In this document: in pieces, positions 1 to 59,936 of the stretch | Layout of the letters: the number at the start of each line of letters is the position of its first letter | How positions within the stretch are numbered: the first letter of the stretch is position 1 | Origin: a virus | Direction: 5' to 3' (one strand) | DNA: 59,936 bases | IMG/VR virus record: IMGVR_UViG_3300045988_033553 | Span: 1 to 59,936 of that record | The notes under the pieces: generated by a model | The model's database searches: none | Seen by the model: the letters and a program-made list of their open reading frames with translations, nothing else | Told to the model about the DNA's origin: nothing | Program-made: the position numbers and the translations under genes

Positions 1-75
1 ACATTTTAATTTCTTCATTTTTCCTAAAAGGAACCCGATATATCGTTACCCCGGCCGGAGGTTCGGCTCCTTTCT
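1..75. repeat. Terminal direct repeat (copy 1), identical to 59862-59936; indicates a circular or terminally redundant complete genome
   Basis: Base-by-base comparison of both window ends: acattttaatttcttcattt...ggctcctttct occurs at both. Confidence 0.95.
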
Positions 76-203
76 GATATTCCGTGCACATATCTACAAT
101 AGCGCACTTTAAATTTAATTATGTTGTGTTTTACGCAACAAATTCATCGTTTTATTGCTTTTAAATCATCCAATCTAATGGAAAACCTCTTACTCCTTTC
201 GAT

Positions 204-491
204 TTACTTCAAAATTTCATCTAAGCAGGCATTCCAGCCCTCCAGGTGCAATGTTCTGTCAATACTCTCATAACCAGATTTCAACTCTGGTATCTTCTCC
301 GGCAACTCCCGGAGGGGACACCAATCATGCCGTTTCTCGGTGAATGTGCTTTGTGATAATTTCGAAGCACCATTGTTTAACACATTCATGAGCTGGCATT
401 TTTTAATTCCTTGAAATTCATACAGGAATTTACACATACTGCATGATCCCGGCATATCCATAATCAATACTGCTTTAGCCATACCTAACAC
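204..491 (-). CDS. hypothetical protein, 95 aa, Cys-containing
   Basis: Intact ORF co-oriented with the early operon; no family recognised. Confidence 0.5.
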   Translation of the reverse strand: MLGMAKAVLIMDMPGSCSMCKFLYEFQGIKKCQLMNVLNNGASKLSQSTFTEKRHDWCPLRELPEKIPELKSGYESIDRTLHLEGWNACLDEILK

Positions 492-634
492 CGCTCCTTT
501 TTTCTTCTACGCAATTCTGCTTTCAGCTGTGATGTGCTGTACTGCATCAATGGATTTTCTTTAATTTCATCCTCTTCCTGCTGACGTATCCGTGCTTCTT
601 CTTCCAAAAGTTCCTCATAGTTGTTAAACATACC

Positions 635-1243
635 TCACACCCCTTTCGGCTTTTCACACCGCTCAAATTCGATCACAAATACATAAGGGTTTACAGACCA
701 TCCGTACCGGTCAATGTCGGATTCCTTAATTGTTCTGTTCCAAATACTAATAAAAGCGGTTTTATTTCCTACGCAATCTGGTACAGGATGCAGGCAAGAG
801 CATCTCGCACCCTCTTTCCACGCTCCTTGTGGTGTGATTTCCTGTAACCGCTCCACCCTTACGTCTGTGACCCGGAGCCAGATGCGTGCGGCTTCTTTTG
901 GCATGTGGATGGATGGTTTCCATTTTGTAATATCTGCAATATCATTTCTTTGCCAATCTTCGTAGTAATAGTATCCTTTCGGTGTCTCTTTCCATGTTTC
1001 ACGAACATACAGGATATCGCCCGTACAGATAGGACAGGTTCTCTCCGCCGTACTTAACTGTTCCATATGCTCCTTATCAACAAAGTTATGTACTGCATAA
1101 GTCCGCCTGTCAGCATTGTAAAAATCCATATCCGGTACGGTATACTCATTTGCATCTTTGCATATCCGCCTTGTACAACTCTTTCTTCCGGCCAGAATTG
1201 CCCGAACCATCTCGGTATTGAATAAAATCGGTTTAATTGCCAT
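635..1243 (-). CDS. ASCH domain-like protein
   Basis: N-terminus MAIKPILFNTEMVRAILAGRKSCTRR matches the typical ASCH signature (ilF..emv.ail.G.Kt.TrR). Confidence 0.65.
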   Translation of the reverse strand: MAIKPILFNTEMVRAILAGRKSCTRRICKDANEYTVPDMDFYNADRRTYAVHNFVDKEHMEQLSTAERTCPICTGDILYVRETWKETPKGYYYYEDWQRNDIADITKWKPSIHMPKEAARIWLRVTDVRVERLQEITPQGAWKEGARCSCLHPVPDCVGNKTAFISIWNRTIKESDIDRYGWSVNPYVFVIEFERCEKPKGV

Positions 1244-1499
1244 CTACTCCACCGCCTTCCACAATCTCGATTGCGTGCTCATAACTTCTTGCTTTCTCTT
1301 TTCCCAAATTCCTGTTGTATGCATTCTCCCAAAACTTTCTCTCATTTTCCAACTGCTCCACAACCTTGTCTACATCATAAGCCGTCGGATATTCTTCTAG
1401 TAAATACAATACTGCATTTGTATTTACTAAAGTTCCATTGCTTAAAGTAACCGATTTTAAATCTTTCTTCAGCGCATCCGCATCAATCAGTCTCATTGT
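1233..1499 (-). CDS. hypothetical phage protein (MRLIDADAL-type N-terminus)
   Basis: ORF 1233-1592 trimmed to the internal Met giving MRLIDADALKKDL, a recurrent phage N-terminus; this start removes most of the overlap with the upstream ORF, leaving 17 nt (1483-1499). Confidence 0.5.
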   Translation of the reverse strand, partial: TMRLIDADALKKDLKSVTLSNGTLVNTNAVLYLLEEYPTAYDVDKVVEQLENERKFWENAYNRNLGKEKARSYEHAIEIVEGGGVDGN

Positions 1500-1734
1500 T
1501 TGCCCTCCTGTTCCAATCTGTAGTTGCTTTTGTTCGCTCGTCTTTTCCTGTTCTGATTCCACCGTCCTGATCCATATACATCTCACATTCATAGCTTTTT
1601 GGAAGTTCTGTTCCGCATTTCATACATTTGATTTTGAACATTACTCCAACATCCGAATGTGATGACTTATTTACAATGGTAAAGAACATTGCTTTTCCGC
1701 CGCAGAACGGGCATGGTTTAAGTTCTTTGTTCAT
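1483..1734 (-). CDS. Lar-family restriction-alleviation-like zinc-ribbon protein
   Basis: LKPCPFCGG...KCMKCG...DWNRR pattern typical of the Lar family. Confidence 0.6.
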   Translation of the reverse strand: MNKELKPCPFCGGKAMFFTIVNKSSHSDVGVMFKIKCMKCGTELPKSYECEMYMDQDGGIRTGKDERTKATTDWNRRANNETD

Positions 1735-2024
1735 TCTTCATTCCCCCAATCAATCATTTGACCGCAACTCGGGCAATATGTGGGACTAGCACTTTTAAAA
1801 CATCTTGGGCATGATGGGCAAATCATTGCATTTCCAATAATTCTCGGTCGCTTCGCCGTCTGCTTCTCCACAGCCGCCCGGCATTCTTCCGGTGTGCCGA
1901 TTGCACGGTACTGCTGTATTTCTTCCAGTGCCTTGATCGCTTCCTCAAAAGCTCTAAGTGTACTGCTTTTACTTTCCCAGCCCATTTCCTGCTTGATTAT
2001 TTTTATTGCCTTGCTCTCATTCAT
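1731..2024 (-). CDS. hypothetical protein with C-terminal zinc ribbon
   Basis: CPSCPRC...CPSCGQ motifs; translationally coupled to neighbours. Confidence 0.5.
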   Translation of the reverse strand: MNESKAIKIIKQEMGWESKSSTLRAFEEAIKALEEIQQYRAIGTPEECRAAVEKQTAKRPRIIGNAMICPSCPRCFKSASPTYCPSCGQMIDWGNEE

Positions 2025-2026
2025 GA

Positions 2027-2401
2027 CTACACCTCCAACAGTTCCGGATTGTCAACCTCGTTTCCAATGACATCTATATAATCCGGATTGAACTCTGCCA
2101 AGGAAACGCTTTCAGCAGTAAATATGGATACGGCTTCCCAACTCAATGAATCATCTGACCATTTGATAACGAAATCTTCATCTTCATACCGGAAGATATC
2201 ATTCTCATAGATTCCCTCATATCCGGTACACTGGCATAATGTATCAATCTGGATTTCAAATCTTTCGGCAACAACATATAAACCGCCATTACACAAAGAA
2301 CCTGTATATATGTAGCAGTGGTTGTCTATGAGCACATAACATCCTTCCACCCATTCGCCATTATCAATCCGCTTTCCACGGCATAAATATCTATTCTCCA
2401 T
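2027..2401 (-). CDS. YopX family protein
   Basis: MENRYLCRGKRIDNGEWVEGCYV is a typical YopX N-terminus; the start overlaps the upstream stop (TGATG). Confidence 0.65.
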   Translation of the reverse strand: MENRYLCRGKRIDNGEWVEGCYVLIDNHCYIYTGSLCNGGLYVVAERFEIQIDTLCQCTGYEGIYENDIFRYEDEDFVIKWSDDSLSWEAVSIFTAESVSLAEFNPDYIDVIGNEVDNPELLEV

Positions 2402-2652
2402 CACTCTTTCACTCCCTTCGGTGTTATCTTGATCCTCTTCACACAATCCGGGCAGAAATCAAACCCGTTCACTCTTGTGGTGCATTCCGTGCAGATTTTC
2501 TTATCACAGGTCATGGTATAACTTTTAAATCCGCTTCCCCGTGCATGTGTGACAACCATATTGACCGGCATATCGCACAGCAGAGTTGATTTTCTTTTTC
2601 CGCAGAATGGACACAGATCATCTTTCGGTATATGTTTAACTATGTCTCCCAT
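2401..2652 (-). CDS. hypothetical zinc-finger protein
   Basis: CPFCGK...CTEC...CPDC cysteine pairs; 83-aa ORF. Confidence 0.5.
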   Translation of the reverse strand: MGDIVKHIPKDDLCPFCGKRKSTLLCDMPVNMVVTHARGSGFKSYTMTCDKKICTECTTRVNGFDFCPDCVKRIKITPKGVKE

Positions 2653-3118
2653 CGCTTTCCCCCTCCATTTCTTTCAGCTTGGCTTCGGCTTCCTCTCTGG
2701 TAAGGAATATCCTTTCGCCAATGTCGCACGGTAAATAGCAACTTTCACACATATCAGCGTCATTTATAGCATCAATTCTCATAACAGTTATGTCTTTATG
2801 AATCTGCTTGATATATAACTGTATAACGCGCATCATAATAACTGGCTCTTTCGCTCCTTTATTTACCCGATACAAAGTATCTCCAACCTTGCACGGCAAT
2901 TTCAGAAGTAATCCCTGTTCTTCAGCATCCTCGTAGTCTTTGAGTTTCCGATATACGGCATCTATTTCCTCGCAATCCGGTTCACATGCCCTTTCCCACA
3001 GTTCATCATCAATCCACAATGGATTTCTCTCCGTTAGTCTCTCCATGCTATTCCTCACTTTCTGCCTTAAGCCATTTAAGCCATCCTTTTTTATTCCAAG
3101 TGCTTCCACCAAGAACAT
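2636..3118 (-). CDS. hypothetical protein, 160 aa
   Basis: Intact minus-strand ORF in the early operon; start uncertain. Confidence 0.45.
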   Translation of the reverse strand: MFLVEALGIKKDGLNGLRQKVRNSMERLTERNPLWIDDELWERACEPDCEEIDAVYRKLKDYEDAEEQGLLLKLPCKVGDTLYRVNKGAKEPVIMMRVIQLYIKQIHKDITVMRIDAINDADMCESCYLPCDIGERIFLTREEAEAKLKEMEGESDGRHS

Positions 3119-3392
3119 CTTTTGTCACAGTGTTGAACCATTCTGCCAGTTCCTCATCCGTCATGCTTCTGATCCGGTCTGCATTGGTCTGCGGCTGTTC
3201 AGTGAGTGGCGTTTCTTTAGGCTGTGCATTTTCTGCGCTTACTCTGTACGGCTCCGGCAGTGGCATCCATCCGCTTTCCTGCTCCAAAATCCTGTTGATT
3301 TCTTCCTCCGAAACCACTTTTGTTAGTGGAGAATATCCGCAGGCTTCTGTTGCTGCCTCAGATATCCGGTTTTTAATTTTGTTTATCAGCAT
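3048..3392 (-). CDS. hypothetical protein, 114 aa
   Basis: Intact minus-strand ORF; overlaps the start region of the next ORF, so one of the two starts is probably internal. Confidence 0.45.
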   Translation of the reverse strand: MLINKIKNRISEAATEACGYSPLTKVVSEEEINRILEQESGWMPLPEPYRVSAENAQPKETPLTEQPQTNADRIRSMTDEELAEWFNTVTKDVLGGSTWNKKGWLKWLKAESEE

Positions 3393-3612
3393 TCTTCTCC
3401 TTCCCGTACCGCAACTGATACGGTACTTCCTTAAAATCTCTCAATGCATCCGGGTTTGGATGCTTCGGTATTCTCGTCTGATGGTTTTCCATCTCTGCTA
3501 TGATTCTGCGTCTCTCTTTGCTTTCTCTGCGCAATTTATATCTCCGTCATTTTCCAAGATTGTTTACAAGCTGTTCTGACCTCGTATAAGCCTTATCCAA
3601 CAGTTCTAAATA

Positions 3613-3837
3613 TTAATCAAAAGAAATCTGTGCCTTTTCAGATAACTCCCTCGGATAACGCTCTAACAAAGCCTTAACACACTGCTTCATGTCTCCAAAA
3701 TATCCGATTGTCCGAACGCTTTCTTTTTCATTGCCGTCCTTATCCTGTCCGGTGTATCTCTGTCTCAGGGTGTGATTCAGAGAATCGATCTCTACAAAAT
3801 ATCCATCCTGCAGTTCCACAGTTAACTTGTCCATCAA
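3613..3837 (-). CDS. hypothetical protein, 74 aa
   Basis: Intact ORF, co-oriented. Confidence 0.5.
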   Translation of the reverse strand: MMDKLTVELQDGYFVEIDSLNHTLRQRYTGQDKDGNEKESVRTIGYFGDMKQCVKALLERYPRELSEKAQISFD

Positions 3838-3846
3838 CCATTTCTC

Positions 3847-4473
3847 CTATATTTCATACGTCTTTCCGATAAAACGCTTGTCAATGTACTTACATTCCCA
3901 TTCCAAAACACTTGCGATCCCCGTCATGGTTTCATATCCGGTAGCAAGGCAGTTAATCAAATATCTGATTCTCTCATAAACCTGTCTGATCTGATTTCCC
4001 GAAAATTTAAACTGCGTTTTAAGGCAGACACCAAGCATTGAAAAGTAATTAAATACCTGTGCCAGTAAAAACTTATTTGCCTGTATCATGCAGTTCGGTG
4101 CGATCTTTCTTTCTACCAGATAAAAGCTCTCACGATACGGAATCTTATTTGTTTCCTTTCGCACGTCAATCTTGCATTTATCTTTCAGATAAAAACCAAG
4201 TTCCTCGCCTGTCGTTCCATCCTTTGCATTTTCCACATATGCATCAATGGTCTGCTCAACCTTTATGATTCTTTTGTGTCCGAATCCGAACTTATCATGC
4301 AGTGCCTGATATGCCATCATACGGACGTTATAATAGGATTCCTCTATTAGATAATCCGCATTGCTTTGTGCCTTGGCGTGTCTCTGTATTCCGATCAGTT
4401 CACTCTTGGAATATCCAAGTGGCTGCATCCGCTTTTTCTTTCTTGTCAGTGTATTACTCATTTGCTCTTCCAT
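3847..4473 (-). CDS. hypothetical protein, 208 aa
   Basis: Intact ORF directly downstream of dnaB and a small ORF. Confidence 0.55.
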   Translation of the reverse strand: MEEQMSNTLTRKKKRMQPLGYSKSELIGIQRHAKAQSNADYLIEESYYNVRMMAYQALHDKFGFGHKRIIKVEQTIDAYVENAKDGTTGEELGFYLKDKCKIDVRKETNKIPYRESFYLVERKIAPNCMIQANKFLLAQVFNYFSMLGVCLKTQFKFSGNQIRQVYERIRYLINCLATGYETMTGIASVLEWECKYIDKRFIGKTYEI

Positions 4474-4697
4474 CTCCTCTCTACATCCTCAAAATGGCTA
4501 AATACAAGACTTTGAACATATTTTGATATATTTGTCCGTGCATATTTTTTAATTAGCATTTCCCCTTCTTCCATCATTCCTTGGAACCACTCATCTTCGT
4601 TATCAGCTTCATAAAACTGCTGCCGGAATTTATAATAGTCATTAAAAAACTGCCATTCTTCGGAACCTTTTTCAAATTTCTTACTTGCCATAATCAT
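4458..4697 (-). CDS. hypothetical protein, 79 aa
   Basis: Intact ORF, co-oriented. Confidence 0.5.
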   Translation of the reverse strand: MIMASKKFEKGSEEWQFFNDYYKFRQQFYEADNEDEWFQGMMEEGEMLIKKYARTNISKYVQSLVFSHFEDVERRWKSK

Positions 4698-4704
4698 TCA
4701 CCTT

Positions 4705-6012
4705 TTAATCAAATGGTGTGCCGCCACATACTTCTCGGAAACCGTCTTTCTGTCGCATCCGTGCTTGAATCTGTTCAATGGTTTCGGTTCGCTCCATAAA
4801 TTCCATACGATCACCTTCAAACTGAACAACTTCTCTAAACGGTGTACCCTGTCGATTCTTTTCAACTTTCAAGCCTTTAAATTTTCTGTCTTCATCCAAA
4901 TTCCACATAAGAATAATATTGGAAGCATCCTGCTCAATATCTCCGGATTCTCTTAATTCGGACATTGTAGGCTCTTTCGTTGCATTCATTTCCGATACTC
5001 GGTTAAGCTGTGACAATAGGATGATCGGAACGTGAAGCTCTCTCGCAAGTGCTTTGAATTGCTTCGAAACTTCCCCGACTTCGGATGCACGGTTATTGAA
5101 CTTCCGGTTACACCGTACCAATTGCAGATAGTCAACTACGATCACGTCATATCTTTGATGCCTGCATTGCGTTCTTATTTCCTCAATAACATTTGTCTGA
5201 TCGTCAATTGTGATCGGATATTTTTCAAGTTCATCATTTGCCTTGTCAAATGCTTCTTTCTCTCCACCAAGAAAAGCCTTTGCCCTGCGAACTCTTGTCA
5301 GACCAATCTTTGACATTCTTGAAACAAACCTTTCATAAATCTGACTGTTGTTCATCTCCATGTTGTAGTAACAAGTGTTATAGCCTTTTCTTGCCATATT
5401 CTCGATTATTTGTGCCACAATAGCAGACTTACCAACTCCCGGTCTCGCGGCAACAACTGTAATGTCTCCGCCTTCAAGACCGCCAAGGCAATCGTCAAGA
5501 TGGTAAAATCCTGTCTTTACCCTGTCCTCTCCAACATCATCATTGAAGTATTTATCTTTGTTCTCTGATACGATTTGCTTCATCAACTTAGATTTCTTCA
5601 ACTGATTAACTTGGATTTCTTCAAGCCTTGTAAGAACTTCCGCGATCGAATTATCAATATCACACGGTCTAAGGCTCACTCTCTGGAAAAGGCTTTTCGT
5701 TTCCCTTGCCCGCCAATCCTTAATGACTGCATCCGCATAGTTTTTCATTGCTGTCGATAACGGAGTTGCGGCAACACATTCCTTAAGCTCACCGGCAATC
5801 ATTTCCGGCTCCCATTTGTGGTTTTCAAGTGACTGAGACAGCGAAACGATATTGATGTTTTCACCCCGGTCATACATGGCAAGCATTTCAGCAAAAGCAT
5901 CTTGGCAAAATTCAGAGCTGAACATTTCCGGCTTCAATTTGTTGTAAACCTTAAACATGGAATCATTGTCGATCAGTACGCAACCGATCACTCCCTGTTC
6001 TGCTTCCGTCAA
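4705..6012 (-). CDS. dnaB: replicative DNA helicase DnaB
   Basis: 435 aa. Walker A AARPGVGKSA, the DYLQL motif and the SELRESGDIEQDAS arginine-finger region are characteristic of DnaB. Confidence 0.9.
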   Translation of the reverse strand: MTEAEQGVIGCVLIDNDSMFKVYNKLKPEMFSSEFCQDAFAEMLAMYDRGENINIVSLSQSLENHKWEPEMIAGELKECVAATPLSTAMKNYADAVIKDWRARETKSLFQRVSLRPCDIDNSIAEVLTRLEEIQVNQLKKSKLMKQIVSENKDKYFNDDVGEDRVKTGFYHLDDCLGGLEGGDITVVAARPGVGKSAIVAQIIENMARKGYNTCYYNMEMNNSQIYERFVSRMSKIGLTRVRRAKAFLGGEKEAFDKANDELEKYPITIDDQTNVIEEIRTQCRHQRYDVIVVDYLQLVRCNRKFNNRASEVGEVSKQFKALARELHVPIILLSQLNRVSEMNATKEPTMSELRESGDIEQDASNIILMWNLDEDRKFKGLKVEKNRQGTPFREVVQFEGDRMEFMERTETIEQIQARMRQKDGFREVCGGTPFD

Positions 6013-6824
6013 CTGTTCTCACCTCGCTTTCGTTTCTCAACTTGACGAATCCAGTAATCGCAATCCTCTTTCAGCCAGTCTCCGTATTTTGGTATGTAGC
6101 GATAATTCGTATCATCTGGATTCTTCTCTATATAGTCAGTAACATATGCCACTGTAGCCTCATATATCAGCTTTGCAACGGCTTTTCTGTTCGGTTCGAT
6201 AACTTCTAAAAGCTTGTCCATCCATGCTACCTTGGCAGACGTTAACGACGTTTTCTTTGGATATGCATTGATCGTGTATTCCCATCCCCATTCCGCGTCA
6301 AAGTCCAAATCAGATGCAGGCACGCTTTCTTTTGTATTTTCTTTCTCTATCTCTATATCTGTATCTATATCTTTCTCTATATCTATCTCTACATTGCAAT
6401 TTTGTTGCAAAATGTTGCACTCCGTTGCTCCACTGTTGCATTGCAACACTTTTTGTGCATTTTCCCTAGATTTACGACTTCTACGAGTGCTTGCCGTCTC
6501 GCTTCCTAGGTTATCTTGCACAAATGGCAACTTGTACTCAATGGAATCTGATGTTTCAAGCAATCCGCAGGAAAGAAGATACTGAATCGTTACTTGAACA
6601 TTGATTTCGTCCTCGTCAATATCAAGGGCAATCTCTTTGTAAAATTCATCTTCCAAGCCGGAATACTCTAAGTAGCCGCCCTTTTTCAACGACAACAACT
6701 GCATCTTAAGGTATATGATCGTATATGTATCGCCACCAGCCATCTTTCGGAGTTTTTTGATTCGTTTGCTATCAAAGAAATCATCCATCAGTTTAAGCCA
6801 GTAATACCGCTTATTCTCCGCCAT
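6009..6824 (-). CDS. phage replisome organizer (N-terminal replisome-organizer domain)
   Basis: MAENKRYYWLKLMDDFFDSKRIKKLRKMAGGDTYTIIYLKMQLLSLK matches the phage_rep_org_N pattern; start trimmed to Met26; coupled to dnaB. Confidence 0.75.
   Translation of the reverse strand: MAENKRYYWLKLMDDFFDSKRIKKLRKMAGGDTYTIIYLKMQLLSLKKGGYLEYSGLEDEFYKEIALDIDEDEINVQVTIQYLLSCGLLETSDSIEYKLPFVQDNLGSETASTRRSRKSRENAQKVLQCNSGATECNILQQNCNVEIDIEKDIDTDIEIEKENTKESVPASDLDFDAEWGWEYTINAYPKKTSLTSAKVAWMDKLLEVIEPNRKAVAKLIYEATVAYVTDYIEKNPDDTNYRYIPKYGDWLKEDCDYWIRQVEKRKRGENS
6394..6446. repeat. Iteron cluster: 6 TTGCA(A) motifs with 10-11 bp phasing, inside the replisome-organizer gene (candidate ori)
   Basis: TTGCA starts at 6394, 6405, 6415, (TTGCT at 6425), 6436 and 6441; preceded by tctatatct-type repeats at 6340-6390. 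Confidence 0.6.
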
Positions 6825-7455
6825 TTTCACTACCTCCAAGCAATTCAATAACCTTTGCCCCAGCATCTTCCGGGCGACAAAATACGAACTCAACGCCATA
6901 CTTAAGTTGCATTGTCAGCATAGCTTTTGCCAATACCTTGCCAGATGTCGGCTTTGTTTTCGGTAGCGGTACATTCAGCAATTTTCCAAGTGTGTGCATA
7001 TATGCAATATTGTTATACCGGTCCACTCGAGGATTATGCCATGTAAATACATCATTGACGGAATACACCTTGTCTGTATTTTCAATAAGCACATATAACT
7101 TAATTCCGTTGTTCTGCGCCAAAATACACTCGTCACGGAATCTCGGATGTGCTTTTCCACAGATATTCCCTACAATTTCCTGCATGTCCTTTTTCGTGTC
7201 AACGGAAACATCATATGTGCCAAGAAAATCCATCTTTTTAAGTTCCATTTTTCTAGCTGATTTTCTATGGATAACATCCGCTACCTTGTCTGTGGCAATT
7301 ATGTAATCTCCAACCGGCAATGGTGCACGCAAGACTTCCATATCGTGGCTTTTGAAATATCTATTCTTAAGGATATGTAAGCCCTCTTTCTGTCCTTTAT
7401 CCTCAATTATTAACACGTATTCTCCTTTCTGGCGGTCACTCTTAGCAACCGCCAA
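6811..7455 (-). CDS. ERCC4/Mus81-like (PD-(D/E)XK) nuclease, putative
   Basis: Order of motifs IIEDKGQK ... PVGDYII ... VSVDTKKDMQE ... LYVLIEN resembles the ERCC4 domain (D.RE / GDY / ERK / lliE). Confidence 0.45.
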   Translation of the reverse strand: MAVAKSDRQKGEYVLIIEDKGQKEGLHILKNRYFKSHDMEVLRAPLPVGDYIIATDKVADVIHRKSARKMELKKMDFLGTYDVSVDTKKDMQEIVGNICGKAHPRFRDECILAQNNGIKLYVLIENTDKVYSVNDVFTWHNPRVDRYNNIAYMHTLGKLLNVPLPKTKPTSGKVLAKAMLTMQLKYGVEFVFCRPEDAGAKVIELLGGSENGGE

Positions 7456-7566
7456 AGGTATCTCATGGCTTTCAATTTAGTTTTTCGTGATATATTAAAT
7501 TCCTTGCCAAAATTTCAGATACCGCATGAATTGGTTTCTTTTAGGCAAATGCCAAGGTGTTGCAAC

Positions 7567-7872
7567 CTATTTCAGTTTTTCAAGATGCGCAATGTTTTCC
7601 TGTGCACGGTCGAGATTTCTTTTTGCAGAATCCGCACGTCTCTTTTCTCTTGAAATGAACGCTTCAATCGCCGCATTCCTGCTTTCTTCCAAGAATACGA
7701 TTGTATTAGAATGTTCAATAAGATTGCCAATGCTCTCTTTATTAATTCTCATACCCTTATATATACAACCGGTTCCACGTTCTAAGGCGGTATATGTCTT
7801 AGAGCATTCCTTTGCTTCAAATGCTTTTTCTTCCAGCTTTTCACCGCAGAAAAAATAACTGTATAATTTCAT
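7567..7872 (-). CDS. hypothetical protein
   Basis: Start set at MKLYSYFF, preceded by AAAGGAGAAAAA. Confidence 0.5.
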   Translation of the reverse strand: MKLYSYFFCGEKLEEKAFEAKECSKTYTALERGTGCIYKGMRINKESIGNLIEHSNTIVFLEESRNAAIEAFISREKRRADSAKRNLDRAQENIAHLEKLK

Positions 7873-7883
7873 TTTTTCTCCTT

Positions 7884-8633
7884 TCAGAACGGGCAAAGGT
7901 TCATATCAACTTCCAAACCTTTTTCTGCAATATAAACATCTGCTCCGTATTTAATTGTTTCTTCCGTCTTTTGTTTGAAAAGTGCGGGATCTCCACTTTT
8001 ATCTGATAAGTGTATTAGAACGACATTTCTTAATGCCGGGTTATCGTTAGTAGAAATAAATTTAAGTGCCGTATCAAGGCTCATGTGACCTCGTAGGCGG
8101 TGTTCGTAGTTTGGCTCGTCACTGTCAACGAACTGCATATCATAGTTGGCTTCCACCATGATGTGATTAACACCATTAAATCTCCATCTGACGTATTCCG
8201 TGTCTGTTGCATACACAAGGCTTCCCATCTCTGGATGCGTAATGTAAAACCCAACGCACGGGCACTCTGAACCGTCTCCGTTGTTATGTAGCCATCTTCC
8301 AGATTTATCACGGTTTTCAAATGCCCTTATGTCAAAATTTCCTTTTCTAAAACGCATTTCAGAATATTTTATCGGCGGTCTGCATGGTTCAAAAACAGGA
8401 ATGCCAGCTTGCACATATTGTAAGCTATAAAGACTATGGTCAATATGGAAATGAGTAGTAATCACAGCCTTAATTTTCATCACATTGAAGTTCAATGATT
8501 TCTTCACTTCCATGAATGGTAATCCAGCTTCAATTATTAAGGCTTCTTCGTCATTCTCCAGGATGTAGCAGTTGCCGGACGAACCGGAACCTAAGACTTT
8601 AAGTTTCAATTTTGTGTCACCTCTCTTACCCAT
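7884..8633 (-). CDS. MBL-fold metallo-hydrolase (putative recombination-associated nuclease)
   Basis: HFHIDH (HxHxDH) motif; lies in the recombination module. Confidence 0.8.
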   Translation of the reverse strand: MGKRGDTKLKLKVLGSGSSGNCYILENDEEALIIEAGLPFMEVKKSLNFNVMKIKAVITTHFHIDHSLYSLQYVQAGIPVFEPCRPPIKYSEMRFRKGNFDIRAFENRDKSGRWLHNNGDGSECPCVGFYITHPEMGSLVYATDTEYVRWRFNGVNHIMVEANYDMQFVDSDEPNYEHRLRGHMSLDTALKFISTNDNPALRNVVLIHLSDKSGDPALFKQKTEETIKYGADVYIAEKGLEVDMNLCPF

Positions 8634-8741
8634 TTATTGTACTTTTGGCAATGCGGATTCAAACATCTGTCCTTTAATACAAATTTGCCATTCATAAAGT
8701 CGAAATATTGTATTCTTGTCCGGCAACCACACACATAACAA

Positions 8742-8909
8742 TCAATCATGGTTTCTCAACCTCTCTGCATCTTTTGAATCCATATATCCGAAAGAACCAC
8801 CACATTCGCATTTTGCTTTAGGGCCATATACGTTCCAGTTCTCATTAGACTGTTTTTTATCCTTTTTCTGTAATCTTCCGCATAACTTGCACGCTCTTAC
8901 AATGCTCAT
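8742..8909 (-). CDS. small Cys-rich hypothetical protein, 55 aa (below the ORF-track cutoff)
   Basis: Hand translation MSIVRACKLCGRLQKKDKKQSNENWNVYGPKAKCECGGSFGYMDSKDAERLRNHD fills the gap between two genes. Confidence 0.35.
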   Translation of the reverse strand: MSIVRACKLCGRLQKKDKKQSNENWNVYGPKAKCECGGSFGYMDSKDAERLRNHD

Positions 8910-9298
8910 CTAAAAAACTCCTCCCTTACATCAACAATCTGTCTCGTCTGTCCCAACAATGCCCGATTATGCTTTGCCCTCTGCTCGTTATCACAAATGA
9001 ACTGTTTGCATATTTCCGGTCGCACCGGATAGATTCTGCATTTCTCACAACTCTTATCTGTATCAAGAAAAGGGCATGTCATATCATATGGTCGCTTCAC
9101 AGTAGGAAGCAGGTGCCTACACTCTTTGATATGGTTCTTACGGATATATCTGTGAATTGCATCTACTTCCTTTCTGCTCATTGGCAAAAGGTTGGAACAG
9201 CAGTTACCGCATTGGCTACATTTTCCATCTTTGCAGAAATTGTAAATGTTATCTTTCATGCCTTTCTGCACGGATTCTAAGACTGATATAACTTCCAT
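8906..9298 (-). CDS. YkgJ-family cysteine-cluster protein
   Basis: CSQCGNCCSNLLPMSRKEVDAIHRYI plus a C-terminal CPFL...CxxC is typical of YkgJ/UPF0153. Confidence 0.7.
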   Translation of the reverse strand: MEVISVLESVQKGMKDNIYNFCKDGKCSQCGNCCSNLLPMSRKEVDAIHRYIRKNHIKECRHLLPTVKRPYDMTCPFLDTDKSCEKCRIYPVRPEICKQFICDNEQRAKHNRALLGQTRQIVDVREEFFR

Positions 9299-9301
9299 AG
9301 G

Positions 9302-9622
9302 CTACTCCAATTCTTCCTCTGCTGGGAACTGGAAGACACCTCCAATAACAGCTTTAGTCATTTTATCATTCGGAATATCATTGGCTTTTTCTTTGCCAAG
9401 CAACACCGTATTATGGCACGCATACGCATATTGCAGTTCTTCCATAGCTTTCCGCGCTTTTTCTTTCGCGGAATAGACCGCAAGTTTCACAAATAAAGAA
9501 TTTTTTTGATCACTTAGAAGTCCGTCAATGCAATACTCTATTTTGCTTACGTTGCCACTGAGAGTAATTATTAACCTTTCATAAGGTGCATCCAATGTGC
9601 CATCTTGTGATATAACTCTCAT
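9302..9622 (-). CDS. hypothetical protein, 106 aa
   Basis: Intact ORF, co-oriented. Confidence 0.5.
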   Translation of the reverse strand: MRVISQDGTLDAPYERLIITLSGNVSKIEYCIDGLLSDQKNSLFVKLAVYSAKEKARKAMEELQYAYACHNTVLLGKEKANDIPNDKMTKAVIGGVFQFPAEEELE

Positions 9623-9632
9623 ACGACCACCT

Positions 9633-10739
9633 CTAATCTTTCATGAAATCTGGCAAATTCTCGTCATCCTCTGCCGGTTCAACAACTTCCGCTTCGACTG
9701 CTGCACTCTCGACTTCCTTTGCTTCCGCATCTACAACAAAATCCTCTGAATTGGCATTTTCCGCAATTTCTTCCTGCGTCTGCTGATAAGTTTCATCCAT
9801 CTGCATAAGAGACTGTTTTGCAATAGCATTGAGGTCTTTTGGATGCTTTTTGATTGCATTATTACGCATCTTGCGGACAATCATGGATTCCGATGTATCA
9901 AGCCATGCAGCACTCATGTATGGTCTTGCAACTTCACAGGCAAGCATATCTTCAATAGTCTCACAGTCTAAAATTGCTTTCAGAACTTCATTTTTCTTTT
10001 CTGCGATAGCTTTCTTTTCTTCATCCGTAGCATCATATCTCGTTCTAGGTACAACCTTTCCACTCTTATCTTTTTTTGTTCCAAGTAAACCGAAAGTCTC
10101 ATTCATCAGATTATTACGAACATGGGCGAAAAGATTTCCTTTTACGCTTTCACGCTCTGCGATCATGTACTCGATTTTTCCATCATTCATTTCAACAGGA
10201 TAAACAACACGGATTACTTTCTGTGATAATCCTTTTTCTTCCCACTCCGGCGGTGTAACTTCAACACCTCTGTGCTTCGGATATGTAAATTCATCCCCTT
10301 CTTTCACAAGCCATACTGGATATACCTTTTTAACATCAACACCAAAGTTACGAAGAAGTGCATCGTTGCCGTCTCCCTCGATTCCCATTTCTACTTCCTT
10401 GTACCAGTTTCCATTTGCATCCTGTTTACTTCTCAACTGGAAATAGCACTCTCTTGGTACAGCATTGGCATTAAGCTGAAGACTTGATACCTGTCCAATA
10501 ACCTGTCTCAAATTAGAACCATTCAAGTTGCTCATAGCGGCTTTGTTAGATGTAACAAGGTTGTAAATTGCACTCATAGATGCCATAGCACACTGCTTGG
10601 AATAATCATCAAACACAAGTCCATGTTCCGCAAAGTCACGCTCCATAAGTCCTGTGTACTGGTTCGCATAATAAGAAAGCTGTGTATTCATTTCCTGTTT
10701 TCCCTGTGCCGCTACTTCCTGTTTCTTTGCTTCCGCCAT
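9633..10739 (-). CDS. RecT-like single-strand annealing protein, putative
   Basis: 368 aa, acidic C-terminal tail. The central region resembles the RecT pattern (ECYFQLR...EMGIEGDG...VWLVKEGDEFTY...VIRVVYPV). Sits in context with SSB, ATPase and nucleases. Confidence 0.5.
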   Translation of the reverse strand: MAEAKKQEVAAQGKQEMNTQLSYYANQYTGLMERDFAEHGLVFDDYSKQCAMASMSAIYNLVTSNKAAMSNLNGSNLRQVIGQVSSLQLNANAVPRECYFQLRSKQDANGNWYKEVEMGIEGDGNDALLRNFGVDVKKVYPVWLVKEGDEFTYPKHRGVEVTPPEWEEKGLSQKVIRVVYPVEMNDGKIEYMIAERESVKGNLFAHVRNNLMNETFGLLGTKKDKSGKVVPRTRYDATDEEKKAIAEKKNEVLKAILDCETIEDMLACEVARPYMSAAWLDTSESMIVRKMRNNAIKKHPKDLNAIAKQSLMQMDETYQQTQEEIAENANSEDFVVDAEAKEVESAAVEAEVVEPAEDDENLPDFMKD

Positions 10740-10741
10740 AA

Positions 10742-11131
10742 TTATTTTTCCTCGCTTTCTTCTAAATCTTCCAAATACGTTTCTTCGTCAAACCAATCTT
10801 CCGGCTCATGCTCTGCACAATAAGGAAAGACGGGTTCTCCGCCATAGCATCTAACATCCTTAGGACAATCAGATTTATATATGCAATAATTGCATATTGT
10901 TTCTTCATCCAAAGAATTTACATCTACCTTCTGTGGATTCTCATACTTCCTTACAACTGCCACCTTATCAGCACCGTAGGTATCCACCCACTTCATATCC
11001 ACGGTTTCATCCGTAACGGTCAGCTTTGCACCTTTGGCATTTACAACGGTATCTCCGGCTTTTACAGAATCCTCGGTGCGGTATGTGTAACTTCTTGTGC
11101 TGTTTGGAAATTTTGCTTTGATATAATTCAT
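10742..11131 (-). CDS. hypothetical protein, 129 aa
   Basis: Intact ORF; acidic C-terminus. Confidence 0.5.
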   Translation of the reverse strand: MNYIKAKFPNSTRSYTYRTEDSVKAGDTVVNAKGAKLTVTDETVDMKWVDTYGADKVAVVRKYENPQKVDVNSLDEETICNYCIYKSDCPKDVRCYGGEPVFPYCAEHEPEDWFDEETYLEDLEESEEK

Positions 11132-11385
11132 TCTGATACCTCACTTTCCGCTACTTTCTTTTCCTTTTCGAATTCTTCTTTACTGCAAATCAATAATCCA
11201 CCAATATAACTATCTGGCTTTGTGAGTAATCCTGTAACAATTTCATTTGGCATAGCGATCGCCACATTTCCCCATCCGTCCTTGCCACTATTAGCAGATA
11301 TGATATTGGATAATGGGGAAAACTTTAAGTCCTTGTTATCCTTCTGCGACATTCGCTCCATTATTCCTAATGCTCCAATGCTCAT
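11128..11385 (-). CDS. hypothetical protein, 85 aa
   Basis: Intact ORF; 4-nt overlap coupling. Confidence 0.5.
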   Translation of the reverse strand: MSIGALGIMERMSQKDNKDLKFSPLSNIISANSGKDGWGNVAIAMPNEIVTGLLTKPDSYIGGLLICSKEEFEKEKKVAESEVSE

Positions 11386-11561
11386 TTATACACGCCTTTC
11401 TTTCCTTTATTTATCGCGTCTTTTTCACAATACGGAAGAGAACAATGTCCGTATTCCGCAAAATCAAAGAATCCTCTCTTACTTGCACTCTTCCAACGCT
11501 TGCATGACATACACCGCGCATCCGGCTGTGTGACGTTGTTTCCAATTCCTATTCTCGACAT
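11382..11561 (-). CDS. small Cys-rich hypothetical protein, 59 aa
   Basis: ORF 11382-11741 trimmed to MSRIGIGNN to remove the overlap with 11578-12057. Confidence 0.35.
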   Translation of the reverse strand: MSRIGIGNNVTQPDARCMSCKRWKSASKRGFFDFAEYGHCSLPYCEKDAINKGKKGVYK

Positions 11562-11577
11562 TCGGTGTCCTCGCTTT

Positions 11578-12057
11578 CTACAATGTATCCTGATAGAAAA
11601 TTTTTTTATCTTTTGCGAATATAATTGGATGACCATAATAGCCGTTATGTGCATTGTAGACTGCGAATTGTAATGTACCTTTATCTGTTTCAAAGTCGAC
11701 AAACTGAATACCGCCGCATTCTTCGTAATAGCCTGATTCATCTACCTTTTTCTTATTAAGAGCCTTATCTGTAAGATTTACTGCTCTTAATTCTGAACCT
11801 ATAAACTCCTGTTCATCATCATTTAAGTAGAAATATCCCCAGCTTTCACAACAACATTGTCCATTGTCAATCAGCAAAAGAAATTCATGCTTATCCGTTT
11901 TGACTTTGTACCCATCATAAGACGCACCGCCCATTAAACCGCTCATTATCTGAATGATGCCAAGCCTAGACCCATTGCTACCATTTAACGAACCGGTATT
12001 TCCTAAAGATACATTCGTTATTTCTTCGATGCTTAAAATTTTCCCTAACGTTTCCAT
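11578..12057 (-). CDS. hypothetical protein (CCCESWGY / YNAHNGYYGH motifs)
   Basis: 159-aa ORF immediately downstream of the ATPase. Confidence 0.5.
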   Translation of the reverse strand: METLGKILSIEEITNVSLGNTGSLNGSNGSRLGIIQIMSGLMGGASYDGYKVKTDKHEFLLLIDNGQCCCESWGYFYLNDDEQEFIGSELRAVNLTDKALNKKKVDESGYYEECGGIQFVDFETDKGTLQFAVYNAHNGYYGHPIIFAKDKKIFYQDTL

Positions 12058-12058
12058 C

Positions 12059-14095
12059 CTACACGCCCTCCACTTTCAACTGCTTGTCCTCTGAAACACT
12101 CAAAAGAATTAACTGTGCATCCATATCCGGCACATTGAACTCATTCAGCGATTCTGCATTGTCTACGAAAATCGGACAACTAACACCGTACATTTCACTA
12201 AGGGAACGTATAATATCCAGTCCGGCTACGATTCGGTGACCGCTGTTTAATGTCGAATACGGCACGCCATTTACAGTACACTCACAGCAATCTTTCATGC
12301 CGCCATTTAACTGCATTTCAAAGAGTTTGAAATTTACGGTCTTGAAATGACTGTTGATGGATTCAGAAACCTTATCCAGTTTGAAACGAATGAACTCTTC
12401 CAAGAGGTAAAGCATCTGCTCCTGGTCGGCAACTTTCTGCCCGATTTCTTTCTGCTCGTCACGAAGCGTTTCGATACGATCATCAATCGCAACATTGTTA
12501 GCCGCCTGCGCAATAACCTTGTTCACCTCGTCAAGCTGGCTCTGCATATCAGCTTTCTTGGCTTTTAAATCAGTAACAACCTTGTCTGCGCCCTCGGATT
12601 CCAACTTGGCAATATCAGCAAGAATCTTGTCATGTTCTGCTTTCAGCTTCACATATTCTTCATTCTGCGAATAATCAGCTTCTTCTGGGATCTCGGATAA
12701 CAGTTTGCAAAGTTCCTCTTTATTTGTAAGAGTCCCCTGTTCCTGTTTCTTTAAGGAATCTATTTCCATTTGCAGATCAGCATTTTTCTTTGTCAGTTCC
12801 TCGATAAGATTTTTCTTTGCAAACCCATCTGCCTTGATTTCTTCCAAGTTGGATTCTTTCTGGGTAATAAAGTCACTTTTTGAATCATTTAGTTTCCGCT
12901 TTGCATCTGCCTTGGCTTTTGTCTTTCTTTCTTCAAAATCAGCCTTTAACTGCTCAATCTTATCAGCCGGTAACTTCTGACCGCATAAGGAACAAACCGT
13001 TGTAGATTCATCGAATATCCACTTAGATTCATCAAAGAGATACGGGGTTTCATCAAATGCCTTGGCTTTCTCGGAATTATACTGTTCGCCCAGTTTCTTC
13101 CGCTCTGCATCCGCATCAGTGATAGCTTTTTCGTTATCAGAAATCTGTTTCTCTTTCAAAGAAATCGTAACCGCAAAATGTTCTAACTCATTTTTACAAT
13201 CACGCAATTCAGCATCCATGATGCTTCTTTTGTTTGATAACTCGCGATTCATCGTCTGTTCCATGCCGGACATGTCAAACTGTAACTGCATTTCCTTACT
13301 TCTTAAATCGCCCAACGCGCTACCGGCATTCTCCATTTTCTTGCCACATTCAGCGATTCTTCTTACCAGATCTACCTTTGCAAGCTCCTGTTCTGCCACA
13401 TCCACATCAATCTTGGATTTTTCTGCTTCATCAATACGCACCGGAATTTCAGCCTGTTTCTTCTTCCACCCGGATAACGCTTTGGAAAACTTAGCACGGA
13501 TATCATCTGTGGACGGTGCTTTCTCCAACTCGCCGAGTAATGGGGCATACTTAGCATCTGTCTGCGCCAGTTCAACATCCGATACATCCGTTGCGAGGCG
13601 CATCAGAATATCGCGCTGATCTTTCCATTTCAAAGAAGAGAAATACTGCGGATTGGTCAGCATCTTAAACATATCCTCGCTCTGCGCAAGACCGGAAACA
13701 TAAGCTTTGAAATCAGCTTCACTCTTTGGATAACCGTCAATTTCAAATGAATTGACATTTCCCTGCAAAGTCACGGTATCGGTGCCACGCTTCTTTACCC
13801 AGTTCTGCTTCTGAATCTTTGAAAGTTCCATTTCCTTGCCATCTACATCCAGAACCGCTACAACCTTAATCTCCACGTTATCAATGCGCTTTCCGTCCTT
13901 ATCCAGTGGTCGAACATTGAACTTTTCCTCTCCGGCACTGTTCTTATTAAACAGAAGCCATGTAAACGCATCAAAGATAGTTGTCTTTCCTGCGGCGTTC
14001 TGTCCTTTAATACTTGTCTTATTAGAGAAATTCACATCAAGGCTCTTAATTCCCTTGAAATTCTCCATATGTAACGATCTAATTTTCAGTTTCAT
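12059..14095 (-). CDS. Rad50/SbcC-like AAA ATPase with long coiled coil and CxxC hook
   Basis: Start at MKLKIRSLHMENFKGIKSLD; Walker A GQNAAGKTT; ~400 aa of coiled coil; central CSLCGQKL; C-terminal D-loop region IFVDNAESL. Confidence 0.75.
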   Translation of the reverse strand: MKLKIRSLHMENFKGIKSLDVNFSNKTSIKGQNAAGKTTIFDAFTWLLFNKNSAGEEKFNVRPLDKDGKRIDNVEIKVVAVLDVDGKEMELSKIQKQNWVKKRGTDTVTLQGNVNSFEIDGYPKSEADFKAYVSGLAQSEDMFKMLTNPQYFSSLKWKDQRDILMRLATDVSDVELAQTDAKYAPLLGELEKAPSTDDIRAKFSKALSGWKKKQAEIPVRIDEAEKSKIDVDVAEQELAKVDLVRRIAECGKKMENAGSALGDLRSKEMQLQFDMSGMEQTMNRELSNKRSIMDAELRDCKNELEHFAVTISLKEKQISDNEKAITDADAERKKLGEQYNSEKAKAFDETPYLFDESKWIFDESTTVCSLCGQKLPADKIEQLKADFEERKTKAKADAKRKLNDSKSDFITQKESNLEEIKADGFAKKNLIEELTKKNADLQMEIDSLKKQEQGTLTNKEELCKLLSEIPEEADYSQNEEYVKLKAEHDKILADIAKLESEGADKVVTDLKAKKADMQSQLDEVNKVIAQAANNVAIDDRIETLRDEQKEIGQKVADQEQMLYLLEEFIRFKLDKVSESINSHFKTVNFKLFEMQLNGGMKDCCECTVNGVPYSTLNSGHRIVAGLDIIRSLSEMYGVSCPIFVDNAESLNEFNVPDMDAQLILLSVSEDKQLKVEGV

Positions 14096-14336
14096 TTTCT
14101 TTCTCCTTCCACTCTTTATATTTTTTAAGTGCCTCTTCAAAACACGCTTCATCGGCAACATATCCAAGAACAGTCTCAATCAACTCTGCATTGAGAGTCG
14201 TTCCCTTGCTTCCAAACAACTCAATGTCTTTTTTGTGTTCATTTGTGATAATCACGCATGCTGTATGAACTTTCGTCCTGCATGCAACCAGATCTGCATA
14301 TTCCTCAACGGAAATTGTAACGGTATTTTCTGCCAT
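14079..14336 (-). CDS. hypothetical protein, 85 aa
   Basis: Intact ORF between ssb and the ATPase. Confidence 0.5.
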   Translation of the reverse strand: MAENTVTISVEEYADLVACRTKVHTACVIITNEHKKDIELFGSKGTTLNAELIETVLGYVADEACFEEALKKYKEWKEKENETEN

Positions 14337-14337
14337 C

Positions 14338-14961
14338 TTAATTTTCCTCCTCTAATACATTAATTTTGCTTACAGACACCTCATATGCTGTTCTCTGCTC
14401 TTCCGTCCCGTCTTCGTACATCTTTACATACCCACGGCTCTGAATGCGTCCGGTAAGTTTCAAATGCGTTCCAACCGGAAGTCCAGATGTATACACCGCA
14501 TTTCTGCCCCAGACAATGCATGGGATATAATCTGATTTGCCATAGGAACGATTGACTGCGATTAATAAATCTGCAATTTCTCTTCCAAGCGGAGTTTTCC
14601 TGTAAATCGGTTCTTTGCATACATATCCGTCAAGCTGGATTTTGTTCAAATCTGTATGCTCTCCCGGATTTACTTTTTCGATTTCACGGACGAATACATC
14701 TAGTAACAGACAATTTCTCTTTTCCTCGTGTTTGTTATAAGAACGATACACACCGGAAACATTAACGGCAGTGCCCGTGTATTTATCGTTCAGATTAATT
14801 AATCTCTCTGAAATAATTAATGGGATAATATCAGCCGTCCCACTTAATCTATCCACTTTGAGGTGCATATTATAAAATCCCTCTCCAAACACCTCATGGT
14901 TAAATTCCGGCTCTGTGATAATCGTTCCTGTAAGTTTCACTTTATTGTTTTCTGCTCTCAT
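14338..14961 (-). CDS. ssb: single-stranded DNA-binding protein, apparently two OB folds in one chain
   Basis: Two similar halves (KVKLTGTIITEPEF... and KIQLDGYVCKEPIYR...LKLTGRIQSR) with SSB-like OB strings. Confidence 0.6.
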   Translation of the reverse strand: MRAENNKVKLTGTIITEPEFNHEVFGEGFYNMHLKVDRLSGTADIIPLIISERLINLNDKYTGTAVNVSGVYRSYNKHEEKRNCLLLDVFVREIEKVNPGEHTDLNKIQLDGYVCKEPIYRKTPLGREIADLLIAVNRSYGKSDYIPCIVWGRNAVYTSGLPVGTHLKLTGRIQSRGYVKMYEDGTEEQRTAYEVSVSKINVLEEEN

Positions 14962-15010
14962 ATTTGAATTTCTCCTTTTCTTGTGCTAAAATAGGCGCAA
15001 ATAGCTTATG

Positions 15011-15346
15011 CTATTGCTTTGATTGGGAATCATTCAGCTTTGGTCGGTTCGGATGATTCCTTTTCTTTTTCATAACTTCTTTATAACAAGGAAGTTTCTC
15101 TTTATCTTCGTTGCTGTCGCAGATATAAATAATTCCATCGTCTGTTTCTTCATCTTTAAAAACATGATCCTCGACTATTTCTTCTGCTTCTGTCCATCCT
15201 CCTTCGATTTTTGTTCCAAGATAAATCAACAACAAGCCGCTCAACACTGGAATTGCAATGATTGGATTCTCCGCAGCGTCCACACTGATTCCAAGAAAAA
15301 AGAGTAATGCACCGGCTAATTCAATTACCTTTGCTAACTTCTTCAT
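15011..15346 (-). CDS. membrane protein, hypothetical
   Basis: Start at MKKLAKVIELAG; two hydrophobic helices, then an acidic/basic tail. Confidence 0.5.
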   Translation of the reverse strand: MKKLAKVIELAGALLFFLGISVDAAENPIIAIPVLSGLLLIYLGTKIEGGWTEAEEIVEDHVFKDEETDDGIIYICDSNEDKEKLPCYKEVMKKKRNHPNRPKLNDSQSKQ

Positions 15347-15353
15347 AGACACA

Positions 15354-15734
15354 TCACTCCTGCCACTTATAGGAACCGTTGACAATCTCCTCACCATACA
15401 AGGAAACAAAATCTGTTATTAATGCGATAAACTCTGAATTTGTCGGTTTTCCTTTTTCCACTGAAACCGTATAGCCAAAAATTTTGTTGATCGCATTTGT
15501 ATTGCCATTTGTCCAAGTAACTTCTATCGCGTGCCGGATTGATCTTTCTACTCTCCAGACTGTATCGCTGTTTTCTTCTGCAATTTCAGTGTAAAGTCCT
15601 TTAATAATGTGGATAAGTTTGCTTCTATTTTCAAGACATTTCTCAACCGCACTTATTATGTAACCGTAACCCTTAAGGCTATGTTTTACGCCGATCTGAT
15701 CTAATGTCTTTCTTAAGTTCATTTGTCTATCCAT
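15354..15734 (-). CDS. Spo0A C-terminal (0A-box DNA-binding) domain protein lacking a receiver domain
   Basis: [11 protein letters not shown]..., [18 protein letters not shown] and [21 protein letters not shown] align with the Spo0A effector-domain hallmark strings; only 126 aa. Confidence 0.85.
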   Translation of the reverse strand: [126 protein letters not shown]

Positions 15735-15746
15735 GAATACCTCCTG

Positions 15747-16565
15747 TTAATCCTTTCCAACTCCGTATCTGATTGCCATTTCCTTCACAATAGCTGTATA
15801 TCCCTCGATCAACTTCTTATCCTCTGCAATAATATCCACATAGGATAATTTGTCTCTGGTTGATTTACAGATACCCTCGTCTGCCATTCTCCTGCGCTTG
15901 TTAGTCAGCCGCTGCTTCAGATTTACACCCATTCGCTTTGACAACAGTTCGTAGCTTTCGGCTCTTACTTGGCTGTATGCCTGTCCGCCACCAAGTTCCA
16001 TGCTGATTTTTCTTAAAATATTTCCAGTATCATCACGCCATGATGTTGTATCAAGTGCAACCACTTCTCGGATGCTCTCAACTCTCTGTTCCACATGGTT
16101 CAGTTGTTCTGCCTGCCGTTTCTGTTCTAACTGCTGTTCTGCTACAGAATTGAAAATCTTCTGGAACATCTGCAACTCCGGTGATAACTGATTGAGGTCA
16201 ATTACCTTTTGTTTCACACGTTCTTCCAAGGTTGTGAAATAATCTCGTGCTTCTTCTGCTTTCACTCCATTTCCTTTCATAGAAAGTTTCTTTGCAAAAT
16301 GAGCTGTGAGTTTGTAATCATCACGCTTTACAATACCGCCCGTAGGCGTCTCGACATTAATGTCGAACCGCCAAAAATCCTCATTTTCAACGGCAAATTC
16401 ATTATCAACAATGTTTGATTTCGCCCATCTTGAAAACTGTCCCTGTGTCAATTCCAAGAACGCATACAGCTTTCTTGCGGTGGTCATTCCGTTTTCATCA
16501 ACACCAAGCGCAATCTCAATCGGTGTCTGCATTTTTGCTTGTTTTAACTCTTCCGTTTCCTCCAA
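15747..16565 (-). CDS. phage antirepressor (AntA/AntB N-terminal domain, ORF6C-like C-terminus)
   Basis: TARKLYAFLELTQGQFSRWAKSNIVDNEFAVENEDFW ... LTAHFAKKLSM fits the AntA/AntB pattern. Confidence 0.65.
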   Translation of the reverse strand: MEETEELKQAKMQTPIEIALGVDENGMTTARKLYAFLELTQGQFSRWAKSNIVDNEFAVENEDFWRFDINVETPTGGIVKRDDYKLTAHFAKKLSMKGNGVKAEEARDYFTTLEERVKQKVIDLNQLSPELQMFQKIFNSVAEQQLEQKRQAEQLNHVEQRVESIREVVALDTTSWRDDTGNILRKISMELGGGQAYSQVRAESYELLSKRMGVNLKQRLTNKRRRMADEGICKSTRDKLSYVDIIAEDKKLIEGYTAIVKEMAIRYGVGKD

Positions 16566-16615
16566 CTCCTTTCCGTGTTATAATTCCCTTATCATCAAAT
16601 AAGGGAGGTGCTACA

Positions 16616-16789
16616 ATGATTGAAAAGACAATTCATGACTTAGCTGTCACATATGCCAGTTCAAAACTTTCAGAATATCAAATTGACAAACGTGAAGCTC
16701 CACTTTGCGGAAATACAGAAATGTCATCCGAAGAAGTTCTGTATTTAAAAGCGGCATACGATTTTGCTGTCAAAAATCTTTCGGAGTAG
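16616..16789 (+). CDS. small hypothetical protein, 57 aa, antisense-oriented inside the early region
   Basis: ATG preceded by AAGGGAGGTG (7-nt spacing); extended -10 TGtTATAAT at 16576-16584; no minus-strand ORF covers this segment. Confidence 0.45.
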   Translation: MIEKTIHDLAVTYASSKLSEYQIDKREAPLCGNTEMSSEEVLYLKAAYDFAVKNLSE

Positions 16790-16934
16790 GTTCGTACCTT
16801 TCTCCAATCATTGCATGAGAAACAGCTTCTTTTATCACATCATGCTGTTTCTCCTCTGAAACAGACTGCTCAATGCGTTTTAGCGTACCGTCAATACTTT
16901 TTAAAATATTGAGCATTTCTTTTAAAATTCTCAC
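16770..16934 (-). CDS. small hypothetical protein, 54 aa (GTG start)
   Basis: Hand translation VRILKEMLNILKSIDGTLKRIEQSVSEEKQHDVIKEAVSHAMIGERYEPTPKDF, preceded by GGAAAGGAGAAA; tail-to-tail 20-nt overlap with 16616-16789. Confidence 0.3.
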   Translation of the reverse strand: MRILKEMLNILKSIDGTLKRIEQSVSEEKQHDVIKEAVSHAMIGERYEPTPKDF

Positions 16935-16970
16935 TGCATTTCTCCTTTCCAGCAGCTTTTTAAGTTACCT

Positions 16971-17156
16971 CTACTCCAATAAATACTCAATCGTAACCCC
17001 GAAGTAATCTGCAATCTTTTTCAGCTTGTCTGCCTTTGGCTTGCTCTTTCCAGATTTCCAATCTGAAAATACTGTAGGCGCAAGACCAATATCTTTTGCA
17101 ACTCTGTATGTAGAAATTCCTCTTGCCTTTACAAGCTGTTCAAACTTCTGATACAT
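16971..17156 (-). CDS. XRE-family HTH regulator, Cro-like (first gene of the leftward early operon)
   Basis: 61 aa. GISTYRVAKDIGLAPTVFSDWKSGKSKPKADKLKKIADYFGVTIEYLL is a classic HTH_XRE. Confidence 0.8.
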   Translation of the reverse strand: MYQKFEQLVKARGISTYRVAKDIGLAPTVFSDWKSGKSKPKADKLKKIADYFGVTIEYLLE

Positions 17157-17173
17157 TTAAACACTCCTTTCCC

Positions 17174-17202
17174 TTGAAATTAGTTAGAATATTCTATATA
17201 AT
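17174..17202 (+). promoter_or_regulatory. sigma-A-type promoter TTGAAA-17-TATAAT with a 12-bp palindrome TAGAATATTCTA in the spacer
   Basis: Hexamers at 17174-17179 and 17197-17202; palindrome at 17185-17196. Confidence 0.5.
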
Positions 17203-17237
17203 TTTCTTGTAACATTTTGTGAATGGAGGTGATAATC

Positions 17238-17426
17238 ATGAATTCTTACCGCACCATAACTGGCTATTGCCAGACACAAAAGATAACCTACTCCGTTGTT
17301 CTTAATTGCATAGATGCCGGAGATGGAAGTTACTTAAAGGGTACTGTTCAATGTAACTATGTAAAATACGGTGGTTCGTGTGAACAATGCTCCTTGCGGA
17401 ATAATTATCCAGAAAATTTCCGCTAA
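17238..17426 (+). CDS. hypothetical Cys-containing protein, 62 aa
   Basis: ATG preceded by GGAGGTGATAATC; followed by a terminator. Confidence 0.5.
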   Translation: MNSYRTITGYCQTQKITYSVVLNCIDAGDGSYLKGTVQCNYVKYGGSCEQCSLRNNYPENFR

Positions 17427-17431
17427 TTCTG

Positions 17432-17466
17432 TAAGAGCCGAGCAATCGGCTCTTACAGTTTTTAAA
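17432..17466 (+). terminator. rho-independent terminator
   Basis: Stem AAGAGCCG/CGGCTCTT (17433-17440 / 17447-17454), then a T-run. Confidence 0.6.
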
Positions 17467-17584
17467 ATATTCTAACTTTTTATTGCAAATAGTTAGGAAA
17501 TCCGTTATAATATGTTTCGGTCAAGAAAAAATAAACGGTTCCCTTTTTTAATTATGAAATTGCAACCGTTTTGTCAAAAACTAT

Positions 17585-17661
17585 TTATGATTTCATAACT
17601 ATGGTTATATAGTATACTTCCATAGTCTATTTGTCAAGCATTTTTATTTATGATTTCATAA
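17585..17661. promoter_or_regulatory. Two identical operator palindromes TTATGAttTCATAA upstream of the 121-aa XRE gene
   Basis: Copies at 17585-17598 and 17648-17661, embedded in a 20-bp direct repeat tatttatgatttcataacta; imperfect third copy at 17552-17565. Confidence 0.6.
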
Positions 17662-17682
17662 CTATTTTTATTTGGAGGGAAT

Positions 17683-18048
17683 ATGTACGAAATATTTTTG
17701 AAATTGCTTGAAGAAAAAGGCGTATCTGCATACAAAGTTGGAAAAGCAACTGGGATAGCCGGTTCTACTTTTACTGATTGGAAAACTGGTAGAAGTACTC
17801 CAAAACAAGACAAATTACAGAAGATAGCTGATTACTTTGGAGTAACACTTGATTATCTTATGACTGGAAAAGAACAAAATTCTTCTTATTCTGATGATAT
17901 GGCTGATTTGTTAGTCGAAGTGGCTAGAAGTGATGACTACGATAGAATCAAAAGATTATTAACGTATTTTTCTTCTTTGAGCAATAAAGATAAAGATTCT
18001 GTAGAAAATATAATAAAATCTCTTTCCGAAAAAAGTGATAAAAAATAA
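17683..18048 (+). CDS. XRE-family repressor, CI-like
   Basis: N-terminal HTH GVSAYKVGKATGIAGSTFTDWKTGRSTPKQDKLQKIADYFGVTLDYLM is paralogous to the 61-aa regulator, with an extra C-terminal domain; transcribed away from the early genes. Confidence 0.75.
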   Translation: MYEIFLKLLEEKGVSAYKVGKATGIAGSTFTDWKTGRSTPKQDKLQKIADYFGVTLDYLMTGKEQNSSYSDDMADLLVEVARSDDYDRIKRLLTYFSSLSNKDKDSVENIIKSLSEKSDKK

Positions 18049-18070
18049 GAGCGGTCAATCCCGCTCTTTT
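18047..18070. terminator. bidirectional hairpin terminator between convergent genes
   Basis: AAGAGCGG / CCGCTCTT stem with a 6-nt loop, A-run upstream and T-run downstream. Confidence 0.55.
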
Positions 18071-18195
18071 TCCATGCCAGAAATAAATCTGTAATAAAAC
18101 TTTAGTTTGTTTAAATCCATTTTATCTAACAAGTTTAAAATCATTTCTCTGTATTCTTCTTCTAAGTTTTCATTCTCAACCTCATTTTCCCCCAT
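18055..18195 (-). CDS. small acidic hypothetical protein, 46 aa (moron-like)
   Basis: Hand translation MGENEVENENLEEEYREMILNLLDKMDLNKLKFYYRFISGMEKERD; RBS GGAGGAAATCAAT; has its own promoter. Confidence 0.4.
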   Translation of the reverse strand: MGENEVENENLEEEYREMILNLLDKMDLNKLKFYYRFISGMEKERD

Positions 18196-18240
18196 ATTGA
18201 TTTCCTCCAATCATTCCGCACTTCCGATAGCGATAAACAA

Positions 18241-18269
18241 ATTATAGAACTTATGTTCGATACCGTCAA
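18241..18269 (-). promoter_or_regulatory. near-consensus promoter TTGACG-17-TATAAT (minus strand)
   Basis: Plus-strand attata at 18241-18246 and cgtcaa at 18264-18269; upstream palindrome ACAAACtcGTTTGT at 18296-18309. Confidence 0.55.
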
Positions 18270-18584
18270 CCCCATTTGACAAATTGCTACAAATTACAAA
18301 CTCGTTTGTAGTTGAGGGACAAGAAAACGCCTTATCCCGCCCCTCTGCCAGAACTTGAAGTGCCCTTATCGGACAATTTTATTTTACAAATTTTCCCGCA
18401 AACATTCAATTTCTTTCGGTCGCAAGTTTCGACAGGTAAATTTCTTATTGTCACATAATGTCGATTGATTAGTTTAAATTTTGTTAAAAAATTAATTACT
18501 GGTTGAAAATTATGCATCTGCCAGTTATCTGTGATGAATTTTAAGTGCATAATTTTCCTTTCTGCCCGTAGGCCTGTTATTCAA

Positions 18585-18625
18585 AAGAGCCGGCTACACA
18601 ACACATGGTCATGTAATCGGCTCTT
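18585..18625 (+). terminator. hairpin reusing the same 8-bp stem as the 17433 terminator, with a 25-nt loop and T-rich tail
   Basis: AAGAGCCG at 18585-18592 pairs with CGGCTCTT at 18618-18625. Confidence 0.35.
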
Positions 18626-18666
18626 GGGCTCTTTATTTTATTCTAATTCTACTTTCATTTACATTT

Positions 18667-19005
18667 GTGCCAAGTTTCCTGTTTTCGTTAAACGACGGTT
18701 TAAAGAAATGTGGTATCTATGAACAGATTGCAGGATGGCATTCAGCTTCAGTTAATACGAGCGCTACATTAACCGTTCAGGATATCACAAAATATAGATA
18801 CCTTGTAATTACCGGAAGATATGGCGACGTTGTAAGAGCGACGCATTTTGTAGTGACCTCACAGGTAATTTATGATATGAAAAAATATCAACTCTGGTGG
18901 GGTTCAAAATCTATTGGAACTGTCCAGTTTAATTCAGCTACATCAATTACATTTACACAAGAAGAAATATCATATGCGCCGATGTATGTTTATGGTATTT
19001 ATTAA
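18667..19005 (+). CDS. hypothetical beta-rich protein; no ATG start or RBS (possible remnant)
   Basis: 112-codon open frame from GTG, convergent with the tail-fibre gene. Confidence 0.3.
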   Translation: MPSFLFSLNDGLKKCGIYEQIAGWHSASVNTSATLTVQDITKYRYLVITGRYGDVVRATHFVVTSQVIYDMKKYQLWWGSKSIGTVQFNSATSITFTQEEISYAPMYVYGIY

Positions 19006-19015
19006 GCTGTACTCA

Positions 19016-20968
19016 TTATGATTTACTAATAACTTCCCATGCTGTCCAACCGCCACCACCTGTTGCATTAATAGAACGTCTTGTTCGTATTAAACCATCA
19101 GTTCCGAAATGTACCTGAAAATACCAGTCACTGCCAGTAAACCCATTTGCAGATGTTCCGACAACAAGCACTACTCCATATCCGGGTGCACCTACAGTAT
19201 CTGGTGTTGTTTGATATACACCAGTCCAAGCAGCCCAGTTTGCATCATCGATGTATCCTCGAAGTTTTAAAAACTCATATGTATTTATATCAGATTTCTT
19301 TAAATATGTGGTTGAAATGCTATTACCATCGTGATCTGCATCAGCCCGACCAACACGTACAGCAGGATAGGTGTCGTCAAGTTCATTATGTGCGATCAGA
19401 TTAATTACTTTGTCGCCAGTATCGAATAATGGCGTAAGAGACCCCATAAGTCCAGACCAGTCACCTTTTGTGATTTTTATATACGACTTATTTGCTAAAC
19501 CGTCGTTTAGTGAACTTATCGCCCCTGTACAAGTACCATTTCCGATCTTGGAAATATCCGTCGTTCCAAGCATCTTATAAAGATACCGCACATTTTTGAA
19601 CATCTGTGACACCTTCGCAAAAATTGAAGAGTGTTTTTCGCCGCTTGACAATTTTGATACGCTTGTCCATGCTGACGCTGATCCGTCTGCCACATCACTA
19701 CTCGTAAAAGTTGCTGTATTCTCGGCTGTATCTCCACCGGTTGCCACTGCACCGACGTTTTCTGCTGTGAGTTCTACATTACCCCTGCGGAAAGAATCTT
19801 CATTTACACCTTTAATTCCGGTAACCGGCGTTCCGGCCAATACATCCCACTTATCATCTGATGTTTTGTAGATGTTTGCTCCGGCGGGAATAACGTTACC
19901 GGCTCCCTCCTTGAAATCATCCGTAGTGGTAAATTCATCTGAAATATTGTACATCCATCCTGCATTAACATCTGAAAGTGCCGGTAAATCTGAAAAAGCT
20001 ACCGTTCCATGTGGCTGTAATCCACCTTTAAGGCCTTCGGACACGTCTTTTGACTGTTCGTAATAGTACTTGGCATTGTCGGAATCCTCGCCCTCTCTGC
20101 TCCCGGTACCACCCACAGCATAACTCTGTGCTTTAGTTGCGCTATCTGCTGCAGATTCGGCTTTACTGATGATCTCTGTTGCTTTCTGCGTTGCAATATT
20201 GGCTTTATCTGTGGCGGTACTGGCTGACTGACTGGCAGATGCCGCTTCACTTGTGGCTGTGGCTGCAGACTGACTGGCGGATGTCTCACTGGATTTTGCG
20301 TTAGTCTCGGATGTTGCTGCCGCCGTGGCTGACTTCGCCGCCGCTGTCTCTGACGCTTTGGCATTGGTTTCGGATGTTTTTGCCGCTGTTTCACTGGCTT
20401 TTGCGGCATCCTCACTTGCTTTGGCGTTGGCTTCGGACTTTGCCGCTGCCTGCTGGCTGGACTCCGCTTTTGCCACTTCCACTTTGATTTTCGCTAGATA
20501 GTTAGGCTCTAAATGCTTTTCCTCAATGCTTCCCTCTTTGACAATAGCTGATACCTTTCCGTCTTTGTCAATGTAAAAAGCCACGGTATCCGAATCAAGG
20601 AACTCATACTGTGTAATCAGTGCCGACAGATCTATGTACTGCTTCGTACCATCGATCAGATTCAAAATAATCTGCTGTGTAGTCGGATTGTAATCGAAGT
20701 TGATCGCGATCTTCTCCATCTGCGTGTCGATTGTAATCTTGGATCCGTTCTTTTTCGTGACTGTGATAATTCCCGTCGACTCCTCGAATGTCACGTCTGC
20801 AACAAGAGTTGCCACCTCTGCTTTTGTGGCTTTCATGGTATCAAGAGTGATTACACGATCATCAATAACACCAATGGCTGCGTCCATTTTGTTAAGATTG
20901 CTTTCATTAAGCGGTGTTTCATCACTCGGATAATTCTCCCAATTAATAGCACTATGCGCTTTGTTCAT
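19016..20968 (-). CDS. tail fibre / receptor-binding protein
   Basis: Start at MNKAHSAINWENYPSDETPLNESNLNKMD (typical tail-fibre N-terminus), a long A/S/T/K-rich repeat stalk and a globular C-terminus. Confidence 0.7.
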   Translation of the reverse strand: MNKAHSAINWENYPSDETPLNESNLNKMDAAIGVIDDRVITLDTMKATKAEVATLVADVTFEESTGIITVTKKNGSKITIDTQMEKIAINFDYNPTTQQIILNLIDGTKQYIDLSALITQYEFLDSDTVAFYIDKDGKVSAIVKEGSIEEKHLEPNYLAKIKVEVAKAESSQQAAAKSEANAKASEDAAKASETAAKTSETNAKASETAAAKSATAAATSETNAKSSETSASQSAATATSEAASASQSASTATDKANIATQKATEIISKAESAADSATKAQSYAVGGTGSREGEDSDNAKYYYEQSKDVSEGLKGGLQPHGTVAFSDLPALSDVNAGWMYNISDEFTTTDDFKEGAGNVIPAGANIYKTSDDKWDVLAGTPVTGIKGVNEDSFRRGNVELTAENVGAVATGGDTAENTATFTSSDVADGSASAWTSVSKLSSGEKHSSIFAKVSQMFKNVRYLYKMLGTTDISKIGNGTCTGAISSLNDGLANKSYIKITKGDWSGLMGSLTPLFDTGDKVINLIAHNELDDTYPAVRVGRADADHDGNSISTTYLKKSDINTYEFLKLRGYIDDANWAAWTGVYQTTPDTVGAPGYGVVLVVGTSANGFTGSDWYFQVHFGTDGLIRTRRSINATGGGGWTAWEVISKS

Positions 20969-21161
20969 GGTCCTCACTCTCCCTTTCCTTTGCAAATTTC
21001 ATCTGTTCCCGTTCTACTGTAACCTGTCGGTTTGCTTCTTCCTTGATCTGATATAGAATATCCTTAAACACCAGGTACTTAGCTTCGATTGGGACATCCT
21101 CACACAAATTTACATAATTTATAATGTCGTTTTCAAATTCACGAATTTTTGCATTTATCAT
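20952..21161 (-). CDS. hypothetical protein, 69 aa
   Basis: Intact ORF between the tail protein and the fibre. Confidence 0.5.
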   Translation of the reverse strand: MINAKIREFENDIINYVNLCEDVPIEAKYLVFKDILYQIKEEANRQVTVEREQMKFAKERESEDHEQSA

Positions 21162-23653
21162 AGAATACCTACCGTTTCTTTCAATTCTTTTATTTCTTCA
21201 TATTGCAACTGCACAGTGGCTATCAGATCAGCTATTAATTCTGATTTATCTAGCGCATAATACGTGTTACCATCCTGGTCAGGATTCTCGGAGCAAACTG
21301 CCCAATCTTCATCTCCAACAGATTCCAAAACCTCTTGCGCTATTAACCCATGCCGATAATGCCCAAGAGAATCATAATTGTAAATAAACCTGCACGGGCG
21401 TAAGGATAATATAAATGCAGAACTCTTTTCCCTGTCCAATGACTCTATACCATGCTTAAGCCGGCGGTCGGAATAAGATTCCCAACCATAAGAAGATATC
21501 CCTTTCCCAGTTGATAGCATTTGTGCAATAGTATTAGTTGAAGTATCCTGCACCGTAATGTTTGAATATTGGAATGTTGCCAACCTGGTATCTGCTGCCG
21601 CACTCATACCATCATTTCCCATTTTTACAAGCGTCCCAGGACGTTTTAACTGGATAATATTGTCAACAGATTCCGTTGTTTCAATATGAATCGTCCCGCC
21701 GGTAATCTTTGTGTCTCCATCCAGTTTTAATTTTTTTGCACTGATCTTTATAGATTCGGCTGTCTGATTAATGGATGATATAACATTATCTTTCTGCACT
21801 TTCGTGCTGATTTCTTTTGAAGTCTGCTTAAAAGCACTTGTTATGTTATTTGCTATCAATTTGGCATTAGCATGATACTTCCACATATATGTTGAAGAGC
21901 TGGAACTTGTTTTCTCACATCTCCAAATCGTTCCGTTGTCTAAATTCAGATAACATTTATTCTCGATATAACTACTCGGTTCATACCCCTTTCCCTGATC
22001 TCCATGTCCAAAATAAATAATATCAAATTTACTTTCATCCCAATCCCATGTATTGAGTGAAGAGCTCACTTCCGAACGTATCTGTGTTGCAGTTATTTCT
22101 ATTTTACTGGATAACTTACCCTCTGTTTCACTTGCCCTGCTAACCTCTGCTGTAATATCGTCTGCATTGATTTTAATAGCCGCCGCAAGTTTAACTTCCT
22201 GCCCTTGTGCCCTGCTAACCTCTGCTGTAATATTGTCTGCATTTTGTATAATTCGTGATGATAAACCATCCGTTGTATTTTTAACTTCTGTACGAATTTC
22301 GCTTGCGGTCTGCGTGATCTGTGACTGCAATTCCTTTTCGACATCTGTTATCGTGCTCTGTGTTTTCTCAATGGTCCGCTCCAGCACATTGCTCCTACCT
22401 TTGAGTTTCAAAATACTTTTCTGTATTCCATTCGCTCCATTTGTCCGGTACTCTTCCCCGTCTGCTTCCAGGTCATCACGCAAAGCCTGTATGCCTTTTA
22501 AAGTCCTTTTGAAGATATAGGACTCGATCAGTTCATATCTGGTCGGCAGTCGCACTGCATCCCCGACCTCAAGGCACGGGTTTCCTTTGCAGTCTGCCGC
22601 AAATGGGCGATAAATAATGCCCCTAATCTTTGAGAGCGTATTATTTGCTATTCCAGTCAATTCATCGGTACCTTTTCCATAAACTAAAAAGTTATCCTCG
22701 ATCACATAAGCATTGTCTCCAGTACCCACGATCACACCGATATCATTCTTCTGTTCCCGAATTTGTAATTTATTAATGGTTCTGACAAGATAATCTTCAT
22801 ATTTTGCAGAAACATAAAAACCTTTTCCAATCTGTGTACTTTTTGGATCTCTTGGATACAAATTATCCGCCGGATAAAGATCATTCCTTGGATATAATCC
22901 CTGTATCTCCTGTTCCAGATAAATATAATGAAACTTCCCGTCACGCCCCATGTGCCCCATGCAGGCATTAATTTCACAAATGCAGGACAACACTTCCTTG
23001 CCGCTCATAGATTCGCCTATGGTGCTCGATTCCTCTGTATCAGAACTTGTCTCACTGGATGGCGTGACCGAAACTGTTTTTTCAATAGACATGTTGTCAT
23101 TGATAAGATCAATGTCAGCCTGCTCAATCCCGAAGTGCTTAAAAAAGCTGTCCCGGAATTGCTTCATTGTGACCGGATCATAAACTGTAACAGTCGTAGT
23201 TTTTCCATCTTTATCTTTCTGCTGCTCTTTATGGGCTGGAAAGACAGTGTTATACCATGCTGCCACATCTGCATTTAAAATGTCATAAAGAGCATCATAT
23301 GCGACAACATCACGGCACGTCCTGTCTGCCGTGGGCGTATCAGAATCAACCTTATATCGTCCGAACTGGAACGGGATATCTACATGTCCACCAAGAGACA
23401 TCCTTACCGTCATCCATCTGCCCTTCATTGGCAAAAATGTATTTGACACCGTGAATTTAATCATGGCAGCTTCACATGATCCAAATGTCAATTCCTGTTC
23501 CGAACACAAACTTTCGGTCAATTCGAATTTTTCTTGGTGTAGCTCTGTATTTGTTATATTTATTTTTCCGTCATCAGATACGATGGATAACTGCTTATCG
23601 ACCGTATCTTTTTTGAACAAGTCGCCATATTTATAATTAACCACCGTACACAC
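21158..23653 (-). CDS. tail-associated (Tal-like) structural protein with a C-terminal peptidase S74 intramolecular-chaperone domain
   Basis: 831 aa. C-terminus SDRRLKHGIESL...HGLIAQEV...YALDKSELIADLIATVQ matches S74. Confidence 0.75.
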   Translation of the reverse strand: MCTVVNYKYGDLFKKDTVDKQLSIVSDDGKINITNTELHQEKFELTESLCSEQELTFGSCEAAMIKFTVSNTFLPMKGRWMTVRMSLGGHVDIPFQFGRYKVDSDTPTADRTCRDVVAYDALYDILNADVAAWYNTVFPAHKEQQKDKDGKTTTVTVYDPVTMKQFRDSFFKHFGIEQADIDLINDNMSIEKTVSVTPSSETSSDTEESSTIGESMSGKEVLSCICEINACMGHMGRDGKFHYIYLEQEIQGLYPRNDLYPADNLYPRDPKSTQIGKGFYVSAKYEDYLVRTINKLQIREQKNDIGVIVGTGDNAYVIEDNFLVYGKGTDELTGIANNTLSKIRGIIYRPFAADCKGNPCLEVGDAVRLPTRYELIESYIFKRTLKGIQALRDDLEADGEEYRTNGANGIQKSILKLKGRSNVLERTIEKTQSTITDVEKELQSQITQTASEIRTEVKNTTDGLSSRIIQNADNITAEVSRAQGQEVKLAAAIKINADDITAEVSRASETEGKLSSKIEITATQIRSEVSSSLNTWDWDESKFDIIYFGHGDQGKGYEPSSYIENKCYLNLDNGTIWRCEKTSSSSSTYMWKYHANAKLIANNITSAFKQTSKEISTKVQKDNVISSINQTAESIKISAKKLKLDGDTKITGGTIHIETTESVDNIIQLKRPGTLVKMGNDGMSAAADTRLATFQYSNITVQDTSTNTIAQMLSTGKGISSYGWESYSDRRLKHGIESLDREKSSAFILSLRPCRFIYNYDSLGHYRHGLIAQEVLESVGDEDWAVCSENPDQDGNTYYALDKSELIADLIATVQLQYEEIKELKETVGIL
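22134..22243. repeat. 35-bp direct repeat (1 mismatch) 75 bp apart, in frame inside the tail protein gene
   Basis: gccctgctaacctctgctgtaatat(c/t)gtctgcatt at 22134-22168 and 22209-22243; encodes NADxITAEVSRA repeats. Confidence 0.8.
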
Positions 23654-24053
23654 CCCCTATGAAAGCAAGCCGAACTGAATTGTAACGAATTATCCCATCA
23701 TATGTTCCGTATATTGTAGGCTGAAAATCTGCCATATAGCCGTACTGCGTCACATAATCGTCATATTCCGGGATATACGCTGTGATATAGCATGCTCTTC
23801 CTGCCACATTTGTGAACTGGCTTCTGATATTATTTAAAACCTCATTGAAAGTCTTATTTGTCAGCATTGCCCGTGTCTCAAACTCCACTTTTAATGCCTT
23901 TAGCTCCACGGCATTTCTATGCAGATATCCGTTGGCATCTGTATAATCGTCCAAATCCTGCATGTTGACATATGGACTGTATGTTTCTGCTTTCATAAAC
24001 GACATCGGCACTATGTAATTGCCAATCTTTAACAGCCATCCGCTGTACGCCAT
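23637..24053 (-). CDS. distal-tail-protein-position gene (small Dit-like), hypothetical
   Basis: 138 aa, immediately upstream of the Tal-like gene; call by synteny only. Confidence 0.4.
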   Translation of the reverse strand: MAYSGWLLKIGNYIVPMSFMKAETYSPYVNMQDLDDYTDANGYLHRNAVELKALKVEFETRAMLTNKTFNEVLNNIRSQFTNVAGRACYITAYIPEYDDYVTQYGYMADFQPTIYGTYDGIIRYNSVRLAFIGGVYGG

Positions 24054-24067
24054 ACGATCACCTCCGC

Positions 24068-24238
24068 TTACTTTTCGTTTCTGAATCTATTGATATGGAT
24101 GCCGTTATCATCACTTAAAAATAAGATTTCCGTTTTTCCGTCCGGCAGAATATCCGCCACGACGCAATTATTCGGATTTCCTATTGGTGTGCGACTTTCC
24201 GGGCACTTGCTCCAGTCTATTGGTTTATATTTTTTCAT
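24068..24238 (-). CDS. small hypothetical protein, 56 aa
   Basis: Hand translation MKKYKPIDWSKCPESRTPIGNPNNCVVADILPDGKTEILFLSDDNGIHINRFRNEK; RBS AGGAGAATAGCC. Confidence 0.45.
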   Translation of the reverse strand: MKKYKPIDWSKCPESRTPIGNPNNCVVADILPDGKTEILFLSDDNGIHINRFRNEK

Positions 24239-24302
24239 GGCTATTCTCCTGAAAATAGGTATAAAAATAGCACCTACCGTGTATAATAGGTGCTAAATAA
24301 AT

Positions 24303-24328
24303 CAAAAAAGAAGCGCATCTCTGCGCTC
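24303..24328 (-). terminator. rho-independent terminator after the DUF4352 gene
   Basis: Minus-strand AGCGCA-GAGA-TGCGCT followed by TCTTTTTTG. Confidence 0.6.
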
Positions 24329-24338
24329 CTAATTTCTA

Positions 24339-24944
24339 TCACTGTATTTTTATTACTTCTTTTTCATCAGTCCAAATGTTTGTTTCGTACTCCAATTCTA
24401 TTGATTGTACTGATACAGGAACAGAATAATATGTATTAAAAGAAACCTTTCTGTCAGAAGATAGATTTACATTAAAGAAATCCTTGTCATCCAATGTATA
24501 TACTTGATCGCATAATTCATCATCAGCATAACAATGAAAAGCATCTACTCCAACATATTTATCCGAGCCACCTGTATTTTGGAATGTAAACGAAACCATA
24601 ACATATTTCATTCCGCTTTGCGGAGTGTTTAGACCGTATTCATCGTCATAACCTTTAAAATCTGTATCTATTTCATTGACAACAACATTGAGATCATTTG
24701 TTTCGAAAGAATATCCAGCAGTTACCGGTTTGATATTCGATTTTATTTCAGAATTTTGTTCCTCTTCCGTTACAATTTTCTCTGTGTTTTCGTCTACAAT
24801 TTTGTTTACCTGTTCATCTTTATTTTCCGAATCATTTCCCGCATATATTACCGCTGAAATGACAGCAATAATAAAAATATAAATGACCCATTTTCTGTTT
24901 TTGTTATTGTAATTTGGTTCTTTTAAAAATATCCCCATGTACAT
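24339..24944 (-). CDS. DUF4352-like membrane-anchored protein (moron between the TMP and baseplate genes)
   Basis: N-terminal TM helix WVIYIFIIAVISAVIYA; GMKYVMVSFTFQNTGGSDKYVGVDAFHCYADDE fits the DUF4352 pattern. Confidence 0.6.
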   Translation of the reverse strand: MYMGIFLKEPNYNNKNRKWVIYIFIIAVISAVIYAGNDSENKDEQVNKIVDENTEKIVTEEEQNSEIKSNIKPVTAGYSFETNDLNVVVNEIDTDFKGYDDEYGLNTPQSGMKYVMVSFTFQNTGGSDKYVGVDAFHCYADDELCDQVYTLDDKDFFNVNLSSDRKVSFNTYYSVPVSVQSIELEYETNIWTDEKEVIKIQ

Positions 24945-24998
24945 TCCCCCCTACCATCTGTGATAGGTTAATCCTACCACAAGTGGCGGTATTTGTCA

Positions 24999-27900
24999 TT
25001 AAAATATTGGAACTGGATTTCTCTGTGTTCTTCTTGCTTCACTCTTCCATTGCTTAACTGTACTGTCATATATTACCTTGCCGTCTAATTCAACTTTAAT
25101 TCCGCTGTTTTCACTTGTATTCTGTGCGATTTGTGACAGATATGGTGTCAATGCTTCTGATACTGCGCTTTTTACTCCTGCTTTAATTCCTTCTACGATT
25201 TGGCTGTTATTCGCAACCGCTGTATTTCCATTGCTAAACTGCCCGACCATTTCTCCGTGATTTGCAAAAAATAAACCATCTTCCGGGAAGCCTCCGGTTG
25301 CAAATGTTGGTATTTTCCCGAGGTTAATATTGCCAGCTTGAATTATTTCTTTTCCACCAATATTTACAGAATCCCATGAAAAAGACAGTTTTGAATTAAG
25401 CCACGTTGCAAAATTATTCCATACCTGCTTAATTCCTGCAACAGCATTATCAAATGCCTGCTTCAATCCGTCAGAAATGCCACTGAATGTCCAGTTGTCT
25501 TTCGTAAAATACGGTGCGACATGATTTGTCCACCAAGAACCAATTCCAGATGTACTCCACCAGTTACTAAATTCGTCCCATTTTTCAGAAAGACCTTTTT
25601 TCATTCCGTCTCCCTGTTCATCCCATTTTTCTTTTGTAAACCAAGGTTTTACATGATTTTCCCACCAATTATATATTCCTGTCTTTTGCCACCAATCGGA
25701 AAACTCATCCCATTTAGCAGATAATCCCTCTTTTATTCCATTTCCTACTTCCATCCACTTTTCTTTTGTGAACCACGGGAAAATATTCTCCTGAATGTAA
25801 GTTAAAGCTTCATCCCACTTTTCTTTGATTTTTTCTTTTATACTATCAATTTCTGCTTTCACTGACAGTTTCTTTTCTCCCCAGTAGTTCTTCACATCTT
25901 CCCACCAAGAAGAAATATCATTTTCCGTCGTTGTCAATTTGTTATGAACTGGAAGTTCTACATTCAATCCCCACCATTCTTTGACATTGTCTTTGAACTC
26001 GGAAATCTTCTCTTGTAAATTTGGAAGAACAACATCTGCTCGTAAATCTACATCATCTAATCCGTTTATATTCTTCCATTCATCTATCCACGCCTTTAGA
26101 TCAAAGCTGTCAGGTACATTTAATTTATTAGGCATATTATCATTGAACTCATTTAATGCTTTTTGGAAATCATCTAATGATTTGTAATCTTCCTTTTTAG
26201 GCAGATTTTTGACAAATTCATCAACATTCATTCCATTTCCAATGCCTAATTTGTCCATCACAGTATCATGGCTCAAAACTCCACCGCCATATGTATTAAT
26301 CCATTCAAACGGATTAAGAAGTTGTTTAAAACTTTCCTGAAGATATTGCAGAAAACCGCCTTTTTCATACGCTTTTTTTAAATTATTAACATCTTTTTTT
26401 ATGCTATCTTTTCCAACCGTAAAAGATAACGTTGCCACTACTACAGCAAGTGAAATAGGAATTGCATAAGAGAGCAATGATTTTGCCGCCGTTGAACCAA
26501 AAGCGGCTGTGAATTTCGCTCCTATTAATTTCCCAATAGTCTCCTTGAGAAGTTTCCCTGTTAACAGTTTGCCTGCAAGTTTCAGGGCAAATGCTCCAAG
26601 AAGAATTTCAACTGTCTCAATATCAATGTTTGAAAGAAAATCTTTTACGCCTTTCCAAACATCAGACCACTTGATATTTTCTATCATGGTCTTAATTGTC
26701 TTGTAAACTCCCTGTACCCAAGTATTTATATCTTCTGCAAGTGCTTTAAAATCAAATGTTTTGAAGAATTTATTTATTCCCTCTGCCAGTGATTTTCCAA
26801 GGTTTGACCAGTCAAATGTCTGACCAAAGGAAAGGGTTGCATAAATCGCCGTATTCAGTGCCCCGGCAATCGTTTTACCAACATTTCCAAACAATCTCGG
26901 ATTGATAAGACCATTGAGGAAATCTGCCAAGCCTTTGCCGAAATTTCTTGCCTTGGAATAAATCTTATCCCAGTTGATAGACTCCATAGCTTTTGATAAG
27001 GCATCACTGATGTATTTTCCAAGTTGTTTCAGATTTTTAATATCACTTTCGTAATTTTTGAAAATAGTATCTGTCTTGACGAGTTTACCGCCACTGGCAC
27101 CGCCTGATGCGCCACCGCCGCCGGAACCGTCCGAACCTTTTTTCCCAGAACCATCATTTGTTGTAATCAGTTTCAATTCGTCAAACTGACGGATGCCCTT
27201 ATTCATCTTGTCAATGTTCTTTGCCGCCTGTCCGGTATTGTCAGCAACATCGCCTGCGCTCTCTGCCGCATCTGAAAAACTATCTGCAAGACCTGCACCG
27301 GAATCCTCATATTTCCATCCGAAGATTGCGCCTAAAGCGTTTGTAACCTTTGTGACAAAGCTGATAACAACCAGTAAAACAGAATTGAGTGCTTTTACGA
27401 ATGGTTTGAAAGCATTGATTAATGCTCCACCAATAACACTGCCAAGCTGTTCAAACGACTGTTTTAAAATTCTGATCTGGTTCGCCCACGAATCAGCAGT
27501 ACGCGCAAAGTCTCCCTGTGCTGTCTGCGTATTGGCAAGGACGTACTGATACCGGAGCATTGTCTTTTCAGCCTGTGACATAGACGCAATATCAGAATCT
27601 AATCCCTGTTTCATCGCCCACTCTTTAAGGGTTGCCTGTGTAAGATCAAGACCGTAATCTCTTAATGGACGTGTCTGTCCGGTAAATATTGCAGCTAAAT
27701 CCTGCGACACAACATCCTGATCTACGTCATACAAAGAAGCCATATCAGCAGTTAATTTTGTTAAATTCAAAGACACATCAGCCATGGAATCAGACAGACC
27801 AATATAGCCATCTGTCTGTTTGTTCAAAAACTCATTGGCTTTCTTTATCAAACTGCTGTCAATTCCCATGGCTGTTCCCATTGCTTGGAATCGGCTTGCC

Positions 27901-28874
27901 GTCTGTTTCAATGTCAGTTCTGACATACCGAACTGACGTATAGAGTCCTGTGCAAACTCATTGACTTTTTTTGACATGTCACCAAAAGTAACATCAACAA
28001 CGTTCTGAACCTCTGTTAATGCCGATGATATGTCGATTGCATTTTTTATTCCTCTGATCGCTCCGTACAGACCAAGATAAATCCCCATAGAGGACAAAAT
28101 CTGTCTTGTGAATGACTTGAGTCCGATCAATGCTTTCCCTGTGGATGTCTTAAATCCAAGGAAAGAACCGGAAAGACTACTGATGCTGGTATTTAATCCG
28201 GAAATTGCGCCGCCAGACCTGTTGGAAAGATTGCCAAGTGCCTGCGTCATCTGAATGATATTCGAAGATACATTTGGTGCTTTTGAAAGCGTCTCAAACA
28301 GGTATTTGAGATTGTCAGCAAGCAAAGGAATATTTGTTACCGCGCGACCGCTTGCAACGCTTCCAAGCCTTGATATGGACGTTACAAGATTGCTCATATT
28401 GGTCATATCAAAATTCAATGCACCTATCTTGTTCATCTGGCGTACAAAGTTTTGTAACTGCGCAGATAAAGCCGGCAGATTCTTTGTCGCCTGTGTAGAT
28501 GCCTTGCCACCGATTTTTGACAACGCAGACACCATGCTTATGAGTCCGCTTGTATCAACAGCCTTAACACTTGCTATTCCAGATGCAAGATCTCTCACAG
28601 CAGAAGATATTCCGTGGATAGAATTTGCATCAACACCAGAAAATTTATTGAGTGCCCGCACCATTGATGTGATTTCCGAAGATTTACCACCTTTGAATCC
28701 GGTAGCCGCATCGGAAATGCTTCTGATTCCGCTTGCAATATTTGAAAGTTTTGCAGTGTCAAACGATATGCTTTCCCGGAGCCTATTCATGCTGTTTACA
28801 AGGCTTTCTATGGAATTACTTGCTTTTGCAGAGTCAGCTTTGATTTTTATTTGTAATTCATCAATGTCTGCCAT
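24999..28874 (-). CDS. tape measure protein
   Basis: 1291 aa with coiled-coil and TM-like segments, a G-rich linker and tandem W-rich repeats (KWDEFSxWW...PWFTKEKW); positioned after the chaperones. Confidence 0.9.
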   Translation of the reverse strand: MADIDELQIKIKADSAKASNSIESLVNSMNRLRESISFDTAKLSNIASGIRSISDAATGFKGGKSSEITSMVRALNKFSGVDANSIHGISSAVRDLASGIASVKAVDTSGLISMVSALSKIGGKASTQATKNLPALSAQLQNFVRQMNKIGALNFDMTNMSNLVTSISRLGSVASGRAVTNIPLLADNLKYLFETLSKAPNVSSNIIQMTQALGNLSNRSGGAISGLNTSISSLSGSFLGFKTSTGKALIGLKSFTRQILSSMGIYLGLYGAIRGIKNAIDISSALTEVQNVVDVTFGDMSKKVNEFAQDSIRQFGMSELTLKQTASRFQAMGTAMGIDSSLIKKANEFLNKQTDGYIGLSDSMADVSLNLTKLTADMASLYDVDQDVVSQDLAAIFTGQTRPLRDYGLDLTQATLKEWAMKQGLDSDIASMSQAEKTMLRYQYVLANTQTAQGDFARTADSWANQIRILKQSFEQLGSVIGGALINAFKPFVKALNSVLLVVISFVTKVTNALGAIFGWKYEDSGAGLADSFSDAAESAGDVADNTGQAAKNIDKMNKGIRQFDELKLITTNDGSGKKGSDGSGGGGASGGASGGKLVKTDTIFKNYESDIKNLKQLGKYISDALSKAMESINWDKIYSKARNFGKGLADFLNGLINPRLFGNVGKTIAGALNTAIYATLSFGQTFDWSNLGKSLAEGINKFFKTFDFKALAEDINTWVQGVYKTIKTMIENIKWSDVWKGVKDFLSNIDIETVEILLGAFALKLAGKLLTGKLLKETIGKLIGAKFTAAFGSTAAKSLLSYAIPISLAVVVATLSFTVGKDSIKKDVNNLKKAYEKGGFLQYLQESFKQLLNPFEWINTYGGGVLSHDTVMDKLGIGNGMNVDEFVKNLPKKEDYKSLDDFQKALNEFNDNMPNKLNVPDSFDLKAWIDEWKNINGLDDVDLRADVVLPNLQEKISEFKDNVKEWWGLNVELPVHNKLTTTENDISSWWEDVKNYWGEKKLSVKAEIDSIKEKIKEKWDEALTYIQENIFPWFTKEKWMEVGNGIKEGLSAKWDEFSDWWQKTGIYNWWENHVKPWFTKEKWDEQGDGMKKGLSEKWDEFSNWWSTSGIGSWWTNHVAPYFTKDNWTFSGISDGLKQAFDNAVAGIKQVWNNFATWLNSKLSFSWDSVNIGGKEIIQAGNINLGKIPTFATGGFPEDGLFFANHGEMVGQFSNGNTAVANNSQIVEGIKAGVKSAVSEALTPYLSQIAQNTSENSGIKVELDGKVIYDSTVKQWKSEARRTQRNPVPIF

Positions 28875-28938
28875 ATATGCACCAACTTTCTATGCAAAAT
28901 AAAAAGACGGTAAGCTGTGACACCTTACCGTCCTTGAT

Positions 28939-29691
28939 CTACTCTTTTAATTTTTCTCTTGTAACCGGTCCGCATTTCTTATCTACTGTAATTCCGACTT
29001 TTTTCTGGAATGTTCCAATACCGGTCGCCGTATCATTTCCAAGAATACCGTCCACATTACTGTTTCCCTTTTTATCTTTTTCATCCAGACATCCGTGATA
29101 AATAAGCTCCGTCTGAAGCCATCTCACATCATCCCCTCTCATGCAAGGAAATTTTTTCTTTAAAATCCTTGCAGGTTCCGGGTATGGGTTTAAATGATCT
29201 TTTACATTTTTTCTAGGGTTTCCGCTTGTCACAATCGCTGTATGACCTTTTGTTTTTGTGACAATAACATCTCCGTTGTAAAGAACCATTCCTGCCGCAT
29301 AACCTCCAATGTCATCAAACATGCCACTAGAAAGAAGTACAGATTTTTCATTTGCTGTGGTGAAATTTCCAACATCTTTTCCAGTTGCATGAATAATGCA
29401 TGCACGTACCGTTGTGCCGCAATCTGCTTCTGTTTTTACTTTTGAATTAATACCATATTTGACAATTCCAAGCCGGTGTCCCTGACAGTAGCCAATATTA
29501 TCATTATTGCACGCTGTAATCATTGATTCTGCCAGTTTATCCGCCATATCTTTTGTTTTTGGCCTTAACACATACCATCCTTTTTTATGAACATAAAAGT
29601 TTTGCATACTTACTTCTGTTCCGGTCTGATCTCCCGGTCTCCCACCGGTCAATTTCCCATTTTCATCATGTCTTGCAGATCCAATTCTCAT
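28939..29691 (-). CDS. NlpC/P60-like peptidase with a C-terminal PG_binding_1 domain (lysin)
   Basis: MRIGSARHDENGKLTGGRPGDQTGTEV N-terminus; putative catalytic DCGTTVRAC and GHTAIV; C-terminus GDDVRWLQTEL...VDGILGNDTATGIGTFQKKVG. Confidence 0.65.
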   Translation of the reverse strand: MRIGSARHDENGKLTGGRPGDQTGTEVSMQNFYVHKKGWYVLRPKTKDMADKLAESMITACNNDNIGYCQGHRLGIVKYGINSKVKTEADCGTTVRACIIHATGKDVGNFTTANEKSVLLSSGMFDDIGGYAAGMVLYNGDVIVTKTKGHTAIVTSGNPRKNVKDHLNPYPEPARILKKKFPCMRGDDVRWLQTELIYHGCLDEKDKKGNSNVDGILGNDTATGIGTFQKKVGITVDKKCGPVTREKLKE

Positions 29692-29693
29692 AT

Positions 29694-30029
29694 TTATACC
29701 TCCAAGTTCTTTTCTGGTTTTGGGTGGCTCAACTCATAGTTTGACTGCATGACTTTAAGTTTTGCCACAAATAGCTCTCTCTGTTTCTTTATTTCTTCTT
29801 CCGTCATTTCTGAATCATCTTTCCCTTGTTGCTCATTGATTGGTTTTTTAATATACTTTGATTTTGCTTTTCGTCCGGCAAGGCAATGTTCTACTGCCAC
29901 CGATACCGCTGACAATCCATATGTTCCAAACCACATCCACATCTCATTGTCTCTTTGCTTTTTATCTAAGTTATAAGCATCCGCATAAGGCTGCAAATCA
30001 GCCGGGCAGGACGTGTCTATGTCACGCAC
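29694..30029 (-). CDS. tail assembly chaperone -1 frameshift extension (gpT-like)
   Basis: This frame is open upstream past 30180 and overlaps the end of 30116-30514 in the -1 frame; candidate slip at G-AAA-AAG just before the chaperone stop. Confidence 0.5.
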   Translation of the reverse strand: MRDIDTSCPADLQPYADAYNLDKKQRDNEMWMWFGTYGLSAVSVAVEHCLAGRKAKSKYIKKPINEQQGKDDSEMTEEEIKKQRELFVAKLKVMQSNYELSHPKPEKNLEV

Positions 30030-30115
30030 GGTAAATCCATACCCTTTTGTAACTAAAAGCCAGAATGGGCGGATTTCCGCACAATATGTTCCCCATGTAA
30101 GTTCTCTCTGTTCTT

Positions 30116-30514
30116 CTACTTTTTCCTCGGAGTTTTCTTCTCCGCTTCTTTCTGATCTGCTTTGAGCAGTTTTGATAAAAAACCGTTTTCAAGCAGCTCC
30201 GCTAAAAGTGCATTGTAAAGTACCTGAACATCTGCATCTTCTCCGTCAAAGTAGTCATCCAGCATGGCATATACTTTTCCAAGCTGCTGTTCCTTTTCTC
30301 CGTCATTTTCCGGGTTGTATCCAAGTTCCTCTTTGTGAAACTTCTGCGCTCCAACAAGTATTAACTCTGGAAGAAATAAAAGGATTTCGTCAACCGCTTC
30401 AATATCTTCCATCTGGTCTAATTTTGCTACTTTCTTGATAATTCCGCTTTTCACGGTTGCTTCATATCCAAACTTAATCTGTAATTCTTTCTCGCCAAAT
30501 TTTAATTTTGTCAT
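30116..30514 (-). CDS. tail assembly chaperone (gpG-like)
   Basis: Start at MTKLKFGEKEL; lies between the major tail protein and the TMP; acidic. Confidence 0.55.
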   Translation of the reverse strand: MTKLKFGEKELQIKFGYEATVKSGIIKKVAKLDQMEDIEAVDEILLFLPELILVGAQKFHKEELGYNPENDGEKEQQLGKVYAMLDDYFDGEDADVQVLYNALLAELLENGFLSKLLKADQKEAEKKTPRKK

Positions 30515-30546
30515 TTTCTTTCCCTTTCTCCCTCTCATATAGGGAA

Positions 30547-30568
30547 AGGGCAGTCCTAAGACTGCCCT
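30547..30568 (-). terminator. 9-bp GC-rich hairpin after the major tail gene (attenuator-like, weak T-run)
   Basis: AGGGCAGTC/GACTGCCCT perfect stem with a 4-nt loop. Confidence 0.4.
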
Positions 30569-30651
30569 ATTCTTTTAAATTGTTTCTTCAAGCTCTGGCT
30601 CGGTTGTCTGGTTATCGTCAGCCGATTCAACCGAACTATTCGACTGACGTG

Positions 30652-31128
30652 TTATTCCCCCGGTGTAAAAGCTACAGCGGTGTCCATGCCCTTGTATTCC
30701 TCAATGGTAAGGTTCATTTCAACCGTCAAAAGCTCATTCTGACCAATTTCCGGCTGTGGGATCTGCTCCGGTGGCTGTGCGACAACAAAAAACGCATCGG
30801 TAAATCCAGGAATAATAGTTTCAAACCACATTCTTTTCCCGCCGGAAAGCGCCTTGTACGCTGCGATAAGTGTTTCCCACTCTTCCTTTGTGGCATCCGT
30901 AAGGTTTACCGTGATAGGGAAAGAGCCACCGGTATCTGCGCGCCCCTTTACATATCTGGTAATAGCATCTTCTAATGCAGATGCGTCAATCTGTTCCGGC
31001 TCAATGTTGATACCGCCGATTGCGTTAATTCTTGTAAGCTGTTTAAACGATGTAGGCTTTGTTCCGGCTGTGGTTTCTGTTCCATAGCCAAACGTAATGC
31101 CTAACGTAGATAATCCTGCTTCTGCCAT
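30652..31128 (-). CDS. major tail protein
   Basis: Start at MAEAGLSTLGITFGYGTET; position upstream of the chaperones; flanked by hairpins. Confidence 0.6.
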   Translation of the reverse strand: MAEAGLSTLGITFGYGTETTAGTKPTSFKQLTRINAIGGINIEPEQIDASALEDAITRYVKGRADTGGSFPITVNLTDATKEEWETLIAAYKALSGGKRMWFETIIPGFTDAFFVVAQPPEQIPQPEIGQNELLTVEMNLTIEEYKGMDTAVAFTPGE

Positions 31129-31191
31129 TTTTACCTCTCTTTCTACCGCCAAATAATGCGGTTATCGGGCGCATCTTTTTGCACCCGGTGC

Positions 31192-31216
31192 ATAAAAAAT
31201 AGAGCCTTTCGGCTCT
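31192..31216 (-). terminator. rho-independent terminator
   Basis: Minus-strand AGAGCC-GAAA-GGCTCT followed by ATTTTTTAT. Confidence 0.55.
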
Positions 31217-31217
31217 T

Positions 31218-31649
31218 TTACATCAATCTGTCGTTGGCTCCGATTATCCGCCGGAACCTTGCAACGCTTCTAAATTTTTTCTCACTGTCATTTTTAAACT
31301 CCGGCATTGCTGTGATTTGAAATCGCATCTGTTTAAAGGCATCAGCTAAAATAGCCATAATCCCTTTTGCATCGCTCTGCTTTGTGTTTGTAATGACGTC
31401 AACCTGTATTGTTTCCTGCACCGCATTTACGGATGTGCCCTCTAAATCTGCCCCACGTTCAAGCCCCGGCATCTCGTGAATGTAAATGGTCGGGAAAACA
31501 GGGCCTTTATCAAGGTTCTTTTCAACCGTTGTAAATGCAGTGTCAAAATTCATGCTTTTGTATTTTTTCTTGAGTTTTGGTTTGGCTATCGTTACAACAT
31601 TGGAGAAAATGTTTGTTTCAAGATCAAATACCCACTGGTTGTCTGCCAT
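31218..31649 (-). CDS. hypothetical structural protein (tail-terminator position)
   Basis: 143 aa; synteny only. Confidence 0.4.
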   Translation of the reverse strand: MADNQWVFDLETNIFSNVVTIAKPKLKKKYKSMNFDTAFTTVEKNLDKGPVFPTIYIHEMPGLERGADLEGTSVNAVQETIQVDVITNTKQSDAKGIMAILADAFKQMRFQITAMPEFKNDSEKKFRSVARFRRIIGANDRLM

Positions 31650-31942
31650 TATTTAACCACCTCATATGTTTTCTTGAAAATATCCGGCTTGCATGGATAT
31701 AATTCTCCACTTACACCGCGGATAATATAATCTCCAACAGTAACATGATGGTTTCCTTCAAGCGTCTTAATGTAAAGTTCGCATGGCGGCGCGTCTTCTG
31801 AAATCGGATTCTGGTAAAACAAAACGCCTTTTTCAAATGCTTCTGACGCCCATTTCGGCACGTACCAATTACCGTTTTTATCCTTTAAATCTCCGTCATA
31901 CTGAAATGCTTCAATTACTACCGGTTTTTTCCTGTACTTCAT
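31649..31942 (-). CDS. hypothetical phage protein (MKYRKKPVVIEAFQ-type)
   Basis: Recurrent phage small-protein N-terminus; GDYIIRG...YPCKPDIFKKTYE. Confidence 0.5.
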   Translation of the reverse strand: MKYRKKPVVIEAFQYDGDLKDKNGNWYVPKWASEAFEKGVLFYQNPISEDAPPCELYIKTLEGNHHVTVGDYIIRGVSGELYPCKPDIFKKTYEVVK

Positions 31943-32469
31943 TATCCAAACACCTCCTTCGCTGTCTGTGTAACAATCTGGCGCAATTCATTTGCGGTCA
32001 GATACATAAATGGTCGGCTTGGCATTCCCTCTGTAAACCACCAATCGCCATTGTCGTCCTGATAAAACCATCCATATCTTCCATCTGAAATCTGATGAAT
32101 AGTTTTTCCACTTGCGTACTGCCACGAGACACCTTTCGGCAGTTTCCCAGGATAAGGACTTTGCTGTCCCACAATTCCGGTTCCAAACTCAACAAATGCG
32201 GCATGGTCTGTACCGGCTATTACCGCCCATATACCGCCGCCCTTAGTGCTTCCTTCATATTCCGCATGAACACTTGAAATCAGTTCCGATGTAAATATTG
32301 CGTCAAGGTCAGCAATTTGCACTCTGGCAATCTCTACGCCCTTTTCCGCGAGTTTTTCTGCCAATAGCTGACATTTATATGTCAATCTGTTTTGATAGGA
32401 TCTAAGATCTCGTATGGCGTTTTGAACAGACTTTTCAGACAGGCTCATTGTGATTACTTTTTTTCCCAT
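31942..32469 (-). CDS. HK97 gp10-like head-tail joining protein
   Basis: N-terminus LSEKSVQNAIRDLRSYQNRL and overall size and position resemble the gp10 family. Confidence 0.5.
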   Translation of the reverse strand: MGKKVITMSLSEKSVQNAIRDLRSYQNRLTYKCQLLAEKLAEKGVEIARVQIADLDAIFTSELISSVHAEYEGSTKGGGIWAVIAGTDHAAFVEFGTGIVGQQSPYPGKLPKGVSWQYASGKTIHQISDGRYGWFYQDDNGDWWFTEGMPSRPFMYLTANELRQIVTQTAKEVFG

Positions 32470-32476
32470 TCAGCAC

Positions 32477-32947
32477 CTACTTCACATTTTTTTGCAATAA
32501 AAACAAATCAACCGTCAATCCTTCGTCTGCGACACCTTTTACGATGTAATCAGCCGAATTTTCATCAACGATTGTATTCTCTTCATCTTTGTACCTTACA
32601 TCTGACCGTTTCCATACCAAAGAGCCGACGCTCAATGGAAGCTTTCCTTTGTCTTCTACGATCTGAACAAAATTTGTAGAGTTATCTACACCAAATTCTT
32701 TTATAAGTGCTTCGCTCAACTTATTGCTGATCGAAGAATAAAAAACCACAGGCTTTTCATAACCTGTGGTATACTCTCCGGTTGTCTTCGGTATCTTGTT
32801 CCCGTCATCATCAAGGTAATAAATTACATTTCCATCAGAGTCGGTATATGACGAATATTCAATGTTTCCATCATCGTCCGTCACATACACAGGAACCTTG
32901 CCGCTCTGTAGCGAATAATTCATTTTTTGCTTGTTAATTTCAAGCAT
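32477..32947 (-). CDS. hypothetical structural protein, 156 aa
   Basis: Intact ORF in the head-tail module. Confidence 0.45.
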   Translation of the reverse strand: MLEINKQKMNYSLQSGKVPVYVTDDDGNIEYSSYTDSDGNVIYYLDDDGNKIPKTTGEYTTGYEKPVVFYSSISNKLSEALIKEFGVDNSTNFVQIVEDKGKLPLSVGSLVWKRSDVRYKDEENTIVDENSADYIVKGVADEGLTVDLFLLQKNVK

Positions 32948-32948
32948 T

Positions 32949-33278
32949 TCACTTCACATCCTTGCCGAACCGTTTCCACAGTTCAGAAAGCTTTTCCCAG
33001 CCATACATCGCAACAAACGCAACAATAAATCCTGCAATAATAGCCGCCAAAATCATATACCATAAAATTGATGTCTGAATGTACTGCATATACGCCACAA
33101 ATGCGGCTACAGTAATACCAATGGAAAGTACAAACACAAGAATGTCTGTCGGTAATTTAGAAAATACGCTTACTCCTTTGATTACCTGCGTTACCACAGA
33201 TACAACAAACGCCAGTGCGCCAATAATTGCCAAAATAATAGTCATGTTTGCAATTACATTTTGTAAAATATCCATCAT
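32949..33278 (-). CDS. holin-like protein (3 TM helices, charged C-terminus)
   Basis: 109 aa; three hydrophobic segments and a tail EKLSELWKRFGKDVK. Confidence 0.5.
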   Translation of the reverse strand: MMDILQNVIANMTIILAIIGALAFVVSVVTQVIKGVSVFSKLPTDILVFVLSIGITVAAFVAYMQYIQTSILWYMILAAIIAGFIVAFVAMYGWEKLSELWKRFGKDVK

Positions 33279-33592
33279 TAATCCTCCTTGTCATCATTAA
33301 GACGTGTTTCTATTGTATCAAGTCTGTGATGCGCAGATTTCACGCTTTCCTCAACCTTTATAATTCTGTTGTCGTGAGAATTTATTTCTTTTCTCATCTC
33401 CGAAACTTCATTCTTGATCTCGGTTGTGTTGTTTGAAATGGCATCCAACTTCATGTTAATGCGTGTGTTCTCCCGCACGCGCTCTTCAAGATCCGTGTTG
33501 TCTGTCCTTTTGTTGCTCTTCAAGCCCATAAAGACGGAAAAACCAAGCGACAGCACGCTTATAATGATTGCTGTTGATATCTCAATCGTCAA
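33278..33592 (-). CDS. N-terminal TM plus coiled-coil protein (BhlA/UviB- or XhlA-like architecture)
   Basis: MTIEISTAIIISVLSLGFSVFMGL, then a heptad-rich region; ATGA-coupled to the holin-like gene. Confidence 0.4.
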   Translation of the reverse strand: MTIEISTAIIISVLSLGFSVFMGLKSNKRTDNTDLEERVRENTRINMKLDAISNNTTEIKNEVSEMRKEINSHDNRIIKVEESVKSAHHRLDTIETRLNDDKED

Positions 33593-33719
33593 ATCATATA
33601 CCGCCTTTCATTTTTTATGGCACACCGCCCACCACCGCTCAATGTGTGCCGCCTGCTACGTTTTGCCAACATCGGCAAAACGTAACGCACAATCTTCTAA
33701 ACTCCTCGAAATCGAGGGG

Positions 33720-34100
33720 TTATAATGCTTTTACAAACGGAAATACTCCCACAAACAAGCTTTCCCTGTCTTTCCAGCTACGGCTTACGCCGTTTTCTGA
33801 ATAACTTGCCATATAGGCTTCTCCTGCCTGTGAATGGTCGTACACGGCTAAATTGACGATTACATCTTCAAACTGTTTCAAGTCTTCTGATATTTTTTCA
33901 TCCGTGTAGCTTTCCGGGTAATTCCGCTTGCTTACCACTTCATTTCTTGCCTGCTTGATAAGCTGTTCGATGTAAGGGTTATCTTCTTTCTTGTCGAACA
34001 CAACAACATCAGAAGTAATACCATCTTCATCCGTAACGGTTTCAATATGAAATTGTTTCAGCCTGATTTTTACCTGCTCTAATATTGTATATTCATCCAT
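33720..34100 (-). CDS. gp6-like head-tail connector (adaptor)
   Basis: 126 aa. MDEYTILEQVKIRLKQFHIET...DDLIKQ-type pattern and position after the capsid gene. Confidence 0.5.
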   Translation of the reverse strand: MDEYTILEQVKIRLKQFHIETVTDEDGITSDVVVFDKKEDNPYIEQLIKQARNEVVSKRNYPESYTDEKISEDLKQFEDVIVNLAVYDHSQAGEAYMASYSENGVSRSWKDRESLFVGVFPFVKAL

Positions 34101-34110
34101 TCTTCCCCAC

Positions 34111-34359
34111 CTACAATCCGAACTGCTCGATCAAAATGCGTTTCAGTTCCGCTCCACTGATTTCTTCTGCACCATCGATCCCATGTTCAGCGGCAAGTGC
34201 CTGTAAATCAGCAGTGCTCATTCTGTTAATCTCTGTCTTGGTGTACTCGCCAGAAGATTTCTCTCCCGGAACAATGCCCGGGATTTCATCTCCTGCTTTA
34301 TACCATCTTCCATTGCGCTTTACTGTATATTCAGCAATCATACCGCACCTCCTACGCAA
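34111..34359 (-). CDS. hypothetical protein with Rho_N/SAP-like C-terminus
   Basis: STADLQALAAEHGIDGAEEISGAELKRILIEQ. Confidence 0.45.
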   Translation of the reverse strand: MRRRCGMIAEYTVKRNGRWYKAGDEIPGIVPGEKSSGEYTKTEINRMSTADLQALAAEHGIDGAEEISGAELKRILIEQFGL

Positions 34360-35446
34360 CTTTCATGACAACAACGCTGTCCATGCCCTCAAAAGTAGGC
34401 AATCCGATCATTGACACAATGCAATGCGTGTTGATCGGATGATTTGTTGCGTATGTATATACCGAAATACCGGTTTCTACAATAGAAAGGTTTCCGTCTG
34501 TTAAACTTCCGCTTCTCTCTTCCGGTGTCTTTCCAAAGACATAATCTCCAAGGTACACGCCGGATGCCTGCGCTGAAATAACTCCTGTAGGAATAAAATA
34601 TTTGGTGGCACCGTCTGCCGGGTCGATGTAAAGTTTGTCGTAAACTTCAATCTCGATGCCGTATCCTCTAAGATACTCTGTAACCTGCCCCTGCTGTAAA
34701 CGAATACCTCCATTGTAAGCAGTAATTCCAAGCACCTGTTTCTTTGTGTCTTCTGCCTTAAGAACCATTTCCCATGTTTCTGTATTCATGCTAAAACGCG
34801 CAAGGGAATATCCGGTTTTCTTTGCAAACTCACGTTTAATCTCGATAAGGTCATCAAGTGGCGTTGCTGTTTCGGATGCAGACCATTTATCAGTATCGCT
34901 TCCGGAGATATCCTTGTAATGATCTCTCTTGTGCGCCACTCCATTGTCCGAAGTATAATCAACATAGTAGCTCTTTCCGCCAATTGTTACCTGTACTCTT
35001 GGGATGCCATCAGATGGTGCTAATAACTGCCAAATCTGGCGTTCCGGCACTACTCTTGCCCCATCAATAAGCATCATCGGTTTTTTGCTGATTTCTCTAA
35101 GCACCTGGTTTGCTATGTTGGAATTTTCTGCCGACTGGTAATTTGCATACTCCTGCTCTTCACGCTCTGTTACCATGTAAGATTCACGGTAGAAAGGCAT
35201 CTCGTTCTGAATGTCCGAAAATCCACCAACGTCTCTTAACTCTGCCTGCGCATCAAAATTGGATGCCTTTAAGGATACTGGAAGACCGTTTTTCCCTTTG
35301 ATAAATCTAAGCTCAAGGCTGTCCTGTTTTCTGGTTCCAAATTTCTGTCTACCTAAGTAAGGCGCAGAACCAAGCGTTTTTTCATAATTATTCCACATAA
35401 CCCCAAGACTTCTTGCGGTAAATGCTTCTGCTAATGGTAATGCCAT
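34352..35446 (-). CDS. major capsid protein (E-like family)
   Basis: 364 aa. N-terminus MALPLAEAFTARSLGVMWNNYEKTL...LELRFIKGKNGLPVSLKASNFDA fits Phage_cap_E; follows the scaffold and decoration genes. Confidence 0.85.
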   Translation of the reverse strand: MALPLAEAFTARSLGVMWNNYEKTLGSAPYLGRQKFGTRKQDSLELRFIKGKNGLPVSLKASNFDAQAELRDVGGFSDIQNEMPFYRESYMVTEREEQEYANYQSAENSNIANQVLREISKKPMMLIDGARVVPERQIWQLLAPSDGIPRVQVTIGGKSYYVDYTSDNGVAHKRDHYKDISGSDTDKWSASETATPLDDLIEIKREFAKKTGYSLARFSMNTETWEMVLKAEDTKKQVLGITAYNGGIRLQQGQVTEYLRGYGIEIEVYDKLYIDPADGATKYFIPTGVISAQASGVYLGDYVFGKTPEERSGSLTDGNLSIVETGISVYTYATNHPINTHCIVSMIGLPTFEGMDSVVVMKVA

Positions 35447-35465
35447 TCTCTAATACCTCCATTTC

Positions 35466-35795
35466 TTAATCAAAAAAAGTGACACGCGGTGTTGCTGCTT
35501 TTGCAGTTGCTTCCACGGTCACTCCGTTCGCTGTTACCTTTGCGCTGTCAATAGAACCCTGATATACATAAGTTCCAGGCGCATCTCCCATTGTTACGTC
35601 AACATCTTCCAGAAGATACCCTTTGCAAGATTCGTCATTGCTTGGGAACGGTGTCCCTGCCTTTGCAATCTTCTTTCCGTTTGCATCGGCACTTGTTACC
35701 ATTGTCTGCGGAACGATGCACGCCGCACCCTCATAAGGAAAGAATTTTAAAATTCCTTTACTCTGTGTAAAGTCTCTTTCAATTGGTTTTCCCAT
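35466..35795 (-). CDS. head decoration-position protein, hypothetical
   Basis: 109 aa between the scaffold and MCP genes. Confidence 0.4.
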   Translation of the reverse strand: MGKPIERDFTQSKGILKFFPYEGAACIVPQTMVTSADANGKKIAKAGTPFPSNDESCKGYLLEDVDVTMGDAPGTYVYQGSIDSAKVTANGVTVEATAKAATPRVTFFD

Positions 35796-35805
35796 AATTT
35801 ACCTC

Positions 35806-36354
35806 CTATAAAACATAATGGTCTTTGGCTTCTGCATTTTTTGCCGGTTCGCCAAAGCTGATACTTTCGGCATTTTCAACATCTGCCGTTTTTTTATTTT
35901 CTCCACCTGCAGTACCGCCACCAGGATTAGTAGTATTATTTGCAATCTCCTGTTCCTTTGCCTGCGCTGCTGCTGTTTCCTTTTCGGATGTAATCTTTCC
36001 AAGAGCGTCATAATCAAGGCTTCCATCATCTTTGATGACCGTTTTTGCCTGCTCTGCATTGATTTTTAACTTTTCCATCAATGCTTCTCGCTGGTCTCTG
36101 ATGGCGTTTTTCTTCTGCATATCTGCAATCTGCTGATTTGCTGTCTCTAACTCCTTGTTTGCTTTTTCAAGTTCCGTGAGGTTTCCTGCTTCCATTTCAT
36201 CCAGCTTTTTCTGCAACTCATCTGCGCTGTCTGCCTTTGCCTTAAGCTCTGCTGCTTTTGCCTGTTCTCTCTGTACGGCACTGCCGTAATCAGCAATGAT
36301 TTTCTCAACATTTTCCTCACTGATACCCATTGCAATTAACTCTTCTCTTTTCAT
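35806..36354 (-). CDS. capsid scaffolding protein
   Basis: 182 aa, highly charged coiled coil (EQAKAAELKAKADSADELQKKLDEMEAGN), located after the portal gene. Confidence 0.65.
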   Translation of the reverse strand: MKREELIAMGISEENVEKIIADYGSAVQREQAKAAELKAKADSADELQKKLDEMEAGNLTELEKANKELETANQQIADMQKKNAIRDQREALMEKLKINAEQAKTVIKDDGSLDYDALGKITSEKETAAAQAKEQEIANNTTNPGGGTAGGENKKTADVENAESISFGEPAKNAEAKDHYVL

Positions 36355-36446
36355 TGATTACCTCCGATATGTCTTTACGAATTTTTGCGGTGCAACGACA
36401 CCGAATGACACTGTTGTTTTTTACGCTCACAACTTTGCGAATTTTT

Positions 36447-36483
36447 ATAAAATAAAAACAGCCGCCGATTACTCGGTAGCTGT
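36447..36483 (-). terminator. hairpin plus T-run overlapping the portal stop codon
   Basis: Minus-strand ACAGCTACCGAGTAATCGGCGGCTGT followed by TTTTATTTT. Confidence 0.5.
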
Positions 36484-37905
36484 CTTATTTTGCTGTTTAT
36501 TTAATTGATTTACAATTTCCTGTGCTTTTTGTTCCTGCTCTTCTGCATCATCAATGGTTTTCCATAAAGCATCCATGTATGGCTTAGACTGCAAAAATGT
36601 TTTTTCCGAATCGCCCCAGAGTCCCACCGTTTTAATGGCAATAAGAGGATGTATGCCGCACTCTAAAAGCTGATATAGTGTTTGCGACTTTGTATACATA
36701 TTGTCTTGCGGGCTATGATTGATTTGCACATCAAAATCCCTCATTGACAATTTCAAATCATTGTCCTTAACGCGTATTACATTTAAGACAACTTTTGCAA
36801 GTCTCTTCTCTGCCGATTTCACAATTGGGTCTTTTAATTTTGCTCTTGTCTTTGAAAAATCCCATCCAGCCCTTAATGATACTGCTCCTTGTGTATCTCC
36901 TCCAGAGTTTTGGGACTCTCTGTTTGGTATTGCTAATATTGCCAAGGCATTGTCCCACAAATCATCTTTTGCCACCTGACACTGGCTCTGATTTAGTTCC
37001 TGCGTCATAATCTCAACATCGGCTTTGTTATCCTTGTTATTGGACTTTACCGTCAAAGCATGGCTCATTTTCATCTCTTCAAACGTTTTTTGGTCGATTT
37101 CACAGTTCACAAACTTAACCCAGTACTGAACAAACTGCTCAATTCCATCCATTCTGTTTGACTGCATATTGTTTATGGCATCCAAAATACCTATGACAAG
37201 CTCAATATCAGAAATTCTCTCATGATTATTTGGAAACTCAACAATAGGTATACTTCCAAATGCATGCAATTTCCATTCAGAAACTACTCCGTTTTGAAGT
37301 TTACATGAATAGTTGTCCGTATAGCACAGTTTGTACCATCTTCCATCTTCGTCTTTAAGCTCCTGCACCGCAACCACCGGTTCTTCCGTGCTCCGATTAT
37401 AAATAACACACGTATTCATTGGAGTAGGCGCAACAATTTGAAATGGTATTTCTCCATTTGCAAATCTTACCGCCTTAAAAGATGTTCCGGTTGCTGACTG
37501 CCACTCTCCTGCTTTAATGTCTTTTTCCTGTTTATTCGCATCCACAAGATAGTCATTCAGCGCATCCACTGCCCGATTAATTTCATCATCATCTTTTCGA
37601 CTGATAAACTGTATTGGCTCACCGTATGTCTGACCTACTTTGAACTGAACAATCTCATACGCATGATTTTCTACTATTTTGTTTGTAATATCAGCATTTT
37701 GTACCTTTAATCGGTATAAAATCGGCTGATCTCCTTTGTAATACCGCCATAGGTATTCTATGATGGTTTTGTTGTAATAATAATTACCGATGCAGTCTCC
37801 CACCACCTTGACAATATTGTCTGCTGTGATGGTTTCAACATCAGTATATAAAATTTTTCGCCCATAACAGCCCTTAACAAGATCTTGGAGAGATTTATTA
37901 TTCAT
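36469..37905 (-). CDS. portal protein (SPP1 gp6-like)
   Basis: 478 aa, located after terL and small ORFs; typical portal size; acidic, Q-rich C-terminus. Confidence 0.85.
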   Translation of the reverse strand: MNNKSLQDLVKGCYGRKILYTDVETITADNIVKVVGDCIGNYYYNKTIIEYLWRYYKGDQPILYRLKVQNADITNKIVENHAYEIVQFKVGQTYGEPIQFISRKDDDEINRAVDALNDYLVDANKQEKDIKAGEWQSATGTSFKAVRFANGEIPFQIVAPTPMNTCVIYNRSTEEPVVAVQELKDEDGRWYKLCYTDNYSCKLQNGVVSEWKLHAFGSIPIVEFPNNHERISDIELVIGILDAINNMQSNRMDGIEQFVQYWVKFVNCEIDQKTFEEMKMSHALTVKSNNKDNKADVEIMTQELNQSQCQVAKDDLWDNALAILAIPNRESQNSGGDTQGAVSLRAGWDFSKTRAKLKDPIVKSAEKRLAKVVLNVIRVKDNDLKLSMRDFDVQINHSPQDNMYTKSQTLYQLLECGIHPLIAIKTVGLWGDSEKTFLQSKPYMDALWKTIDDAEEQEQKAQEIVNQLNKQQNKTATE

Positions 37906-37914
37906 AATTGGCTC

Positions 37915-38112
37915 CTAAATAAACGTCATCCCACTGGATGTTGACCGAATTGGAAGAGATTTTAATTCTGTTTTTCCATTCTTCGGATAAAAAACAACTT
38001 TCTTGCGGCATTTCCTACATTCCACAGAAATGTTCATTGTTGAACGCCCATCGTGCGTGGCAACTTTTCTTCCACACCGAGGGCAATATATTGTTTTTGG
38101 TGTATATACCAT
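37915..38112 (-). CDS. Com-like zinc-ribbon protein
   Basis: Start at MVYTPK; CPRCGRK...ECRKCRKK double CxxC. Confidence 0.45.
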   Translation of the reverse strand: MVYTPKTIYCPRCGRKVATHDGRSTMNISVECRKCRKKVVFYPKNGKTELKSLPIRSTSSGMTFI

Positions 38113-38257
38113 AAAGTCCTCTTTTCTTTGCAAAAGAAAAAGCACCGGAGATTTCTCTACGATGCTCGTTCAATGGGGGGATGGTAAAGTGTTCAACTAT
38201 TTGTTGACTTCTTCGATTATAACTATATCAGAAAAAAACCGGACATATCGGACAACT

Positions 38258-38692
38258 TTACTCTTTCATAAATCTATCGAACGCTTTTCTAACGCTGTCT
38301 TCTGTGTTATTGCCTCCTATTTGGTCGGCAACCTTATTCCAAGATTGATTTTCTAAAAATCTAAGGTTAATTATTCTTCTAATTCTGCTATCTTTTATAT
38401 TTGCAATAAACTCTTCTACTTCATTTGTTTTTTCAAGAAGTTCGTTTTCCAAAATTTCGAGGGTGGTTTTTCTGGAATATAACAAGGTTTTTTTGTGCCT
38501 ATATTCTGGCAATGGTATTCCTTCTATTTTAAAATGTTGGTTTCCACCATTTCCGCCAGAAACGCTATCAATAACCGTTCCTTCCTGCTCAATTTTTTCT
38601 ATGTATTTTTCAAGCTTTTCAATTTTATTCCTTACTTCTTTTACTTCTTCTCTTAAATCTAAGTATTGATTTAAAATATCTTTGTTTACCAT
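38258..38692 (-). CDS. coiled-coil protein with a sigma-70 region-4-like HTH C-terminus
   Basis: C-terminus RIRRIINLRFLENQSWNKVADQIGG..EDSVRKAFDRF. Confidence 0.45.
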   Translation of the reverse strand: MVNKDILNQYLDLREEVKEVRNKIEKLEKYIEKIEQEGTVIDSVSGGNGGNQHFKIEGIPLPEYRHKKTLLYSRKTTLEILENELLEKTNEVEEFIANIKDSRIRRIINLRFLENQSWNKVADQIGGNNTEDSVRKAFDRFMKE

Positions 38693-38693
38693 A

Positions 38694-40475
38694 TCAATAC
38701 CTCCTAAACGGATTTACTGCTGCTTCTACTTTTGCTACATTCCTTCCATTTGTCACTCTAAGCGCAAAGTTTGAAAATACATCTGGCACATCATCCAACT
38801 GCTTTTTACCGGATACTGAATATCTCTTAAGAAGAGACATCATTACTCCGTATGGCTCATTCGGCTTATATGATGATGGGTCTTTAAATATAACGTGCTG
38901 CAATATCCAGTTTGAGCACTGAAAAATCCTTGCTTCCTTATTTGTCTCCGTCGGTGTATCTGTGATATTGCATATCCATCCTTTGGCTTCCACTCGCTTG
39001 TTTACTTCCATTGCGACACGGTCCCCTCCGGCATTTCTCTCAAATTCACATTCCTGAACTTTGTTGTTTGTCAAAACATTTGCTGCATTTTCATACTGAA
39101 CCTCATAATCTGCCGTGTTATCGCAAGCACAATCCACGCAGTAGTAATCTTCTCCGTATTTTTGCAATACAGGCAGAACAAAATAGTCTGTTCCCTTTCC
39201 CTTTGTATCGCACTGACCGGTTACAATCTCCGGCTCTCCATGCGGCAAATTAAGATACCGACGTATTTTATCTTCCGGAAACAGCAATCCCTCACGCTCA
39301 ATCGGTTCCTGTTTGTAAAGGCATCTATATGATATGTCGTCCATCAATAATTGCTGATCTTCGAAAAATTCTTTTGTAAACCCAGAAAACTCATAGTCAA
39401 AGTTACTTTCTCCTGTTTTAGAATCCACATCTGGTACCGCAATAACCTTTACCCTTGGATTTCCCTCGTACATATTCTGGATACGCCCTATGACGTCGTG
39501 TACGCTCCATCTGGTCGCAATATGTATTTCCTTGCAGTTCTTACCATCCGTGTCCTGTATCTTTCTCTGACGAGCATCTACAGCGTATTTATCCCACAAT
39601 TTATCAAGAGTAATAGGATTCATTGCTTCTTCAATGCCGCCGATCATATCGTCAACCAGTAAAAACTTAGAAGCCCTTACTTTACCTGCATTCTTACTAC
39701 CAACAGACGTACATTGTACGGATGGAAACGATTTGTACTTCCCGACATTAAACTGCTCCATCTTTGCATTTGTGCTCGTCACGGAAAGATCCGGAAAAAT
39801 TTCATTCCATGTATATTCTTCCGTATTTGTAACGATATCGTACACACCGTCATAGTACATTCTGGTAATATCTCCGCTATGCGAATAAAAAAGACTGAAA
39901 TCTCTAGGGAACCATCCGGCAACAAGTGCGTGAAACATTTTTTCAACCGTTGTTTTACCAGCACCTGGGACAAGTGATACGCACAGGATGTCATATCTAT
40001 CATCAATCATGCCTTGTAAAGCCTGTGTAAGCCCTATTTTGAGAAATTGCTTTCTTCTTGGCATATAAAACCGTTCTTTAGGATCTCTTTTCTTTTCCAA
40101 ATACTGGAAAGCACTATCCACAACTTTGTTTTGCGCTTCCAAAAGCAAAATTCCGTAATATTTGTCCAGAATTTCATAAGATACCTTGTTTTGGAATGAA
40201 TATTTCTCTAAATCCCATGGTGTGCCACCTGTAGATTGAAAGATAAACTGTTCCGTCAGTTCTTTCGCTCTGGCAGAAACTTTTAATCCATACTCAAAAT
40301 CTTTTTCTGTCAGAATGGCTACCCTTGCCGCTTCTGCCATGGCATCCATAACCTGTTCATCAACGCCATGCACCTGTATGTAATTTTCATATCCATTTAC
40401 TGTGGAAATTAGGCTTGAACTTGCCAAAAGAAAAGCACCTCCGCAAAAAAGCAGAAGTGCCTTGACCTCTGCCAA
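38694..40475 (-). CDS. terL: terminase large subunit
   Basis: Walker A VSLVPGAGKTTVEK, Walker B LLVDDMIGG, and a C-terminal RNaseH-like nuclease region; the N-terminal ~45 aa look hydrophobic, so the true start may be internal. Confidence 0.85.
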   Translation of the reverse strand: MAEVKALLLFCGGAFLLASSSLISTVNGYENYIQVHGVDEQVMDAMAEAARVAILTEKDFEYGLKVSARAKELTEQFIFQSTGGTPWDLEKYSFQNKVSYEILDKYYGILLLEAQNKVVDSAFQYLEKKRDPKERFYMPRRKQFLKIGLTQALQGMIDDRYDILCVSLVPGAGKTTVEKMFHALVAGWFPRDFSLFYSHSGDITRMYYDGVYDIVTNTEEYTWNEIFPDLSVTSTNAKMEQFNVGKYKSFPSVQCTSVGSKNAGKVRASKFLLVDDMIGGIEEAMNPITLDKLWDKYAVDARQRKIQDTDGKNCKEIHIATRWSVHDVIGRIQNMYEGNPRVKVIAVPDVDSKTGESNFDYEFSGFTKEFFEDQQLLMDDISYRCLYKQEPIEREGLLFPEDKIRRYLNLPHGEPEIVTGQCDTKGKGTDYFVLPVLQKYGEDYYCVDCACDNTADYEVQYENAANVLTNNKVQECEFERNAGGDRVAMEVNKRVEAKGWICNITDTPTETNKEARIFQCSNWILQHVIFKDPSSYKPNEPYGVMMSLLKRYSVSGKKQLDDVPDVFSNFALRVTNGRNVAKVEAAVNPFRRY

Positions 40476-40523
40476 TAATTTTTGTTGGTTAGCGACTAAC
40501 TCTGTTTGTTAGCCGGTAATTTT

Positions 40524-40874
40524 TTATTCCAATTTTGTTATGTTGTATTTTTCTGTTTTATCATCATATATTTTTGTTTCTAAAATTGCCGTGACGGATT
40601 CTCCAATTTTATTTGAATATTTATTATATGTGTCACTCCCGAATATAGCATATTCTTTACCATTATATTCAACAGTAATCTTGTAAACTGCCGGATGTGT
40701 AATTATTGTTGTTGTTTTACCATTAAAAATCGGTGTTATATATGCTGCTCTGTGGTATTCATCCACTACCTTAACAGTAACACTTGAATATTGTGTATCA
40801 ACACACTTTTTACAGCCAATCAAAAATAATAAAAACAATGTACATAAAATAAAGCATATTATTTTCTTTTTCAT
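40524..40874 (-). CDS. lipoprotein (lipobox LFLIGC), hypothetical
   Basis: Start at MKKKIICFILCTLFLLFLIGCKK: signal peptide plus lipobox Cys. Confidence 0.6.
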   Translation of the reverse strand: MKKKIICFILCTLFLLFLIGCKKCVDTQYSSVTVKVVDEYHRAAYITPIFNGKTTTIITHPAVYKITVEYNGKEYAIFGSDTYNKYSNKIGESVTAILETKIYDDKTEKYNITKLE

Positions 40875-40900
40875 AATGATTCCTTTTTCTGATATACAGC

Positions 40901-41140
40901 TTAAATATTTGCTGAGCAATGTTCTACCTCAAATTCATTATTTTCGACGTTATAAATTTGAACTCCATTCTTGTCCGTCTTGTATCTATCAAACACACAT
41001 ACAGTATTTATGCCATTTCCAACACAGTCTGCATGAAAGTCTATGTTGTATACCTTTTTCTGCCATTTTCCGTTAGCATAAATCTTTGTGTAACCGCCTT
41101 TTCTTGTTTTAATGATTATTTTACTTCTTGTTTTCTTCAT
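40901..41140 (-). CDS. hypothetical protein, 79 aa
   Basis: Intact ORF. Confidence 0.45.
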   Translation of the reverse strand: MKKTRSKIIIKTRKGGYTKIYANGKWQKKVYNIDFHADCVGNGINTVCVFDRYKTDKNGVQIYNVENNEFEVEHCSANI

Positions 41141-41144
41141 TTAT

Positions 41145-41447
41145 TCACAACACCTTTCTTGAAACTTCGGCACATTCTTTTCTTTTATCGTCATTGGTGC
41201 ATTCTCTGTCTGTGTTATATCGGCAAAAGGTCAGGTTGCATTTTTTATTATTAGGTTCGATAGGCTCTTGTTTATAAAAACATTCATAAAGTTTTTGCCT
41301 GTCTGCCTCGTTATTTGCCACAATAACAAGTTCATCTTCTAAATTGGAACAATCTATAGGCTCGCCGTTTCTACCGCCTATTTCGCGCGATTGTGCTTCT
41401 CTAAGTGCTTCACGCTCTATTGATTTAATTACTTCTGCCATGCTCAT
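41145..41447 (-). CDS. hypothetical protein, 100 aa
   Basis: Intact ORF. Confidence 0.5.
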   Translation of the reverse strand: MSMAEVIKSIEREALREAQSREIGGRNGEPIDCSNLEDELVIVANNEADRQKLYECFYKQEPIEPNNKKCNLTFCRYNTDRECTNDDKRKECAEVSRKVL

Positions 41448-41467
41448 TCTTCAATACTCCTATCAAA

Positions 41468-41773
41468 TCATGCATTTGAATCAGTAGTTTTTAAATATTC
41501 AACGAACTGTGCCCAAGCCTGTTCGCATGTTAAATTGCCAACAGGATTTTGAACATAGTATTCTTGGAAATATTCCCAGGCCTTTTCTTTTTCATCTTCG
41601 GAATATGAATCCCATTTAGAAACTCCAGATTTCTTTTTGAAAAATTCGCACTCATGTTCACTGTCAGCAAATCCAGCACCAGGAATCCATTTTCCCGGAT
41701 GGTTGCACATTTCAGCCATCCCTACAACTTCGTTTCTATCAAATCCAAGGTAAGCACAATCATAACACGTCAT
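41468..41773 (-). CDS. hypothetical protein, 101 aa
   Basis: Intact ORF. Confidence 0.5.
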   Translation of the reverse strand: MTCYDCAYLGFDRNEVVGMAEMCNHPGKWIPGAGFADSEHECEFFKKKSGVSKWDSYSEDEKEKAWEYFQEYYVQNPVGNLTCEQAWAQFVEYLKTTDSNA

Positions 41774-41985
41774 TCTTCCACCAACTTTCTACCACACATC
41801 GGGCAAAATTCAATTTCCATTGCTATCGCTACGTTCATTCCATTGCTACAACATTTAGCATACTGTGGACATTTATCGATATGGCATTGAATAACATTTA
41901 TATAGCCCAATTTTTTGATTTTAAATTCTCCATATGCAGTTTTATATGATTCTTTCCCATTGCAAAAATCACACATTTCAATCAC
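41770..41985 (-). CDS. hypothetical zinc-ribbon protein, 71 aa
   Basis: CDFCNG...CPMCGRK. Confidence 0.5.
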   Translation of the reverse strand: MIEMCDFCNGKESYKTAYGEFKIKKLGYINVIQCHIDKCPQYAKCCSNGMNVAIAMEIEFCPMCGRKLVEE

Positions 41986-42191
41986 TTCCTAATAAACCTA
42001 GGTTCACAATCTTCCAAAGTTGTTACTTCTATCATTTCCGGTTCATGTCTGCAAATCCTTCCGTTTAAATCAATATATGGTTCCAGTTCTATCTTCGTAC
42101 GAAAACCATATGGAGTTTTGCAATAAGGGCACGCTTTTTTGTCACTTTCAATTGGTGCGCCACAATTTACACAGTTTAAAATCATGCTCAT
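41982..42191 (-). CDS. hypothetical zinc-ribbon protein, 69 aa
   Basis: CVNCGAP...CPYCKTP. Confidence 0.5.
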   Translation of the reverse strand: MSMILNCVNCGAPIESDKKACPYCKTPYGFRTKIELEPYIDLNGRICRHEPEMIEVTTLEDCEPRFIRK

Positions 42192-42230
42192 ACCTCCAAT
42201 TAAAGAACATTACTAAGCGGATATACAAAA

Positions 42231-42344
42231 TTGATGTGGCATGGATTTGCACCATGCATGATTAGTGCACTTCTCGTCATCTAGGTTGCCGGTTTCAACG
42301 AATTATCTTACGGCAATAGCGTTTACCTATTCCGCCACACATCA
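42231..42344 (-). ncRNA. tRNA-Leu-like element with an expanded anticodon arm (114 nt)
   Basis: Acceptor TGATGTG/CACATCA plus A; Leu-type D arm TGGCGGAATAGGTAAACGC; T arm GCATGG-TGCAAAT-CCATGC. The anticodon position is a 6-bp stem TTGCCG/CGGCAA with a 19-nt loop starting UAAGA. Confidence 0.55.
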
Positions 42345-42367
42345 ACGCCAGATTTTTTTCTAGCAAA

Positions 42368-42449
42368 CGCCGTACACAGGATTTGAACCTGCAAGCCTTT
42401 TACAGCCAACGGTTTTCAAGACCGCTCCCTCACCACCCGGACATACGGC
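42368..42449 (-). tRNA. tRNA-Ser (anticodon UGA)
   Basis: Hand fold: acceptor GCCGTAT/GTACGGC, anticodon arm GCGGT-CTTGAAA-ACCGT, long variable arm, T arm GCAGG-TTCAAAT-CCTGT. Confidence 0.75.
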
Positions 42450-42453
42450 ATAG

Positions 42454-42539
42454 CGCAGTGTGCAGGATTCGAACCTACAAAGCGAATAAACGCCCGACCG
42501 GCTAGCAACCGGCTCCAATTCCAATTATGGGAACACTGC
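42454..42539 (-). tRNA. tRNA-Ser (anticodon GCU)
   Basis: Acceptor GCAGTGT/ACACTGC, anticodon arm GCCGG-TTGCTAG-CCGGT, long variable arm, T loop TTCGAAT. Confidence 0.75.
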
Positions 42540-42629
42540 ATCTTGATGGTGCGATTTCTTAAACAACCCATCCATTACAACTGTCTACCACGCACCTGCC
42601 AAACAGTATTTTTAGGGAGTTGAGTGAAA

Positions 42630-42719
42630 TAGGGAAGAGAGGAATCGAACCTCTATTGTTTACCACTTGGAAACTGATTTACAGTCAGCCGCAACACCGC
42701 CAATCGTTGCCGCTTCCCC
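42630..42719 (-). tRNA. tRNA-Tyr (anticodon GUA)
   Basis: Acceptor GGGGAAG/CTTCCCT, D arm GCAA...TTGC, anticodon arm GCTGA-CTGTAAA-TCAGT, long variable arm, T arm AGAGG-TTCGATT-CCTCT. Confidence 0.75.
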
Positions 42720-42796
42720 AAAATGCGCGGACACCTCACTCCATATCTCTGTACGCGACCGCGCTACGCATACAGTATCAGATCAGCTTGGCACCA

Positions 42797-42883
42797 TCGG
42801 AACGGAAGGATTCGAACCTTCAATCCGGCTCTCGTTGTTGTTTTCCGTGTACACGCCACTTTTACCAATTAAGCTACGTTCCG
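42797..42883 (-). ncRNA. tRNA-Pro-like element A without a recognisable anticodon arm
   Basis: Acceptor CGGAACG/CGTTCCG plus A73; TA-GCTT-AATTGGTAA-AAGT D arm; T arm GAAGG-TTCGAAT-CCTTC. The 35 nt between them (GGCGTGTACACGGAAAACAACAACGAGAGCCGGATT) give no 5-bp/7-nt arm. Confidence 0.5.
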
Positions 42884-43003
42884 AAACCGCCATCAGACGG
42901 TTAGCAATAATGTTTATCGTGCCATGCGTTGCACTAGGCATACAAAATGCCGATTACATCCAAACCATAGAGCGCATGCAAGCAAACAGCATAATTTGAC
43001 CGC

Positions 43004-43146
43004 TTAGACAGGCAAGGATTCGAACCTTGCATTATCGGCTTCAGAAAAGGTGTGGTTGCTGACTACGGATGATCGCCCGTCTGCCACTTGGCAACACTCT
43101 TACCGATAGGTTTCTTTACCTGCAATACCCATTCTGCCACTGCCTA
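43004..43146 (-). ncRNA. 143-nt tRNA-shaped element B with a large internal insertion
   Basis: Acceptor TAGGCAG/CTGTCTA (one G-U); D arm GCAG-AATGGGTA-TTGC; T arm GCAAGG-TTCGAAT-CCTTGC; internal 64-nt domain closed by TATCGG/CCGATA. Confidence 0.5.
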
Positions 43147-43411
43147 ACTATATGGGGGAATTATATTTTTGACAGCTCAGGCACCGTGGGATAGATGCCC
43201 GAACTATCAAGTCTGACTGCTATATGGATTGCTTGTCAGCAAATTACGGAACGATCATCATTCATCACCATATAGTCTTACGCCTAATGCCGCGCTCCGC
43301 GGCAAATACCACCGGACGGTCTCGCACCGCCCTTAACAGAATCGTCCTAGTGGCGAAAGGAGAAATACGAACTTTTCGTATTCCGAGATAAGCTTTAAAC
43401 CTATCTCTCAA
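43147..43411 (-). ncRNA. ~265-nt structured, ORF-free spacer (candidate ncRNA domain)
   Basis: Hairpins at 43385-43407, 43364-43382, 43289-43303 and 43229-43242; 8-bp long-range pair CTATATGG/CCATATAG (43220-43227 / 43268-43275). Confidence 0.35.
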
Positions 43412-43500
43412 TCGGAACGGCAGGACTTGAACCTGCGGCTATCAATTCATTAGAGCATGGAAGAATGAAAAGATTGCTCTTTCCTCTGAGCTACGTTCCG
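43412..43500 (-). ncRNA. tRNA-Pro-like element C with an 11-position anticodon helix and a 12-nt loop
   Basis: Same acceptor CGGAACG/CGTTCCG plus A73 as element A; D arm GCTC-AGAGGAAA-GAGC; T arm GCAGG-TTCAAGT-CCTGC; middle ATC-TT-TTCATT [CTTCCATGCTCT] AATGAA-TT-GAT. Confidence 0.5.
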
Positions 43501-43629
43501 TCACAGCGCGCATAGCGCGCCGCTTATGATAGTATTTTTGATCTTTTTATTTTGCCGACGTCCACTAACACCGAATAATTGCTTGCGCCGAGTTTTTTCT
43601 TGCAAAAACCGAATGCCAGTGGACTTAAG

Positions 43630-43794
43630 CTATACTGGATGCTCCGACTTCTCAGACTGGTGCTCAGCGTCACTATCCAGATCGAGCAAATCTCCGGTGC
43701 TGTCCGGTCCTTTTGATTTTGTTATATGTATTCTTTCCTCTGCACAAATGATAGGCAGCTGAAAGCAAATACCAAATATTGGACTATAAGACAT
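43630..43794 (-). CDS. small hypothetical protein, 54 aa
   Basis: Hand translation MSYSPIFGICFQLPIICAEERIHITKSKGPDSTGDLLDLDSDAEHQSEKSEHPV; RBS TGGAGGTAACAGA. Confidence 0.35.
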   Translation of the reverse strand: MSYSPIFGICFQLPIICAEERIHITKSKGPDSTGDLLDLDSDAEHQSEKSEHPV

Positions 43795-43798
43795 TCTG

Positions 43799-43954
43799 TT
43801 ACCTCCACATCAGAAACATGTTCAGCAACAGCAACATCACAAGTACACATAATGCAATTGATGTTTCTTTGTCTTTGGATTCTCTGCCAGATACAAATAG
43901 TATCAGCATAAAAATAACATCCAGCGTCGATATAATCGTTTTAATAATTACCAT
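43799..43954 (-). CDS. small hydrophobic protein, 51 aa
   Basis: ORF 43799-44014 trimmed to MVIIKTIIS..., preceded by GAGAGGAAAACAACC; two hydrophobic helices. Confidence 0.4.
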   Translation of the reverse strand: MVIIKTIISTLDVIFMLILFVSGRESKDKETSIALCVLVMLLLLNMFLMWR

Positions 43955-43974
43955 GGTTGTTTTCCTCTCACAAG

Positions 43975-44046
43975 TTTCTTTAGCAGGATTCGAACCTGCG
44001 AATACTGGAATCAAAATCCAGTGCCTTACCGCTTGGCGATAGCGCT
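43975..44046 (-). pseudogene. tRNA-Gln(UUG)-like with a non-complementary acceptor stem
   Basis: TC-GCCAAGCGGTAAGGC-A-CTGGA-TTTTGAT-TCCAG-ATTC-GCAGG-TTCGAAT-CCTGC is canonical Gln, but 5' AGCGCTA versus 3' TAAAGAA pair at only 3 of 7 positions. Confidence 0.5.
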
Positions 44047-44055
44047 ATATTAACA

Positions 44056-44385
44056 CTACTTTTCCGGCATGTAATAGACCATGTTATCAAATACAGTTAT
44101 TCCCATACAAGGATCATTCATCTCAACGCATCTGATCGATATGTTTTTAGATACTGCAAACATTTCGGCCACCTGTTGTTTATCCATGTTTGTGCTAATA
44201 ACTTGAAAAGCCGAAAATGCCTTGTGCATATCAGAGAATACTTCTTTTTCTCTACCTAAATTTGCATACGTCCCAATGGTAAACGTTTTTCCATCAACCA
44301 TAGCAGTTATCATTCCATGATTTGCTGTGAATACCGCTCGGTCAAAATCAAGCGAAACGTCTTTGCTTTGTGATACTACTCTCAT
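44056..44385 (-). CDS. hypothetical protein, 109 aa
   Basis: Intact ORF. Confidence 0.5.
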   Translation of the reverse strand: MRVVSQSKDVSLDFDRAVFTANHGMITAMVDGKTFTIGTYANLGREKEVFSDMHKAFSAFQVISTNMDKQQVAEMFAVSKNISIRCVEMNDPCMGITVFDNMVYYMPEK

Positions 44386-44502
44386 ACTTTTCCATCCAAT
44401 CTCTTTTTGTTTTTGAGGATATTTAAAGGACTTAGTAGTGCTGATTTTCTCAACCTATCAAACCCCCTCCCCATCCATGCCGAATCATGCTTTGAACATT
44501 GA

Positions 44503-44637
44503 TAAATTGTTTGAATTGTTCGTTAAATTCCATTCGTATTTTACAACTATTCGCAAAACCCTTGTTTTGTGTAATGTATCAACGATTTAATGCGCCTTAA
44601 GACCATTAAACACTGGGCTTTAAATTGTTTGAATTGT
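44503..44637. repeat. Two perfect 17-bp direct repeats TAAATTGTTTGAATTGT, 118 bp apart, just downstream of terS
   Basis: Copies at 44503-44519 and 44621-44637. Confidence 0.9.
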
Positions 44638-44659
44638 CTATTGCGTTTTCTCGCTGTTT

Positions 44660-45271
44660 TCAATCAGAATTGTCGGAGTTGTTCGGCAATCCTATACAAT
44701 TATTATCCCCAAGATGTGGCAGTTCTTCGGCTGTCAACGCTCTTGCTCTGGACCCCTGATCTCTAACGCCCGGCATATTGAAACCGCAATACTTGTTGAG
44801 TGACGGCATGTAGTTCATGGGGTTCCCTTTGCCGGAAACTTGTAAACCTACCAAACTTTCCTCACGCATTTCGTCAAGTTTTTTGCAGATGTCGGAACCT
44901 GATGAGCCTAGCTGCACGCCATTGACCCATCCATTTAATGTATCTCTATGTATTCCGGCAAAGAATGTAAACCCAACAATATTCACTACTTTCTCGTAGT
45001 CATTGCACAGGTCTATATATATATCTAATACCTCGTTAACCTTATCTGTATCATAGGCATTATTTATATTATTATCATCCTTTAAGTACTTTGGATTAAC
45101 TTTAAATACATTCTCATAGATATATTTACAACAGTTATACCATCTGTTCTGTGACACTTTACACATATCCTCTACATGTCTCTCTTCCATCCAGAGATTT
45201 ATATACATGTCAATGTCATCTTTAAAAACATCAACTGTATTATTTACTTCCTGCATTTTAACTGCTGACAT
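44660..45271 (-). CDS. terS: terminase small subunit, putative
   Basis: 203 aa. FFAGIHRDTLNGWVNG (HTH-like) ... GKGNPMNYMPSLNKYCGFNMPG resembles the Terminase_2-type C-terminal pattern. Confidence 0.55.
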   Translation of the reverse strand: MSAVKMQEVNNTVDVFKDDIDMYINLWMEERHVEDMCKVSQNRWYNCCKYIYENVFKVNPKYLKDDNNINNAYDTDKVNEVLDIYIDLCNDYEKVVNIVGFTFFAGIHRDTLNGWVNGVQLGSSGSDICKKLDEMREESLVGLQVSGKGNPMNYMPSLNKYCGFNMPGVRDQGSRARALTAEELPHLGDNNCIGLPNNSDNSD

Positions 45272-45445
45272 GTTATATATCTCCTCTCTCCAGTACTGGA
45301 ATACTTAAAATAAAAAATGCAACTGATACAATCAGATCATGATGATCTCGACTGTACCGGCTGCATGAAGTCCGTTTCTTTCGGGACCTCGACGGCTGCC
45401 GCCGCCCGTTGCCCGAATGCGTTTTTAATTTAATAAAACAATATC

Positions 45446-45682
45446 ATTCTATCATTTTCTTGTCAAGGTATATTTTAAAATTAAATTTTAAGCCTGTATA
45501 TTATATATATTATTTATATAAATATACTGCCTTATTTATAATATATATTTTTAATATTACAAGAGAGAATATAATCTTTCTCTAACTCTAGTGTCTATAT
45601 CTACGTTGCAAAAATGTTGCAATTTGTTGCAAGAGTGTTGCAACGCAACAAAACTAATACTATTCTATCATTTTACCTTGTC
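45446..45682. promoter_or_regulatory. ori-like region: >80% AT tract, then 4 phased TTGCA(A) iterons, bracketed by a ~20-bp direct repeat
   Basis: TTGCA starts at 45606, 45617, 45627 and 45638 (11/10/11 bp). ATTCTATCATTTT..CTTGTC at 45446-45464 and 45662-45682. tctatatctacgttgca mirrors 6381-6399. Confidence 0.55.
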
Positions 45683-45773
45683 CGTAATAAAATTATCATT
45701 CTTGAAATTTTGTAAAATTCTTACAAAGATTTTCTACGTTTTACACAAAAAAAGACGGCTATATTTCAAGCCG

Positions 45774-46283
45774 TCAAAATTTTTTAACCAACGCCACCAG
45801 ATATTCCTTTTTCAAGAAAAACCTGTTTATTTTATCCGGTGCATCGTGATTTTCTTTTATGAAATTTTCAGCGGCTTTTCTTACCGCTGCCGCATCCGCC
45901 TTATTAATATAAAGCCCTAAATGATGATTTTTACCGGAAAATTTAATCTGTGCACACCATTTGTCACTCTTTTTATAATAATAAACGCCCTTTATACCGG
46001 ATGAATTGTTTTTATTATCCGGGGCGTTGTATGAATTTAAGCAACTACCTTTTTCGTGTACAAGTTTATCCCTTGCGATGCTGATCGACTCCGCGGCGCG
46101 TTCACGCTTGAGACAACCGCATGACTGCACATAACCGCCAGTTAAACGTGACGTGATATAAAAACATTCATTGCCACAAGAACAGGCGCACCGCCATAAT
46201 GTGCGCCCGTTCTTGTCCTTACCGGCTTTTTCAACAACCTTAAGACGCCCTGTTTCAAACCCTTTCAAATCAACCTTTTTCAT
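45774..46283 (-). CDS. AP2-domain DNA-binding protein with an N-terminal Cys cluster
   Basis: GIKGVYYYKKSDKWCAQIKFSGKNHHLGLYINKADAAAVRKAAE is a typical AP2/integrase DNA-binding domain. Confidence 0.7.
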   Translation of the reverse strand: MKKVDLKGFETGRLKVVEKAGKDKNGRTLWRCACSCGNECFYITSRLTGGYVQSCGCLKRERAAESISIARDKLVHEKGSCLNSYNAPDNKNNSSGIKGVYYYKKSDKWCAQIKFSGKNHHLGLYINKADAAAVRKAAENFIKENHDAPDKINRFFLKKEYLVALVKKF

Positions 46284-46286
46284 TTT

Positions 46287-46631
46287 TTATCTCTCATTTT
46301 CAAGACGTGCCGCAATGTATTCCAGCACTTCTTTCTTTATATCCGCCCACTCTTTACCGTCGATATAAATATACTTATCGCAGCTCTCCCCGGAACCCGT
46401 CGGGGAATGATCTGAAATTCTCAGATCGAAGCTGTCAAGATAATCGCCGTTTTCGTTCTGTATCTCGACGTTGATATAATTACTCATGCCGTAACATCTG
46501 GATGATTCATGATAACATGAGACGTTTTTAAACTTTCTTTCAATCTGTCCCGGCAATGCCTCACATCTTTTTTCAAGGTATGATCTACATGTCTGGTATC
46601 TGTTTTTTAACGTATCAGTGTCAAATCTCAT
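46287..46631 (-). CDS. hypothetical protein, 114 aa
   Basis: Intact ORF. Confidence 0.5.
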   Translation of the reverse strand: MRFDTDTLKNRYQTCRSYLEKRCEALPGQIERKFKNVSCYHESSRCYGMSNYINVEIQNENGDYLDSFDLRISDHSPTGSGESCDKYIYIDGKEWADIKKEVLEYIAARLENER

Positions 46632-46690
46632 ATCCGTTCCCTCCTGTGTACTGGTTCATTGCCTTTCGACAAGATTATAATACACCGTCT

Positions 46691-47098
46691 ATAATGTAAT
46701 GTCAATATATTTTTACATTATTTTTAAAGTATTTATTTTTCTGCATTTTCCACATATTTTATAATGTTTCCAGGCTGCACATCCAGTAGAGCACAGATTT
46801 TTTCTAATGCAATTATTCCGACCATCTCGCCGCGCCTTAATGACTGAATCGCGTTTTCTCCAAGCAGCTTTTCTTTTCTTAGACGCGTTGTATTATAACC
46901 GCTTTCCTTTAATGTCTCTAGCACATCTATTTTATAAGTAAGCACAGTTTAACACCTCTCTTTCATATAAAACAGTATACATTATTTTAAAATTGCTTTC
47001 AAGTATGTTTACATTATAAATAATGCACAAAAATCATTCTTTGTTTATACATTATTTTTGGTGTATTTGTGTATTGCAATTACACCGTTTATAATGTA
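46691..47098. promoter_or_regulatory. Array of six copies of the 8-mer TACATTAT / ATAATGTA flanking the 70-aa HTH gene
   Basis: ATAATGTA at 46691 and 47091; TACATTAT at 46714, 46978, 47010 and 47048. A 17-bp repeat ACACCGT(C/T)TATAATGTA occurs at 46683 and 47082. Confidence 0.6.
46733..46945 (-). CDS. XRE/Cro-type HTH DNA-binding protein, 70 aa
   Basis: NTTRLRKEKLLGENAIQSLRRGEMVGIIALEKICALLDVQPGNIIKY is HTH-like. Confidence 0.6.
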   Translation of the reverse strand: MLTYKIDVLETLKESGYNTTRLRKEKLLGENAIQSLRRGEMVGIIALEKICALLDVQPGNIIKYVENAEK

Positions 47099-47148
47099 TT
47101 ATAATCTCAACAGGAAAGCAAAAAACACAAAAACAGGAGGGAACGATC

Positions 47149-47301
47149 ATGAAAGTTAAAATTAAAATTGAGGGAAAGATAAATGATACTTACACTTTTC
47201 AGCAACCAGAAGAGGGAAATATCCTTGACGAGCTGAAGGCGATCATCGAAGAAATGAAAGCCGGAAGAATTGATAAAGTAGAAATTGAGAGGGAGGTGTA
47301 A
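47149..47301 (+). CDS. small acidic hypothetical protein, 50 aa
   Basis: Hand translation MKVKIKIEGKINDTYTFQQPEEGNILDELKAIIEEMKAGRIDKVEIEREV; RBS AGGAGGG. Confidence 0.45.
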   Translation: MKVKIKIEGKINDTYTFQQPEEGNILDELKAIIEEMKAGRIDKVEIEREV

Positions 47302-47303
47302 AC

Positions 47304-47504
47304 ATGAGAGGAACAGGATTATTTATTAATTGGGAATCAGGAAATAAAAACAGTAATGCGATTCAGGAATTTGAAAAAAACGGCATCAACTGGGAATATA
47401 ACCACTTTGGAACACTTACAGCCGACTTTTACGGTATCGGGATTTTTGAAAAGGTCGATTTTGAACATATCCAAGGCGATGTGTTTGAAATCTGCATAGC
47501 ATAG
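47304..47504 (+). CDS. hypothetical protein, 66 aa
   Basis: ATG 2 nt after the previous stop; GGGAGGTG RBS. Confidence 0.5.
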   Translation: MRGTGLFINWESGNKNSNAIQEFEKNGINWEYNHFGTLTADFYGIGIFEKVDFEHIQGDVFEICIA

Positions 47505-47582
47505 CCGAAACGCTCCGATCTGGAGCGTCAGCCGCGGGATGGTCGCCGTGGCTCTGATGATGGCAGACCAGAAAGGGAAAAT

Positions 47583-47900
47583 ATGAGAACATACGAGCAG
47601 GATTTGAAAGAGCTTAATATTTCAGCAGAAGAATTTGATAACATAATTTCACACATTTACGATAAAACAGCCGATGAAATGGCGGTACTTGCTAAGGCGA
47701 TTAAAAGCGGCGCGGCTGTTCTCCCGACTGTAAAAAGAGCATTTGAGCGCGTTCTTGCAATTAGACAGGCAGAAAGACAGGAAGCATATAACATTTATTA
47801 TAACGATTTAAATACTATGTGTCATAGCTGTAAAAAATGCGGTATAAGTTGTAACGGTACAATTTGTAAAGCTTGGACTGGTTGCGCAATGAAAAATTAA
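47583..47900 (+). CDS. hypothetical protein, 105 aa, with a C-terminal Cys cluster
   Basis: RBS AAAGGGAAAAT; CHSCKKCGISCNGTICKAWTGC. Confidence 0.5.
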   Translation: MRTYEQDLKELNISAEEFDNIISHIYDKTADEMAVLAKAIKSGAAVLPTVKRAFERVLAIRQAERQEAYNIYYNDLNTMCHSCKKCGISCNGTICKAWTGCAMKN

Positions 47901-47989
47901 GTCGAAACGGCGGAAGCTGCCGCCGTCTGCAGGAACTGCCCCACCTGCACCGATGAGACAGGGCACACAATGAAAGGATGGTTGATCGT

Positions 47990-48160
47990 ATGAATAAATT
48001 AGAAGAAGCTGAGAAAGCATTTTTGAAAGTTAGGAATTATTTTTTAGAAACTCGAGAAGATTTCGCGCTGGCGAAGGCATATAGCAAGCCATGGAAGTGG
48101 TACAGAGAACACACAACAGACGAAGCTGTCGAGATTTTAAGAGCGGAAGCAAACGCATAG
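47990..48160 (+). CDS. hypothetical protein, 56 aa
   Basis: Start at MNKLEEAEK, preceded by GAAAGGATGG. Confidence 0.45.
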   Translation: MNKLEEAEKAFLKVRNYFLETREDFALAKAYSKPWKWYREHTTDEAVEILRAEANA

Positions 48161-48202
48161 GCAAGCGGCGGCGTTTACCGGGGTTCGATTCCCCGGCTTG
48201 CC
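48160..48202 (+). ncRNA. tRNA acceptor/T-arm minihelix-like element
   Basis: GGCAAGC-12 nt-CGGGG-TTCGATT-CCCCG-GCTTGCC: a 7-bp acceptor-like stem stacked on a canonical 5-7-5 T arm, with no D or anticodon arms. Confidence 0.45.
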
Positions 48203-48246
48203 TTTATCCGGATAGCCGGAAAATTTTAGAATACGGAGGATTCAAA

Positions 48247-48435
48247 ATGATTTATCAGAACGGAGCACAGACAGTTTTTCAAATCACATGCATGGGAAGT
48301 GTTTACAGTGTTAAAGATGGATTTTTTAGAAATGACGGCAACGGAACGGACTTTGAAACGTTTAACGATGCATGGGAAGTTTTCAAAACGCTTCAAGAAT
48401 GGGAACAAAGCGCCGCAGAAATAGAGGAATTTTAA
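48247..48435 (+). CDS. hypothetical protein, 62 aa
   Basis: Start at MIYQNGAQ, preceded by ACGGAGGATTCAAA. Confidence 0.5.
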   Translation: MIYQNGAQTVFQITCMGSVYSVKDGFFRNDGNGTDFETFNDAWEVFKTLQEWEQSAAEIEEF

Positions 48436-48457
48436 GCCGGAATCATCCCGGCTTTTT
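48435..48457 (+). terminator. rho-independent terminator of the plus-strand small-ORF operon
   Basis: AGCCGG-aatcatc-CCGGCT followed by TTTTT. Confidence 0.6.
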
Positions 48458-48480
48458 CCAGTGCCCGGATATATTGCAGC

Positions 48481-48509
48481 TTGACAAGGTGCGCGCTCAG
48501 TCATATAAT
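48481..48509 (+). promoter_or_regulatory. perfect consensus promoter TTGACA-17 bp-TATAAT
   Basis: Hexamers at 48481-48486 and 48504-48509, with an exact 17-bp spacer. Confidence 0.7.
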
Positions 48510-48515
48510 GACGTT

Positions 48516-48757
48516 TAAGCAGACGCGTATAAGCCATTTTAAGGCTTGTGCAAGGAAATGCAGTACTTTTATATATACACAGCACGAAACGCCTGTAAAT
48601 CGCTTTTACGACGTCGCGAACCTGTAAATGCTGCGTTTATCTTGTCCGGGCACGCTCCACCAGCAGACATCCGGGGCGCGTCTGGAGACATCACCGGCAG
48701 ACCGCCAGGGTGTGAAAATTCTGATTTCTGATTTCAAATTCGAGCCGTTTTCCAAGA
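48516..48757 (+). ncRNA. candidate phage ncRNA (GC-rich, structured, no credible ORF)
   Basis: Lies downstream of the consensus promoter. 8-bp long-range pair CAGACGCG (48520-48527) / CGCGTCTG (48677-48684), nested GAAACGC/GCGTTT helix, CCTGTAAAT x2. The only ORF lacks a usable RBS. Confidence 0.4.
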
Positions 48758-48793
48758 AGAAAAAAATTCAAAAGTTGAAAATGAGATTCCAAC
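48758..48793 (-). terminator. rho-independent terminator of the DUF4417 operon
   Basis: Minus-strand GTTGGAA-TCTCAT-TTTCAAC followed by TTTTGAATTTTTTT. Confidence 0.55.
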
Positions 48794-48854
48794 TGTGAAA
48801 AGACAATATGCACAGTAAATTATTATGCGTCATTTCGCAACTTGTGAAATTTGA

Positions 48855-49601
48855 CTAATTCGCTCTCTTCTCTTTCTCTGGCTCTCGGTCTGTTTCTGTT
48901 TTTTCTGTGATTTTGTTGTTCTTGTTCCCATTCGAAAATTCCTCATTTACTTTCTGGTTGCGTGATTTGTAATTTACAATCTTTACATCTGTGTTCAATT
49001 CATCCGGTATCTTCCCGACGATCAACACTGTATGCGGTTGTAGCCTGTCTGTCATTACTTTGAATCCCTCGCAAAACTCAATCCGAGCTGCCTTTGCCCG
49101 AACTCTTCCATTTGTGCATACAGCGATCACACCGCCTTTACTGTACCCGGCAAAGCAAAGATCATAATTGTCTTTGTCCGGGATGCCTACGGACGGTATA
49201 ACACGGATCCCGTTCAGCAGCATATAATGTGCAAGCGCATGGTTCCGGTACACGTTATATAGATTCAAAGCAAACGGCATACCACAATCGCCTGTAGCAA
49301 TACTAAAATCCGGCATACAGACCGAGTGGAAACACTTCAAGTGCTCCAGGTATTTATCCGGGTTATTCCACAGTCTTTGAAACTTTGAATCGTCAATATA
49401 AAAGTTTACATTTAATTTCTTATGCCCTTTTATCTTTTGTGAAAAGCTCTCTCCAAAATCTATGGAGTCCTCCGGCAAATAATCCAAGCTGCATGCCGGG
49501 ACAATCGGGATCTGATATTTTTCATCAAGCTCCGCTCCATAGATCATATATTCTTTCATAACATCAAAAGATGTATGACATCCATTGTACAATACTATCA
49601 C
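48855..49601 (-). CDS. DUF4417 domain protein
   Basis: FYIDDSKFQRLWNNPDKYLEHLKCFHSVCMPDFS...YNVYRNHALAHYMLLNGIRVIPSV matches my recollection of the DUF4417 pattern. Confidence 0.6.
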   Translation of the reverse strand: MIVLYNGCHTSFDVMKEYMIYGAELDEKYQIPIVPACSLDYLPEDSIDFGESFSQKIKGHKKLNVNFYIDDSKFQRLWNNPDKYLEHLKCFHSVCMPDFSIATGDCGMPFALNLYNVYRNHALAHYMLLNGIRVIPSVGIPDKDNYDLCFAGYSKGGVIAVCTNGRVRAKAARIEFCEGFKVMTDRLQPHTVLIVGKIPDELNTDVKIVNYKSRNQKVNEEFSNGNKNNKITEKTETDREPEKEKRAN

Positions 49602-49616
49602 CCCAAAAACATTTTA

Positions 49617-49766
49617 CTATTTTTCTCCTTGACAAACAACTTCTTTTGTGAAAAGCAAAGAACGTGCGGCGTAATCACTTCTGCTTAGTTCATTTATCAG
49701 CTTTTCCCTTGTCATTTCCGGGTTTGTTCTGTGAATATACCGCAGCAATTCATCTATTTTGTCCAC
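49617..49766 (-). CDS. small hypothetical protein, 49 aa (GTG start overlapping the upstream stop)
   Basis: Hand translation VDKIDELLRYIHRTNPEMTREKLINELSRSDYAARSLLFTKEVVCQGEK; RBS GGAGGG. Confidence 0.35.
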   Translation of the reverse strand: MDKIDELLRYIHRTNPEMTREKLINELSRSDYAARSLLFTKEVVCQGEK

Positions 49767-50086
49767 TATGCTGCCCTCCAATCAATGTTTGCCATCAAAT
49801 CATCCAGCAAATAAATTAAATCTGCCCCATACAGGCTTATCCAGTCCGCAAGATACTCTTCCTGCTCAATTGGCATATGAATGTTATAGGAAAAACAAAA
49901 ACAATGGCAAAGCTCATGAGCCAGTATTTTGCGCAAATAGCCATTTTTCGGTTTATCTGAAACATATATAGCCCTGTCGTTCCAATCGGTCACAGCAAGG
50001 CTGGTAGAGCCATCAGAGCGCATCAGCTTTCCGCTTGCACTGTGAACAAATTCTATTTTCCATTCAATACCATTTATTAAAAACAT
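49766..50086 (-). CDS. HExxH zinc-metalloprotease-like protein (ImmA/IrrE- or SprT-like)
   Basis: 106 aa; LAHELCHCF motif after a beta-rich N-terminus. Confidence 0.5.
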   Translation of the reverse strand: MFLINGIEWKIEFVHSASGKLMRSDGSTSLAVTDWNDRAIYVSDKPKNGYLRKILAHELCHCFCFSYNIHMPIEQEEYLADWISLYGADLIYLLDDLMANIDWRAA

Positions 50087-50159
50087 ATTTTACCTCCAAA
50101 AAAGAAACCACCAGCCAAATATCAGCTAGTGGTTTCTAAATTCATGCTTATTTTACCTT

Positions 50160-50822
50160 TTATTCTTCAATAAGTAGGTAATTGATGTATCTTGTCGCCG
50201 TATCGTTGAGGTCTCTATTAAAATCAAGCAGATCAAGAGCGTATTCCGGTGGATATCCATAACTGGCGTAATATGCCTTTTCGATTGCGCGTAAGTTGTG
50301 CAGATCCGATAATTCCACGAGAATCTTGTGATATAAAAATTTTCGAGTCCAACCAAACCGTTCTAGGATTATACTTAACTTCCAGTTGTTCTTTGAAAAC
50401 CATGTTTCCGTTTCATGTTTCCATCGAATCTCCCAGTGCTCAAACGGGTCTTTCTCCGTAATTGCAGGGTGCGGTTTTTTCAGCGCTTGTTCCATGTCGT
50501 GGAATCGTTTCACATATCGAGCAGTAAAGACAATTCCCTTTTCCCCGTTAAATTTGTTTGCGAGGAACTCACATCCCATGCGGGTTACTTTGTAGCATGG
50601 CATCTCCTTATTTTGTTCAGATAAGTATGTAGACGGTATAAAATAGTCGGTAACAACAATTTTGTTGTCTCCTAAAATTTGTATAATTCCTTTGATTTTT
50701 TTCGTTCCGTCCAGCTTTCTTAAAATCTGCCAGTGAGGCATTTCCATCATGTCCGCAATGTCGATAGTTGTCAGTGTCAGTTCTTCTTTATTTTCTGAAA
50801 TCTGAATATCGTTCATCAGCAA
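50160..50822 (-). CDS. Rha-family phage regulatory protein
   Basis: LTTIDIADMMEMPHWQILRKL...YKVTRMGCEFLANKFNGEKGIVFTARYVKRFHDME fits the Rha pattern. Confidence 0.65.
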   Translation of the reverse strand: MLMNDIQISENKEELTLTTIDIADMMEMPHWQILRKLDGTKKIKGIIQILGDNKIVVTDYFIPSTYLSEQNKEMPCYKVTRMGCEFLANKFNGEKGIVFTARYVKRFHDMEQALKKPHPAITEKDPFEHWEIRWKHETETWFSKNNWKLSIILERFGWTRKFLYHKILVELSDLHNLRAIEKAYYASYGYPPEYALDLLDFNRDLNDTATRYINYLLIEE

Positions 50823-50833
50823 ATCTCCCTCTC

Positions 50834-51076
50834 TTATACTTTCGGAACATAAGTTCCGTCCATAATGCCAATAGCAAGTTTCATGCCCTCTACGGCATAG
50901 AAGCGGTTATTGTCAGTAGTACAGTCAATAAGAAGTTCAAGCAATTCATCATAAACGCTTTCGCTCACAATTCCCTTAAGTCTCTCCATGAGCGGCTCAA
51001 AAAATTCGCGCCATTTCCCACCCTGTTCCTCATCTGCAATTTGACTTGCGTATACTATTTCTAAAAATTTGTTCAT
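50834..51076 (-). CDS. hypothetical protein, 80 aa
   Basis: Intact ORF. Confidence 0.5.
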   Translation of the reverse strand: MNKFLEIVYASQIADEEQGGKWREFFEPLMERLKGIVSESVYDELLELLIDCTTDNNRFYAVEGMKLAIGIMDGTYVPKV

Positions 51077-51199
51077 TATCTTTCACTGCCTTTCTTTTCA
51101 AAAAATGTTTGATTCCTCCGAAAGAAAGTGATATGATTGATTTATCAATTCATTTCGGATTGGTGTCAGAGTAGTCAGTTACCGCCAAGTAATGCTTGA

Positions 51200-51373
51200 C
51201 TACTCTTTTTCTTTTTCCAAAAGAAGATGAATTCCTCGTCTTATAGCTTCGCCTTTAGTAAGATTGTATTTTTTACAATACAATCTCAATTTTAATTCAG
51301 TTTCTTTATCAAGACGAATGCTGAACCTGTTTGACTTTGGGTTATCAACTTTTGGACGACCTGCTGGTGACAT
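51200..51373 (-). CDS. ribbon-helix-helix (CopG-like) protein, 57 aa
   Basis: Hand translation MSPAGRPKVDNPKSNRFSIRLDKETELKLRLYCKKYNLTKGEAIRRGIHLLLEKEKE is a typical RHH. Confidence 0.6.
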   Translation of the reverse strand: MSPAGRPKVDNPKSNRFSIRLDKETELKLRLYCKKYNLTKGEAIRRGIHLLLEKEKE

Positions 51374-51390
51374 TGAATCACTTCCTTTCT

Positions 51391-51431
51391 TGTCACACCT
51401 TTATTATATTTATGTCACACCAAAAAGTCAA
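51391..51431 (-). promoter_or_regulatory. promoter TTGACT-17-TATAAT with two GGTGTGACA direct repeats bracketing the -10
   Basis: Plus-strand attata at 51403-51408 and agtcaa at 51426-51431; tgtcacacc at 51391-51399 and 51413-51421. Confidence 0.6.
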
Positions 51432-51529
51432 TATCTTTTTTCAAAAAATTTCCCTCAAAAATCAACACCCATATTTTGGGAGCAGTACATTCAAATCCAC
51501 AAATCACTAGCTGATATTCAGTTGTCAAT

Positions 51530-51560
51530 GTTCAAACAAACAGGGGCATTCCTGCCCCTG
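51530..51560 (-). terminator. rho-independent terminator after the cargo island
   Basis: Minus-strand AGGGGCA-GGAA-TGCCCCT followed by GTTTGTTTG. Confidence 0.55.
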
Positions 51561-51563
51561 CCA

Positions 51564-52211
51564 TTACATTTTGGAAACAAGCGTTGACAGCTTGCTTTTT
51601 GTCATTGTGCGCTCTTCCGGCGTCATATCGGAGATAAGTTCCGCCATATCCTCCGAAAGCTCTTTCATGTACTTTTCAAGGTCACGCATTTTTGCATCCT
51701 TGTCTTCTGGCGTATTTCCTCTATGGAGTTCTTTGCTTTCCATGTAGGATTTACGGCTCATTCCGCTTTTACCCTCTCTGCGGTCACGCATACCGCCATC
51801 TGCCGCAATTGTAGGCTCTGTGTAATACATTCGCCCATGTGGTCGATCAATGTCGCGGTCGTGTTCCATTTCCCGGTACATTTCTGGTGTCATGTGCCAG
51901 TACGGAGGTTCTTCATATCCTCTCCGCGTTCCTCTTCCCTTTGGAGCAAATCTGCCGTTTGCATAGCGGTAGTTATCATAAAATCTTCTGCCGTCATCGA
52001 ATCGATCAAACATTTCCATTGTTTCATCTGCACTGGATTCTTCCATTGCTTTCATCAATGTACGATAATACATTGCTTCTGCAAGGTCTTTCATCATATC
52101 TGTAACCTGTCCCATTTCGCATGGGTCTATATTTTCAATTCCTTTGTCAATTTCGCATTTAGCACATTCAGACAGTTTTTCAATCATGTCGTGCATTCTC
52201 ATAATATCCAT
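51564..52211 (-). CDS. hypothetical M/R/E/D/Y-rich protein, 215 aa
   Basis: Start at MDIMRMHDMIEKL, preceded by AAGGAGGGCGGTTTT; low-complexity charged composition. Confidence 0.55.
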   Translation of the reverse strand: MDIMRMHDMIEKLSECAKCEIDKGIENIDPCEMGQVTDMMKDLAEAMYYRTLMKAMEESSADETMEMFDRFDDGRRFYDNYRYANGRFAPKGRGTRRGYEEPPYWHMTPEMYREMEHDRDIDRPHGRMYYTEPTIAADGGMRDRREGKSGMSRKSYMESKELHRGNTPEDKDAKMRDLEKYMKELSEDMAELISDMTPEERTMTKSKLSTLVSKM

Positions 52212-52224
52212 AAAACCGCCCTCC

Positions 52225-52647
52225 TTACGCTTCCCGGACTGCAATTAAATTGCTGTTCTGAACTTCGATTGCCTGCGTAGACGTATTCTGTACCGCTACC
52301 GTAACACAGCAACCGCGAGGAACGTCCACATATGCCTGCGCCGAAACGTTAAAGAAGTTTTCAACTGCCGCCGGTGTAACAATCATTCGAGTTGACTGCA
52401 ACGGTTCTCCGTCAATTGCAATAGCCAGTGAAATAGCTTCAACTGTGCCACCTGTAGGAATTTGAATGTTTCCAGAATAAGATACCAAAAATCTTGCCCG
52501 GCACTGATTTGTAAGTCCTCTCAATTTGACAATGCCGCTTCCCTGTCTATGAAGAATGCATTTTGTTGCGCATACCGGAGTTTCTGTAAATGCAACATCT
52601 TCTCCCTGCGCGACAGTTTGAATTGCAATCCCTGTAAATTCTGCCAT
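52225..52647 (-). CDS. hypothetical beta-sandwich protein, possibly C1q/TNF-like (BclA C-terminal-domain-like)
   Basis: 140 aa. Alternating beta pattern FLVSYSGNIQIP...ISLAIAIDGEPL...VTVAVQNTS resembles BclA_C-type jelly rolls (from memory). Confidence 0.5.
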   Translation of the reverse strand: MAEFTGIAIQTVAQGEDVAFTETPVCATKCILHRQGSGIVKLRGLTNQCRARFLVSYSGNIQIPTGGTVEAISLAIAIDGEPLQSTRMIVTPAAVENFFNVSAQAYVDVPRGCCVTVAVQNTSTQAIEVQNSNLIAVREA

Positions 52648-52663
52648 AATTATTTACCTCTCT

Positions 52664-52698
52664 TTCAAAAAATAAGGGCAAACATTATAGTCTGCCCT
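52664..52698 (-). terminator. rho-independent terminator
   Basis: Minus-strand AAGGGCA-12 nt-TGCCCTT followed by ATTTTTTG. Confidence 0.55.
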
Positions 52699-52777
52699 TG
52701 TGTTTATAAGCAATACTGCACAGCAGACATAATCGAGTTAAACTCAATTAAGATACTCAATTATTCAATTTTGTGTA

Positions 52778-52811
52778 GCAGCTACTTTTAGCAGCTACTT
52801 TTAGCAGCTAC
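52778..52811. repeat. 13-bp tandem repeat x2.6 spanning the stop codon of 52801-53592
   Basis: gcagctactttta at 52778-52790 and 52791-52803, then gcagctac at 52804-52811. Confidence 0.9.
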
Positions 52812-53592
52812 ATCCTGTGTTACATCCACAACCATACGCATAAGCGTTAGGATTTGGCACAACATATGCCGGGATTGCAGCCGGATTTACAGCGTTGATA
52901 ATCTGCTGTGTCTGCGCTGACATTGCTGTTGTAAGCAATGCAGACTGTTTGTCCTGAGAAGCTGCTCTTCTTAAGTCGCTATTTTCTGCCTGTAAGGAAG
53001 AAATCTTTTCCTGGCACAGGTAATCAAGGATTGCCCTTGTTCCTGCCTGCTGGCTCTCGATGATATCTCTTGTGTTGCTGTTCATGGTGTTTTGCAGTGC
53101 ACAGGTGTTCTGCGCCATATTGTAGTTCACACCCTGGATAGCTTCTCTGGTCTCACAGCAGCAATTAGCAAGCTGTGCCTGCAATGCGTTTGTGTTCTGC
53201 ATGGATGCCACCGTATCAGCGTTAATAGCCTGCTGGATGCCAAATCCGGTCTGCATGACATTCGTGTTAATGCCGTTAAATCCGGTCAACATTGAGTTGT
53301 TTACAGCATAGAAACCATCACAGAGACCATTTGTGATACCATCTAACTTTCCGATGATAGCCTGCGTGTCAAATCCACGCTGAATTGCGGAATCGGTGTA
53401 TGCAGATGCTGTCGCTCCTATACCTCCGTTTCCTCCCCAGCCATTGCCGCCAAAGCCGCCCCAGCCAAAGATCATTGCGAAGATAATGATAGCCCACCAG
53501 CCATCGCCGCCCCACATGCCATCATTGTTTCTTCCGTTTCCTGTCACTGCTGCAATATCAGCAAGACTAGGAGATGCGTTTCCATTAAACAT
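52801..53592 (-). CDS. G/W-rich TM segment plus Q/N-rich, Cys-rich-tail protein, 263 aa, unknown function
   Basis: Start at MFNGNASPS, preceded by GGAGGTAAACAAA; GMWGGDGWWAIIIFAMIFGWGGFGGNGWGGNGG; CCCE motif; C-terminus YGCGCNTGCSC. Confidence 0.6.
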   Translation of the reverse strand: MFNGNASPSLADIAAVTGNGRNNDGMWGGDGWWAIIIFAMIFGWGGFGGNGWGGNGGIGATASAYTDSAIQRGFDTQAIIGKLDGITNGLCDGFYAVNNSMLTGFNGINTNVMQTGFGIQQAINADTVASMQNTNALQAQLANCCCETREAIQGVNYNMAQNTCALQNTMNSNTRDIIESQQAGTRAILDYLCQEKISSLQAENSDLRRAASQDKQSALLTTAMSAQTQQIINAVNPAAIPAYVVPNPNAYAYGCGCNTGCSC

Positions 53593-53661
53593 TTTGTTTA
53601 CCTCCATCTGATTTATTTACAAATGGGATAACCGGTTATTGTGCGCGCAACCCAAAATGTA

Positions 53662-53862
53662 CTAATGATTAAACATACTCATAACCTTTTGTTTTGCTTC
53701 ATCTACTGTAATTCCTCTTTCTTTGCAGAGATTCTCTGCCATTGTCTTAAGTCCACCTGTATCTCCGCTTTGATACATTTGCATGGCATTTTTTGCCATA
53801 GGATTGTTTTGAACCTGCGGAGAATTCATCATCTGATTTAACAATAATTGTGCCGGATTCAT
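53662..53862 (-). CDS. hypothetical Q/N/M-rich protein, 66 aa
   Basis: Intact ORF coupled (ATGA) to the upstream gene. Confidence 0.5.
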   Translation of the reverse strand: MNPAQLLLNQMMNSPQVQNNPMAKNAMQMYQSGDTGGLKTMAENLCKERGITVDEAKQKVMSMFNH

Positions 53863-54386
53863 TCTGGATCACTCTCCTTTTTTACCTGTGAAGTTTTTCT
53901 TTGACTGCTTGGAATTTTATCTAATCGGTTTTCTATCTGTTCAATCTTCCCAAAAAGTTCATCAAACTTCTGCATAAATGCACCTGTGCACTCGTCTGAT
54001 AGGTCAAATTTCAATTTTTCAGTATCATGCGATAAATTGCTAACAGTATCATGCGAAACTGGCTTAAAAACGATTGTGCGAATTGTGCCATCTGCGTTCC
54101 AACTTTTAGCGTATATTTCTGTCATATCCTGTTTTGGGAAAAATGCAACGCTGCCATCCATTGGCACATCATTGGCAGTGATGTTTTCTACCGCCGGAAC
54201 TACTTTTCCATTTATGCCAAAAGTTTGAACCGGGATCTGCTGCTGAATTTGCTGCGGTGCCTGCATATAATTTTGTGTATTATCAATGCGTGGCTGATTC
54301 ATATACGAATTGTATGCGTACTGCTGCCCGTATTGCTGCATCTGCTGATTATAAATCGGATTCTGGTATGCTCCGCTCATATTCAT
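53859..54386 (-). CDS. hypothetical protein with a Q/N/Y-rich N-terminal low-complexity domain, 175 aa
   Basis: MNMSGAYQNPIYNQQMQQYGQQYAYNSYMNQPRIDNTQNYMQAPQQIQQQIPVQ, then a folded-looking domain and a coiled coil. Confidence 0.55.
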   Translation of the reverse strand: MNMSGAYQNPIYNQQMQQYGQQYAYNSYMNQPRIDNTQNYMQAPQQIQQQIPVQTFGINGKVVPAVENITANDVPMDGSVAFFPKQDMTEIYAKSWNADGTIRTIVFKPVSHDTVSNLSHDTEKLKFDLSDECTGAFMQKFDELFGKIEQIENRLDKIPSSQRKTSQVKKESDPE

Positions 54387-54513
54387 CCTGTTTGACCTCC
54401 TCTAAAACATCTTCTATTGCGTGTATGATAGACGACTGCGTTGATAAGTCCAAGGACTGTAACTCTTTTCTGGCAAAAATTTTTTCAAGAACTTCATCTG
54501 AAAACACCACCAT
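54349..54513 (-). CDS. small hypothetical protein (~52-54 aa; ATG/GTG start ambiguous)
   Basis: GGGAGGGATGGTGGTG start region; overlaps the start of 53859-54386 out of frame. Confidence 0.3.
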   Translation of the reverse strand: MVVFSDEVLEKIFARKELQSLDLSTQSSIIHAIEDVLEEVKQDEYERSIPESDL

Positions 54514-54631
54514 CCCTCCCTTTGATTATATTTTTGCATAAAAAAAGGCGGCAAAACCGTCACGATTCCGACAGTTTGCCGTCAAAAAATACAACAAAAA
54601 AAGAACGCATTAAGCGTCCATACATCCGTTC

Positions 54632-54840
54632 GTGTTACCTTTAGTGTTACCTTTGATTTTGACCTTTAGAAAAGACACCATTCAAAAACTCCTTTCTTTC
54701 AGTAAAATCAAGGCTTCACAAGGTTTTCTTAAATAAAAATAAAGTAGCGGAAGGGAGATTCGAACTCGGTATCAATTCTCTCAAACCCGCATAAATACTG
54801 AATTTCTTTATCTCCAAAGGTGTTACCTCGTGTTACCTTT
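54632..54840. mobile_element. attP region: tRNA 3'-end core flanked by four GTGTTACCT(TT) arm-type repeats
   Basis: Repeats at 54632-54642, 54644-54654, 54820-54828 and 54830-54840. The core 54744-54767 reads on the minus strand GAGTTCGAATCTCCCTTCCGCTAC (T loop, T stem 3' strand, acceptor 3' strand). Confidence 0.6.
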
Positions 54841-56042
54841 TACATTGATAATGCTTTTGCAATATATTCCTGCATTTCACTCTCTGTCTTGTTATTAAAA
54901 TAGTAATGATCGAGAGTTGTTCTGATATCTGTATGCCCCATTTGTGTTTTTATTACCGATTCTGGAACATTTCCATCTATCAACTTTGTTGCATATGTCT
55001 TTCTTGCCTTGTGAATTGAACGTTCACCAATTCCTATTCTATCACATATCACATATAGCCGCCTTGTAAATGCCTGACCTTTTATTCGTTTACCGTTTTT
55101 CATAAAAATATATTGCCCAAATGGATTGAGCATTTTTATTTTTCTCATAAGTTCTTTGGTATCTGCGGTAATTATAACATCTCTAAACCCGGCATCACTT
55201 TTAGGAAAATTTTGAACATCAAATACATATTTGCCATTATCATCTCTATATCTTATTTCTGTCTTTGATATATGTATCTTATTTTCTCCGACATCAGACC
55301 ATGAGAGGGTAGATATTTCCCCAACTCTCAATCCTGTTTTAAATGCCAAAATAATGCCAAGTTCTATCAATGTAGGCTCATCTTCCATTACAAATCGTTC
55401 AATTAAAAGTTCCTCATCCTTAGAAAATACCAATTCGCAGTCTGACTTATGGTTCTTTTTAAATGACTTTTCCGAAATTTCCAAATCACCCATAAAACTG
55501 GTTATGCTCAGGCTGGTATAATGTTTTTTCTTTGCATATTTGAAAATTCCGTTAATCAATATCCGCATATCAGAATAAGCTTTTTGCGTAAGTTCCAGTT
55601 TTGAAATAGCTGTTTTTATGAATGATTCCAATATTTCTTCATCAATGTACCGGATTTTTCTATTTGCAATCGGCAAATACTTATTTTCAAAAAATCTTTT
55701 AAAATTTGTCTCGTACTTGTCCTTTGTCTGTCTTGTTATTTCACCATATTCAAGTTTTTCAGAAATCCAATTAGAATATACTTGAATAACTGTAGGTTCA
55801 TCCTCCTTAGCTTTATAGAACTTTACTATTTCATCTTCAATTGCTTTTTCAGATGTTCTCTTTACAAGTCTCTTTCCTCTCTTATTATCTTCATCTGGCA
55901 AATATGTGTAAAACTTTCCATCTTTTCCTTGCCAAATGCTGTAAGTGTGTTTTTCAATAAATTTTTTCCTTTCGTTCATTTCAATTTTTTTCTGAATGGT
56001 GTCTATGTTGATAATACCATTTTCGATGGCAATATTCAACAA
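54840..56042 (-). CDS. int: tyrosine recombinase / phage integrase
   Basis: 400 aa. GLRVGEI (Arg I), HKARKTYAT (His-x-x-Arg), GHTDIRTTLDHYY (His/Tyr nucleophile region). Confidence 0.9.
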   Translation of the reverse strand: MLNIAIENGIINIDTIQKKIEMNERKKFIEKHTYSIWQGKDGKFYTYLPDEDNKRGKRLVKRTSEKAIEDEIVKFYKAKEDEPTVIQVYSNWISEKLEYGEITRQTKDKYETNFKRFFENKYLPIANRKIRYIDEEILESFIKTAISKLELTQKAYSDMRILINGIFKYAKKKHYTSLSITSFMGDLEISEKSFKKNHKSDCELVFSKDEELLIERFVMEDEPTLIELGIILAFKTGLRVGEISTLSWSDVGENKIHISKTEIRYRDDNGKYVFDVQNFPKSDAGFRDVIITADTKELMRKIKMLNPFGQYIFMKNGKRIKGQAFTRRLYVICDRIGIGERSIHKARKTYATKLIDGNVPESVIKTQMGHTDIRTTLDHYYFNNKTESEMQEYIAKALSM

Positions 56043-56046
56043 CTCA

Positions 56047-56274
56047 CTATTTGAAAGATTTCCCGTTTAACTCACCTTCTAACTTTTTTACTTTCTGTTT
56101 AATATCAAAAATTCTTCTTTCCACTGTTCTTGTTGATACGCATAGTCTCATGGCTATTTCTTTTGAAATAAGTCCACGGGCAAGAAGATAAAATATTTCT
56201 TCTTCCTGCTCCGTGAAATTGGCGTTTTCAATAATTGTTTCAAGCTCTGGCTTAGTCAGTTTTGAAAACTTCAT
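56047..56274 (-). CDS. LuxR/sigma-70 region-4-type HTH protein, 75 aa
   Basis: FTEQEEEIFYLLARGLISKEIAMRLCVSTRTVERRIFDIKQK. Confidence 0.65.
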   Translation of the reverse strand: MKFSKLTKPELETIIENANFTEQEEEIFYLLARGLISKEIAMRLCVSTRTVERRIFDIKQKVKKLEGELNGKSFK

Positions 56275-56295
56275 AAGCCACTATCCTCCAATATT

Positions 56296-56607
56296 TTATT
56301 CTTCTCTCTGCCAGATCTTCGGTGTACCGTCCATCATTGCCACATATTTTCCGTAGCTCATGCCGGCTTCTCTTGCTTTTCCTAAAACATTATCTAATGT
56401 ACTGTTTCTACATGTTTTTACGCTTCTTTTTTCCCTATCTTTTCTTCTGCGGTATTCATTTCTGCAATCCTTTCCACAGGTAAGTGTTCTGACGCAGATA
56501 GTTTCAAAGAGCTTCCCACAGATGATGCATTTTTTGGTGTACACTTTATTATTGAGCATTTTGTTTTCCTCTCTTTCTAACATTTGCTGTGTCACTGCAT
56601 CCGGCAA
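56296..56607 (-). CDS. hypothetical zinc-finger protein
   Basis: CIICGKLF...CGKDCRNEYRRRK. Confidence 0.5.
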   Translation of the reverse strand: MPDAVTQQMLEREENKMLNNKVYTKKCIICGKLFETICVRTLTCGKDCRNEYRRRKDREKRSVKTCRNSTLDNVLGKAREAGMSYGKYVAMMDGTPKIWQREE

Positions 56608-56657
56608 TCAGGAGTGTTGCGGTTATGATGGCTGTTATAAGTTTCTTTCGCACTGCA

Positions 56658-56915
56658 TTAGTCCTCCGTATTTTCCTCATATTCCTCTTTGCTGATGGTC
56701 CTGATGCATTCCTCACTCACGCCTAAACTTTTCGCCATGTTTGCAATGGCTCTTTTCACATAGTCGTATGCACTTTCTTTAAAAATCCTTGGCTTTTCTT
56801 CTGTGACTGTAAAACCTATATTCCGCTCTGCATATCCAACGGAACCCTCTCCGCCAAACATTTCTGAATCCTTAATTTCAAAGTATAATGATATTCTGAT
56901 TTTCATTTCATTCAT
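56658..56915 (-). CDS. hypothetical protein, 85 aa
   Basis: Intact ORF. Confidence 0.5.
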   Translation of the reverse strand: MNEMKIRISLYFEIKDSEMFGGEGSVGYAERNIGFTVTEEKPRIFKESAYDYVKRAIANMAKSLGVSEECIRTISKEEYEENTED

Positions 56916-56948
56916 TGTTTTTCCTCTCTTTCTCGGCTAAAGGTCAGT

Positions 56949-57197
56949 TTATCTCGAAATTATCTTTACTAATTTGTTGTATTCCTCCATTTTGTCTTTG
57001 CGTACCAAACCGATTTCTTCGCTTTCTGAATATACAACCTCGTATTTTCCTACAACTAAATCGCACACATCCAGTTCCGTCATTACATCAAGTTCCTCGG
57101 ATGTTGCCATTTTATCGTTCAATGCTAATTTGCGCAGTGCTCTACTCATTCCAAGATAATTTAATTTATCCTCTAACTCTCTACCTGTCATATTCAT
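56949..57197 (-). CDS. hypothetical protein, 82 aa
   Basis: Intact ORF. Confidence 0.5.
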   Translation of the reverse strand: MNMTGRELEDKLNYLGMSRALRKLALNDKMATSEELDVMTELDVCDLVVGKYEVVYSESEEIGLVRKDKMEEYNKLVKIISR

Positions 57198-57279
57198 TTC
57201 CTTTCCGTATCATCTCCCACCCACCGCATATACTACTGCGGAAGGTGGTATGATGATCGCTTGGTTTTGTTATCTGATT

Positions 57280-57636
57280 CTAAAATAAACTCATCTGGTT
57301 CTCGTCGTACTGATAAATACGTCCAGTCATGATTCTCCCTAACTGACACAATCTCTCCATCCGCGGTTTCTTCTTAAGATTTGCCATATAATTATTATCC
57401 ACTTCCGGCGGTAGGGATAAATAATATTCCTCCGGTAATGGCAACTGATTTTCTGTGCAGACCTCATGGATCTTTGACTGATAATAAATGATATGATTCC
57501 GTGTCAGATTCATATTGCATCCATCGGACCAGAACGGATCATTACACCCATTCTGATTGATAACTTTCCAGTGTTCTATTTCTCTGCGGATGCACTGGCA
57601 GTACTCTTTCACTTTATCTTCTGCTGTCTGTATCAT
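57280..57636 (-). CDS. hypothetical protein, 118 aa
   Basis: Intact ORF. Confidence 0.5.
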   Translation of the reverse strand: MIQTAEDKVKEYCQCIRREIEHWKVINQNGCNDPFWSDGCNMNLTRNHIIYYQSKIHEVCTENQLPLPEEYYLSLPPEVDNNYMANLKKKPRMERLCQLGRIMTGRIYQYDENQMSLF

Positions 57637-57680
57637 GGCAACACCTCCGAAAAATTAAGTTTCATCTGTTAAAGTTCGAT

Positions 57681-58151
57681 TTAACGAACTATTTCATAGA
57701 TAATGTCATCGTGATAATTTCCAAATTTATCTCTGATAGAATCTTTTAAGATATATTTCTTTCCGTTGTGTTTTTTGATAAAATTGTCATATCCTCTGCA
57801 AGCAGGATTGCCACCAACAGCTCTCCATTCAACCCTATGTAATGTACTTACAAGTTCTTCCAGTTTTTCAAATACATCCTTAGGCACTTGCAAATTTCCT
57901 CGTTCAAATGAAAACAACCCGAAGTTGTATGCTTTAGATACGTACCAATCTATTACATATCCTAAATAGCCAATGAGCTTTTGATTTTTGTCTACTATCG
58001 CATACTGGAATTGCCACTCTTCAGGACAATTCGCAATTTCAGGTATCCAGTTCCCGTTATTACCTGTTTCATAAAACATATCTGTTGTATAAAAGTACTT
58101 TTGAAATTCTTTAACTATCTGCTCTTTATATAAAATTGCAGGTACTAACAT
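57681..58151 (-). CDS. GNAT-like acetyltransferase fold, putative
   Basis: HRVEWRAVGGNPACRGYDNFIKKHNG resembles the GNAT motif A/B region; weak. Confidence 0.4.
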   Translation of the reverse strand: MLVPAILYKEQIVKEFQKYFYTTDMFYETGNNGNWIPEIANCPEEWQFQYAIVDKNQKLIGYLGYVIDWYVSKAYNFGLFSFERGNLQVPKDVFEKLEELVSTLHRVEWRAVGGNPACRGYDNFIKKHNGKKYILKDSIRDKFGNYHDDIIYEIVR

Positions 58152-58203
58152 TCAATCACTTCCTCTCCCAAATTCTAATTTAACTTCTTTAACTCACCGT
58201 TAA

Positions 58204-59034
58204 TCATGACAGCACCTCCGCAAAATTAAGTTTCATCTGCGGATCCGGCTCATAGTTCATCCACACCGTTTCTGTGCGTGCCTTTCCATGCTCCGCACAG
58301 CTTGAAAACTGTTTTTTCTTCCATCCGTTCAGATAGTCGTTATACATTTCTGATTCATAACCAGAAATCATAATCTTTGCTTTACTCTGCAGTAACGCTT
58401 TTAATAATTCCTCGTGATCTGCATCTGTCATCTCATGTTTATACTGTTTCCCGGTTCTGGTACTTAAAACATATGGTGGGTCAATATACATAAAAACATT
58501 GCTGTAATTAAATCTCTCAATCACTTCCACCGCCGGGCGGTTCTCGATCTGTACCATGCGCAACCGTTCCGCTATGTCAATGATCCATTCCGGCAGACGG
58601 TACCAGTTCCATAATGCATAAGCTCTTTCTCTGCCCTGTACATCATTTTTCCATCCTACCTTGCTGCCATTGGTACGGAACCCGTGCCCTTGCCAGCACT
58701 GAACCAGAAATCGCAATGCTTTATAGTACGGTTCATCCGGCATCATCAGCTCCCATACATCCAGTTTATATGTATCTTCATATTTTTCACGGCTGAATGG
58801 TGTAGTCATTACCATTCTGGACAGACGTTCCGCATCTTCCTGTATGCACCGGAAGAGATTCACAACATCATGATCCAGATCATTGATCGTTTCGATATCA
58901 GATACCGGCTTATTAAATAACACGGCCCCGCTGCCGAAGAACGGCTCTACATAGCTGTGATGTTCCGGTATCAGTTCCACCAATCGGGGAGCAATATTCC
59001 ACTTACTTCCCGGATATTTCAATACTGTTCTCAT
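58204..59034 (-). CDS. dam: Dam-family DNA adenine (N6) methyltransferase
   Basis: KYPGSKWNIAPRLVELIP, EPFFGSGAV (motif I), YIDPPY (motif IV). Confidence 0.85.
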   Translation of the reverse strand: MRTVLKYPGSKWNIAPRLVELIPEHHSYVEPFFGSGAVLFNKPVSDIETINDLDHDVVNLFRCIQEDAERLSRMVMTTPFSREKYEDTYKLDVWELMMPDEPYYKALRFLVQCWQGHGFRTNGSKVGWKNDVQGRERAYALWNWYRLPEWIIDIAERLRMVQIENRPAVEVIERFNYSNVFMYIDPPYVLSTRTGKQYKHEMTDADHEELLKALLQSKAKIMISGYESEMYNDYLNGWKKKQFSSCAEHGKARTETVWMNYEPDPQMKLNFAEVLS

Positions 59035-59879
59035 GGCATCACCCCTGGAATATCCTCGAAACTAATCTGATTATCTGTTTCGAACACAAGCATTTTCTCT
59101 TTTGCTCCTGTATAAAAATTGCGGTCAATCTCAAATCCATATGCATTTCTTCCAAGTTCCGCCGCCGCTCTTAATGTGCTACCGCTTCCACAACATGGAT
59201 CAATTACCACATCACCGGGATCTGTAAATATCTCTATTAGCTTTTTTAAGACAGATACTGGCTTCTGTGCCGGGTGGATTTTGGGAATATCTTTGCCATC
59301 TTTCTCCCAAGTAAACCAGTTAAAGATCATATGTCCAGTGCCTCGGATAGTCTTTCCGTTTTCATCGAATTTTGCTCCATTTCTAAACTTTGGCAACTTG
59401 TCCCTATATAAGATCAATGCATACTCCGTCGCTCCGACCACTCTCATATTTGCCTTAAGCACCTGTGGGCTGTAATTTTTTACAAATACAAGTGGTATGT
59501 AATTGTTGAAACCATGCTTCTTTGCCGCTGTGATCAGAGTCTGCATTTGTTCAAAGGCACAAAATACAATCATGCACGGTGCGTCAGAACTTCTTCCGCG
59601 ACTTCCTGCTTTCTTCGGCTCTTTCTTGAGCATTTTCGAACAGAAGTGAAAATATTCATAGAGATTAAAGTTAAAATCTGAATTAAATGCCGCTCTTCCT
59701 GCAAGCTTACTTTCTCCGTTTTTATTATCTCCGCCGTTGTACCACATCGGATTACTGCCATAAAAGTTTTTTCCTACGTTGTACGGAACATCTGCGATAA
59801 TTAATTGCGCACTCGGTATTCCGTATTTTTTATAATTCTGCATTGAATCTCTGTAAATTTCACATTTTAATTTCTTCAT
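59031..59879 (-). CDS. beta-class N6A/N4C DNA methyltransferase
   Basis: IADVPYN (motif IV) near the N-terminus and DPCCGSGSTLRAAAELGRNAYGFEID (motif I) near the C-terminus. Confidence 0.85.
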   Translation of the reverse strand: MKKLKCEIYRDSMQNYKKYGIPSAQLIIADVPYNVGKNFYGSNPMWYNGGDNKNGESKLAGRAAFNSDFNFNLYEYFHFCSKMLKKEPKKAGSRGRSSDAPCMIVFCAFEQMQTLITAAKKHGFNNYIPLVFVKNYSPQVLKANMRVVGATEYALILYRDKLPKFRNGAKFDENGKTIRGTGHMIFNWFTWEKDGKDIPKIHPAQKPVSVLKKLIEIFTDPGDVVIDPCCGSGSTLRAAAELGRNAYGFEIDRNFYTGAKEKMLVFETDNQISFEDIPGVMP

Positions 59880-59936
59880 TTTTCCTAAAAGGAACCCGAT
59901 ATATCGTTACCCCGGCCGGAGGTTCGGCTCCTTTCT
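59862..59936. repeat. Terminal direct repeat (copy 2), identical to 1-75
   Basis: Exact match to the window start; contains the MTase start codon (59877-59879). Confidence 0.95.

Follow-up and report, generated by a model that had tools for sequence, protein, structure and literature searches.

Spo0A homologs reduced to the effector domain have been reported from phages of the human gut (Schwartz et al., mBio 2023, PMC10294663). In that study 29 virome sequences were aligned, and independence from host signals was deduced from the architecture. As summarised in the same paper, phage sigF/sigG homologs, when expressed ectopically, lowered the spore yield of B. subtilis (PMC10294663). The Spo0A/0A-box code ties phage development to host sporulation in phi29 and Nf as well, where the phages have the sites and respond to Spo0A~P of the host (PMC2731898). 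Isolated DNA-binding domains of Spo0A from B. subtilis and C. difficile were found to bind genuine targets with high affinity in the unphosphorylated form, and the TGTCGAA core is common to these two distant species (PMC3485338). These data back the premise of the original prediction for the DNA analysed here, according to which an isolated Spo0A DNA-binding domain binds DNA independently of phosphorylation.

We analysed 59,936 nucleotides of viral DNA (the window; positions 1 to 59,936 of IMG/VR record IMGVR_UViG_3300045988_033553), in which a gene of 126 aa for a stand-alone Spo0A effector domain is located at 15354..15734 on the minus strand. Like the gut-phage spo0A set of Schwartz et al. 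(PMC10294663), it is phage-borne, consists of the effector domain only, lacks the receiver and probably comes from the gut; no essential difference was found, and the gene is a member of that class. It is a re-discovery of what is already known. The design had been put forward as notable, but it was described in 2023, and proteins 98–100% identical are already public, at least one of them under the name 'Sporulation initiation factor Spo0A C terminal [Caudoviricetes sp.]'. What is added to the published class is incremental: a separate lineage with its own tail, the early-operon slot, a dN/dS value, the finding that the phage genome has no enrichment of 0A boxes, and Roseburia as the probable host.

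The other systems differ more clearly. The laboratory Spo0A-DBD, the proteolytic C-terminal fragment and sad67 share phosphorylation-independent DNA binding (PMC3485338), which is only predicted for the window protein; they were engineered from cellular Spo0A, whereas the window gene is natural, independently evolving and phage-borne. The sigF/sigG homologs are likewise phage copies of a sporulation regulator that are expected to derail the host programme, but they belong to another family, act at a later step and have experimental support, whereas the window protein is known from its sequence. Compared with phi29 and Nf the arrangement is reversed, because the window phage carries the protein and has no excess of sites. 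Experimental follow-up on phage Spo0A domains was not found in the literature searched.

For many gut Firmicutes, among them butyrate producers like Roseburia, spore formation controls how they persist and are transmitted. The phage lineage is very abundant, with more than 200 IMG/VR contigs and thousands of near-identical metagenome proteins. Control of sporulation by the phage Spo0A_C protein is a plausible idea, and if the gene does overrule the host's decision to sporulate, the set of gut cells that form spores would be shaped by phage induction. The locus is also suited to experiment, being compact and conserved, with a host genus that is probably cultivable and with clear predictions.

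A complete effector domain without a receiver

The ORF at 15354..15734 exists as had been noted, and its strand, which had been left out, is the minus strand. It starts with ATG, and a ribosome-binding site AGGAGG was read from the sequence 5 nt before it (15740..15745, minus strand), within the 12-nt gap that follows the antirepressor gene. The search against Pfam that had been proposed as a check gave a match to Spo0A_C (PF08769) with E = 1.4e-33 and 115.4 bits over residues 9–108, well above the cut-off (gathering score) of 25 bits. The match covered positions 3–102 of the 104 profile positions, indicating a complete domain. The NCBIfam Spo0A equivalog TIGR02875 was matched in its C-terminal part (model positions 149–255 of 262) and nowhere else, and the score of 113 bits was below the equivalog cut-off of 200, indicating that the 126-aa protein is not a full-length Spo0A. 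In a sequence search of the PDB the sole matches were the Spo0A C-domains 1fc3 and 1lq1 (E about 1e-25), and the alignment with them confirmed both motif correspondences with B. subtilis that had been quoted. The assignment to the Spo0A effector domain was thus borne out by Pfam, by the C-terminal part of TIGR02875 and by the two PDB matches.

An AlphaFold (AF2) model of the protein, built on 31 members of the lineage, had a pLDDT of 86.5. With Foldseek, the model matched only 1fc3 and 1lq1 in the PDB at E ≤ 0.001. Over the seven chains of these entries the TM values were 0.68–0.90 and the rmsd 1.5–2.6 Å, and for the two best chains 0.79–0.90 and about 2 Å. The model therefore has, by this comparison, the six-helix Spo0A effector fold with its helix-turn-helix.

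A search of all 59,936 bases of the window in six frames with an HMM made from four Spo0A receiver domains detected no receiver domain (best E = 1.1). This agreed with the claim that no REC is encoded upstream, and it ruled out a hidden or frameshifted receiver there. In the same six-frame search with a C-domain HMM, the sole match was the ORF at 15354..15734. The protein begins at the effector domain and has no REC domain with a phospho-acceptor aspartate.

The early-operon slot and its lineage

The preceding gene had been called an antirepressor, and a full AntA-type gene was found at 15747..16565 on the minus strand (Pfam AntA, E = 9e-13; phrog_373, E = 1.7e-44). Its stop codon at 15747–15749 is 12 nt ahead of the Spo0A_C start codon. 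Further upstream, a cro-like XRE helix-turn-helix gene (16971..17156, minus strand; phrog_8, phrog_4) is the first gene of the rightward early operon and lies by a divergent promoter region at 17157–17222. A cI-like XRE repressor gene (17683..18048, plus strand; phrog_8, phrog_4, phrog_3037) is divergent from this operon, and a promoter-like site at 17483–17511 was assigned to it. No terminator-like site was found on the minus strand between the cro-like gene and the Spo0A_C ORF. On the other side, 7 nt past the Spo0A_C stop, is the likely start ATG (15346) of a small protein (15011..15346, minus strand; ORF and sequence) with two predicted transmembrane helices, judged by eye from two hydrophobic stretches; family searches gave no match for it. 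The SSB gene (14338..14961, minus strand; Pfam SSB, E = 4.3e-17) then starts the recombination/replication block, which continues with genes for an SbcC-like ATPase, RecT, a metallo-hydrolase, an ERCC4 nuclease, a DnaD-like replisome organiser and the DnaB helicase. Because no terminator was seen and the gaps of 12 and 7 nt are tight, the earlier description of an early-operon gene after the switch and the antirepressor was fair, and we infer that the gene is expressed early, from the cro side. Other genes on the minus strand encode DNA methylases, an integrase (54840..56042), Rha, tRNAs, terminase, portal, capsid, tail and tail-fibre proteins. At about 60 kb, the window is in essence a single genome of a temperate phage, and a 100%-identical protein was found on a contig of 60,083 bp.

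The place directly upstream of the phage SSB, recombination, replisome-organiser and DnaB genes would suit a protein that binds the 0A boxes of oriC, halts host initiation and so frees replisome components for the phage. In B. subtilis, Spo0A~P binds 0A boxes in the oriC region and inhibits initiation. Inhibition of replication initiation by Spo0A through 0A boxes is also described for phi29 and Nf (PMC2731898). However, the argument for the window phage is purely positional, and in phage early operons function is poorly predicted by gene order; a role in blocking host replication is considered very unlikely.

Relatives of the Spo0A_C gene were found on 208 viral contigs of IMG/VR. The best 80 were all at least 90% identical and mostly on contigs of 30–62 kb. 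From these IMG/VR loci, the Roseburia MAG and the window, 35 distinct alleles were collected, which gave a dN/dS of about 0.15 (mean dN / mean dS). This shows purifying selection on the gene, which is real, conserved and under selection. The order antirepressor, Spo0A_C, small transmembrane protein, SSB, orf85, SbcC-like was kept in nearly all of 81 loci; in a single one the antirepressor was not adjacent, no AntA-type match to the window gene being found there. The immunity region upstream was mosaic among these relatives.

The contexts of more diverged lineages were taken from metagenome contigs. In two lineages about 70% identical (P0271 and P0313), the slot reads repressor, cro-like gene, antirepressor, Spo0A_C, small ORFs, SSB and, later, RecT, and the repressors differ from that of the window phage. 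In one ~70%-identical lineage the antirepressor is of the Bro-N/ORF6C family instead. In a 53%-identical member (P0143) the gene instead opens an operon that diverges from the packaging genes. The small transmembrane gene is kept beside Spo0A_C in close relatives and is replaced by unrelated small ORFs in the diverged lineages, and the two genes are probably not functionally coupled.

A word-indexed protein search gave at least 7,900 matches. The best 120 of them were inspected; all were at least 92% identical and had Spo0A_C only, and all but one were 124–128 aa long. An exhaustive search of 50%-identity representatives gave 7,321 clusters at E ≤ 0.001. Among the best 150 of these, 54 had a receiver domain and were genuine Spo0A, 69 were single-domain proteins without a receiver (many of those with 150–220 aa may be gene fragments), and 27 had Spo0A_C in two to four tandem copies and lacked a receiver. 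In a neighbour-joining tree of the domains, the window protein fell into a small clade that is exclusively receiver-less. This clade was nested in one of 38 leaves that also contained 16 domains of tandem proteins and one receiver-containing sequence, and the cellular Spo0A sequences clustered elsewhere.

Cellular Spo0A (TIGR02875) has the effector fold and the recognition helix in common with the window protein, at 47–53% identity, but the window protein lacks the receiver, the phospho-acceptor and the linker, belongs to a separate clade and has an extended C-terminal helix. The identity to cellular C-domains was 47–49% for Ruminococcus, 51% for Lachnospiraceae and Eubacterium, 50% for Peptococcaceae and 50–53% for unclassified Bacillota MAGs (one from soil), the Spo0A of Lachnospiraceae and Eubacterium MAGs being used as proxies for that of the host species. 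Such a flat identity across Clostridia lineages argues against recent capture from the host, and the gene did not arise recently by truncation of the host's spo0A.

The lineage has signatures of its own. Its N-terminus begins MDRQK, and its C-terminal tail has the form TDF(I/V).L..EEI.NG.Y, in which D108, F109, E116, I117 and Y122 are invariant and G120 is also conserved. The tail was absent from the cellular Spo0A sequences compared, and in the AlphaFold model it extends the last helix (residues 99–119). A decaying or neutral passenger, that is, a functionless fragment of captured host spo0A, would share the truncated architecture with the window protein, and nothing more. Selection and synteny already contradict such a reading: dN/dS is 0.15, the gene encodes a complete domain and brings a start codon and a ribosome-binding site of its own, the lineage stands apart from cellular Spo0A with a conserved tail, and the position is kept across diverged phages. 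We consider it hardly credible.

PHROGs already contains families for such proteins, with the function annotated as unknown. Other candidates for phage relatives were dismissed. A tblastn search of INPHARED gave 13 matches with 40–50% identity, but the five that were read encode full-length Spo0A (REC and C-domain) on faecal scaffolds labelled 'UNVERIFIED', which are probably bacterial DNA. Scans of IMG/VR with two distant stand-alone homologs (P0129 and P0143) gave zero loci. The tandem Spo0A_C proteins (2–4 domains) are receiver-less too, and many of their domains fall into the larger neighbour-joining clade of the window protein; unlike the window protein, they have several domains, and both contexts examined were chromosomal, one of them directly downstream of a genuine spo0A.

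Predicted DNA binding and its targets

As a reference for conservation, 49 positions that are at least 85% conserved across 78 cellular Spo0A C-domains were used, and 37 of the 49 are retained in the window protein. In the recognition helix (R211–E221, B. subtilis numbering) all conserved positions are retained except A215, which is Ser; this stretch aligns with RVERAIRHAIEV in the PDB sequence alignment. E213, R214 and R217, which we take to be the base contacts to the 0A box in the 1LQ1 complex, are retained in the window protein and in 9/9 members of its clade. G227, F236, Y238, T239, the FGYT motif, the KPTNSEFIA motif and D258 are retained as well. The substitutions at conserved cellular positions include P167K, A168H, H169S, R177I, T194I and P199T, and further T207D, S210W, A215S, A223T and R226N. 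Since the recognition helix is intact, binding of 0A boxes without phosphorylation is likely to be the activity of the protein, with the host regulon as the predicted target. The changed conserved positions and the tail peculiar to the lineage may reflect an altered specificity or an extra partner. The DNA specificity, the expression timing, the host targets and the direction of the effect are what we infer from these comparisons.

That the protein could force, block or re-time sporulation, as originally suggested, is a matter of pure conjecture, and two directions were weighed. The region equivalent to the sigma-A-activating helix (G77–V90) is conserved within the phage lineage, implying that the protein may activate and not merely occupy sites. 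A constitutive activator would act like the activated C-terminal fragment of Spo0A or sad67, ignoring host signals, and would push the cell into stationary-phase or sporulation programmes, so that the phage genome enters spores or the physiology is reset. The conserved activating-helix equivalent and D258 are consistent with it, and the isolated C-domain of B. subtilis Spo0A is reported to stimulate spoIIG transcription in vitro (Grimsley 1994, cited in PMC10294663). Phosphorylation-driven dimerisation of Spo0A is required for strong activation at weak multi-box promoters, but with the receiver gone this dimerisation would be gone too. Moreover, the gene is in the lytic early operon, away from the lysogeny genes, and the lytic cycle would probably finish ahead of sporulation. 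Both directions were left open by Schwartz et al. (PMC10294663); for the window phage we regard constitutive activation as unlikely.

Interference with the commitment to sporulation is held to be the most likely net effect. It is favoured because a lytic early gene profits from a vegetative host, because the domain is monomeric without receiver-driven dimerisation, and because the phage sigF/sigG homologs, the one class that was tested, lowered spore yield. According to the proposed mechanism, the Spo0A_C protein would be made from the cro-side early lytic transcript, together with the products of the antirepressor, SSB, recombination and replication genes. Having no receiver domain, it would need no phosphorylation and could not be switched off by host kinases or phosphatases. 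It would bind the TGTCGAA boxes of the host's own Spo0A, and the Spo0A regulon would thereby be removed from host control throughout lytic growth. At spo0A and at the promoters of early sporulation, the 0A boxes would be occupied by monomeric domains that compete with cooperative Spo0A~P dimers, and the infected or induced cell would be held back from sporulation, which would abort phage production. The whole proposal, a stand-alone effector domain of the early operon that binds 0A boxes independently of kinases and blocks sporulation commitment, was given a probability of roughly 0.45, and it is put forward tentatively.

The phage genome itself was also searched for targets, as the protein had been suggested to read 0A-box-like sites of the phage. 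Perfect TGTCGAA boxes numbered 6 in the window, against 8.3 ± 2.7 expected, and TGNCGAA boxes 30, against 33 ± 5. Boxes with at most one mismatch were depleted (150 against 181 ± 14 expected from first-order Markov simulations), and there was no excess of box pairs within 40 bp. Enrichment was thus rejected, which gave the suggestion no support, and the lack of enrichment points to host targets.

Nevertheless, two of the six perfect boxes adjoin promoters and lie on the gene strand, as would be expected of a regulator that acts mainly on the phage's own promoters and times middle or late transcription, or replaces host Spo0A~P at sporulation-sensing sites. The 0A boxes in the genomes of phi29 and Nf are a precedent for this (PMC2731898). 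However, two of six boxes would fall into intergenic DNA by chance with an estimated probability of about 0.1, if about 10% of the genome is taken to be intergenic.

The first candidate box (18428..18434, minus strand) is located 18 nt upstream of a promoter-like site whose -35-like element is TTGAAT (18409), followed by TAAAAT (18381). With three further one-mismatch boxes, the non-coding block 18049–18666 reaches four boxes of at most one mismatch, against an expectation of about 1.6. However, a stretch of roughly 170 nt around the box is near-identical in relatives as a whole, and the conservation of the box was therefore dismissed as functional evidence.

The second candidate box (46665..46671, minus strand) comes immediately after a promoter close to the consensus (TTGACA, 17 nt, TATTATAAT) that serves the gene at 46631..46287; an HNH endonuclease gene follows this gene. 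In 36 related upstream regions that were read, the box was perfect in 21, changed to TATCGAA in six and absent from nine; eight of the latter had a different 5' UTR and one an unrelated upstream sequence. The persistence of the box in 21/36 relatives, in spite of mosaic DNA upstream of the -10 element, speaks for a role within the phage. Against it stand the nine regions without the box and the six with TATCGAA. The latter alters the G whose mutation in the abrB promoter cut the affinity of the C. difficile Spo0A-DBD about 10-fold (PMC3485338). In addition, the 46.6-kb gene was found on 37 IMG/VR contigs and Spo0A_C on 208, which indicates that the two are not linked and do not travel together. 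Self-regulation of the phage through the two promoter-proximal boxes is kept as a minor rival, and a mainly phage-internal role, with boxes depleted overall, appears quite unlikely.

A wider reading would combine several of these elements. It takes the gene as a member of an old phage-resident lineage of transcription factors, not of truncated host genes, with the conserved tail DF.SL..EEI.NG.Y and a fixed place behind the antirepressor in early operons. The protein would be a kinase-independent master switch at lytic onset that shuts the host's sporulation decision and possibly oriC, and that touches one or two 0A-box promoters of the phage. As a whole this is regarded as doubtful; if it were true, phage and host would communicate in both directions through the Spo0A code in abundant Lachnospiraceae of the gut.

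The probable host and its 0A boxes

The host is probably Roseburia, on the basis of MAG labels and of similarity in the tail-spike region. A homolog with 94% identity was found in a Roseburia MAG, where a related prophage, a mosaic relative of the window phage, lies on a 141-kb contig. Another homolog, of identical length, is mid-way in a 1.22-Mb contig and thus belongs to an integrated prophage. In the tail-spike region the DNA identity to Roseburia phage Jekyll is 83–90%; Jekyll is a prophage of R. intestinalis L1-82 (10.1101/575076). One close homolog carries the label Ruminococcus sp. The core genome of R. intestinalis includes spo0A and sporulation sigma factors, and spores of this species were seen under the electron microscope (PMC11913394).

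The spo0A loci of Lachnospiraceae and Eubacterium MAGs had a perfect TGTCGAA 118 nt upstream of spo0A in seven loci, which are closely related and equal one or two independent observations. From these upstream sequences, the 0A motif and the autoregulation of spo0A look conserved in that bacterial family.

The 46.7-kb promoter and its neighbourhood

Positions 46665-46703 on the minus strand of the window hold a promoter close to the consensus (TTGACA, 17 nt, TATTATAAT) and, directly 3' of it, a perfect 0A box (TGTCGAA). Divergent promoters were present within 46.6-48.5 kb, across which the GC skew was about zero. Relatives' versions of the promoter region (loci L124-L160) were inspected, and 36 upstream regions were read. 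The box was perfect in 21 of these, was replaced by TATCGAA in 6, and was absent from the remaining 9. It was observed that the DNA 5' of the -10 element was mosaic in the relatives, and that the box and the 5' UTR were mostly retained.

The promoter and box precede a gene at 46631..46287, which is followed by an HNH endonuclease gene (45774..46283). A small gene at 46733..46945 (-) was assigned by eye as helix-turn-helix-like, and no family match was obtained for its product. Further along the region, a complete type II hammerhead ribozyme was found at 47503-47572 (+), with a small ORF of the plus strand on either side (47304..47504 and 47583..47900). The match covered positions 1-66 of the 66 in the Rfam model RF02276 and scored 62.4 bits (E = 1.5e-10), where the gathering score is 37. 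Rfam also returned two tRNA-like matches on the minus strand, at 43412-43500 and 43981-44041, with scores of 47.3 and 48.7 bits, respectively; ARAGORN called no tRNA at either position. The tRNA cluster at 42367-42884 is separate from both.

Immunity region and early operon

Between the cro-like and cI-like genes lies a 67-aa cysteine-rich ORF (17223..17426, +), for which no PHROG family match was obtained. This ORF is served by a near-consensus promoter of its own (TTGAAA, 17 nt, TATAAT; 17174-17202, +) and by a strong terminator with a 13-bp stem (17429-17458, +). A conserved non-coding block at 18047-18560 (-), which separates the cI-like gene from the tail-fibre genes, contained one perfect 0A box and three with one mismatch. 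Within its span, a strong promoter (TTGACG, 17 nt, TATAAT; 18269-18241, -) drives a small ORF (18195..18055, -) that encodes about 46 aa, is acidic and ends at the terminator 18068-18047.

Two related phages showed variants of the early operon. In L039 (IMGVR_UViG_3300029330_000242), the stop codon of the antirepressor gene was gone, and the antirepressor and Spo0A_C, at about 4200-5390, formed one in-frame ORF of 399 aa. L113, a close relative of the window phage, carried a gene for a 191-aa sigma factor (Sigma70_r2 and r4) adjoining RecT in the early operon (16477-17052); no sigma factor gene was found at the matching position of the window.

Spo0A proteins and spo0A loci outside the window

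Upstream of cellular spo0A, a perfect TGTCGAA was located at about 118 nt in all seven loci that came from MAGs of Lachnospiraceae and Eubacterium (L015-L021), and within 400 nt in none of the 12 Ruminococcus-type and unclassified-Clostridia loci fetched (L002-L013). Five INPHARED records (MT835504, MT835737, MT835718, MT835781 and MT835715), which are faecal scaffolds titled 'UNVERIFIED Bacteriophage sp.', encoded full-length Spo0A with both the receiver and the C-domain, suggesting that they are bacterial DNA placed among phage records.

Among the best 150 representatives matching the window protein, 27 were receiver-less with two, three or four tandem Spo0A_C domains (P0121, P0122, P0128, P0126, P0132 and others). 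Both tandem contexts examined were chromosomal rather than phage: a genuine spo0A lies directly 5' of P0328 (two domains) in a Clostridia MAG (L123), and housekeeping genes surround P0122 (three domains; L122). The 1003-aa P0167 has three Spo0A_C domains, a single sigma-70 region 4 and three C-terminal domains of the RNA polymerase alpha subunit; it is a fusion of Spo0A DNA-binding domains to the types of RNA polymerase module usually touched by transcription activators.

Follow-up and report, generated by a model that had tools for sequence, protein, structure and literature searches.

tRNA-shaped elements without a normal anticodon arm in a phage tRNA island include two members of a phage-borne family descended from class II tRNA-Leu

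What becomes of a tRNA gene in a phage genome when its anticodon arm is gone but the rest of its body stays recognizable? This question is raised by a stretch of viral DNA of 59,936 nt (here called the window) from a temperate gut phage whose host is probably a member of the Firmicutes. A sequence-only reading had described in it a 1.8-kb RNA island between the two terminase genes, with three ordinary tRNAs, four elements (here A to D) in which the anticodon domain was rebuilt, and a tRNA-Gln with the opposite defect. A family search confirmed terL (38694-40475); for the proposed terS at 44660-45271, Pfam and PHROG give no support. Scanning both strands of the 60-kb window for a T arm combined with a 7/7 acceptor and a D arm gave matches confined to 42.3-43.5 kb. 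The tRNA-shaped elements are thus real, but the island is not made of RNA genes only, as about 325 nt (43630-43954) are occupied by two short ORFs with good Shine-Dalgarno sequences (Table 1). Neither ORF found a match in family searches; the 54-aa frame, with 10 synonymous versus 16 non-synonymous variant sites, is putatively coding.

Table 1. Features of the island, in order of position in the window.
Feature	Position	Strand	Basis and remarks
Element A, tRNA-Leu-like, non-decoding	42231..42344	(-)	model R1, 88.4 bits, E 9e-17
tRNA-Ser(UGA), class II, canonical	42367..42450	(-)	ARAGORN; Rfam tRNA 32.6 bits
tRNA-Ser(GCU), class II, canonical	42453..42539	(-)	ARAGORN; Rfam tRNA 42.1 bits
tRNA-Tyr(GUA), atypical	42629..42720	(-)	ARAGORN; Rfam 26.6 bits, D arm skipped
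Element B	42797..42883	(-)	Rfam tRNA 46.1 bits; 30 nt where the model has 17
Element C, large Leu-like member, same superfamily as A	43004..43146	(-)	model R1, 39.8 bits, E ~1e-5, full model length
S RNA, conserved structured RNA of ~200 nt	43159..43363	(-)	RNAalifold and pair counts
Element D	43412..43500	(-)	Rfam tRNA 47.3 bits; 28 nt where the model has 11
GC hairpin GCGCGC-UAU-GCGCGC	43506..43522	(-)	read from sequence; directly upstream of the Ile/D slot
Short ORF, 54 aa	43630..43794	(-)	GGAGG upstream, 7-nt spacing
Short ORF, 51 aa	43799..43954	(-)	GAGAGGA upstream; two hydrophobic segments (MVIIKTIISTLDVIFMLILFVSGRESKDKETSIALCVLVMLLLLNMFLMWR)
tRNA-Gln(UUG) remnant	43975..44046	(-)	Rfam model positions 6-65 only (43981-44041)

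Of the three tRNAs taken to be ordinary, the two tRNA-Ser genes are so by both ARAGORN and Rfam. The tRNA-Tyr(GUA) qualifies in part: its anticodon loop CUGUAAA is canonical, but the D stem has an unusual 5 bp, the variable arm is weak and the Rfam score lies below the threshold of 29. These three genes and the Gln remnant keep a 5-bp/7-nt anticodon arm with U33, anticodon and purine 37. In MT835739, a relative adjoins RAGATH-21. Searched against Rfam at E<=5, positions 41900-44400 contain nothing besides tRNA, and the same was found for 136 kb of relatives.

The claim that A to D lack a 5-bp/7-nt anticodon arm was borne out. Rfam accommodates B and D with insertions that span the anticodon arm and does not match A or C at E<=5, while ARAGORN makes a dubious 'Arg-ACG' call on B and none on A, C or D. 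Their 7-bp acceptor stems and D arms are in register as described. The 5-bp T stems attributed to all four hold for B and D, whereas A and C have 6 bp.

Elements A and C are members of a phage-borne family descended from class II tRNA-Leu. Its members have a 7-bp acceptor stem, a Leu-like D arm and a 6-bp T stem; the anticodon arm is usually lost, and a hypervariable long helix adjoins the T arm. Element A shows the full set of family features, including a helix that ends 2 nt ('AU') before its T stem. In it, the acceptor UGAUGUG/CACAUCA and the D arm GCGGAAUAGGUAAACGC are followed by a central domain of 61 nt, a T stem GCAUGG/CCAUGC with the loop UGCAAAU, and an A as discriminator. Its fold has a z of -1.45, and variants within the lineage are compensatory (UUGCCG/CGGCAA<->UUGUCG/CGACAA; A-U<->G-C in the T stem; GAU..AUC<->GAG..CUC). 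Element C (acceptor UAGGCAG/CUGUCUA, D arm GCAGAAUGGGUAUUGC with a variant D loop, z -2.1) carries a stunted hairpin AGGU-AAAGAA-ACCU in its centre, then a long branched helix UAUCGG...CCGAUA and an AU, before the T stem GCAAGG/CCUUGC with the loop UUCGAAU. Among 112 distinct island architectures, sampled from phages whose terL is 96-98% identical, C is strictly allelic to a 158-nt Leu-like paralogue (30 versus 37 variants, both together in 0).

Comparison across homologues showed that both the acceptor stem and the T stem of this family covary strongly. In an alignment of 29 diverse members with at least 20 different acceptor sequences, 98.3% of cells are paired, 10 of 16 pairs changed on both sides and 126 cells are doubly changed; none of 500 shuffles reached this level, and pairing is 28-45% in slid controls. 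All 29 share a T stem of 6 bp, and the four variable pairs among the six covary. The near-invariance of the D and T loops in the main sample is partly an artefact, since the exact motifs were the search query; paralogues found with the calibrated family model R1 vary in both loops. In 75% of the members, compared with 33% of shuffles, a helix of 6 bp or more stops 2 nt short of the T stem. At the position of the anticodon arm most members have just a linker of 5-16 nt, and none has a 7-nt anticodon loop. What is kept is the 'top half' or elbow of a tRNA, namely the 7-bp acceptor, U8, G18 and G19 of the D arm, the T loop and an A15-U48-type junction, with acceptor and 6-bp T stem adding up to a 13-bp stack.

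The family is widespread in phages. An exact motif search returned more than 120 viral contigs, a minimum figure, and only 3 matches in 185,579 species genomes. Rfam matches no family member, whereas R1 matches A, C and further paralogues, including four tandem copies in L286, but neither B nor D. Full-length, unannotated R1 matches of 67-78 bits are present in the model phage SPP1, in an SPbeta-like phage, in Listeria LP-114, in Leuconostoc Ln-9 and phiLM33_01, and in Lactiplantibacillus H1-Guo. In the tRNA array of Enterococcus EFDG1 there is only a match split in two (32.7 and 24.4 bits) by a long insert. Copies in unrelated Grass-like myophages match that of SPP1 at 84% identity, with different flanks. 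Family members lie either on the same strand as adjacent tRNAs, at spacers of 2-20 nt, or solitary between ORFs; no recurrent partner protein was seen in their neighbourhoods, and antisense matches of the elements within the phage are at chance level. For A and C, the covariation, the calibrated model match and the occurrence in many unrelated phages support the view that the anticodon domain was rebuilt rather than lost to random decay.

Element D has a separate origin, as it is a local derivative of the lineage's tRNA-Ile(UAU) with the anticodon arm swapped out. It shares identical flanks with a normal Ile-UAU gene, and the two occupy 31 versus 77 of the 112 variants, never both. Acceptor, D arm and 5-bp T arm are retained, and the new arm consists of AUC/GAU, a UU/UU internal loop, UUCAUU/AAUGAA and a 12-nt loop. 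The minimum free energy structure folds cleanly as a cloverleaf in which the new arm has 11 steps below the 12-nt loop (frequency 0.40, z -2.9). The stem CUCGG/CCGAG of the Ile gene has left no trace in D, which indicates that the anticodon arm was replaced and not interrupted. All four helices survive the substitutions seen among variants: a C-G to U-A change in the D stem is compensatory, and changes in the new helix shift to wobble pairs. These two observations support rebuilding for D as well, more weakly than for A and C.

For element B, no evidence of a structured replacement domain was found. Its acceptor CGGAACG/CGUUCCG is common to the lineage's tRNA-Ile(UAU), from which it probably derives, and the D arm and 5-bp T arm are normal. 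At the position of the anticodon arm stand a palindrome (CGUGUACACG) and an A-rich unstructured stretch, without a stable central fold (z 0.07). B occurs in 40 of the 112 variants, together with the normal Ile gene, and only 5 near-identical variants of it are known. Since it has neither a stable replacement structure nor much variation, B may merely be decaying.

The tRNA-Gln had been described as showing the opposite defect, with an intact anticodon arm and unpaired acceptor strands. The unpaired acceptor is correct, as the Rfam match is confined to the model's inner positions and the 3' strand UAAAGAA pairs at only 3 of 7 positions with the 5' strand, while D, anticodon and T arms are intact. 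The element is best read as a truncated pseudo-tRNA whose 3' acceptor strand was replaced, and not as a designed counterpart of the others. Dulem virus 39 and 24 island variants have an intact Gln gene, never alongside the remnant form (83 variants), and in L028, L031 and L159 this 3' half is fused to different 5' halves.

Between C and D, about 265 nt had been described as a spacer with long-range pairing. The pairing is there, but the stretch is no mere spacer, as it holds a conserved RNA of about 200 nt, the S RNA. The 5' module folds like a miniature tRNA (GCCACU.. small hairpin ..GGGCGG-UGCGAGA-CCGUCC-GGUGGU) and is followed by a three-way junction and a 16-bp terminal hairpin. Alleles of 70-87% identity are found in most island variants, and Dulem virus 39 retains the middle part. 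The 49 pairs are paired in 96.9%, and 12 of them are doubly changed, where shuffles give 5.5+-1.4 (0/500) and slid controls 0-5; Rfam has no match. The GC hairpin upstream of D precedes either allele, D or Ile-UAU.

Taking these observations together, we read the island as an accessory cassette array shuffled by recombination, in which working tRNA genes are mixed with non-decoding, tRNA-derived small-RNA genes; the non-canonical elements of this fast-shuffling island are predicted to be tRNA-processed mimics of the tRNA body that do not decode. To this explanation as a whole we assign a probability of about 0.5. The units would be co-transcribed with their neighbours, take an L-shaped fold and be excised by host tRNA-maturation enzymes as stable RNAs of 90-145 nt, with RNase P acting at the 5' end and RNase Z and CCA addition at the 3' end. 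The released RNAs could not decode because they have no anticodon loop, and A and C would in addition have a stack of non-standard length. They may instead mimic the tRNA body in trans and tie up or redirect a host factor that recognizes the elbow and the acceptor end, the likeliest being a tRNA-targeting defence or toxin activity, with the variable arm left free to diverge. Such RNAs may act as decoys. More tentatively, and at rather less than even odds, A and C would represent an undescribed, widespread RNA class of Firmicutes phages, Leu-derived, anticodon-arm-less and with a 7/6 branch, that spreads horizontally as self-contained genes. Once processed by the tRNA machinery of the host, these RNAs would act in trans as mimics that neutralize or redirect a host tRNA-directed activity, for instance a defence nuclease or toxin, RNase P or RNase Z, the CCA enzyme or LeuRS, and D would be a recent independent re-invention of the same device.

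The same folds might serve purely in cis, as punctuation at which RNase P and RNase Z cut polycistrons apart or give them defined ends, for instance where moron genes meet late structural genes or where small ORFs meet ncRNAs, with the freed RNA having no function. Solitary members do have ORFs of the same orientation on both sides, at distances of 5-40 nt, such as 34 nt before a terL-like gene (L258) and 15 nt before thyX (L286). Others are found between an ArpU/DUF1492-type regulator and terS (H1-Guo) and between moron genes and scaffold gene 11 (SPP1). Such tight placement suits a cis role as well as a trans role, and a hypervariable centre is expected where just the top half matters. RNase P, however, needs little beyond an acceptor/T minihelix, which leaves the Leu-type D arm, the 6-bp T stem, the 'AU' junction and the long helix unexplained across very divergent acceptors. 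Tandem arrays, as in L286 or with A and C here, and horizontal spread as a self-contained unit also exceed what cutting would need. We regard a purely cis role as unlikely.

If the A/C-type RNAs were charged by LeuRS, they could act as a sink for the enzyme or for leucine, or as an extra-ribosomal aminoacyl donor. Bacterial LeuRS can dispense with the anticodon arm, deletion of which costs 2.5-fold in affinity, and depends on A73 and the tertiary core U8-A14, A15-U48, G18-U55 and G19-C56 (PMC2377443). The family keeps U8, A14, A15, G18, G19 and C56 and a U before the T stem. The discriminator, however, is A in just 17 of 29 members (59%; U in 7, C in 4, G in 1) and U in the SPP1 and SPbetaL4 copies, and substitutions of A73 cost 45-143-fold with LeuRS (PMC2377443). 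Position 55 is G in the main subfamily, altering the G18-U55 contact, and the 13-bp stack is unlike tRNA-Leu, so that leucine acceptance appears improbable.

A further reading takes the non-canonical elements for tRNA pseudogenes and scars of recombination, functionless remains in a hypervariable region, and does describe part of what is seen. The island's chimeras have their joins at T loops (L154 combines a 5' part of D with a 3' part of A, L114 a 5' part of Gln with a 3' part of C), tRNAs with 4- or 6-nt anticodon loops occur in relatives, the Gln acceptor pairing is lost in 83 of 112 variants, and B lacks a stable centre. But A and C covary over at least 20 acceptors, recur in many unrelated phage groups, are nearly absent from bacterial genomes and conserve derived features, and D retains its four helices despite substitutions. 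Debris is plausible for Gln and perhaps for B, for no others, and makes a poor account of the whole.

Small-intron tRNAs, one of the original suggestions, would regain function once the inserts were excised, for example by an endonuclease and RtcB. An RtcB RNA ligase cassette is indeed found in the same island of about 20 relatives and in Dulem virus 39, not in the 60-kb window itself, and ARAGORN with introns proposes 'tRNA-Pyl(CUA)' for D and 'tRNA-Val(AAC)' for B. These calls are contrived: the introns fall at the non-canonical positions 30/31 and 34/35, stems are left mismatched and the putative anticodon loop varies in short D variants. The inserts (12-64 nt) lack a bulge-helix-bulge motif and any Rfam intron match, the arm of D is replaced with nothing left of the Ile stem, most members of the A family have only the short linker, and the phage ORFs are read through in the standard code, so a suppressor tRNA is unneeded; splicing is very improbable. 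Just as implausible are YrlA-type Y RNAs or fragments of one ornate ROOL/GOLLD-class RNA, despite the tRNA-like T and D loops and adjoining tRNA genes, as Rfam gives tRNA matches only in the island and its relatives, the ends of YrlA form a Ro(Rsr)-binding stem with the acceptor closed whereas here they lie at the acceptor stem and abut tRNAs, which makes the topology wrong, and the elements are discrete 87-143-nt units present or absent independently of one another among the 112 variants, hence not one large RNA.

How do the proposed tRNA-body mimics relate to known systems? In a large computational catalogue of structured phage RNAs from IMG/VR, Fremin and co-workers 2023 listed 'tRNA or tRNA-like' candidates, some of them expressed in human gut samples (PMC10690425). 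Compared by description, the paper presents no Leu-derived anticodon-arm-less family and links no candidate to SPP1 or other model phages.

With the class II tRNA-Leu itself, the family shares U8, A14/A15, G18 and G19, a long helix with 2-3 nt on its flanks ahead of the T arm, and a U that could provide the A15-U48 contact; its D arm as given for element A is close to that of bacterial tRNA-Leu. In E. coli tRNA-Leu the D arm is GCGGAAUUGGUAGACGC. Unlike tRNA-Leu, the family has mostly lost the anticodon arm and has a 6-bp T stem, G55 in the main subfamily and a discriminator that is not fixed as A. Similarly, tRNA-Sec and the allo-tRNAs deviate from a 7/5 branch, and with 13 bp in total the family's branch is as long as that of tRNA-Sec (8/5 or 9/4), but its 7/6 split is not described in PMC5389517 and the anticodon is absent. 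No selB, selA or toxin-antitoxin genes were seen in the family's context. Irregular tRNAs have been found in polycistrons and phages, and some of them may be regulatory (PMC5389517).

Phage T4 offers what can be regarded as a precedent, analogous to the elements in location only. Its rnaC and rnaD (species 1 and 2) are stable RNAs of 139 and 119 nt in a phage tRNA cluster, directly following tRNA-Arg on the same strand, and rnaC ends in a T arm CCGGG-UUCGAAU-CCCGG and an acceptor-like 3' strand. Their host is Gram-negative, and they have neither the Leu-type D arm nor the 6-bp T stem. R1 applied to T4 scored rnaC at 8.6 bits (E 0.46) and rnaD not at all, thus without detectable homology. To our knowledge, the function of both is still unknown.

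Finally, the tRNA-like domain of tmRNA, mascRNA, YrlA, the TLS of plant viruses and the tRNA-Other of Bacillus cereus show no sequence or model similarity to the elements. tmRNA has an ORF but no normal D arm, mascRNA comes from eukaryotes and YrlA is circularly permuted relative to the elements, while Bacillus cereus tRNA-Other keeps its anticodon arm. The likeness lies in the principle, as in all of them an acceptor/T/elbow geometry engages proteins that process or bind tRNA, without decoding, which is what we would predict for the phage elements.

Our own scan, ARAGORN, Rfam and thermodynamic folding agree, so the sequence-only reading of the region between terS and terL as an RNA island (minus strand, Table below) is correct, with five amendments. 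ARAGORN called the three tRNAs taken as ordinary, tRNA-Ser(UGA), tRNA-Ser(GCU) and tRNA-Tyr(GUA), but the D stem of the last is an unusual 5 bp long, and its Rfam score is under the threshold. For elements B and D the reported lack of a 5-bp/7-nt anticodon arm was borne out: the Rfam tRNA model matches them by skipping it, with 28 nt in that region of D against 11 in the model and 30 nt in that of B against 17, and ARAGORN offered only an unconvincing 'Arg' call for B. Elements A and C had no Rfam match even at E≤5, and in the Gln element the match covers positions 6-65 only, leaving out the acceptor strands that had been described as unpaired. Scanning both strands for a T arm with a perfectly paired 7-bp acceptor stem and a D arm, we found tRNA-shaped elements confined to 42.3-43.5 kb. 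The hand folds agree with the thermodynamic ones, in which D is a clearly defined cloverleaf whose long arm carries a 12-nt loop (z -2.9), C reaches a z of -2.1 and the centre of B has no stable structure. T arms are present in register as claimed, but the T stems of A and C have 6 bp, not 5. The spacer of about 265 nt with long-range pairing proved to be a structured RNA with a covarying consensus fold, and positions 43630-43954 of the island are taken up by two short ORFs with Shine-Dalgarno sequences. Their products match nothing in Pfam or PHROG; a comparable small hydrophobic ORF occurs in the island of Dulem virus 39. The fifth amendment concerns ORF 44660-45271, which likewise matches neither database and can be called terS only putatively. 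Of the explanations first offered, small-intron tRNAs were rejected because ARAGORN -i yielded only contrived solutions at several thresholds, and membership of a known non-tRNA RNA family was discarded because nothing beyond tRNA came out of permissive Rfam scans, which covered the island, 10 loci of diverse family members and 8 relatives.

Table. Features of the island, the phage genome and compared loci (window coordinates unless a contig is named)
Feature	Coordinates	Strand	Remarks
terL (large terminase)	38694-40475		Pfam terminase nuclease domains; protein 82% identical to annotated terminase of Dulem virus 39
ORF in RtcB slot	40524-40919
Zinc-ribbon ORF	41982-42191	-	directly downstream of element A
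Element A	42231-42344	-	tRNA-Leu-like
Element B	42797-42883	-	tRNA-Ile(UAU)-related
Element C	43004-43146	-	tRNA-Leu-like
S RNA	43159-43363	-	in former spacer
Element D	43412-43500	-	tRNA-Ile(UAU)-related
Short ORF, 54-aa acidic protein	43630-43794	-	Shine-Dalgarno; tandem with 43799-43954
Short ORF, 51-aa protein, two hydrophobic segments	43799-43954	-	Shine-Dalgarno; tandem with 43630-43794
Gln element	43975-44046	-	tRNA-Gln(UUG) remnant
Putative terS ORF	44660-45271		no Pfam or PHROG match
ORF with weak AP2-domain match	45774-46283	-	E 3e-4, under Pfam cutoff; upstream of putative terS
Type II hammerhead ribozyme	47503-47572	+	Rfam 62.4 bits, threshold 37; just upstream of plus-strand ORF 47583-47900
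Tyrosine integrase	54840-56042
Type II hammerhead, Dulem virus 39	L001 863-927
RAGATH-27 RNA, Dulem virus 39 island	L001 5033-5116
RtcB gene	L001 7460-8665; L023 6732-7937; ~20 other relatives		variable cassette
Four tandem family paralogues, 206-kb viral contig	L286 2113-2868	-	117, 119, 142 and 170 nt
SPP1 family member, full length	NC_004166.2 6647-6756 (L429 2497-2606)	+	71.9 bits

Elements A and C belong to a widespread viral family. A search pattern built from the D and T loops of A matched at least 120 viral contigs, many unrelated to the window phage, and only three contigs (Oscillospiraceae, Clostridium, Metabacillus) among 185,579 bacterial and archaeal species genomes. One plan is common to the 44 distinct sequences derived with this pattern, in which the invariance of the D and T loops partly stems from collection by those loops: on the 5' side a 7-bp acceptor of nearly any sequence, UG and a tRNA-Leu-like D arm; in the centre an unalignable domain of 50-117 nt, usually followed by AU; and on the 3' side a 6-bp T stem that closes the loop UGCAAAU, then the 3' strand of the acceptor and a single discriminator base. 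When 29 diverse members were aligned, standard pairs filled 98.3% of the cells in three helices and both sides had changed at 10 of the 16 pairs (126 cells), a covariation reached by none of 500 shuffles; sliding the partner by 1-3 columns lowered pairing to 28-45%.

A covariance model built from this alignment, R1, gives A 88 bits and matches C over its full length (40 bits, E ~1e-5); in relatives it detects additional paralogues, 98, 145 and 158 nt long. Because the D and T loops vary in the relatives found by R1 and the 6-bp T stem with its short preceding junction is kept in all, the 7/6 branch is a hallmark of the family, and G55 that of a subfamily. In most members the D arm is followed by a linker of 5-16 nt, a purine-rich triplet (often UAA or UGA) and a helix that typically starts with GA and ends with UC, 2 nt ahead of the T stem; a helix anchored there and at least 6 bp long is present in 75% of members, compared with 33% when the centres are shuffled. 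The architecture is that of a class II tRNA minus its anticodon arm, with the variable arm expanded. The centres of A and C are somewhat more elaborate. That of A forms a 6-bp hairpin with a 19-nt loop; covariation within the lineage is seen both for this hairpin and for a 3-bp GAU/AUC pairing, which would form a pseudoknot. The centre of C consists of a stunted 4-bp hairpin with a 6-nt loop and a long branched helix. No member has a loop able to present an anticodon. The tandem paralogues of contig L286 lie directly upstream of a thyX-like gene and adjoin a tRNA-Trp.

Searches by BLAST and then R1 extended the family to cultured phages. Full-length members scoring 67-78 bits were found in SPP1, SPbetaL4, Leuconostoc Ln-9 and phiLM33_01, Listeria LP-114 and Lactiplantibacillus H1-Guo; Enterococcus EFDG1 has a split match only, its 5' part scoring 32.7 bits and its T arm 24.4 bits, on either side of a long insert within a tRNA array. 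An RNA feature is annotated at none of these sites. The gene 8-10 'moron' segment of SPP1 contains the element, which overlaps the doubtful gene 10; since the overlapping element is a full-length family member, 'gene 10' may be a mis-annotated RNA gene. The 2018 re-annotation of SPP1 lists gp10 without relatives and nowhere mentions a tRNA. Some SPP1-like phages match the element region in part only, and unrelated myophages of the Grass/SPG24/BSP38 type have copies 84% identical to that of SPP1; this sharing despite unrelated flanks suggests that the element moves as a self-contained accessory gene. Within tRNA arrays, family elements share the strand of the tRNAs and are set off by spacers of 2-20 nt, and at about half of the loci the element is alone, often between late regulator or moron genes and terminase or head genes. 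Clusters of the ORFs lying up to 4 kb on either side of 33 diverse members comprise terminase genes and lineage-specific ORFs only, with no recurrent partner protein.

Elements B and D, neither of which is matched by R1, have their acceptor stem in common with the tRNA-Ile(UAU) of the lineage, and their branches are the standard 7/5. D sits exactly in the Ile slot, and since alignment leaves no remnant of the Ile anticodon stem, its anticodon arm was replaced, not interrupted. The D-stem C-G pair is U-A in 6 of 13 D variants with helices kept, the new helix acquires wobble pairs at two positions, and D2, a diverged sub-type in relatives, has a different 6-bp stem and the pyrimidine-rich string AUCUUUUCAU(U/C)CUU in common with D; the variants make a modest case for constraint. 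A search for AUCUUUUCAU plus a T loop found D in the lineage only, other matches being due to chance, and B is represented by five nearly identical variants. Pyrimidine-rich strings resembling an anti-Shine-Dalgarno sequence occur at window positions 43355-43363 and 43455-43475 and in D2 of the relatives L169 and L213: just ahead of the S RNA fold the string is CUCCUUUC or CCUCCUUUC, D has UCAUUCUUCCAUG, and D2 has CAUCCUUUCG. D2 and one S-leader allele have a 10-mer in common. Pairing of these strings with ribosome-binding sites is possible; for the central domains of A-D, the best antisense targets within the phage (10-12 nt) are at chance level.

The window is a tailed-phage genome of about 60 kb with nearly every gene on the minus strand, and its integrase suggests a temperate lifestyle. 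Over 150 contigs in IMG/VR, the majority of them human gut sequences, encode a large terminase 96-98% identical to its own; Dulem virus 39 comes from lemur faeces. A promoter scan stayed at chance level (12 sites against 14.9 expected). Type II hammerheads occur in both genomes, that of the window on the strand opposite to most genes; RAGATH-27 and RAGATH-21 were detected by Rfam in other phages only, the latter adjoining a Tyr-like tRNA in MT835739.

Relatives with near-identical flanking genes hold 112 different sequences of 1.7-6.3 kb between them, with elements present or absent independently. Three slots are strictly allelic, never holding both forms: normal tRNA-Ile(UAU) in 77 variants or D/D2 in 31, C in 30 or a 158-nt relative of C in 37, and intact tRNA-Gln in 24 or a broken form in 83. 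Two chimeras, L154, in which D supplies the 5' part and A the 3' part, and L114, with its 5' part from Gln and its 3' part from C, have their junctions in the conserved T loop and show how the island is shuffled. The broken Gln element has a variable 5' half and a constant 3' end, UAAAGAA, which passes directly into the leader of the ORF for the small membrane protein; the best interpretation of the element is a truncated pseudo-tRNA. A gene for an RtcB RNA ligase stands at the terL-proximal end of the island in about 20 relatives and in Dulem virus 39, and is absent from the window; the relatives' proteins are 63-75% identical to that of Dulem virus 39 over the full length. Elements of 69 nt (L104) and 67 nt (L126) look like normal tRNAs except for anticodon loops of 4 or 6 nt, one being labelled 'tRNA-???' with a 2-nt anticodon by ARAGORN, and could be either pseudogenes or additional forms unable to decode.

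Of all blocks in the island, the S RNA is shared most widely, its alleles being 70-87% identical. Its consensus fold of 49 pairs is paired in 96.9% of cells and has 12 double-change pairs, against 5.5 ± 1.4 in shuffles (0 of 500 reaching the observed value) and 0-5 in slid controls. Its 5' module resembles a miniature tRNA in fold, has a stack of 6+6 bp and a T-loop-like UGCGAGA, and occurs in at least 120 viral contigs, some from phages only ~75% identical to the window's. Rfam has no match to the S RNA; a hammerhead core, considered for the CUGANGA-like loops of some alleles, was rejected as GAAA, a stem II arrangement and an Rfam match are all lacking.

How might the family act? Folds, covariation, the missing decoding loop, a phage-restricted distribution, placement among tRNAs, fast island turnover and the occasional RNA-repair ligase are observed. 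The units would be released by RNase P and RNase Z, given CCA, and act in trans as mimics of the tRNA body. We favour such a trans role, with a probability of about 0.5 for all its variants together (decoy, sponge or cofactor), because conserved derived features go beyond processing needs, copies are multiplied and the gene is mobile alone. These points weigh against the main rival, a purely cis role in processing, which we consider rather improbable. Leucylation, possible in principle as bacterial LeuRS does not require the anticodon arm (PMC2377443), is disfavoured, the essential A73 being found in just 59% of members and the main subfamily carrying G55.

The family, with its previously uncharacterised 7/6 acceptor branch, is a natural counterpart of the engineered 'tRNA scaffold' for RNA expression. 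Phage tRNA genes are now regarded as weapons against tRNA-cleaving bacterial immunity; non-decoding RNAs with a tRNA body would form a second, unexplored arm of this conflict or, alternatively, a new phage way to exploit host tRNA-processing enzymes. SPP1 has been a model phage for 50 years, and the family escaped annotation there as in SPbeta-like, Listeria, Leuconostoc, Lactiplantibacillus and Enterococcus phages; as these are cultured and genetically tractable, its function is directly testable.

Literature searches gave general statements only and no account of such a family; a large catalogue of predicted phage RNAs, compared by its description, includes tRNA-like candidates without detail (PMC10690425), and the family may sit unnamed within such catalogues. 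As a kind, tRNA mimics are known from the tRNA-like domain of tmRNA, YrlA, mascRNA, plant-virus TLS and tRNA-Other, and irregular acceptor branches from tRNA-Sec and allo-tRNAs (PMC5389517). T4 rnaC (L343 2409-2547) and A (window 42303-42312) have the 10-mer UUGCCGUAAG in common, in a similar position behind a degenerate D-arm-like region; roughly estimated, the probability of this by chance is ~0.015, and R1 does not support homology. Among known RNAs, those of species 1 and 2 in the T4 tRNA cluster come closest as analogues; R1 finds no homology between rnaC/rnaD and the family, which may help to explain these RNAs, long without explanation.

Follow-up and report, generated by a model that had tools for sequence, protein, structure and literature searches.

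A gene for a 143-nt tRNA-like RNA was found on the minus strand at positions 43004–43146 of a gut phage DNA; the whole stretch that was analysed (59,936 nt) is called the window. The gene is part of a tRNA array that precedes the large terminase gene by about 2.5 kb on the same strand. ARAGORN found four tRNAs in the window, and the element was not among them. The array also holds a tRNA-Gln whose ends do not pair (43981–44041), and the window contains a second tRNA-like gene. Positions in the element are numbered as p = 43147 minus the window coordinate. The features are as follows.

43004..43146, minus strand: whole 143-nt tRNA-like RNA (171 bits with covariance model R1; the homology of L226 and L328 is confined to exactly 43004–43146)
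43140..43146, minus strand: 5' strand of the acceptor stem, UAGGCAG (p1–7), with its partner at 43005–43011
43122..43137, minus strand: D arm GCAG-AAUGGGUA-UUGC (p10–25), preceded by U8 and G9; read from the sequence
43109..43120, minus strand: short hairpin GGU-AAAGAA-ACC (p27–38) of 3 bp with a 6-nt loop, standing where a tRNA has its anticodon arm
43033..43108, minus strand: 76-nt long arm (p39–114) at the position of the variable arm; from RNAalifold on alignment A4
43040..43046, minus strand: 7-nt bulge UUCUGAA (p101–107), adjoining the basal helix on the 5' side of its 3' strand
43055..43079, minus strand: 25-nt core CGGGCGAUCAUCCGUAGUCAGCAAC (p68–92), the apical hairpin and its 3' flank, identical in 13 of 13 A-type variants
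43012..43030, minus strand: T arm GCAAGG-UUCGAAU-CCUUGC (p117–135), stem of 6 bp, with A115 and U116 just before it
43004..43011, minus strand: 3' strand of the acceptor stem, CUGUCUA (43005–43011), and discriminator A (43004); CCA is not encoded
42231..42344, minus strand: second family member, 'type D', 114 nt; from a custom scan

Every sequence block listed in the original prediction was found on the minus strand of 43004–43146. The acceptor strands UAGGCAG and CUGUCUA form 7 pairs including, as predicted, one G-U pair (G4.U139). Among A-type homologues, pairs 5-138 and 6-137 were compensatory and 4-139 was either G.U or G-C; in the wider family described below all 7 acceptor pairs covaried. 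A14, A15, G18 and G19 of the D arm were invariant, and the D-stem pairs showed compensatory changes over types A–F. Compensatory changes were also found in the T-stem pairs 118-134 and 119-133, and the sixth T-stem pair was G-C, A-U, C-G, G.U or U.G across the wider family, in an alignment selected for pairing at this position. The predicted D and T arms were thus both there, but the T stem has 6 bp, which gives a non-canonical acceptor/T helix of 7 + 6 = 13 bp instead of the usual 7/5 (12 bp). The 7/6 register is fixed by the U8-G9 linker and the D stem. The elbow elements U8, A14, G18 G19 and the T loop UUCRANY are all found in the window copy, U8 being C in some variants, and U116 would be the Levitt partner of A15. 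Another reading of the ends, in which the invariant U1:A72 of types A–F is taken as U at −1 and discriminator A of a 6/6 helix, was disfavoured because 1:72 covaries in the wider family (U-A, G-C, A-U, C-G).

The short hairpin GGU-AAAGAA-ACC was conserved in all homologues at the anticodon-arm position; its pair 29-36 was U-A, A-U or C-G, and its AAAGAA loop was invariant, also in the divergent homologue L328. Having 3 bp and a 6-nt loop, it contains no anticodon. It had been described as AGGT-AAAGAA-ACCT, followed by a helix TATCGG...CCGATA. Both helices were recovered, but T39 had been counted twice: pair 39-114 was U-A, A-U or G-C, so this base belongs to the long helix and the hairpin is only GGN-AAAGAA-N'CC. 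It was confirmed that UAUCGG...CCGAUA encloses 64 nt, and the long helix reaches 7 bp via U45-R108. Above this 7-bp basal helix, the long arm continues with 3 + 3 bp up to an internal loop, beyond which 4 bp and 5 bp lead to an apical loop of 6 nt. RNAalifold on A4 showed compensatory changes in pairs 39-114, 42-111, 43-110, 44-109 and 47-99, and further in 48-98, 50-97, 51-96, 62-86 and 64-84. Concerning the predicted inner helices, ACGG/CCGT was kept, in L328 as well, but GTGTTGC/GCAACCAC was rejected, being 84.6% paired across homologues with zero compensation. An alternative inner helix p52–56/p81–85 fitted one-sided changes and was dropped, L328 supporting the RNAalifold helices. L328 also retains the helix of the 25-nt core, with a different loop sequence. 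In the bulge UUCUGAA only the middle base varies (U in the window copy, A in other lineages and L328), and a chimeric variant, L224, has UUUAGAA. The bulge resembles an anticodon loop (U-U-NNN-A-A), and its UUC may contact the AAAGAA loop of the hairpin.

It was found that 21 of the 42 consensus pairs changed on both sides among A-type homologues from three phage lineages, and that 12 of the 17 shell pairs were compensatory over types A–F. Covariation in homologues extended over the shell, the small hairpin and the basal part of the long arm, which supports the predicted tRNA shape with a structured domain in the anticodon/variable region. The structure is specific to the transcribed strand because of its G.U pairs. 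A custom scan for a 7-bp acceptor, a D arm and a T arm found 9 tRNA-like shapes in the window, i.e. the tRNA array with the element included, compared with a mean of 0.12 per shuffled window (100 dinucleotide shuffles). The original concern that the acceptor pairing might be coincidental, the parts being a truncated tRNA fragment and unrelated sequence or the homologues being unpaired, does not hold for the window copy, and the homologues retain paired ends. The element is a real, conserved, tRNA-shaped, non-decoding RNA gene, in which the upper half of a tRNA is retained (7-bp acceptor, U8, D arm with G18 and G19, possible A15/U48 pair and T arm).

Rfam searches of 60 kb, 4 kb and 171 nt, run both at the gathering threshold and at E ≤ 10, returned nothing except an echo of the T arm, a 15-bit match to mascRNA. 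This check had been proposed with the original prediction, and for the 171 nt it gave no family match, Intron_gpI, tmRNA and tRNA included, even at E ≤ 10. The proposed ARAGORN intron search gave calls at lowered threshold only: at 80%, with introns allowed, the element was called a tRNA-Arg(UCU) with a 69-nt intron. These calls were rejected, as the identities disagreed among types (Arg, Asn, Phe, Leu). Running ARAGORN on all possible internal deletions produced low-threshold calls of mixed identity. Position 26 is not followed by the 5-bp anticodon stem and 7-nt loop (U33, purine 37) of a canonical tRNA. No Intron_gpI or other ribozyme match was obtained at E ≤ 10, the usual group I intron having at least about 200 nt and a conserved catalytic core, and lying in the anticodon loop. 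The covarying structure has a 7-nt bulge and 3-bp helices, not the 3-4-3 arrangement of a bulge-helix-bulge motif.

The position of the long arm, between the hairpin and A115-U116, matches that of a class II extra arm, but its 76 nt and internal loops differ from the typical 10–25 nt. This agrees with the earlier statement that the insert (64–76 nt) falls below the size of a group I intron and exceeds that of an ordinary class II arm. With class II bacterial tRNA-Leu the element shares the topology of acceptor, D arm, arm at the anticodon position, long extra arm and T arm; it keeps A14, G18 and G19, an A15/U48 pair is possible, and the D arm of the wider family, GCGGAAUNGGUAGACGC, is found in tRNA-Leu genes as well. 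It differs from tRNA-Leu in lacking the 5-bp/7-nt anticodon arm, in an extra arm of 76 nt against about 15 nt, in a T stem of 6 bp against 5 bp, in a family discriminator that is not fixed as A73, and in lying below the ARAGORN and Rfam tRNA thresholds.

The D arm of tRNA-Sec has a 6-bp stem and a 4-nt loop; that of the element is ordinary, and no UCA or other usable anticodon is present. The Rfam tRNA-Sec model scored 11.8 bits on the element, with 47 required. Among irregular tRNAs, tRNA-Sec shows 8/5 or 9/4 splits (13 bp) and allo-tRNAs show 8/4 or 9/3 (Mukai et al., PMC5389517). The element resembles them in its non-7/5 split, its total of 13 bp as in tRNA-Sec and its long variable arm; irregular tRNAs also occur in phages and in polycistrons, and a regulatory non-coding RNA role has been suggested for them (PMC5389517). 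Unlike them, it has a 7/6 split, which is outside the list in that paper, with the T stem rather than the acceptor lengthened, and no anticodon arm.

An ARAGORN tmRNA search was negative. The ends of the element correspond to acceptor and T arm as in the tRNA-like domain of tmRNA, and in both a large domain replaces the anticodon region. In contrast to tmRNA, the element has a full D stem, its G.U is at 4:69 instead of 3:70 and is not conserved (G-C in other lineages), it has 143 nt compared with about 260–400, and it contains neither a tag reading frame nor pseudoknots. The mascRNA of MALAT1 is similar in that a tRNA-shaped shell recruits RNase P/Z and releases and stabilises an RNA, but this is a eukaryotic case. 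In the engineered 'tRNA scaffolds' used for recombinant RNA, the cargo is placed in the lower half of a tRNA; these differ in being artificial, and in the literature searched no description was found of a natural phage tRNA scaffold with interchangeable cargo. Another RNA for comparison is tRNA-Other, a tRNA-like Firmicute small RNA acting outside translation; unlike the element it is chromosomal, of normal tRNA size and equipped with an anticodon arm. It is cited in PMC5389517 as a Bacillus cereus pseudo-tRNA. The bacterial Y RNAs YrlA and Yrn1 likewise mimic D and T arms, are non-coding, occur in phages and are linked to RtcB operons, and some bacterial Y RNAs are cut by RNase P and given CCA (PMC4201824). 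The YrlA module differs in being permuted (T, closed acceptor, D), with the ends of the RNA forming the Ro-binding stem (PMC4201824), whereas the ends of the element form the acceptor stem. No Y RNA match was obtained with Rfam, and no Ro/TROVE gene was found among the window ORFs scanned with Pfam.

Homology with L226, from a distant phage with a terminase about 30% identical, started exactly at nucleotide 1 and stopped at nucleotide 142, the element being conserved between unrelated flanks. The A-type interior was found in L226 and L328, in the latter inside a D/F-type shell. L287 and L275 share the B-type interior, and inspection of their sequences by eye showed compensatory changes. L224, L208 and L244 are chimeras recombined at the T loop and broken copies with mismatched ends, which indicates that the element is dispensable in some genomes. 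Scans of genome contigs and metagenomes with an 18–20-nt core added only near-identical copies and one Roseburia MAG prophage. The host is likely bacterial, with this prophage as the nearest signal.

The element belongs to a wider family. The family shell has a 7-bp acceptor of free sequence, a 2-nt linker (mostly UG), a D arm with GG, and then A/U and a 6-bp T stem, whose first pair is G:C, with a T loop of 7 nt; all of these were found in the window element (shell alignments A2 and A3). The interiors, of 23 to about 200 nt, are mostly without a canonical anticodon arm and are conserved within a type, as is the case for the element. Searching IMG/VR with a tRNA-Leu D-arm pattern gave 121 matches, 70 of which had the 7/6 shell (interiors of 23–200 nt), and 20 were in the 7/5 register, most of them with 82–86 nt as in ordinary tRNA-Leu. 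The family D arm was also present in ordinary 82–86-nt phage tRNA-Leu genes found with the same pattern. In total, 61 distinct members were obtained from IMG/VR. R1, although built from the A type only, scored family members at 30–46 bits and ordinary tRNAs at ≤23 bits. The type D member of the window, UGAUGUG UG GCGGAAUAGGUAAACGC ... GCAUGG UGCAAAU CCAUGC CACAUCA A, scored 39.2 bits (E 5e-5) and was missed by ARAGORN and Rfam.

The commonest T loop of the family was UGCAAAU, whose G at position 55 might make the canonical elbow weaker; UUCAAAU was found in 12 of the 61 members. The window copy has GCAG-AAUGGGUA-UUGC and UUCGAAU in place of the tRNA-Leu-type D arm GCGGAAUNGGUARACGC and the T loop UGCAAAU, indicating that the A type is a divergent subtype. 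The discriminator was A in 30 members, U in 17, C in 10 and G in 4, so that a common aminoacylation identity is not evident. No conserved protein neighbour was found near 60 diverse members. The family is a large set of phage RNAs derived from tRNA-Leu, which share the 7/6 shell and have very different interiors. It is widespread and apparently undescribed: text and sequence-string searches of the literature found no description of these elements, and the SPP1 re-annotation paper does not mention them.

To judge from the sequences, there is about an even chance that this phage gene encodes a stable tRNA-like RNA with no decoding role, a tRNA-scaffolded effector released by tRNA-processing enzymes. 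It would be transcribed together with the neighbouring tRNAs. Its ends would be cut by RNase P and by RNase Z or exonucleases, and CCA would be added, as is suggested by its shape, since the shell presents features recognised by these enzymes. It would be excluded from translation because the anticodon loop is absent and the acceptor/T helix has 13 bp. The shell may act as a scaffold for processing and stability and as homology arms for cassette exchange, and the long arm may be the working part, which would bind a partner from either the host or the phage. The element probably serves to manipulate the host or to counter its defences. The absence of a conserved protein neighbour is consistent with an RNA working with host factors.

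Full-length unannotated matches were found in the cultured phages SPP1, Listeria PSA and Leuconostoc phiLNTR3 and in Lactiplantibacillus phages. Family members often lie between late activator and terminase genes. In PSA, H1-Guo and LP-LmcIH1-8 the member has a late activator of the ArpU, DUF722 or DUF1492 type on one side and HNH, terS or terL on the other; phiFL2B has a partial match at the same position, which R1 did not confirm; in SPP1 the element, of about 105 nt in the region 3423–3532 of X89721, is unannotated inside the head operon, between genes 9 and 11. The recurring late activator-terS position fits a cis-acting role equally well. The element might be a tRNA-like 'punctuation' mark in late/packaging-operon leaders, where RNase P/Z cutting would define or stabilise the ends of downstream terminase or structural mRNAs, or would tie late expression to the tRNA-processing capacity of the host, and the freed RNA would be a by-product. 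The place of the window array upstream of the large terminase gene and the lack of a conserved protein partner also agree with this. We nevertheless regard it as unlikely, for a pure processing signal would need neither conserved covarying interiors nor alternative cassettes at one slot. In addition, the elements of Lenus and the window sit among ordinary tRNA genes, and some close relatives keep the same operon with no element at the slot.

In phages with terminases 96–98% identical, the same slot was occupied by A, B, C or nothing. Interchangeable cassettes at one slot are typical of accessory or counter-defence loci. RtcB adjoined the array in about 23 related loci. Such an allele-like slot among near-identical phages, the adjoining RtcB and the recurrence of UAAGA in loops of types A, B, D and E would also suit a decoy or sponge for host tRNA-acting factors, i.e. 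defence nucleases or toxins that cleave tRNAs or modify acceptor ends; the shell would attract them, the variable lower half would adjust the specificity, and collateral damage would be left to RtcB for repair. There are published precedents: phage tRNAs are proposed to counter tRNA-targeting defences (PMC10264068), and operonic tRNAs have been proposed as toxin-RNase sponges co-regulated with rtcB (PMC8421152). Such a decoy is, however, quite unlikely here. The defence nucleases considered mostly read specific anticodon loops, and most family members have no canonical anticodon arm; RtcB is absent from the window phage itself, and no defence-system partner could be named.

It is highly unlikely that the element is the precursor of a decoding tRNA, which would lose its small hairpin and most of its long arm as intervening sequences before religation, e.g. 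by RtcB; the 7-bp helix would then carry UUCUGAA as its loop (anticodon CUG, or CAG in other lineages) in an RNA of about 76 nt. The bulge, as U-U-C-W-G-A-A, does adjoin a covarying stem and fits Y-U-NNN-R-N with only middle positions varying, and removal of p27–38 and p46–100 in our own construction leaves 76 nt. RtcB in relatives, the ARAGORN call with a 69-nt intron and a 76-nt family member (L273) with a near-canonical arm and the loop UUUUAAA point in the same direction. But two introns at non-canonical positions would be needed, without a bulge-helix-bulge motif or a ribozyme/group I signature, and the low-threshold ARAGORN calls disagree among types. The likely host is bacterial, as judged from the Roseburia MAG prophage, and bacteria are not known to have a tRNA splicing endonuclease. 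In most family interiors an anticodon arm is missing altogether, a 13-bp acceptor/T helix and a 7-bp 'anticodon stem' would still be abnormal, and the supposed 'intron' is itself conserved and covarying. A functionless, decaying tRNA pseudogene or recombination scar in a fast-shuffling array, as might be imagined from the damaged tRNA-Gln, the T-loop chimeras and the absence of the element from about 60 of the first 132 related loci, is disfavoured as scarcely probable, given that 21 of 42 pairs are maintained by compensatory changes across lineages, that the element is conserved between unrelated flanks and that at least 61 distinct elements share this architecture, also in unrelated cultured phages.

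The usual interpretation of tRNA arrays in phages is codon supply or protection against nucleases. The array described here holds genes with only the upper half of a tRNA, the decoding half being replaced by conserved, swappable domains. Standard tRNA finders and Rfam miss such genes, so that they are absent from annotation, even in model phages. The wider proposal, which falls a little short of an even chance, is that these genes form a widespread undescribed class of tRNA-Leu-derived 7/6 shells with interchangeable structured 'cargo' arms, located in tRNA arrays or in late/packaging-operon leaders of many Firmicute phages (SPP1, PSA, Leuconostoc, Lactiplantibacillus), and that they would serve as a modular RNA platform, either in counter-defence or in the control of late genes. 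Should the family prove functional, the 7/6 geometry would join the known non-canonical tRNA shapes, and the shell would be a natural counterpart of the engineered tRNA scaffold. SPP1 in B. subtilis and PSA in Listeria offer genetically tractable systems for the roles of tRNA-like RNAs during infection. The finding also accounts for hot-spot recombination at T loops within such arrays.

A promoter or terminator of the element's own was considered and rejected: a weak -35/-10 match ends 1 nt upstream of the element, the start would fall inside the acceptor stem, and the match is absent in B-type loci. For an antisense target in the phage genome, the best matches were ≤12 nt, which is at chance level. 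UAAGAG would be the complement of the tRNA-Lys(CUU) anticodon loop; the idea of a codon display that this suggests is speculation.

All sequence blocks listed in the original prediction were found on the minus strand of 43004-43146, where the 143-nt RNA (the element, type A) reads UAGGCAG UG GCAG-AAUGGGUA-UUGC A GGU-AAAGAA-ACC UAUCGGU...(62 nt) and, after the 62 nt, GCCGAUA AU GCAAGG-UUCGAAU-CCUUGC CUGUCUA A. A scan of the window required a T-loop-like heptamer closed by a 5-bp T stem, a perfect 7-bp acceptor ≤260 nt upstream and, at the proper offset, a D arm containing GG. This shape scan gave 9 matches, 7 of them, including the element, inside the tRNA array (mean of 0.12 matches in 100 dinucleotide shuffles).

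Features of the terminase and tRNA array region
38694-40475, minus strand, large terminase gene
42231-44041, minus strand, tRNA array
42231-42344, minus strand, second long tRNA-like element (type D, 114 nt), detected by the shape scan
43412-43500, minus strand, tRNA scoring 47 bits in Rfam, its acceptor, D and T arms well formed
43981-44041, minus strand, tRNA-Gln(UUG) body, with only positions 6-65 of the Rfam model covered (48.7 bits)

The element was not called by ARAGORN or by Rfam at gathering; Rfam at E≤10, run on 4 kb and on 171 nt, also left it uncalled, the T arm being the sole echo. Among 13 distinct sequences, 8 pairs changed on both sides: 5-138 and 6-137 in the acceptor, 29-36 in the small hairpin (U-A, A-U and C-G), 39-114, 42-111 and 43-110 in the long helix, and 118-134 and 119-133 in the T stem. 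After the divergent locus L328 was added, RNAalifold gave 42 pairs with compensatory change in 21 of them.

Consensus model of the element (minus strand; p = 43147 minus window coordinate)
p1-7/136-142, acceptor
p10-13/22-25, D arm
p27-29/36-38, small hairpin, loop AAAGAA invariant
p39-45/108-114, basal helix of the long arm
p46-48/98-100, 50-52/95-97, internal loop, 61-64/84-87, 67-71/78-82, long arm beyond the bulge
p101-107, 7-nt bulge UUCWGAA within the long arm
p115-116, A115 and U116, between long arm and T arm
p117-122/130-135, T arm

Because of the G·U pairs at 4-139, 13-22, 45-108 and 71-78, the fold is specific to the minus-strand transcript. The predicted inner helix ACGG/CCGT was kept in the model; the helix GTGTTGC/GCAACCAC, also predicted, was 84.6% paired with zero compensation and is not conserved. 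T39, which had been assigned to both the hairpin and the long helix, belongs to the long helix and is not part of the hairpin. The upper half is that of a canonical tRNA (U8, A14, A15, G18, G19 and the T loop UUCGAAU), and A15 could form a Levitt pair with U116. Six pairs in the T stem bring the acceptor/T helix to 13 bp. An arm of 3 bp with a 6-nt loop was found at the anticodon position and a 76-nt arm at the variable-arm position. These results show that the element folds like a tRNA in a conserved and strand-specific way, that its acceptor/T helix is non-canonical at 13 bp, and that it has a conserved long arm and lacks an anticodon arm. Models of tmRNA, Y RNA and tRNA-Sec were tried on it and did not fit.

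An exact 30-mer search of IMG/VR found 51 contigs with a nearly identical element. The region was mosaic among relatives with terminases 96-98% identical, and the element was missing from ∼60 of the first 132 related loci. Divergent copies were retrieved with conserved spacers and an internal 16-mer as anchors, and the element was found in the divergent lineages L207, L163, L214, L235, L260, L220, L226 and L328. L220 and L226 came from a phage whose terminase was only ∼30% identical; homology in L226 spanned nucleotides 1 to 142 of the element, with unrelated flanks, and in L328 the A-type interior was enclosed by a different shell. In close relatives, the slot between the conserved spacers held type B (158-159 nt), type C (143-145 nt) or a small hairpin only. 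tRNA-like chimeras whose acceptor halves do not match were observed in L224 (A 5' half, C-type 3' half), L208 (tRNA-Gln 5' half, A 3' end) and L244 (CAKREH010000003.1, a Roseburia MAG), and these are created by recombination at T loops. Array spacers (AGTGCAACGCATGGCACG... and GCTAACCGTC...GGCGGTTT) were repeated between cassettes.

Three further types of differing interior were found.

Types found elsewhere in arrays
Type D, 114 nt, including window 42231-42344 (minus strand)
Type E, 98 nt, clean class-II layout, loop UAAGACG
Type F, 128 nt

Types A-F have in common a 7-bp acceptor, a UG linker, a D arm, a 7-nt T loop, and A/U followed by a 6-bp T stem starting with G:C (the 7/6 shell, an ordinary tRNA being 7/5); compensatory pairs in the shell numbered 12 of 17. 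Types B, C2, D and F have a D arm matching that of ordinary phage tRNA-Leu genes; IMG/VR was therefore scanned with TGGCGGAATRGGTARACGC, and 121 pattern matches among those listed were analysed. The 7/6 shell was present in 70 of these 121, with interiors of 23 to ∼200 nt; 20 were in the ordinary 7/5 register, mostly 82-86 nt as expected of tRNA-Leu, and 31 were assigned to neither. The listed matches comprised at least 61 distinct 7/6 sequences (n = 61: T loop UGCAAAU in 46 and UUCAAAU in 12; discriminator A in 30, U in 17, C in 10 and G in 4). Pairing in this alignment was 100% by construction of the scan, its information lying in the diversity of pair types; pair 1:72 was U-A, G-C, A-U or C-G, and the stem is therefore truly 7 bp. 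Most listed interiors had no canonical anticodon arm, an exception being L273 (76 nt, loop UUUUAAA). A covariance model of A-type sequences only scored family members at 30-46 bits (E 1e-6 to 1e-3, full length) and the ordinary tRNAs of those loci at ≤23 bits. No Rfam family covered any 7/6 member, and no protein family was consistently adjacent in 60 diverse family loci. These data show that the element belongs to a large modular family, varying like a cassette. Rfam detected tRNA arrays, ROOL, type II hammerheads and int-alpA RNA in family-bearing loci, ROOL and int-alpA RNAs being in L296, L274 and L372.

The element is a variant among tRNA-like or irregular tRNA-derived RNAs. The closest described systems are class II tRNA-Leu, irregular tRNAs, tmRNA, tRNA-mimicking Y RNAs (PMC4201824) and tRNA-like processing modules. 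Irregular tRNAs, such as tRNA-Sec (8/5, 9/4) and allo-tRNAs (8/4, 9/3), are present in phages and polycistrons (PMC5389517). The combination of a 7/6 split, anticodon-arm loss and variable cargo is unmatched in these systems, and text and sequence-string searches of the literature, with many subscription papers outside their coverage, found no description of 7/6 tRNA-like elements.

We give roughly an even chance to a released RNA: the element would be transcribed together with the tRNAs, freed by RNase P and RNase Z or exonucleases, given CCA and kept out of decoding. In this reading the effector would be the arm, and the shell would provide a scaffold and a handle for recombination. Antisense targets of the element longer than 12 nt were absent from the phage genome.

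By BLAST, the shell was matched in Lactiplantibacillus, Listeria, Enterococcus, Leuconostoc and Bacillus phages and one Geobacillus phage in GenBank, unannotated every time, and six phages gave full-length model matches.

Full-length model matches
SPP1 (L387, X89721), 3423-3532, between gene 9 and gene 11
Leuconostoc phage phiLNTR3
Listeria phage PSA
Listeria phage LP-LmcIH1-8
L. plantarum phage H1-Guo
L. plantarum phage Lenus, flanked by two tRNA-Arg genes

The SPP1 element, which scored only 21.6 bits with the Rfam tRNA model, is unmentioned in the SPP1 re-annotation paper. Directly after it (∼3543-3590) lies a mini tRNA-like hairpin of acceptor and T arm only (ACGGAC...GCGGG-UUCAAUU-CCCGG...GUCCGU), then a U run. 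In PSA, H1-Guo and LP-LmcIH1-8, the element was just downstream of a late activator and was followed by HNH, terS or terL. Late activators at the element were annotated or scored as DUF722/sigma70_r4 or DUF1492; the upstream gene of LP-LmcIH1-8 is LmaC, without a Pfam match. In phiFL2B, a partial BLAST match unlisted in the model search, the position was the same, after an annotated ArpU-family regulator. The window's array has the orientation of its terminase gene and lies ∼2.5 kb upstream of it. This synteny would suit a cis-acting module that processes or stabilises the late operon, but the interiors are both conserved and swappable, and we consider such a module rather unlikely.

An RtcB RNA ligase gene lies between array and terminase gene in ∼23 related loci (e.g. 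L057 8731-9936), its product 64-75% identical in full-length matches to RtcB of Dulem virus 39 (L001, PP511791.1), the nearest GenBank relative; the window phage has no RtcB gene. A decoy for host enzymes directed at tRNA would be consistent with this linkage, with the cassette behaviour, and with published precedent (PMC8421152, PMC10264068). Anticodon mimicry is absent, however, and the decoy appears improbable.

It was also considered that the element might be a spliced-tRNA precursor, yielding a decoding tRNA after intron removal. The ARAGORN intron models proposed as a check called it only at a lowered threshold, as tRNA-Arg(UCU) containing an intron of 69 nt; when every internal deletion was tried, and when the sister types were analysed likewise, the identities conflicted. 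The bulge U-U-C-W-G-A-A beside a covarying stem resembles an anticodon loop (CUG here, CAG elsewhere), and 76 nt remain when p27-38 and p46-100 are deleted. Nevertheless, two introns, both non-canonical, would be required, bulge-helix-bulge motif and ribozyme signature are absent, and the putative intron is itself conserved and covarying. Moreover, the sole host signal is bacterial (the Roseburia MAG prophage, its copy a T-loop chimera). Splicing is very doubtful. That the element is a pseudogene is scarcely credible.

In its content the window, of ∼60 kb, resembles the genome of a temperate siphophage; it also encodes Rha, DnaB, an integrase, tail proteins and a replisome organiser. A type II hammerhead ribozyme was found at 47503-47572 (plus strand; Rfam 62.4 bits, E 1.5e-10), flanked by two small plus-strand ORFs; Hammerhead_II is present too in the related L057 and the family-bearing L372.

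In the 43412-43500 tRNA, a 34-nt extended hairpin (AUC-UU-UUCAUU-[CUUCCAUGCUCU]-AAUGAA-UU-GAU) replaces the 17-nt anticodon arm; its slot holds a normal tRNA-Ile(UAU) with unchanged acceptor in L060 and L003, and a further variant in L129. Its acceptor CGGAACG/CGUUCCG is shared by a second tRNA at 42797-42883 (minus strand), which has 30 nt in the anticodon-arm position, an ARAGORN 'Arg(ACG)' call without U33, and the motif CAACAAC; CAACCAC or CAACAAC also occurs in types A and B. The acceptor ends of the tRNA-Gln(UUG) body are unpaired, and it is therefore probably a damaged gene; intact copies occur in Dulem virus 39 (4409-4482) and L226 (5570-5642). A weak class-II tRNA-Tyr(GUA)-like gene lies at 42629-42720 (minus strand; Rfam 26.6 bits, D arm unaligned). 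Its L226 counterpart (6198-6283) has the anticodon UUA and was called 'tRNA-Stop' by ARAGORN; it may act as an ochre suppressor in the phage lineage of L226.

Upstream of the element, a conserved structured spacer without an Rfam match was observed at ∼43290-43345 (minus strand; CGCCACUAGGACG...CUGUUAAG-GGCGG-UGCGAGA-CCGUC-CGGUGG) and in L226 at ∼5715-5770. It contains a T-arm-like hairpin, and lineages seem to differ in it by compensatory changes (CCAC/GUGG versus CCUCA/UGAGG). At 43222-43273 (minus strand), a hairpin closed by AUAUGG/CCAUAU carries C-box-like GUGAUGA and D-box-like CUGA; its Rfam matches to C/D snoRNAs are weak (11-14 bits), and a k-turn motif is possible. In Dulem virus 39, a RAGATH-27 RNA (3626-3709, minus strand; Rfam 77.2 bits, just above gathering) sits inside the tRNA array.
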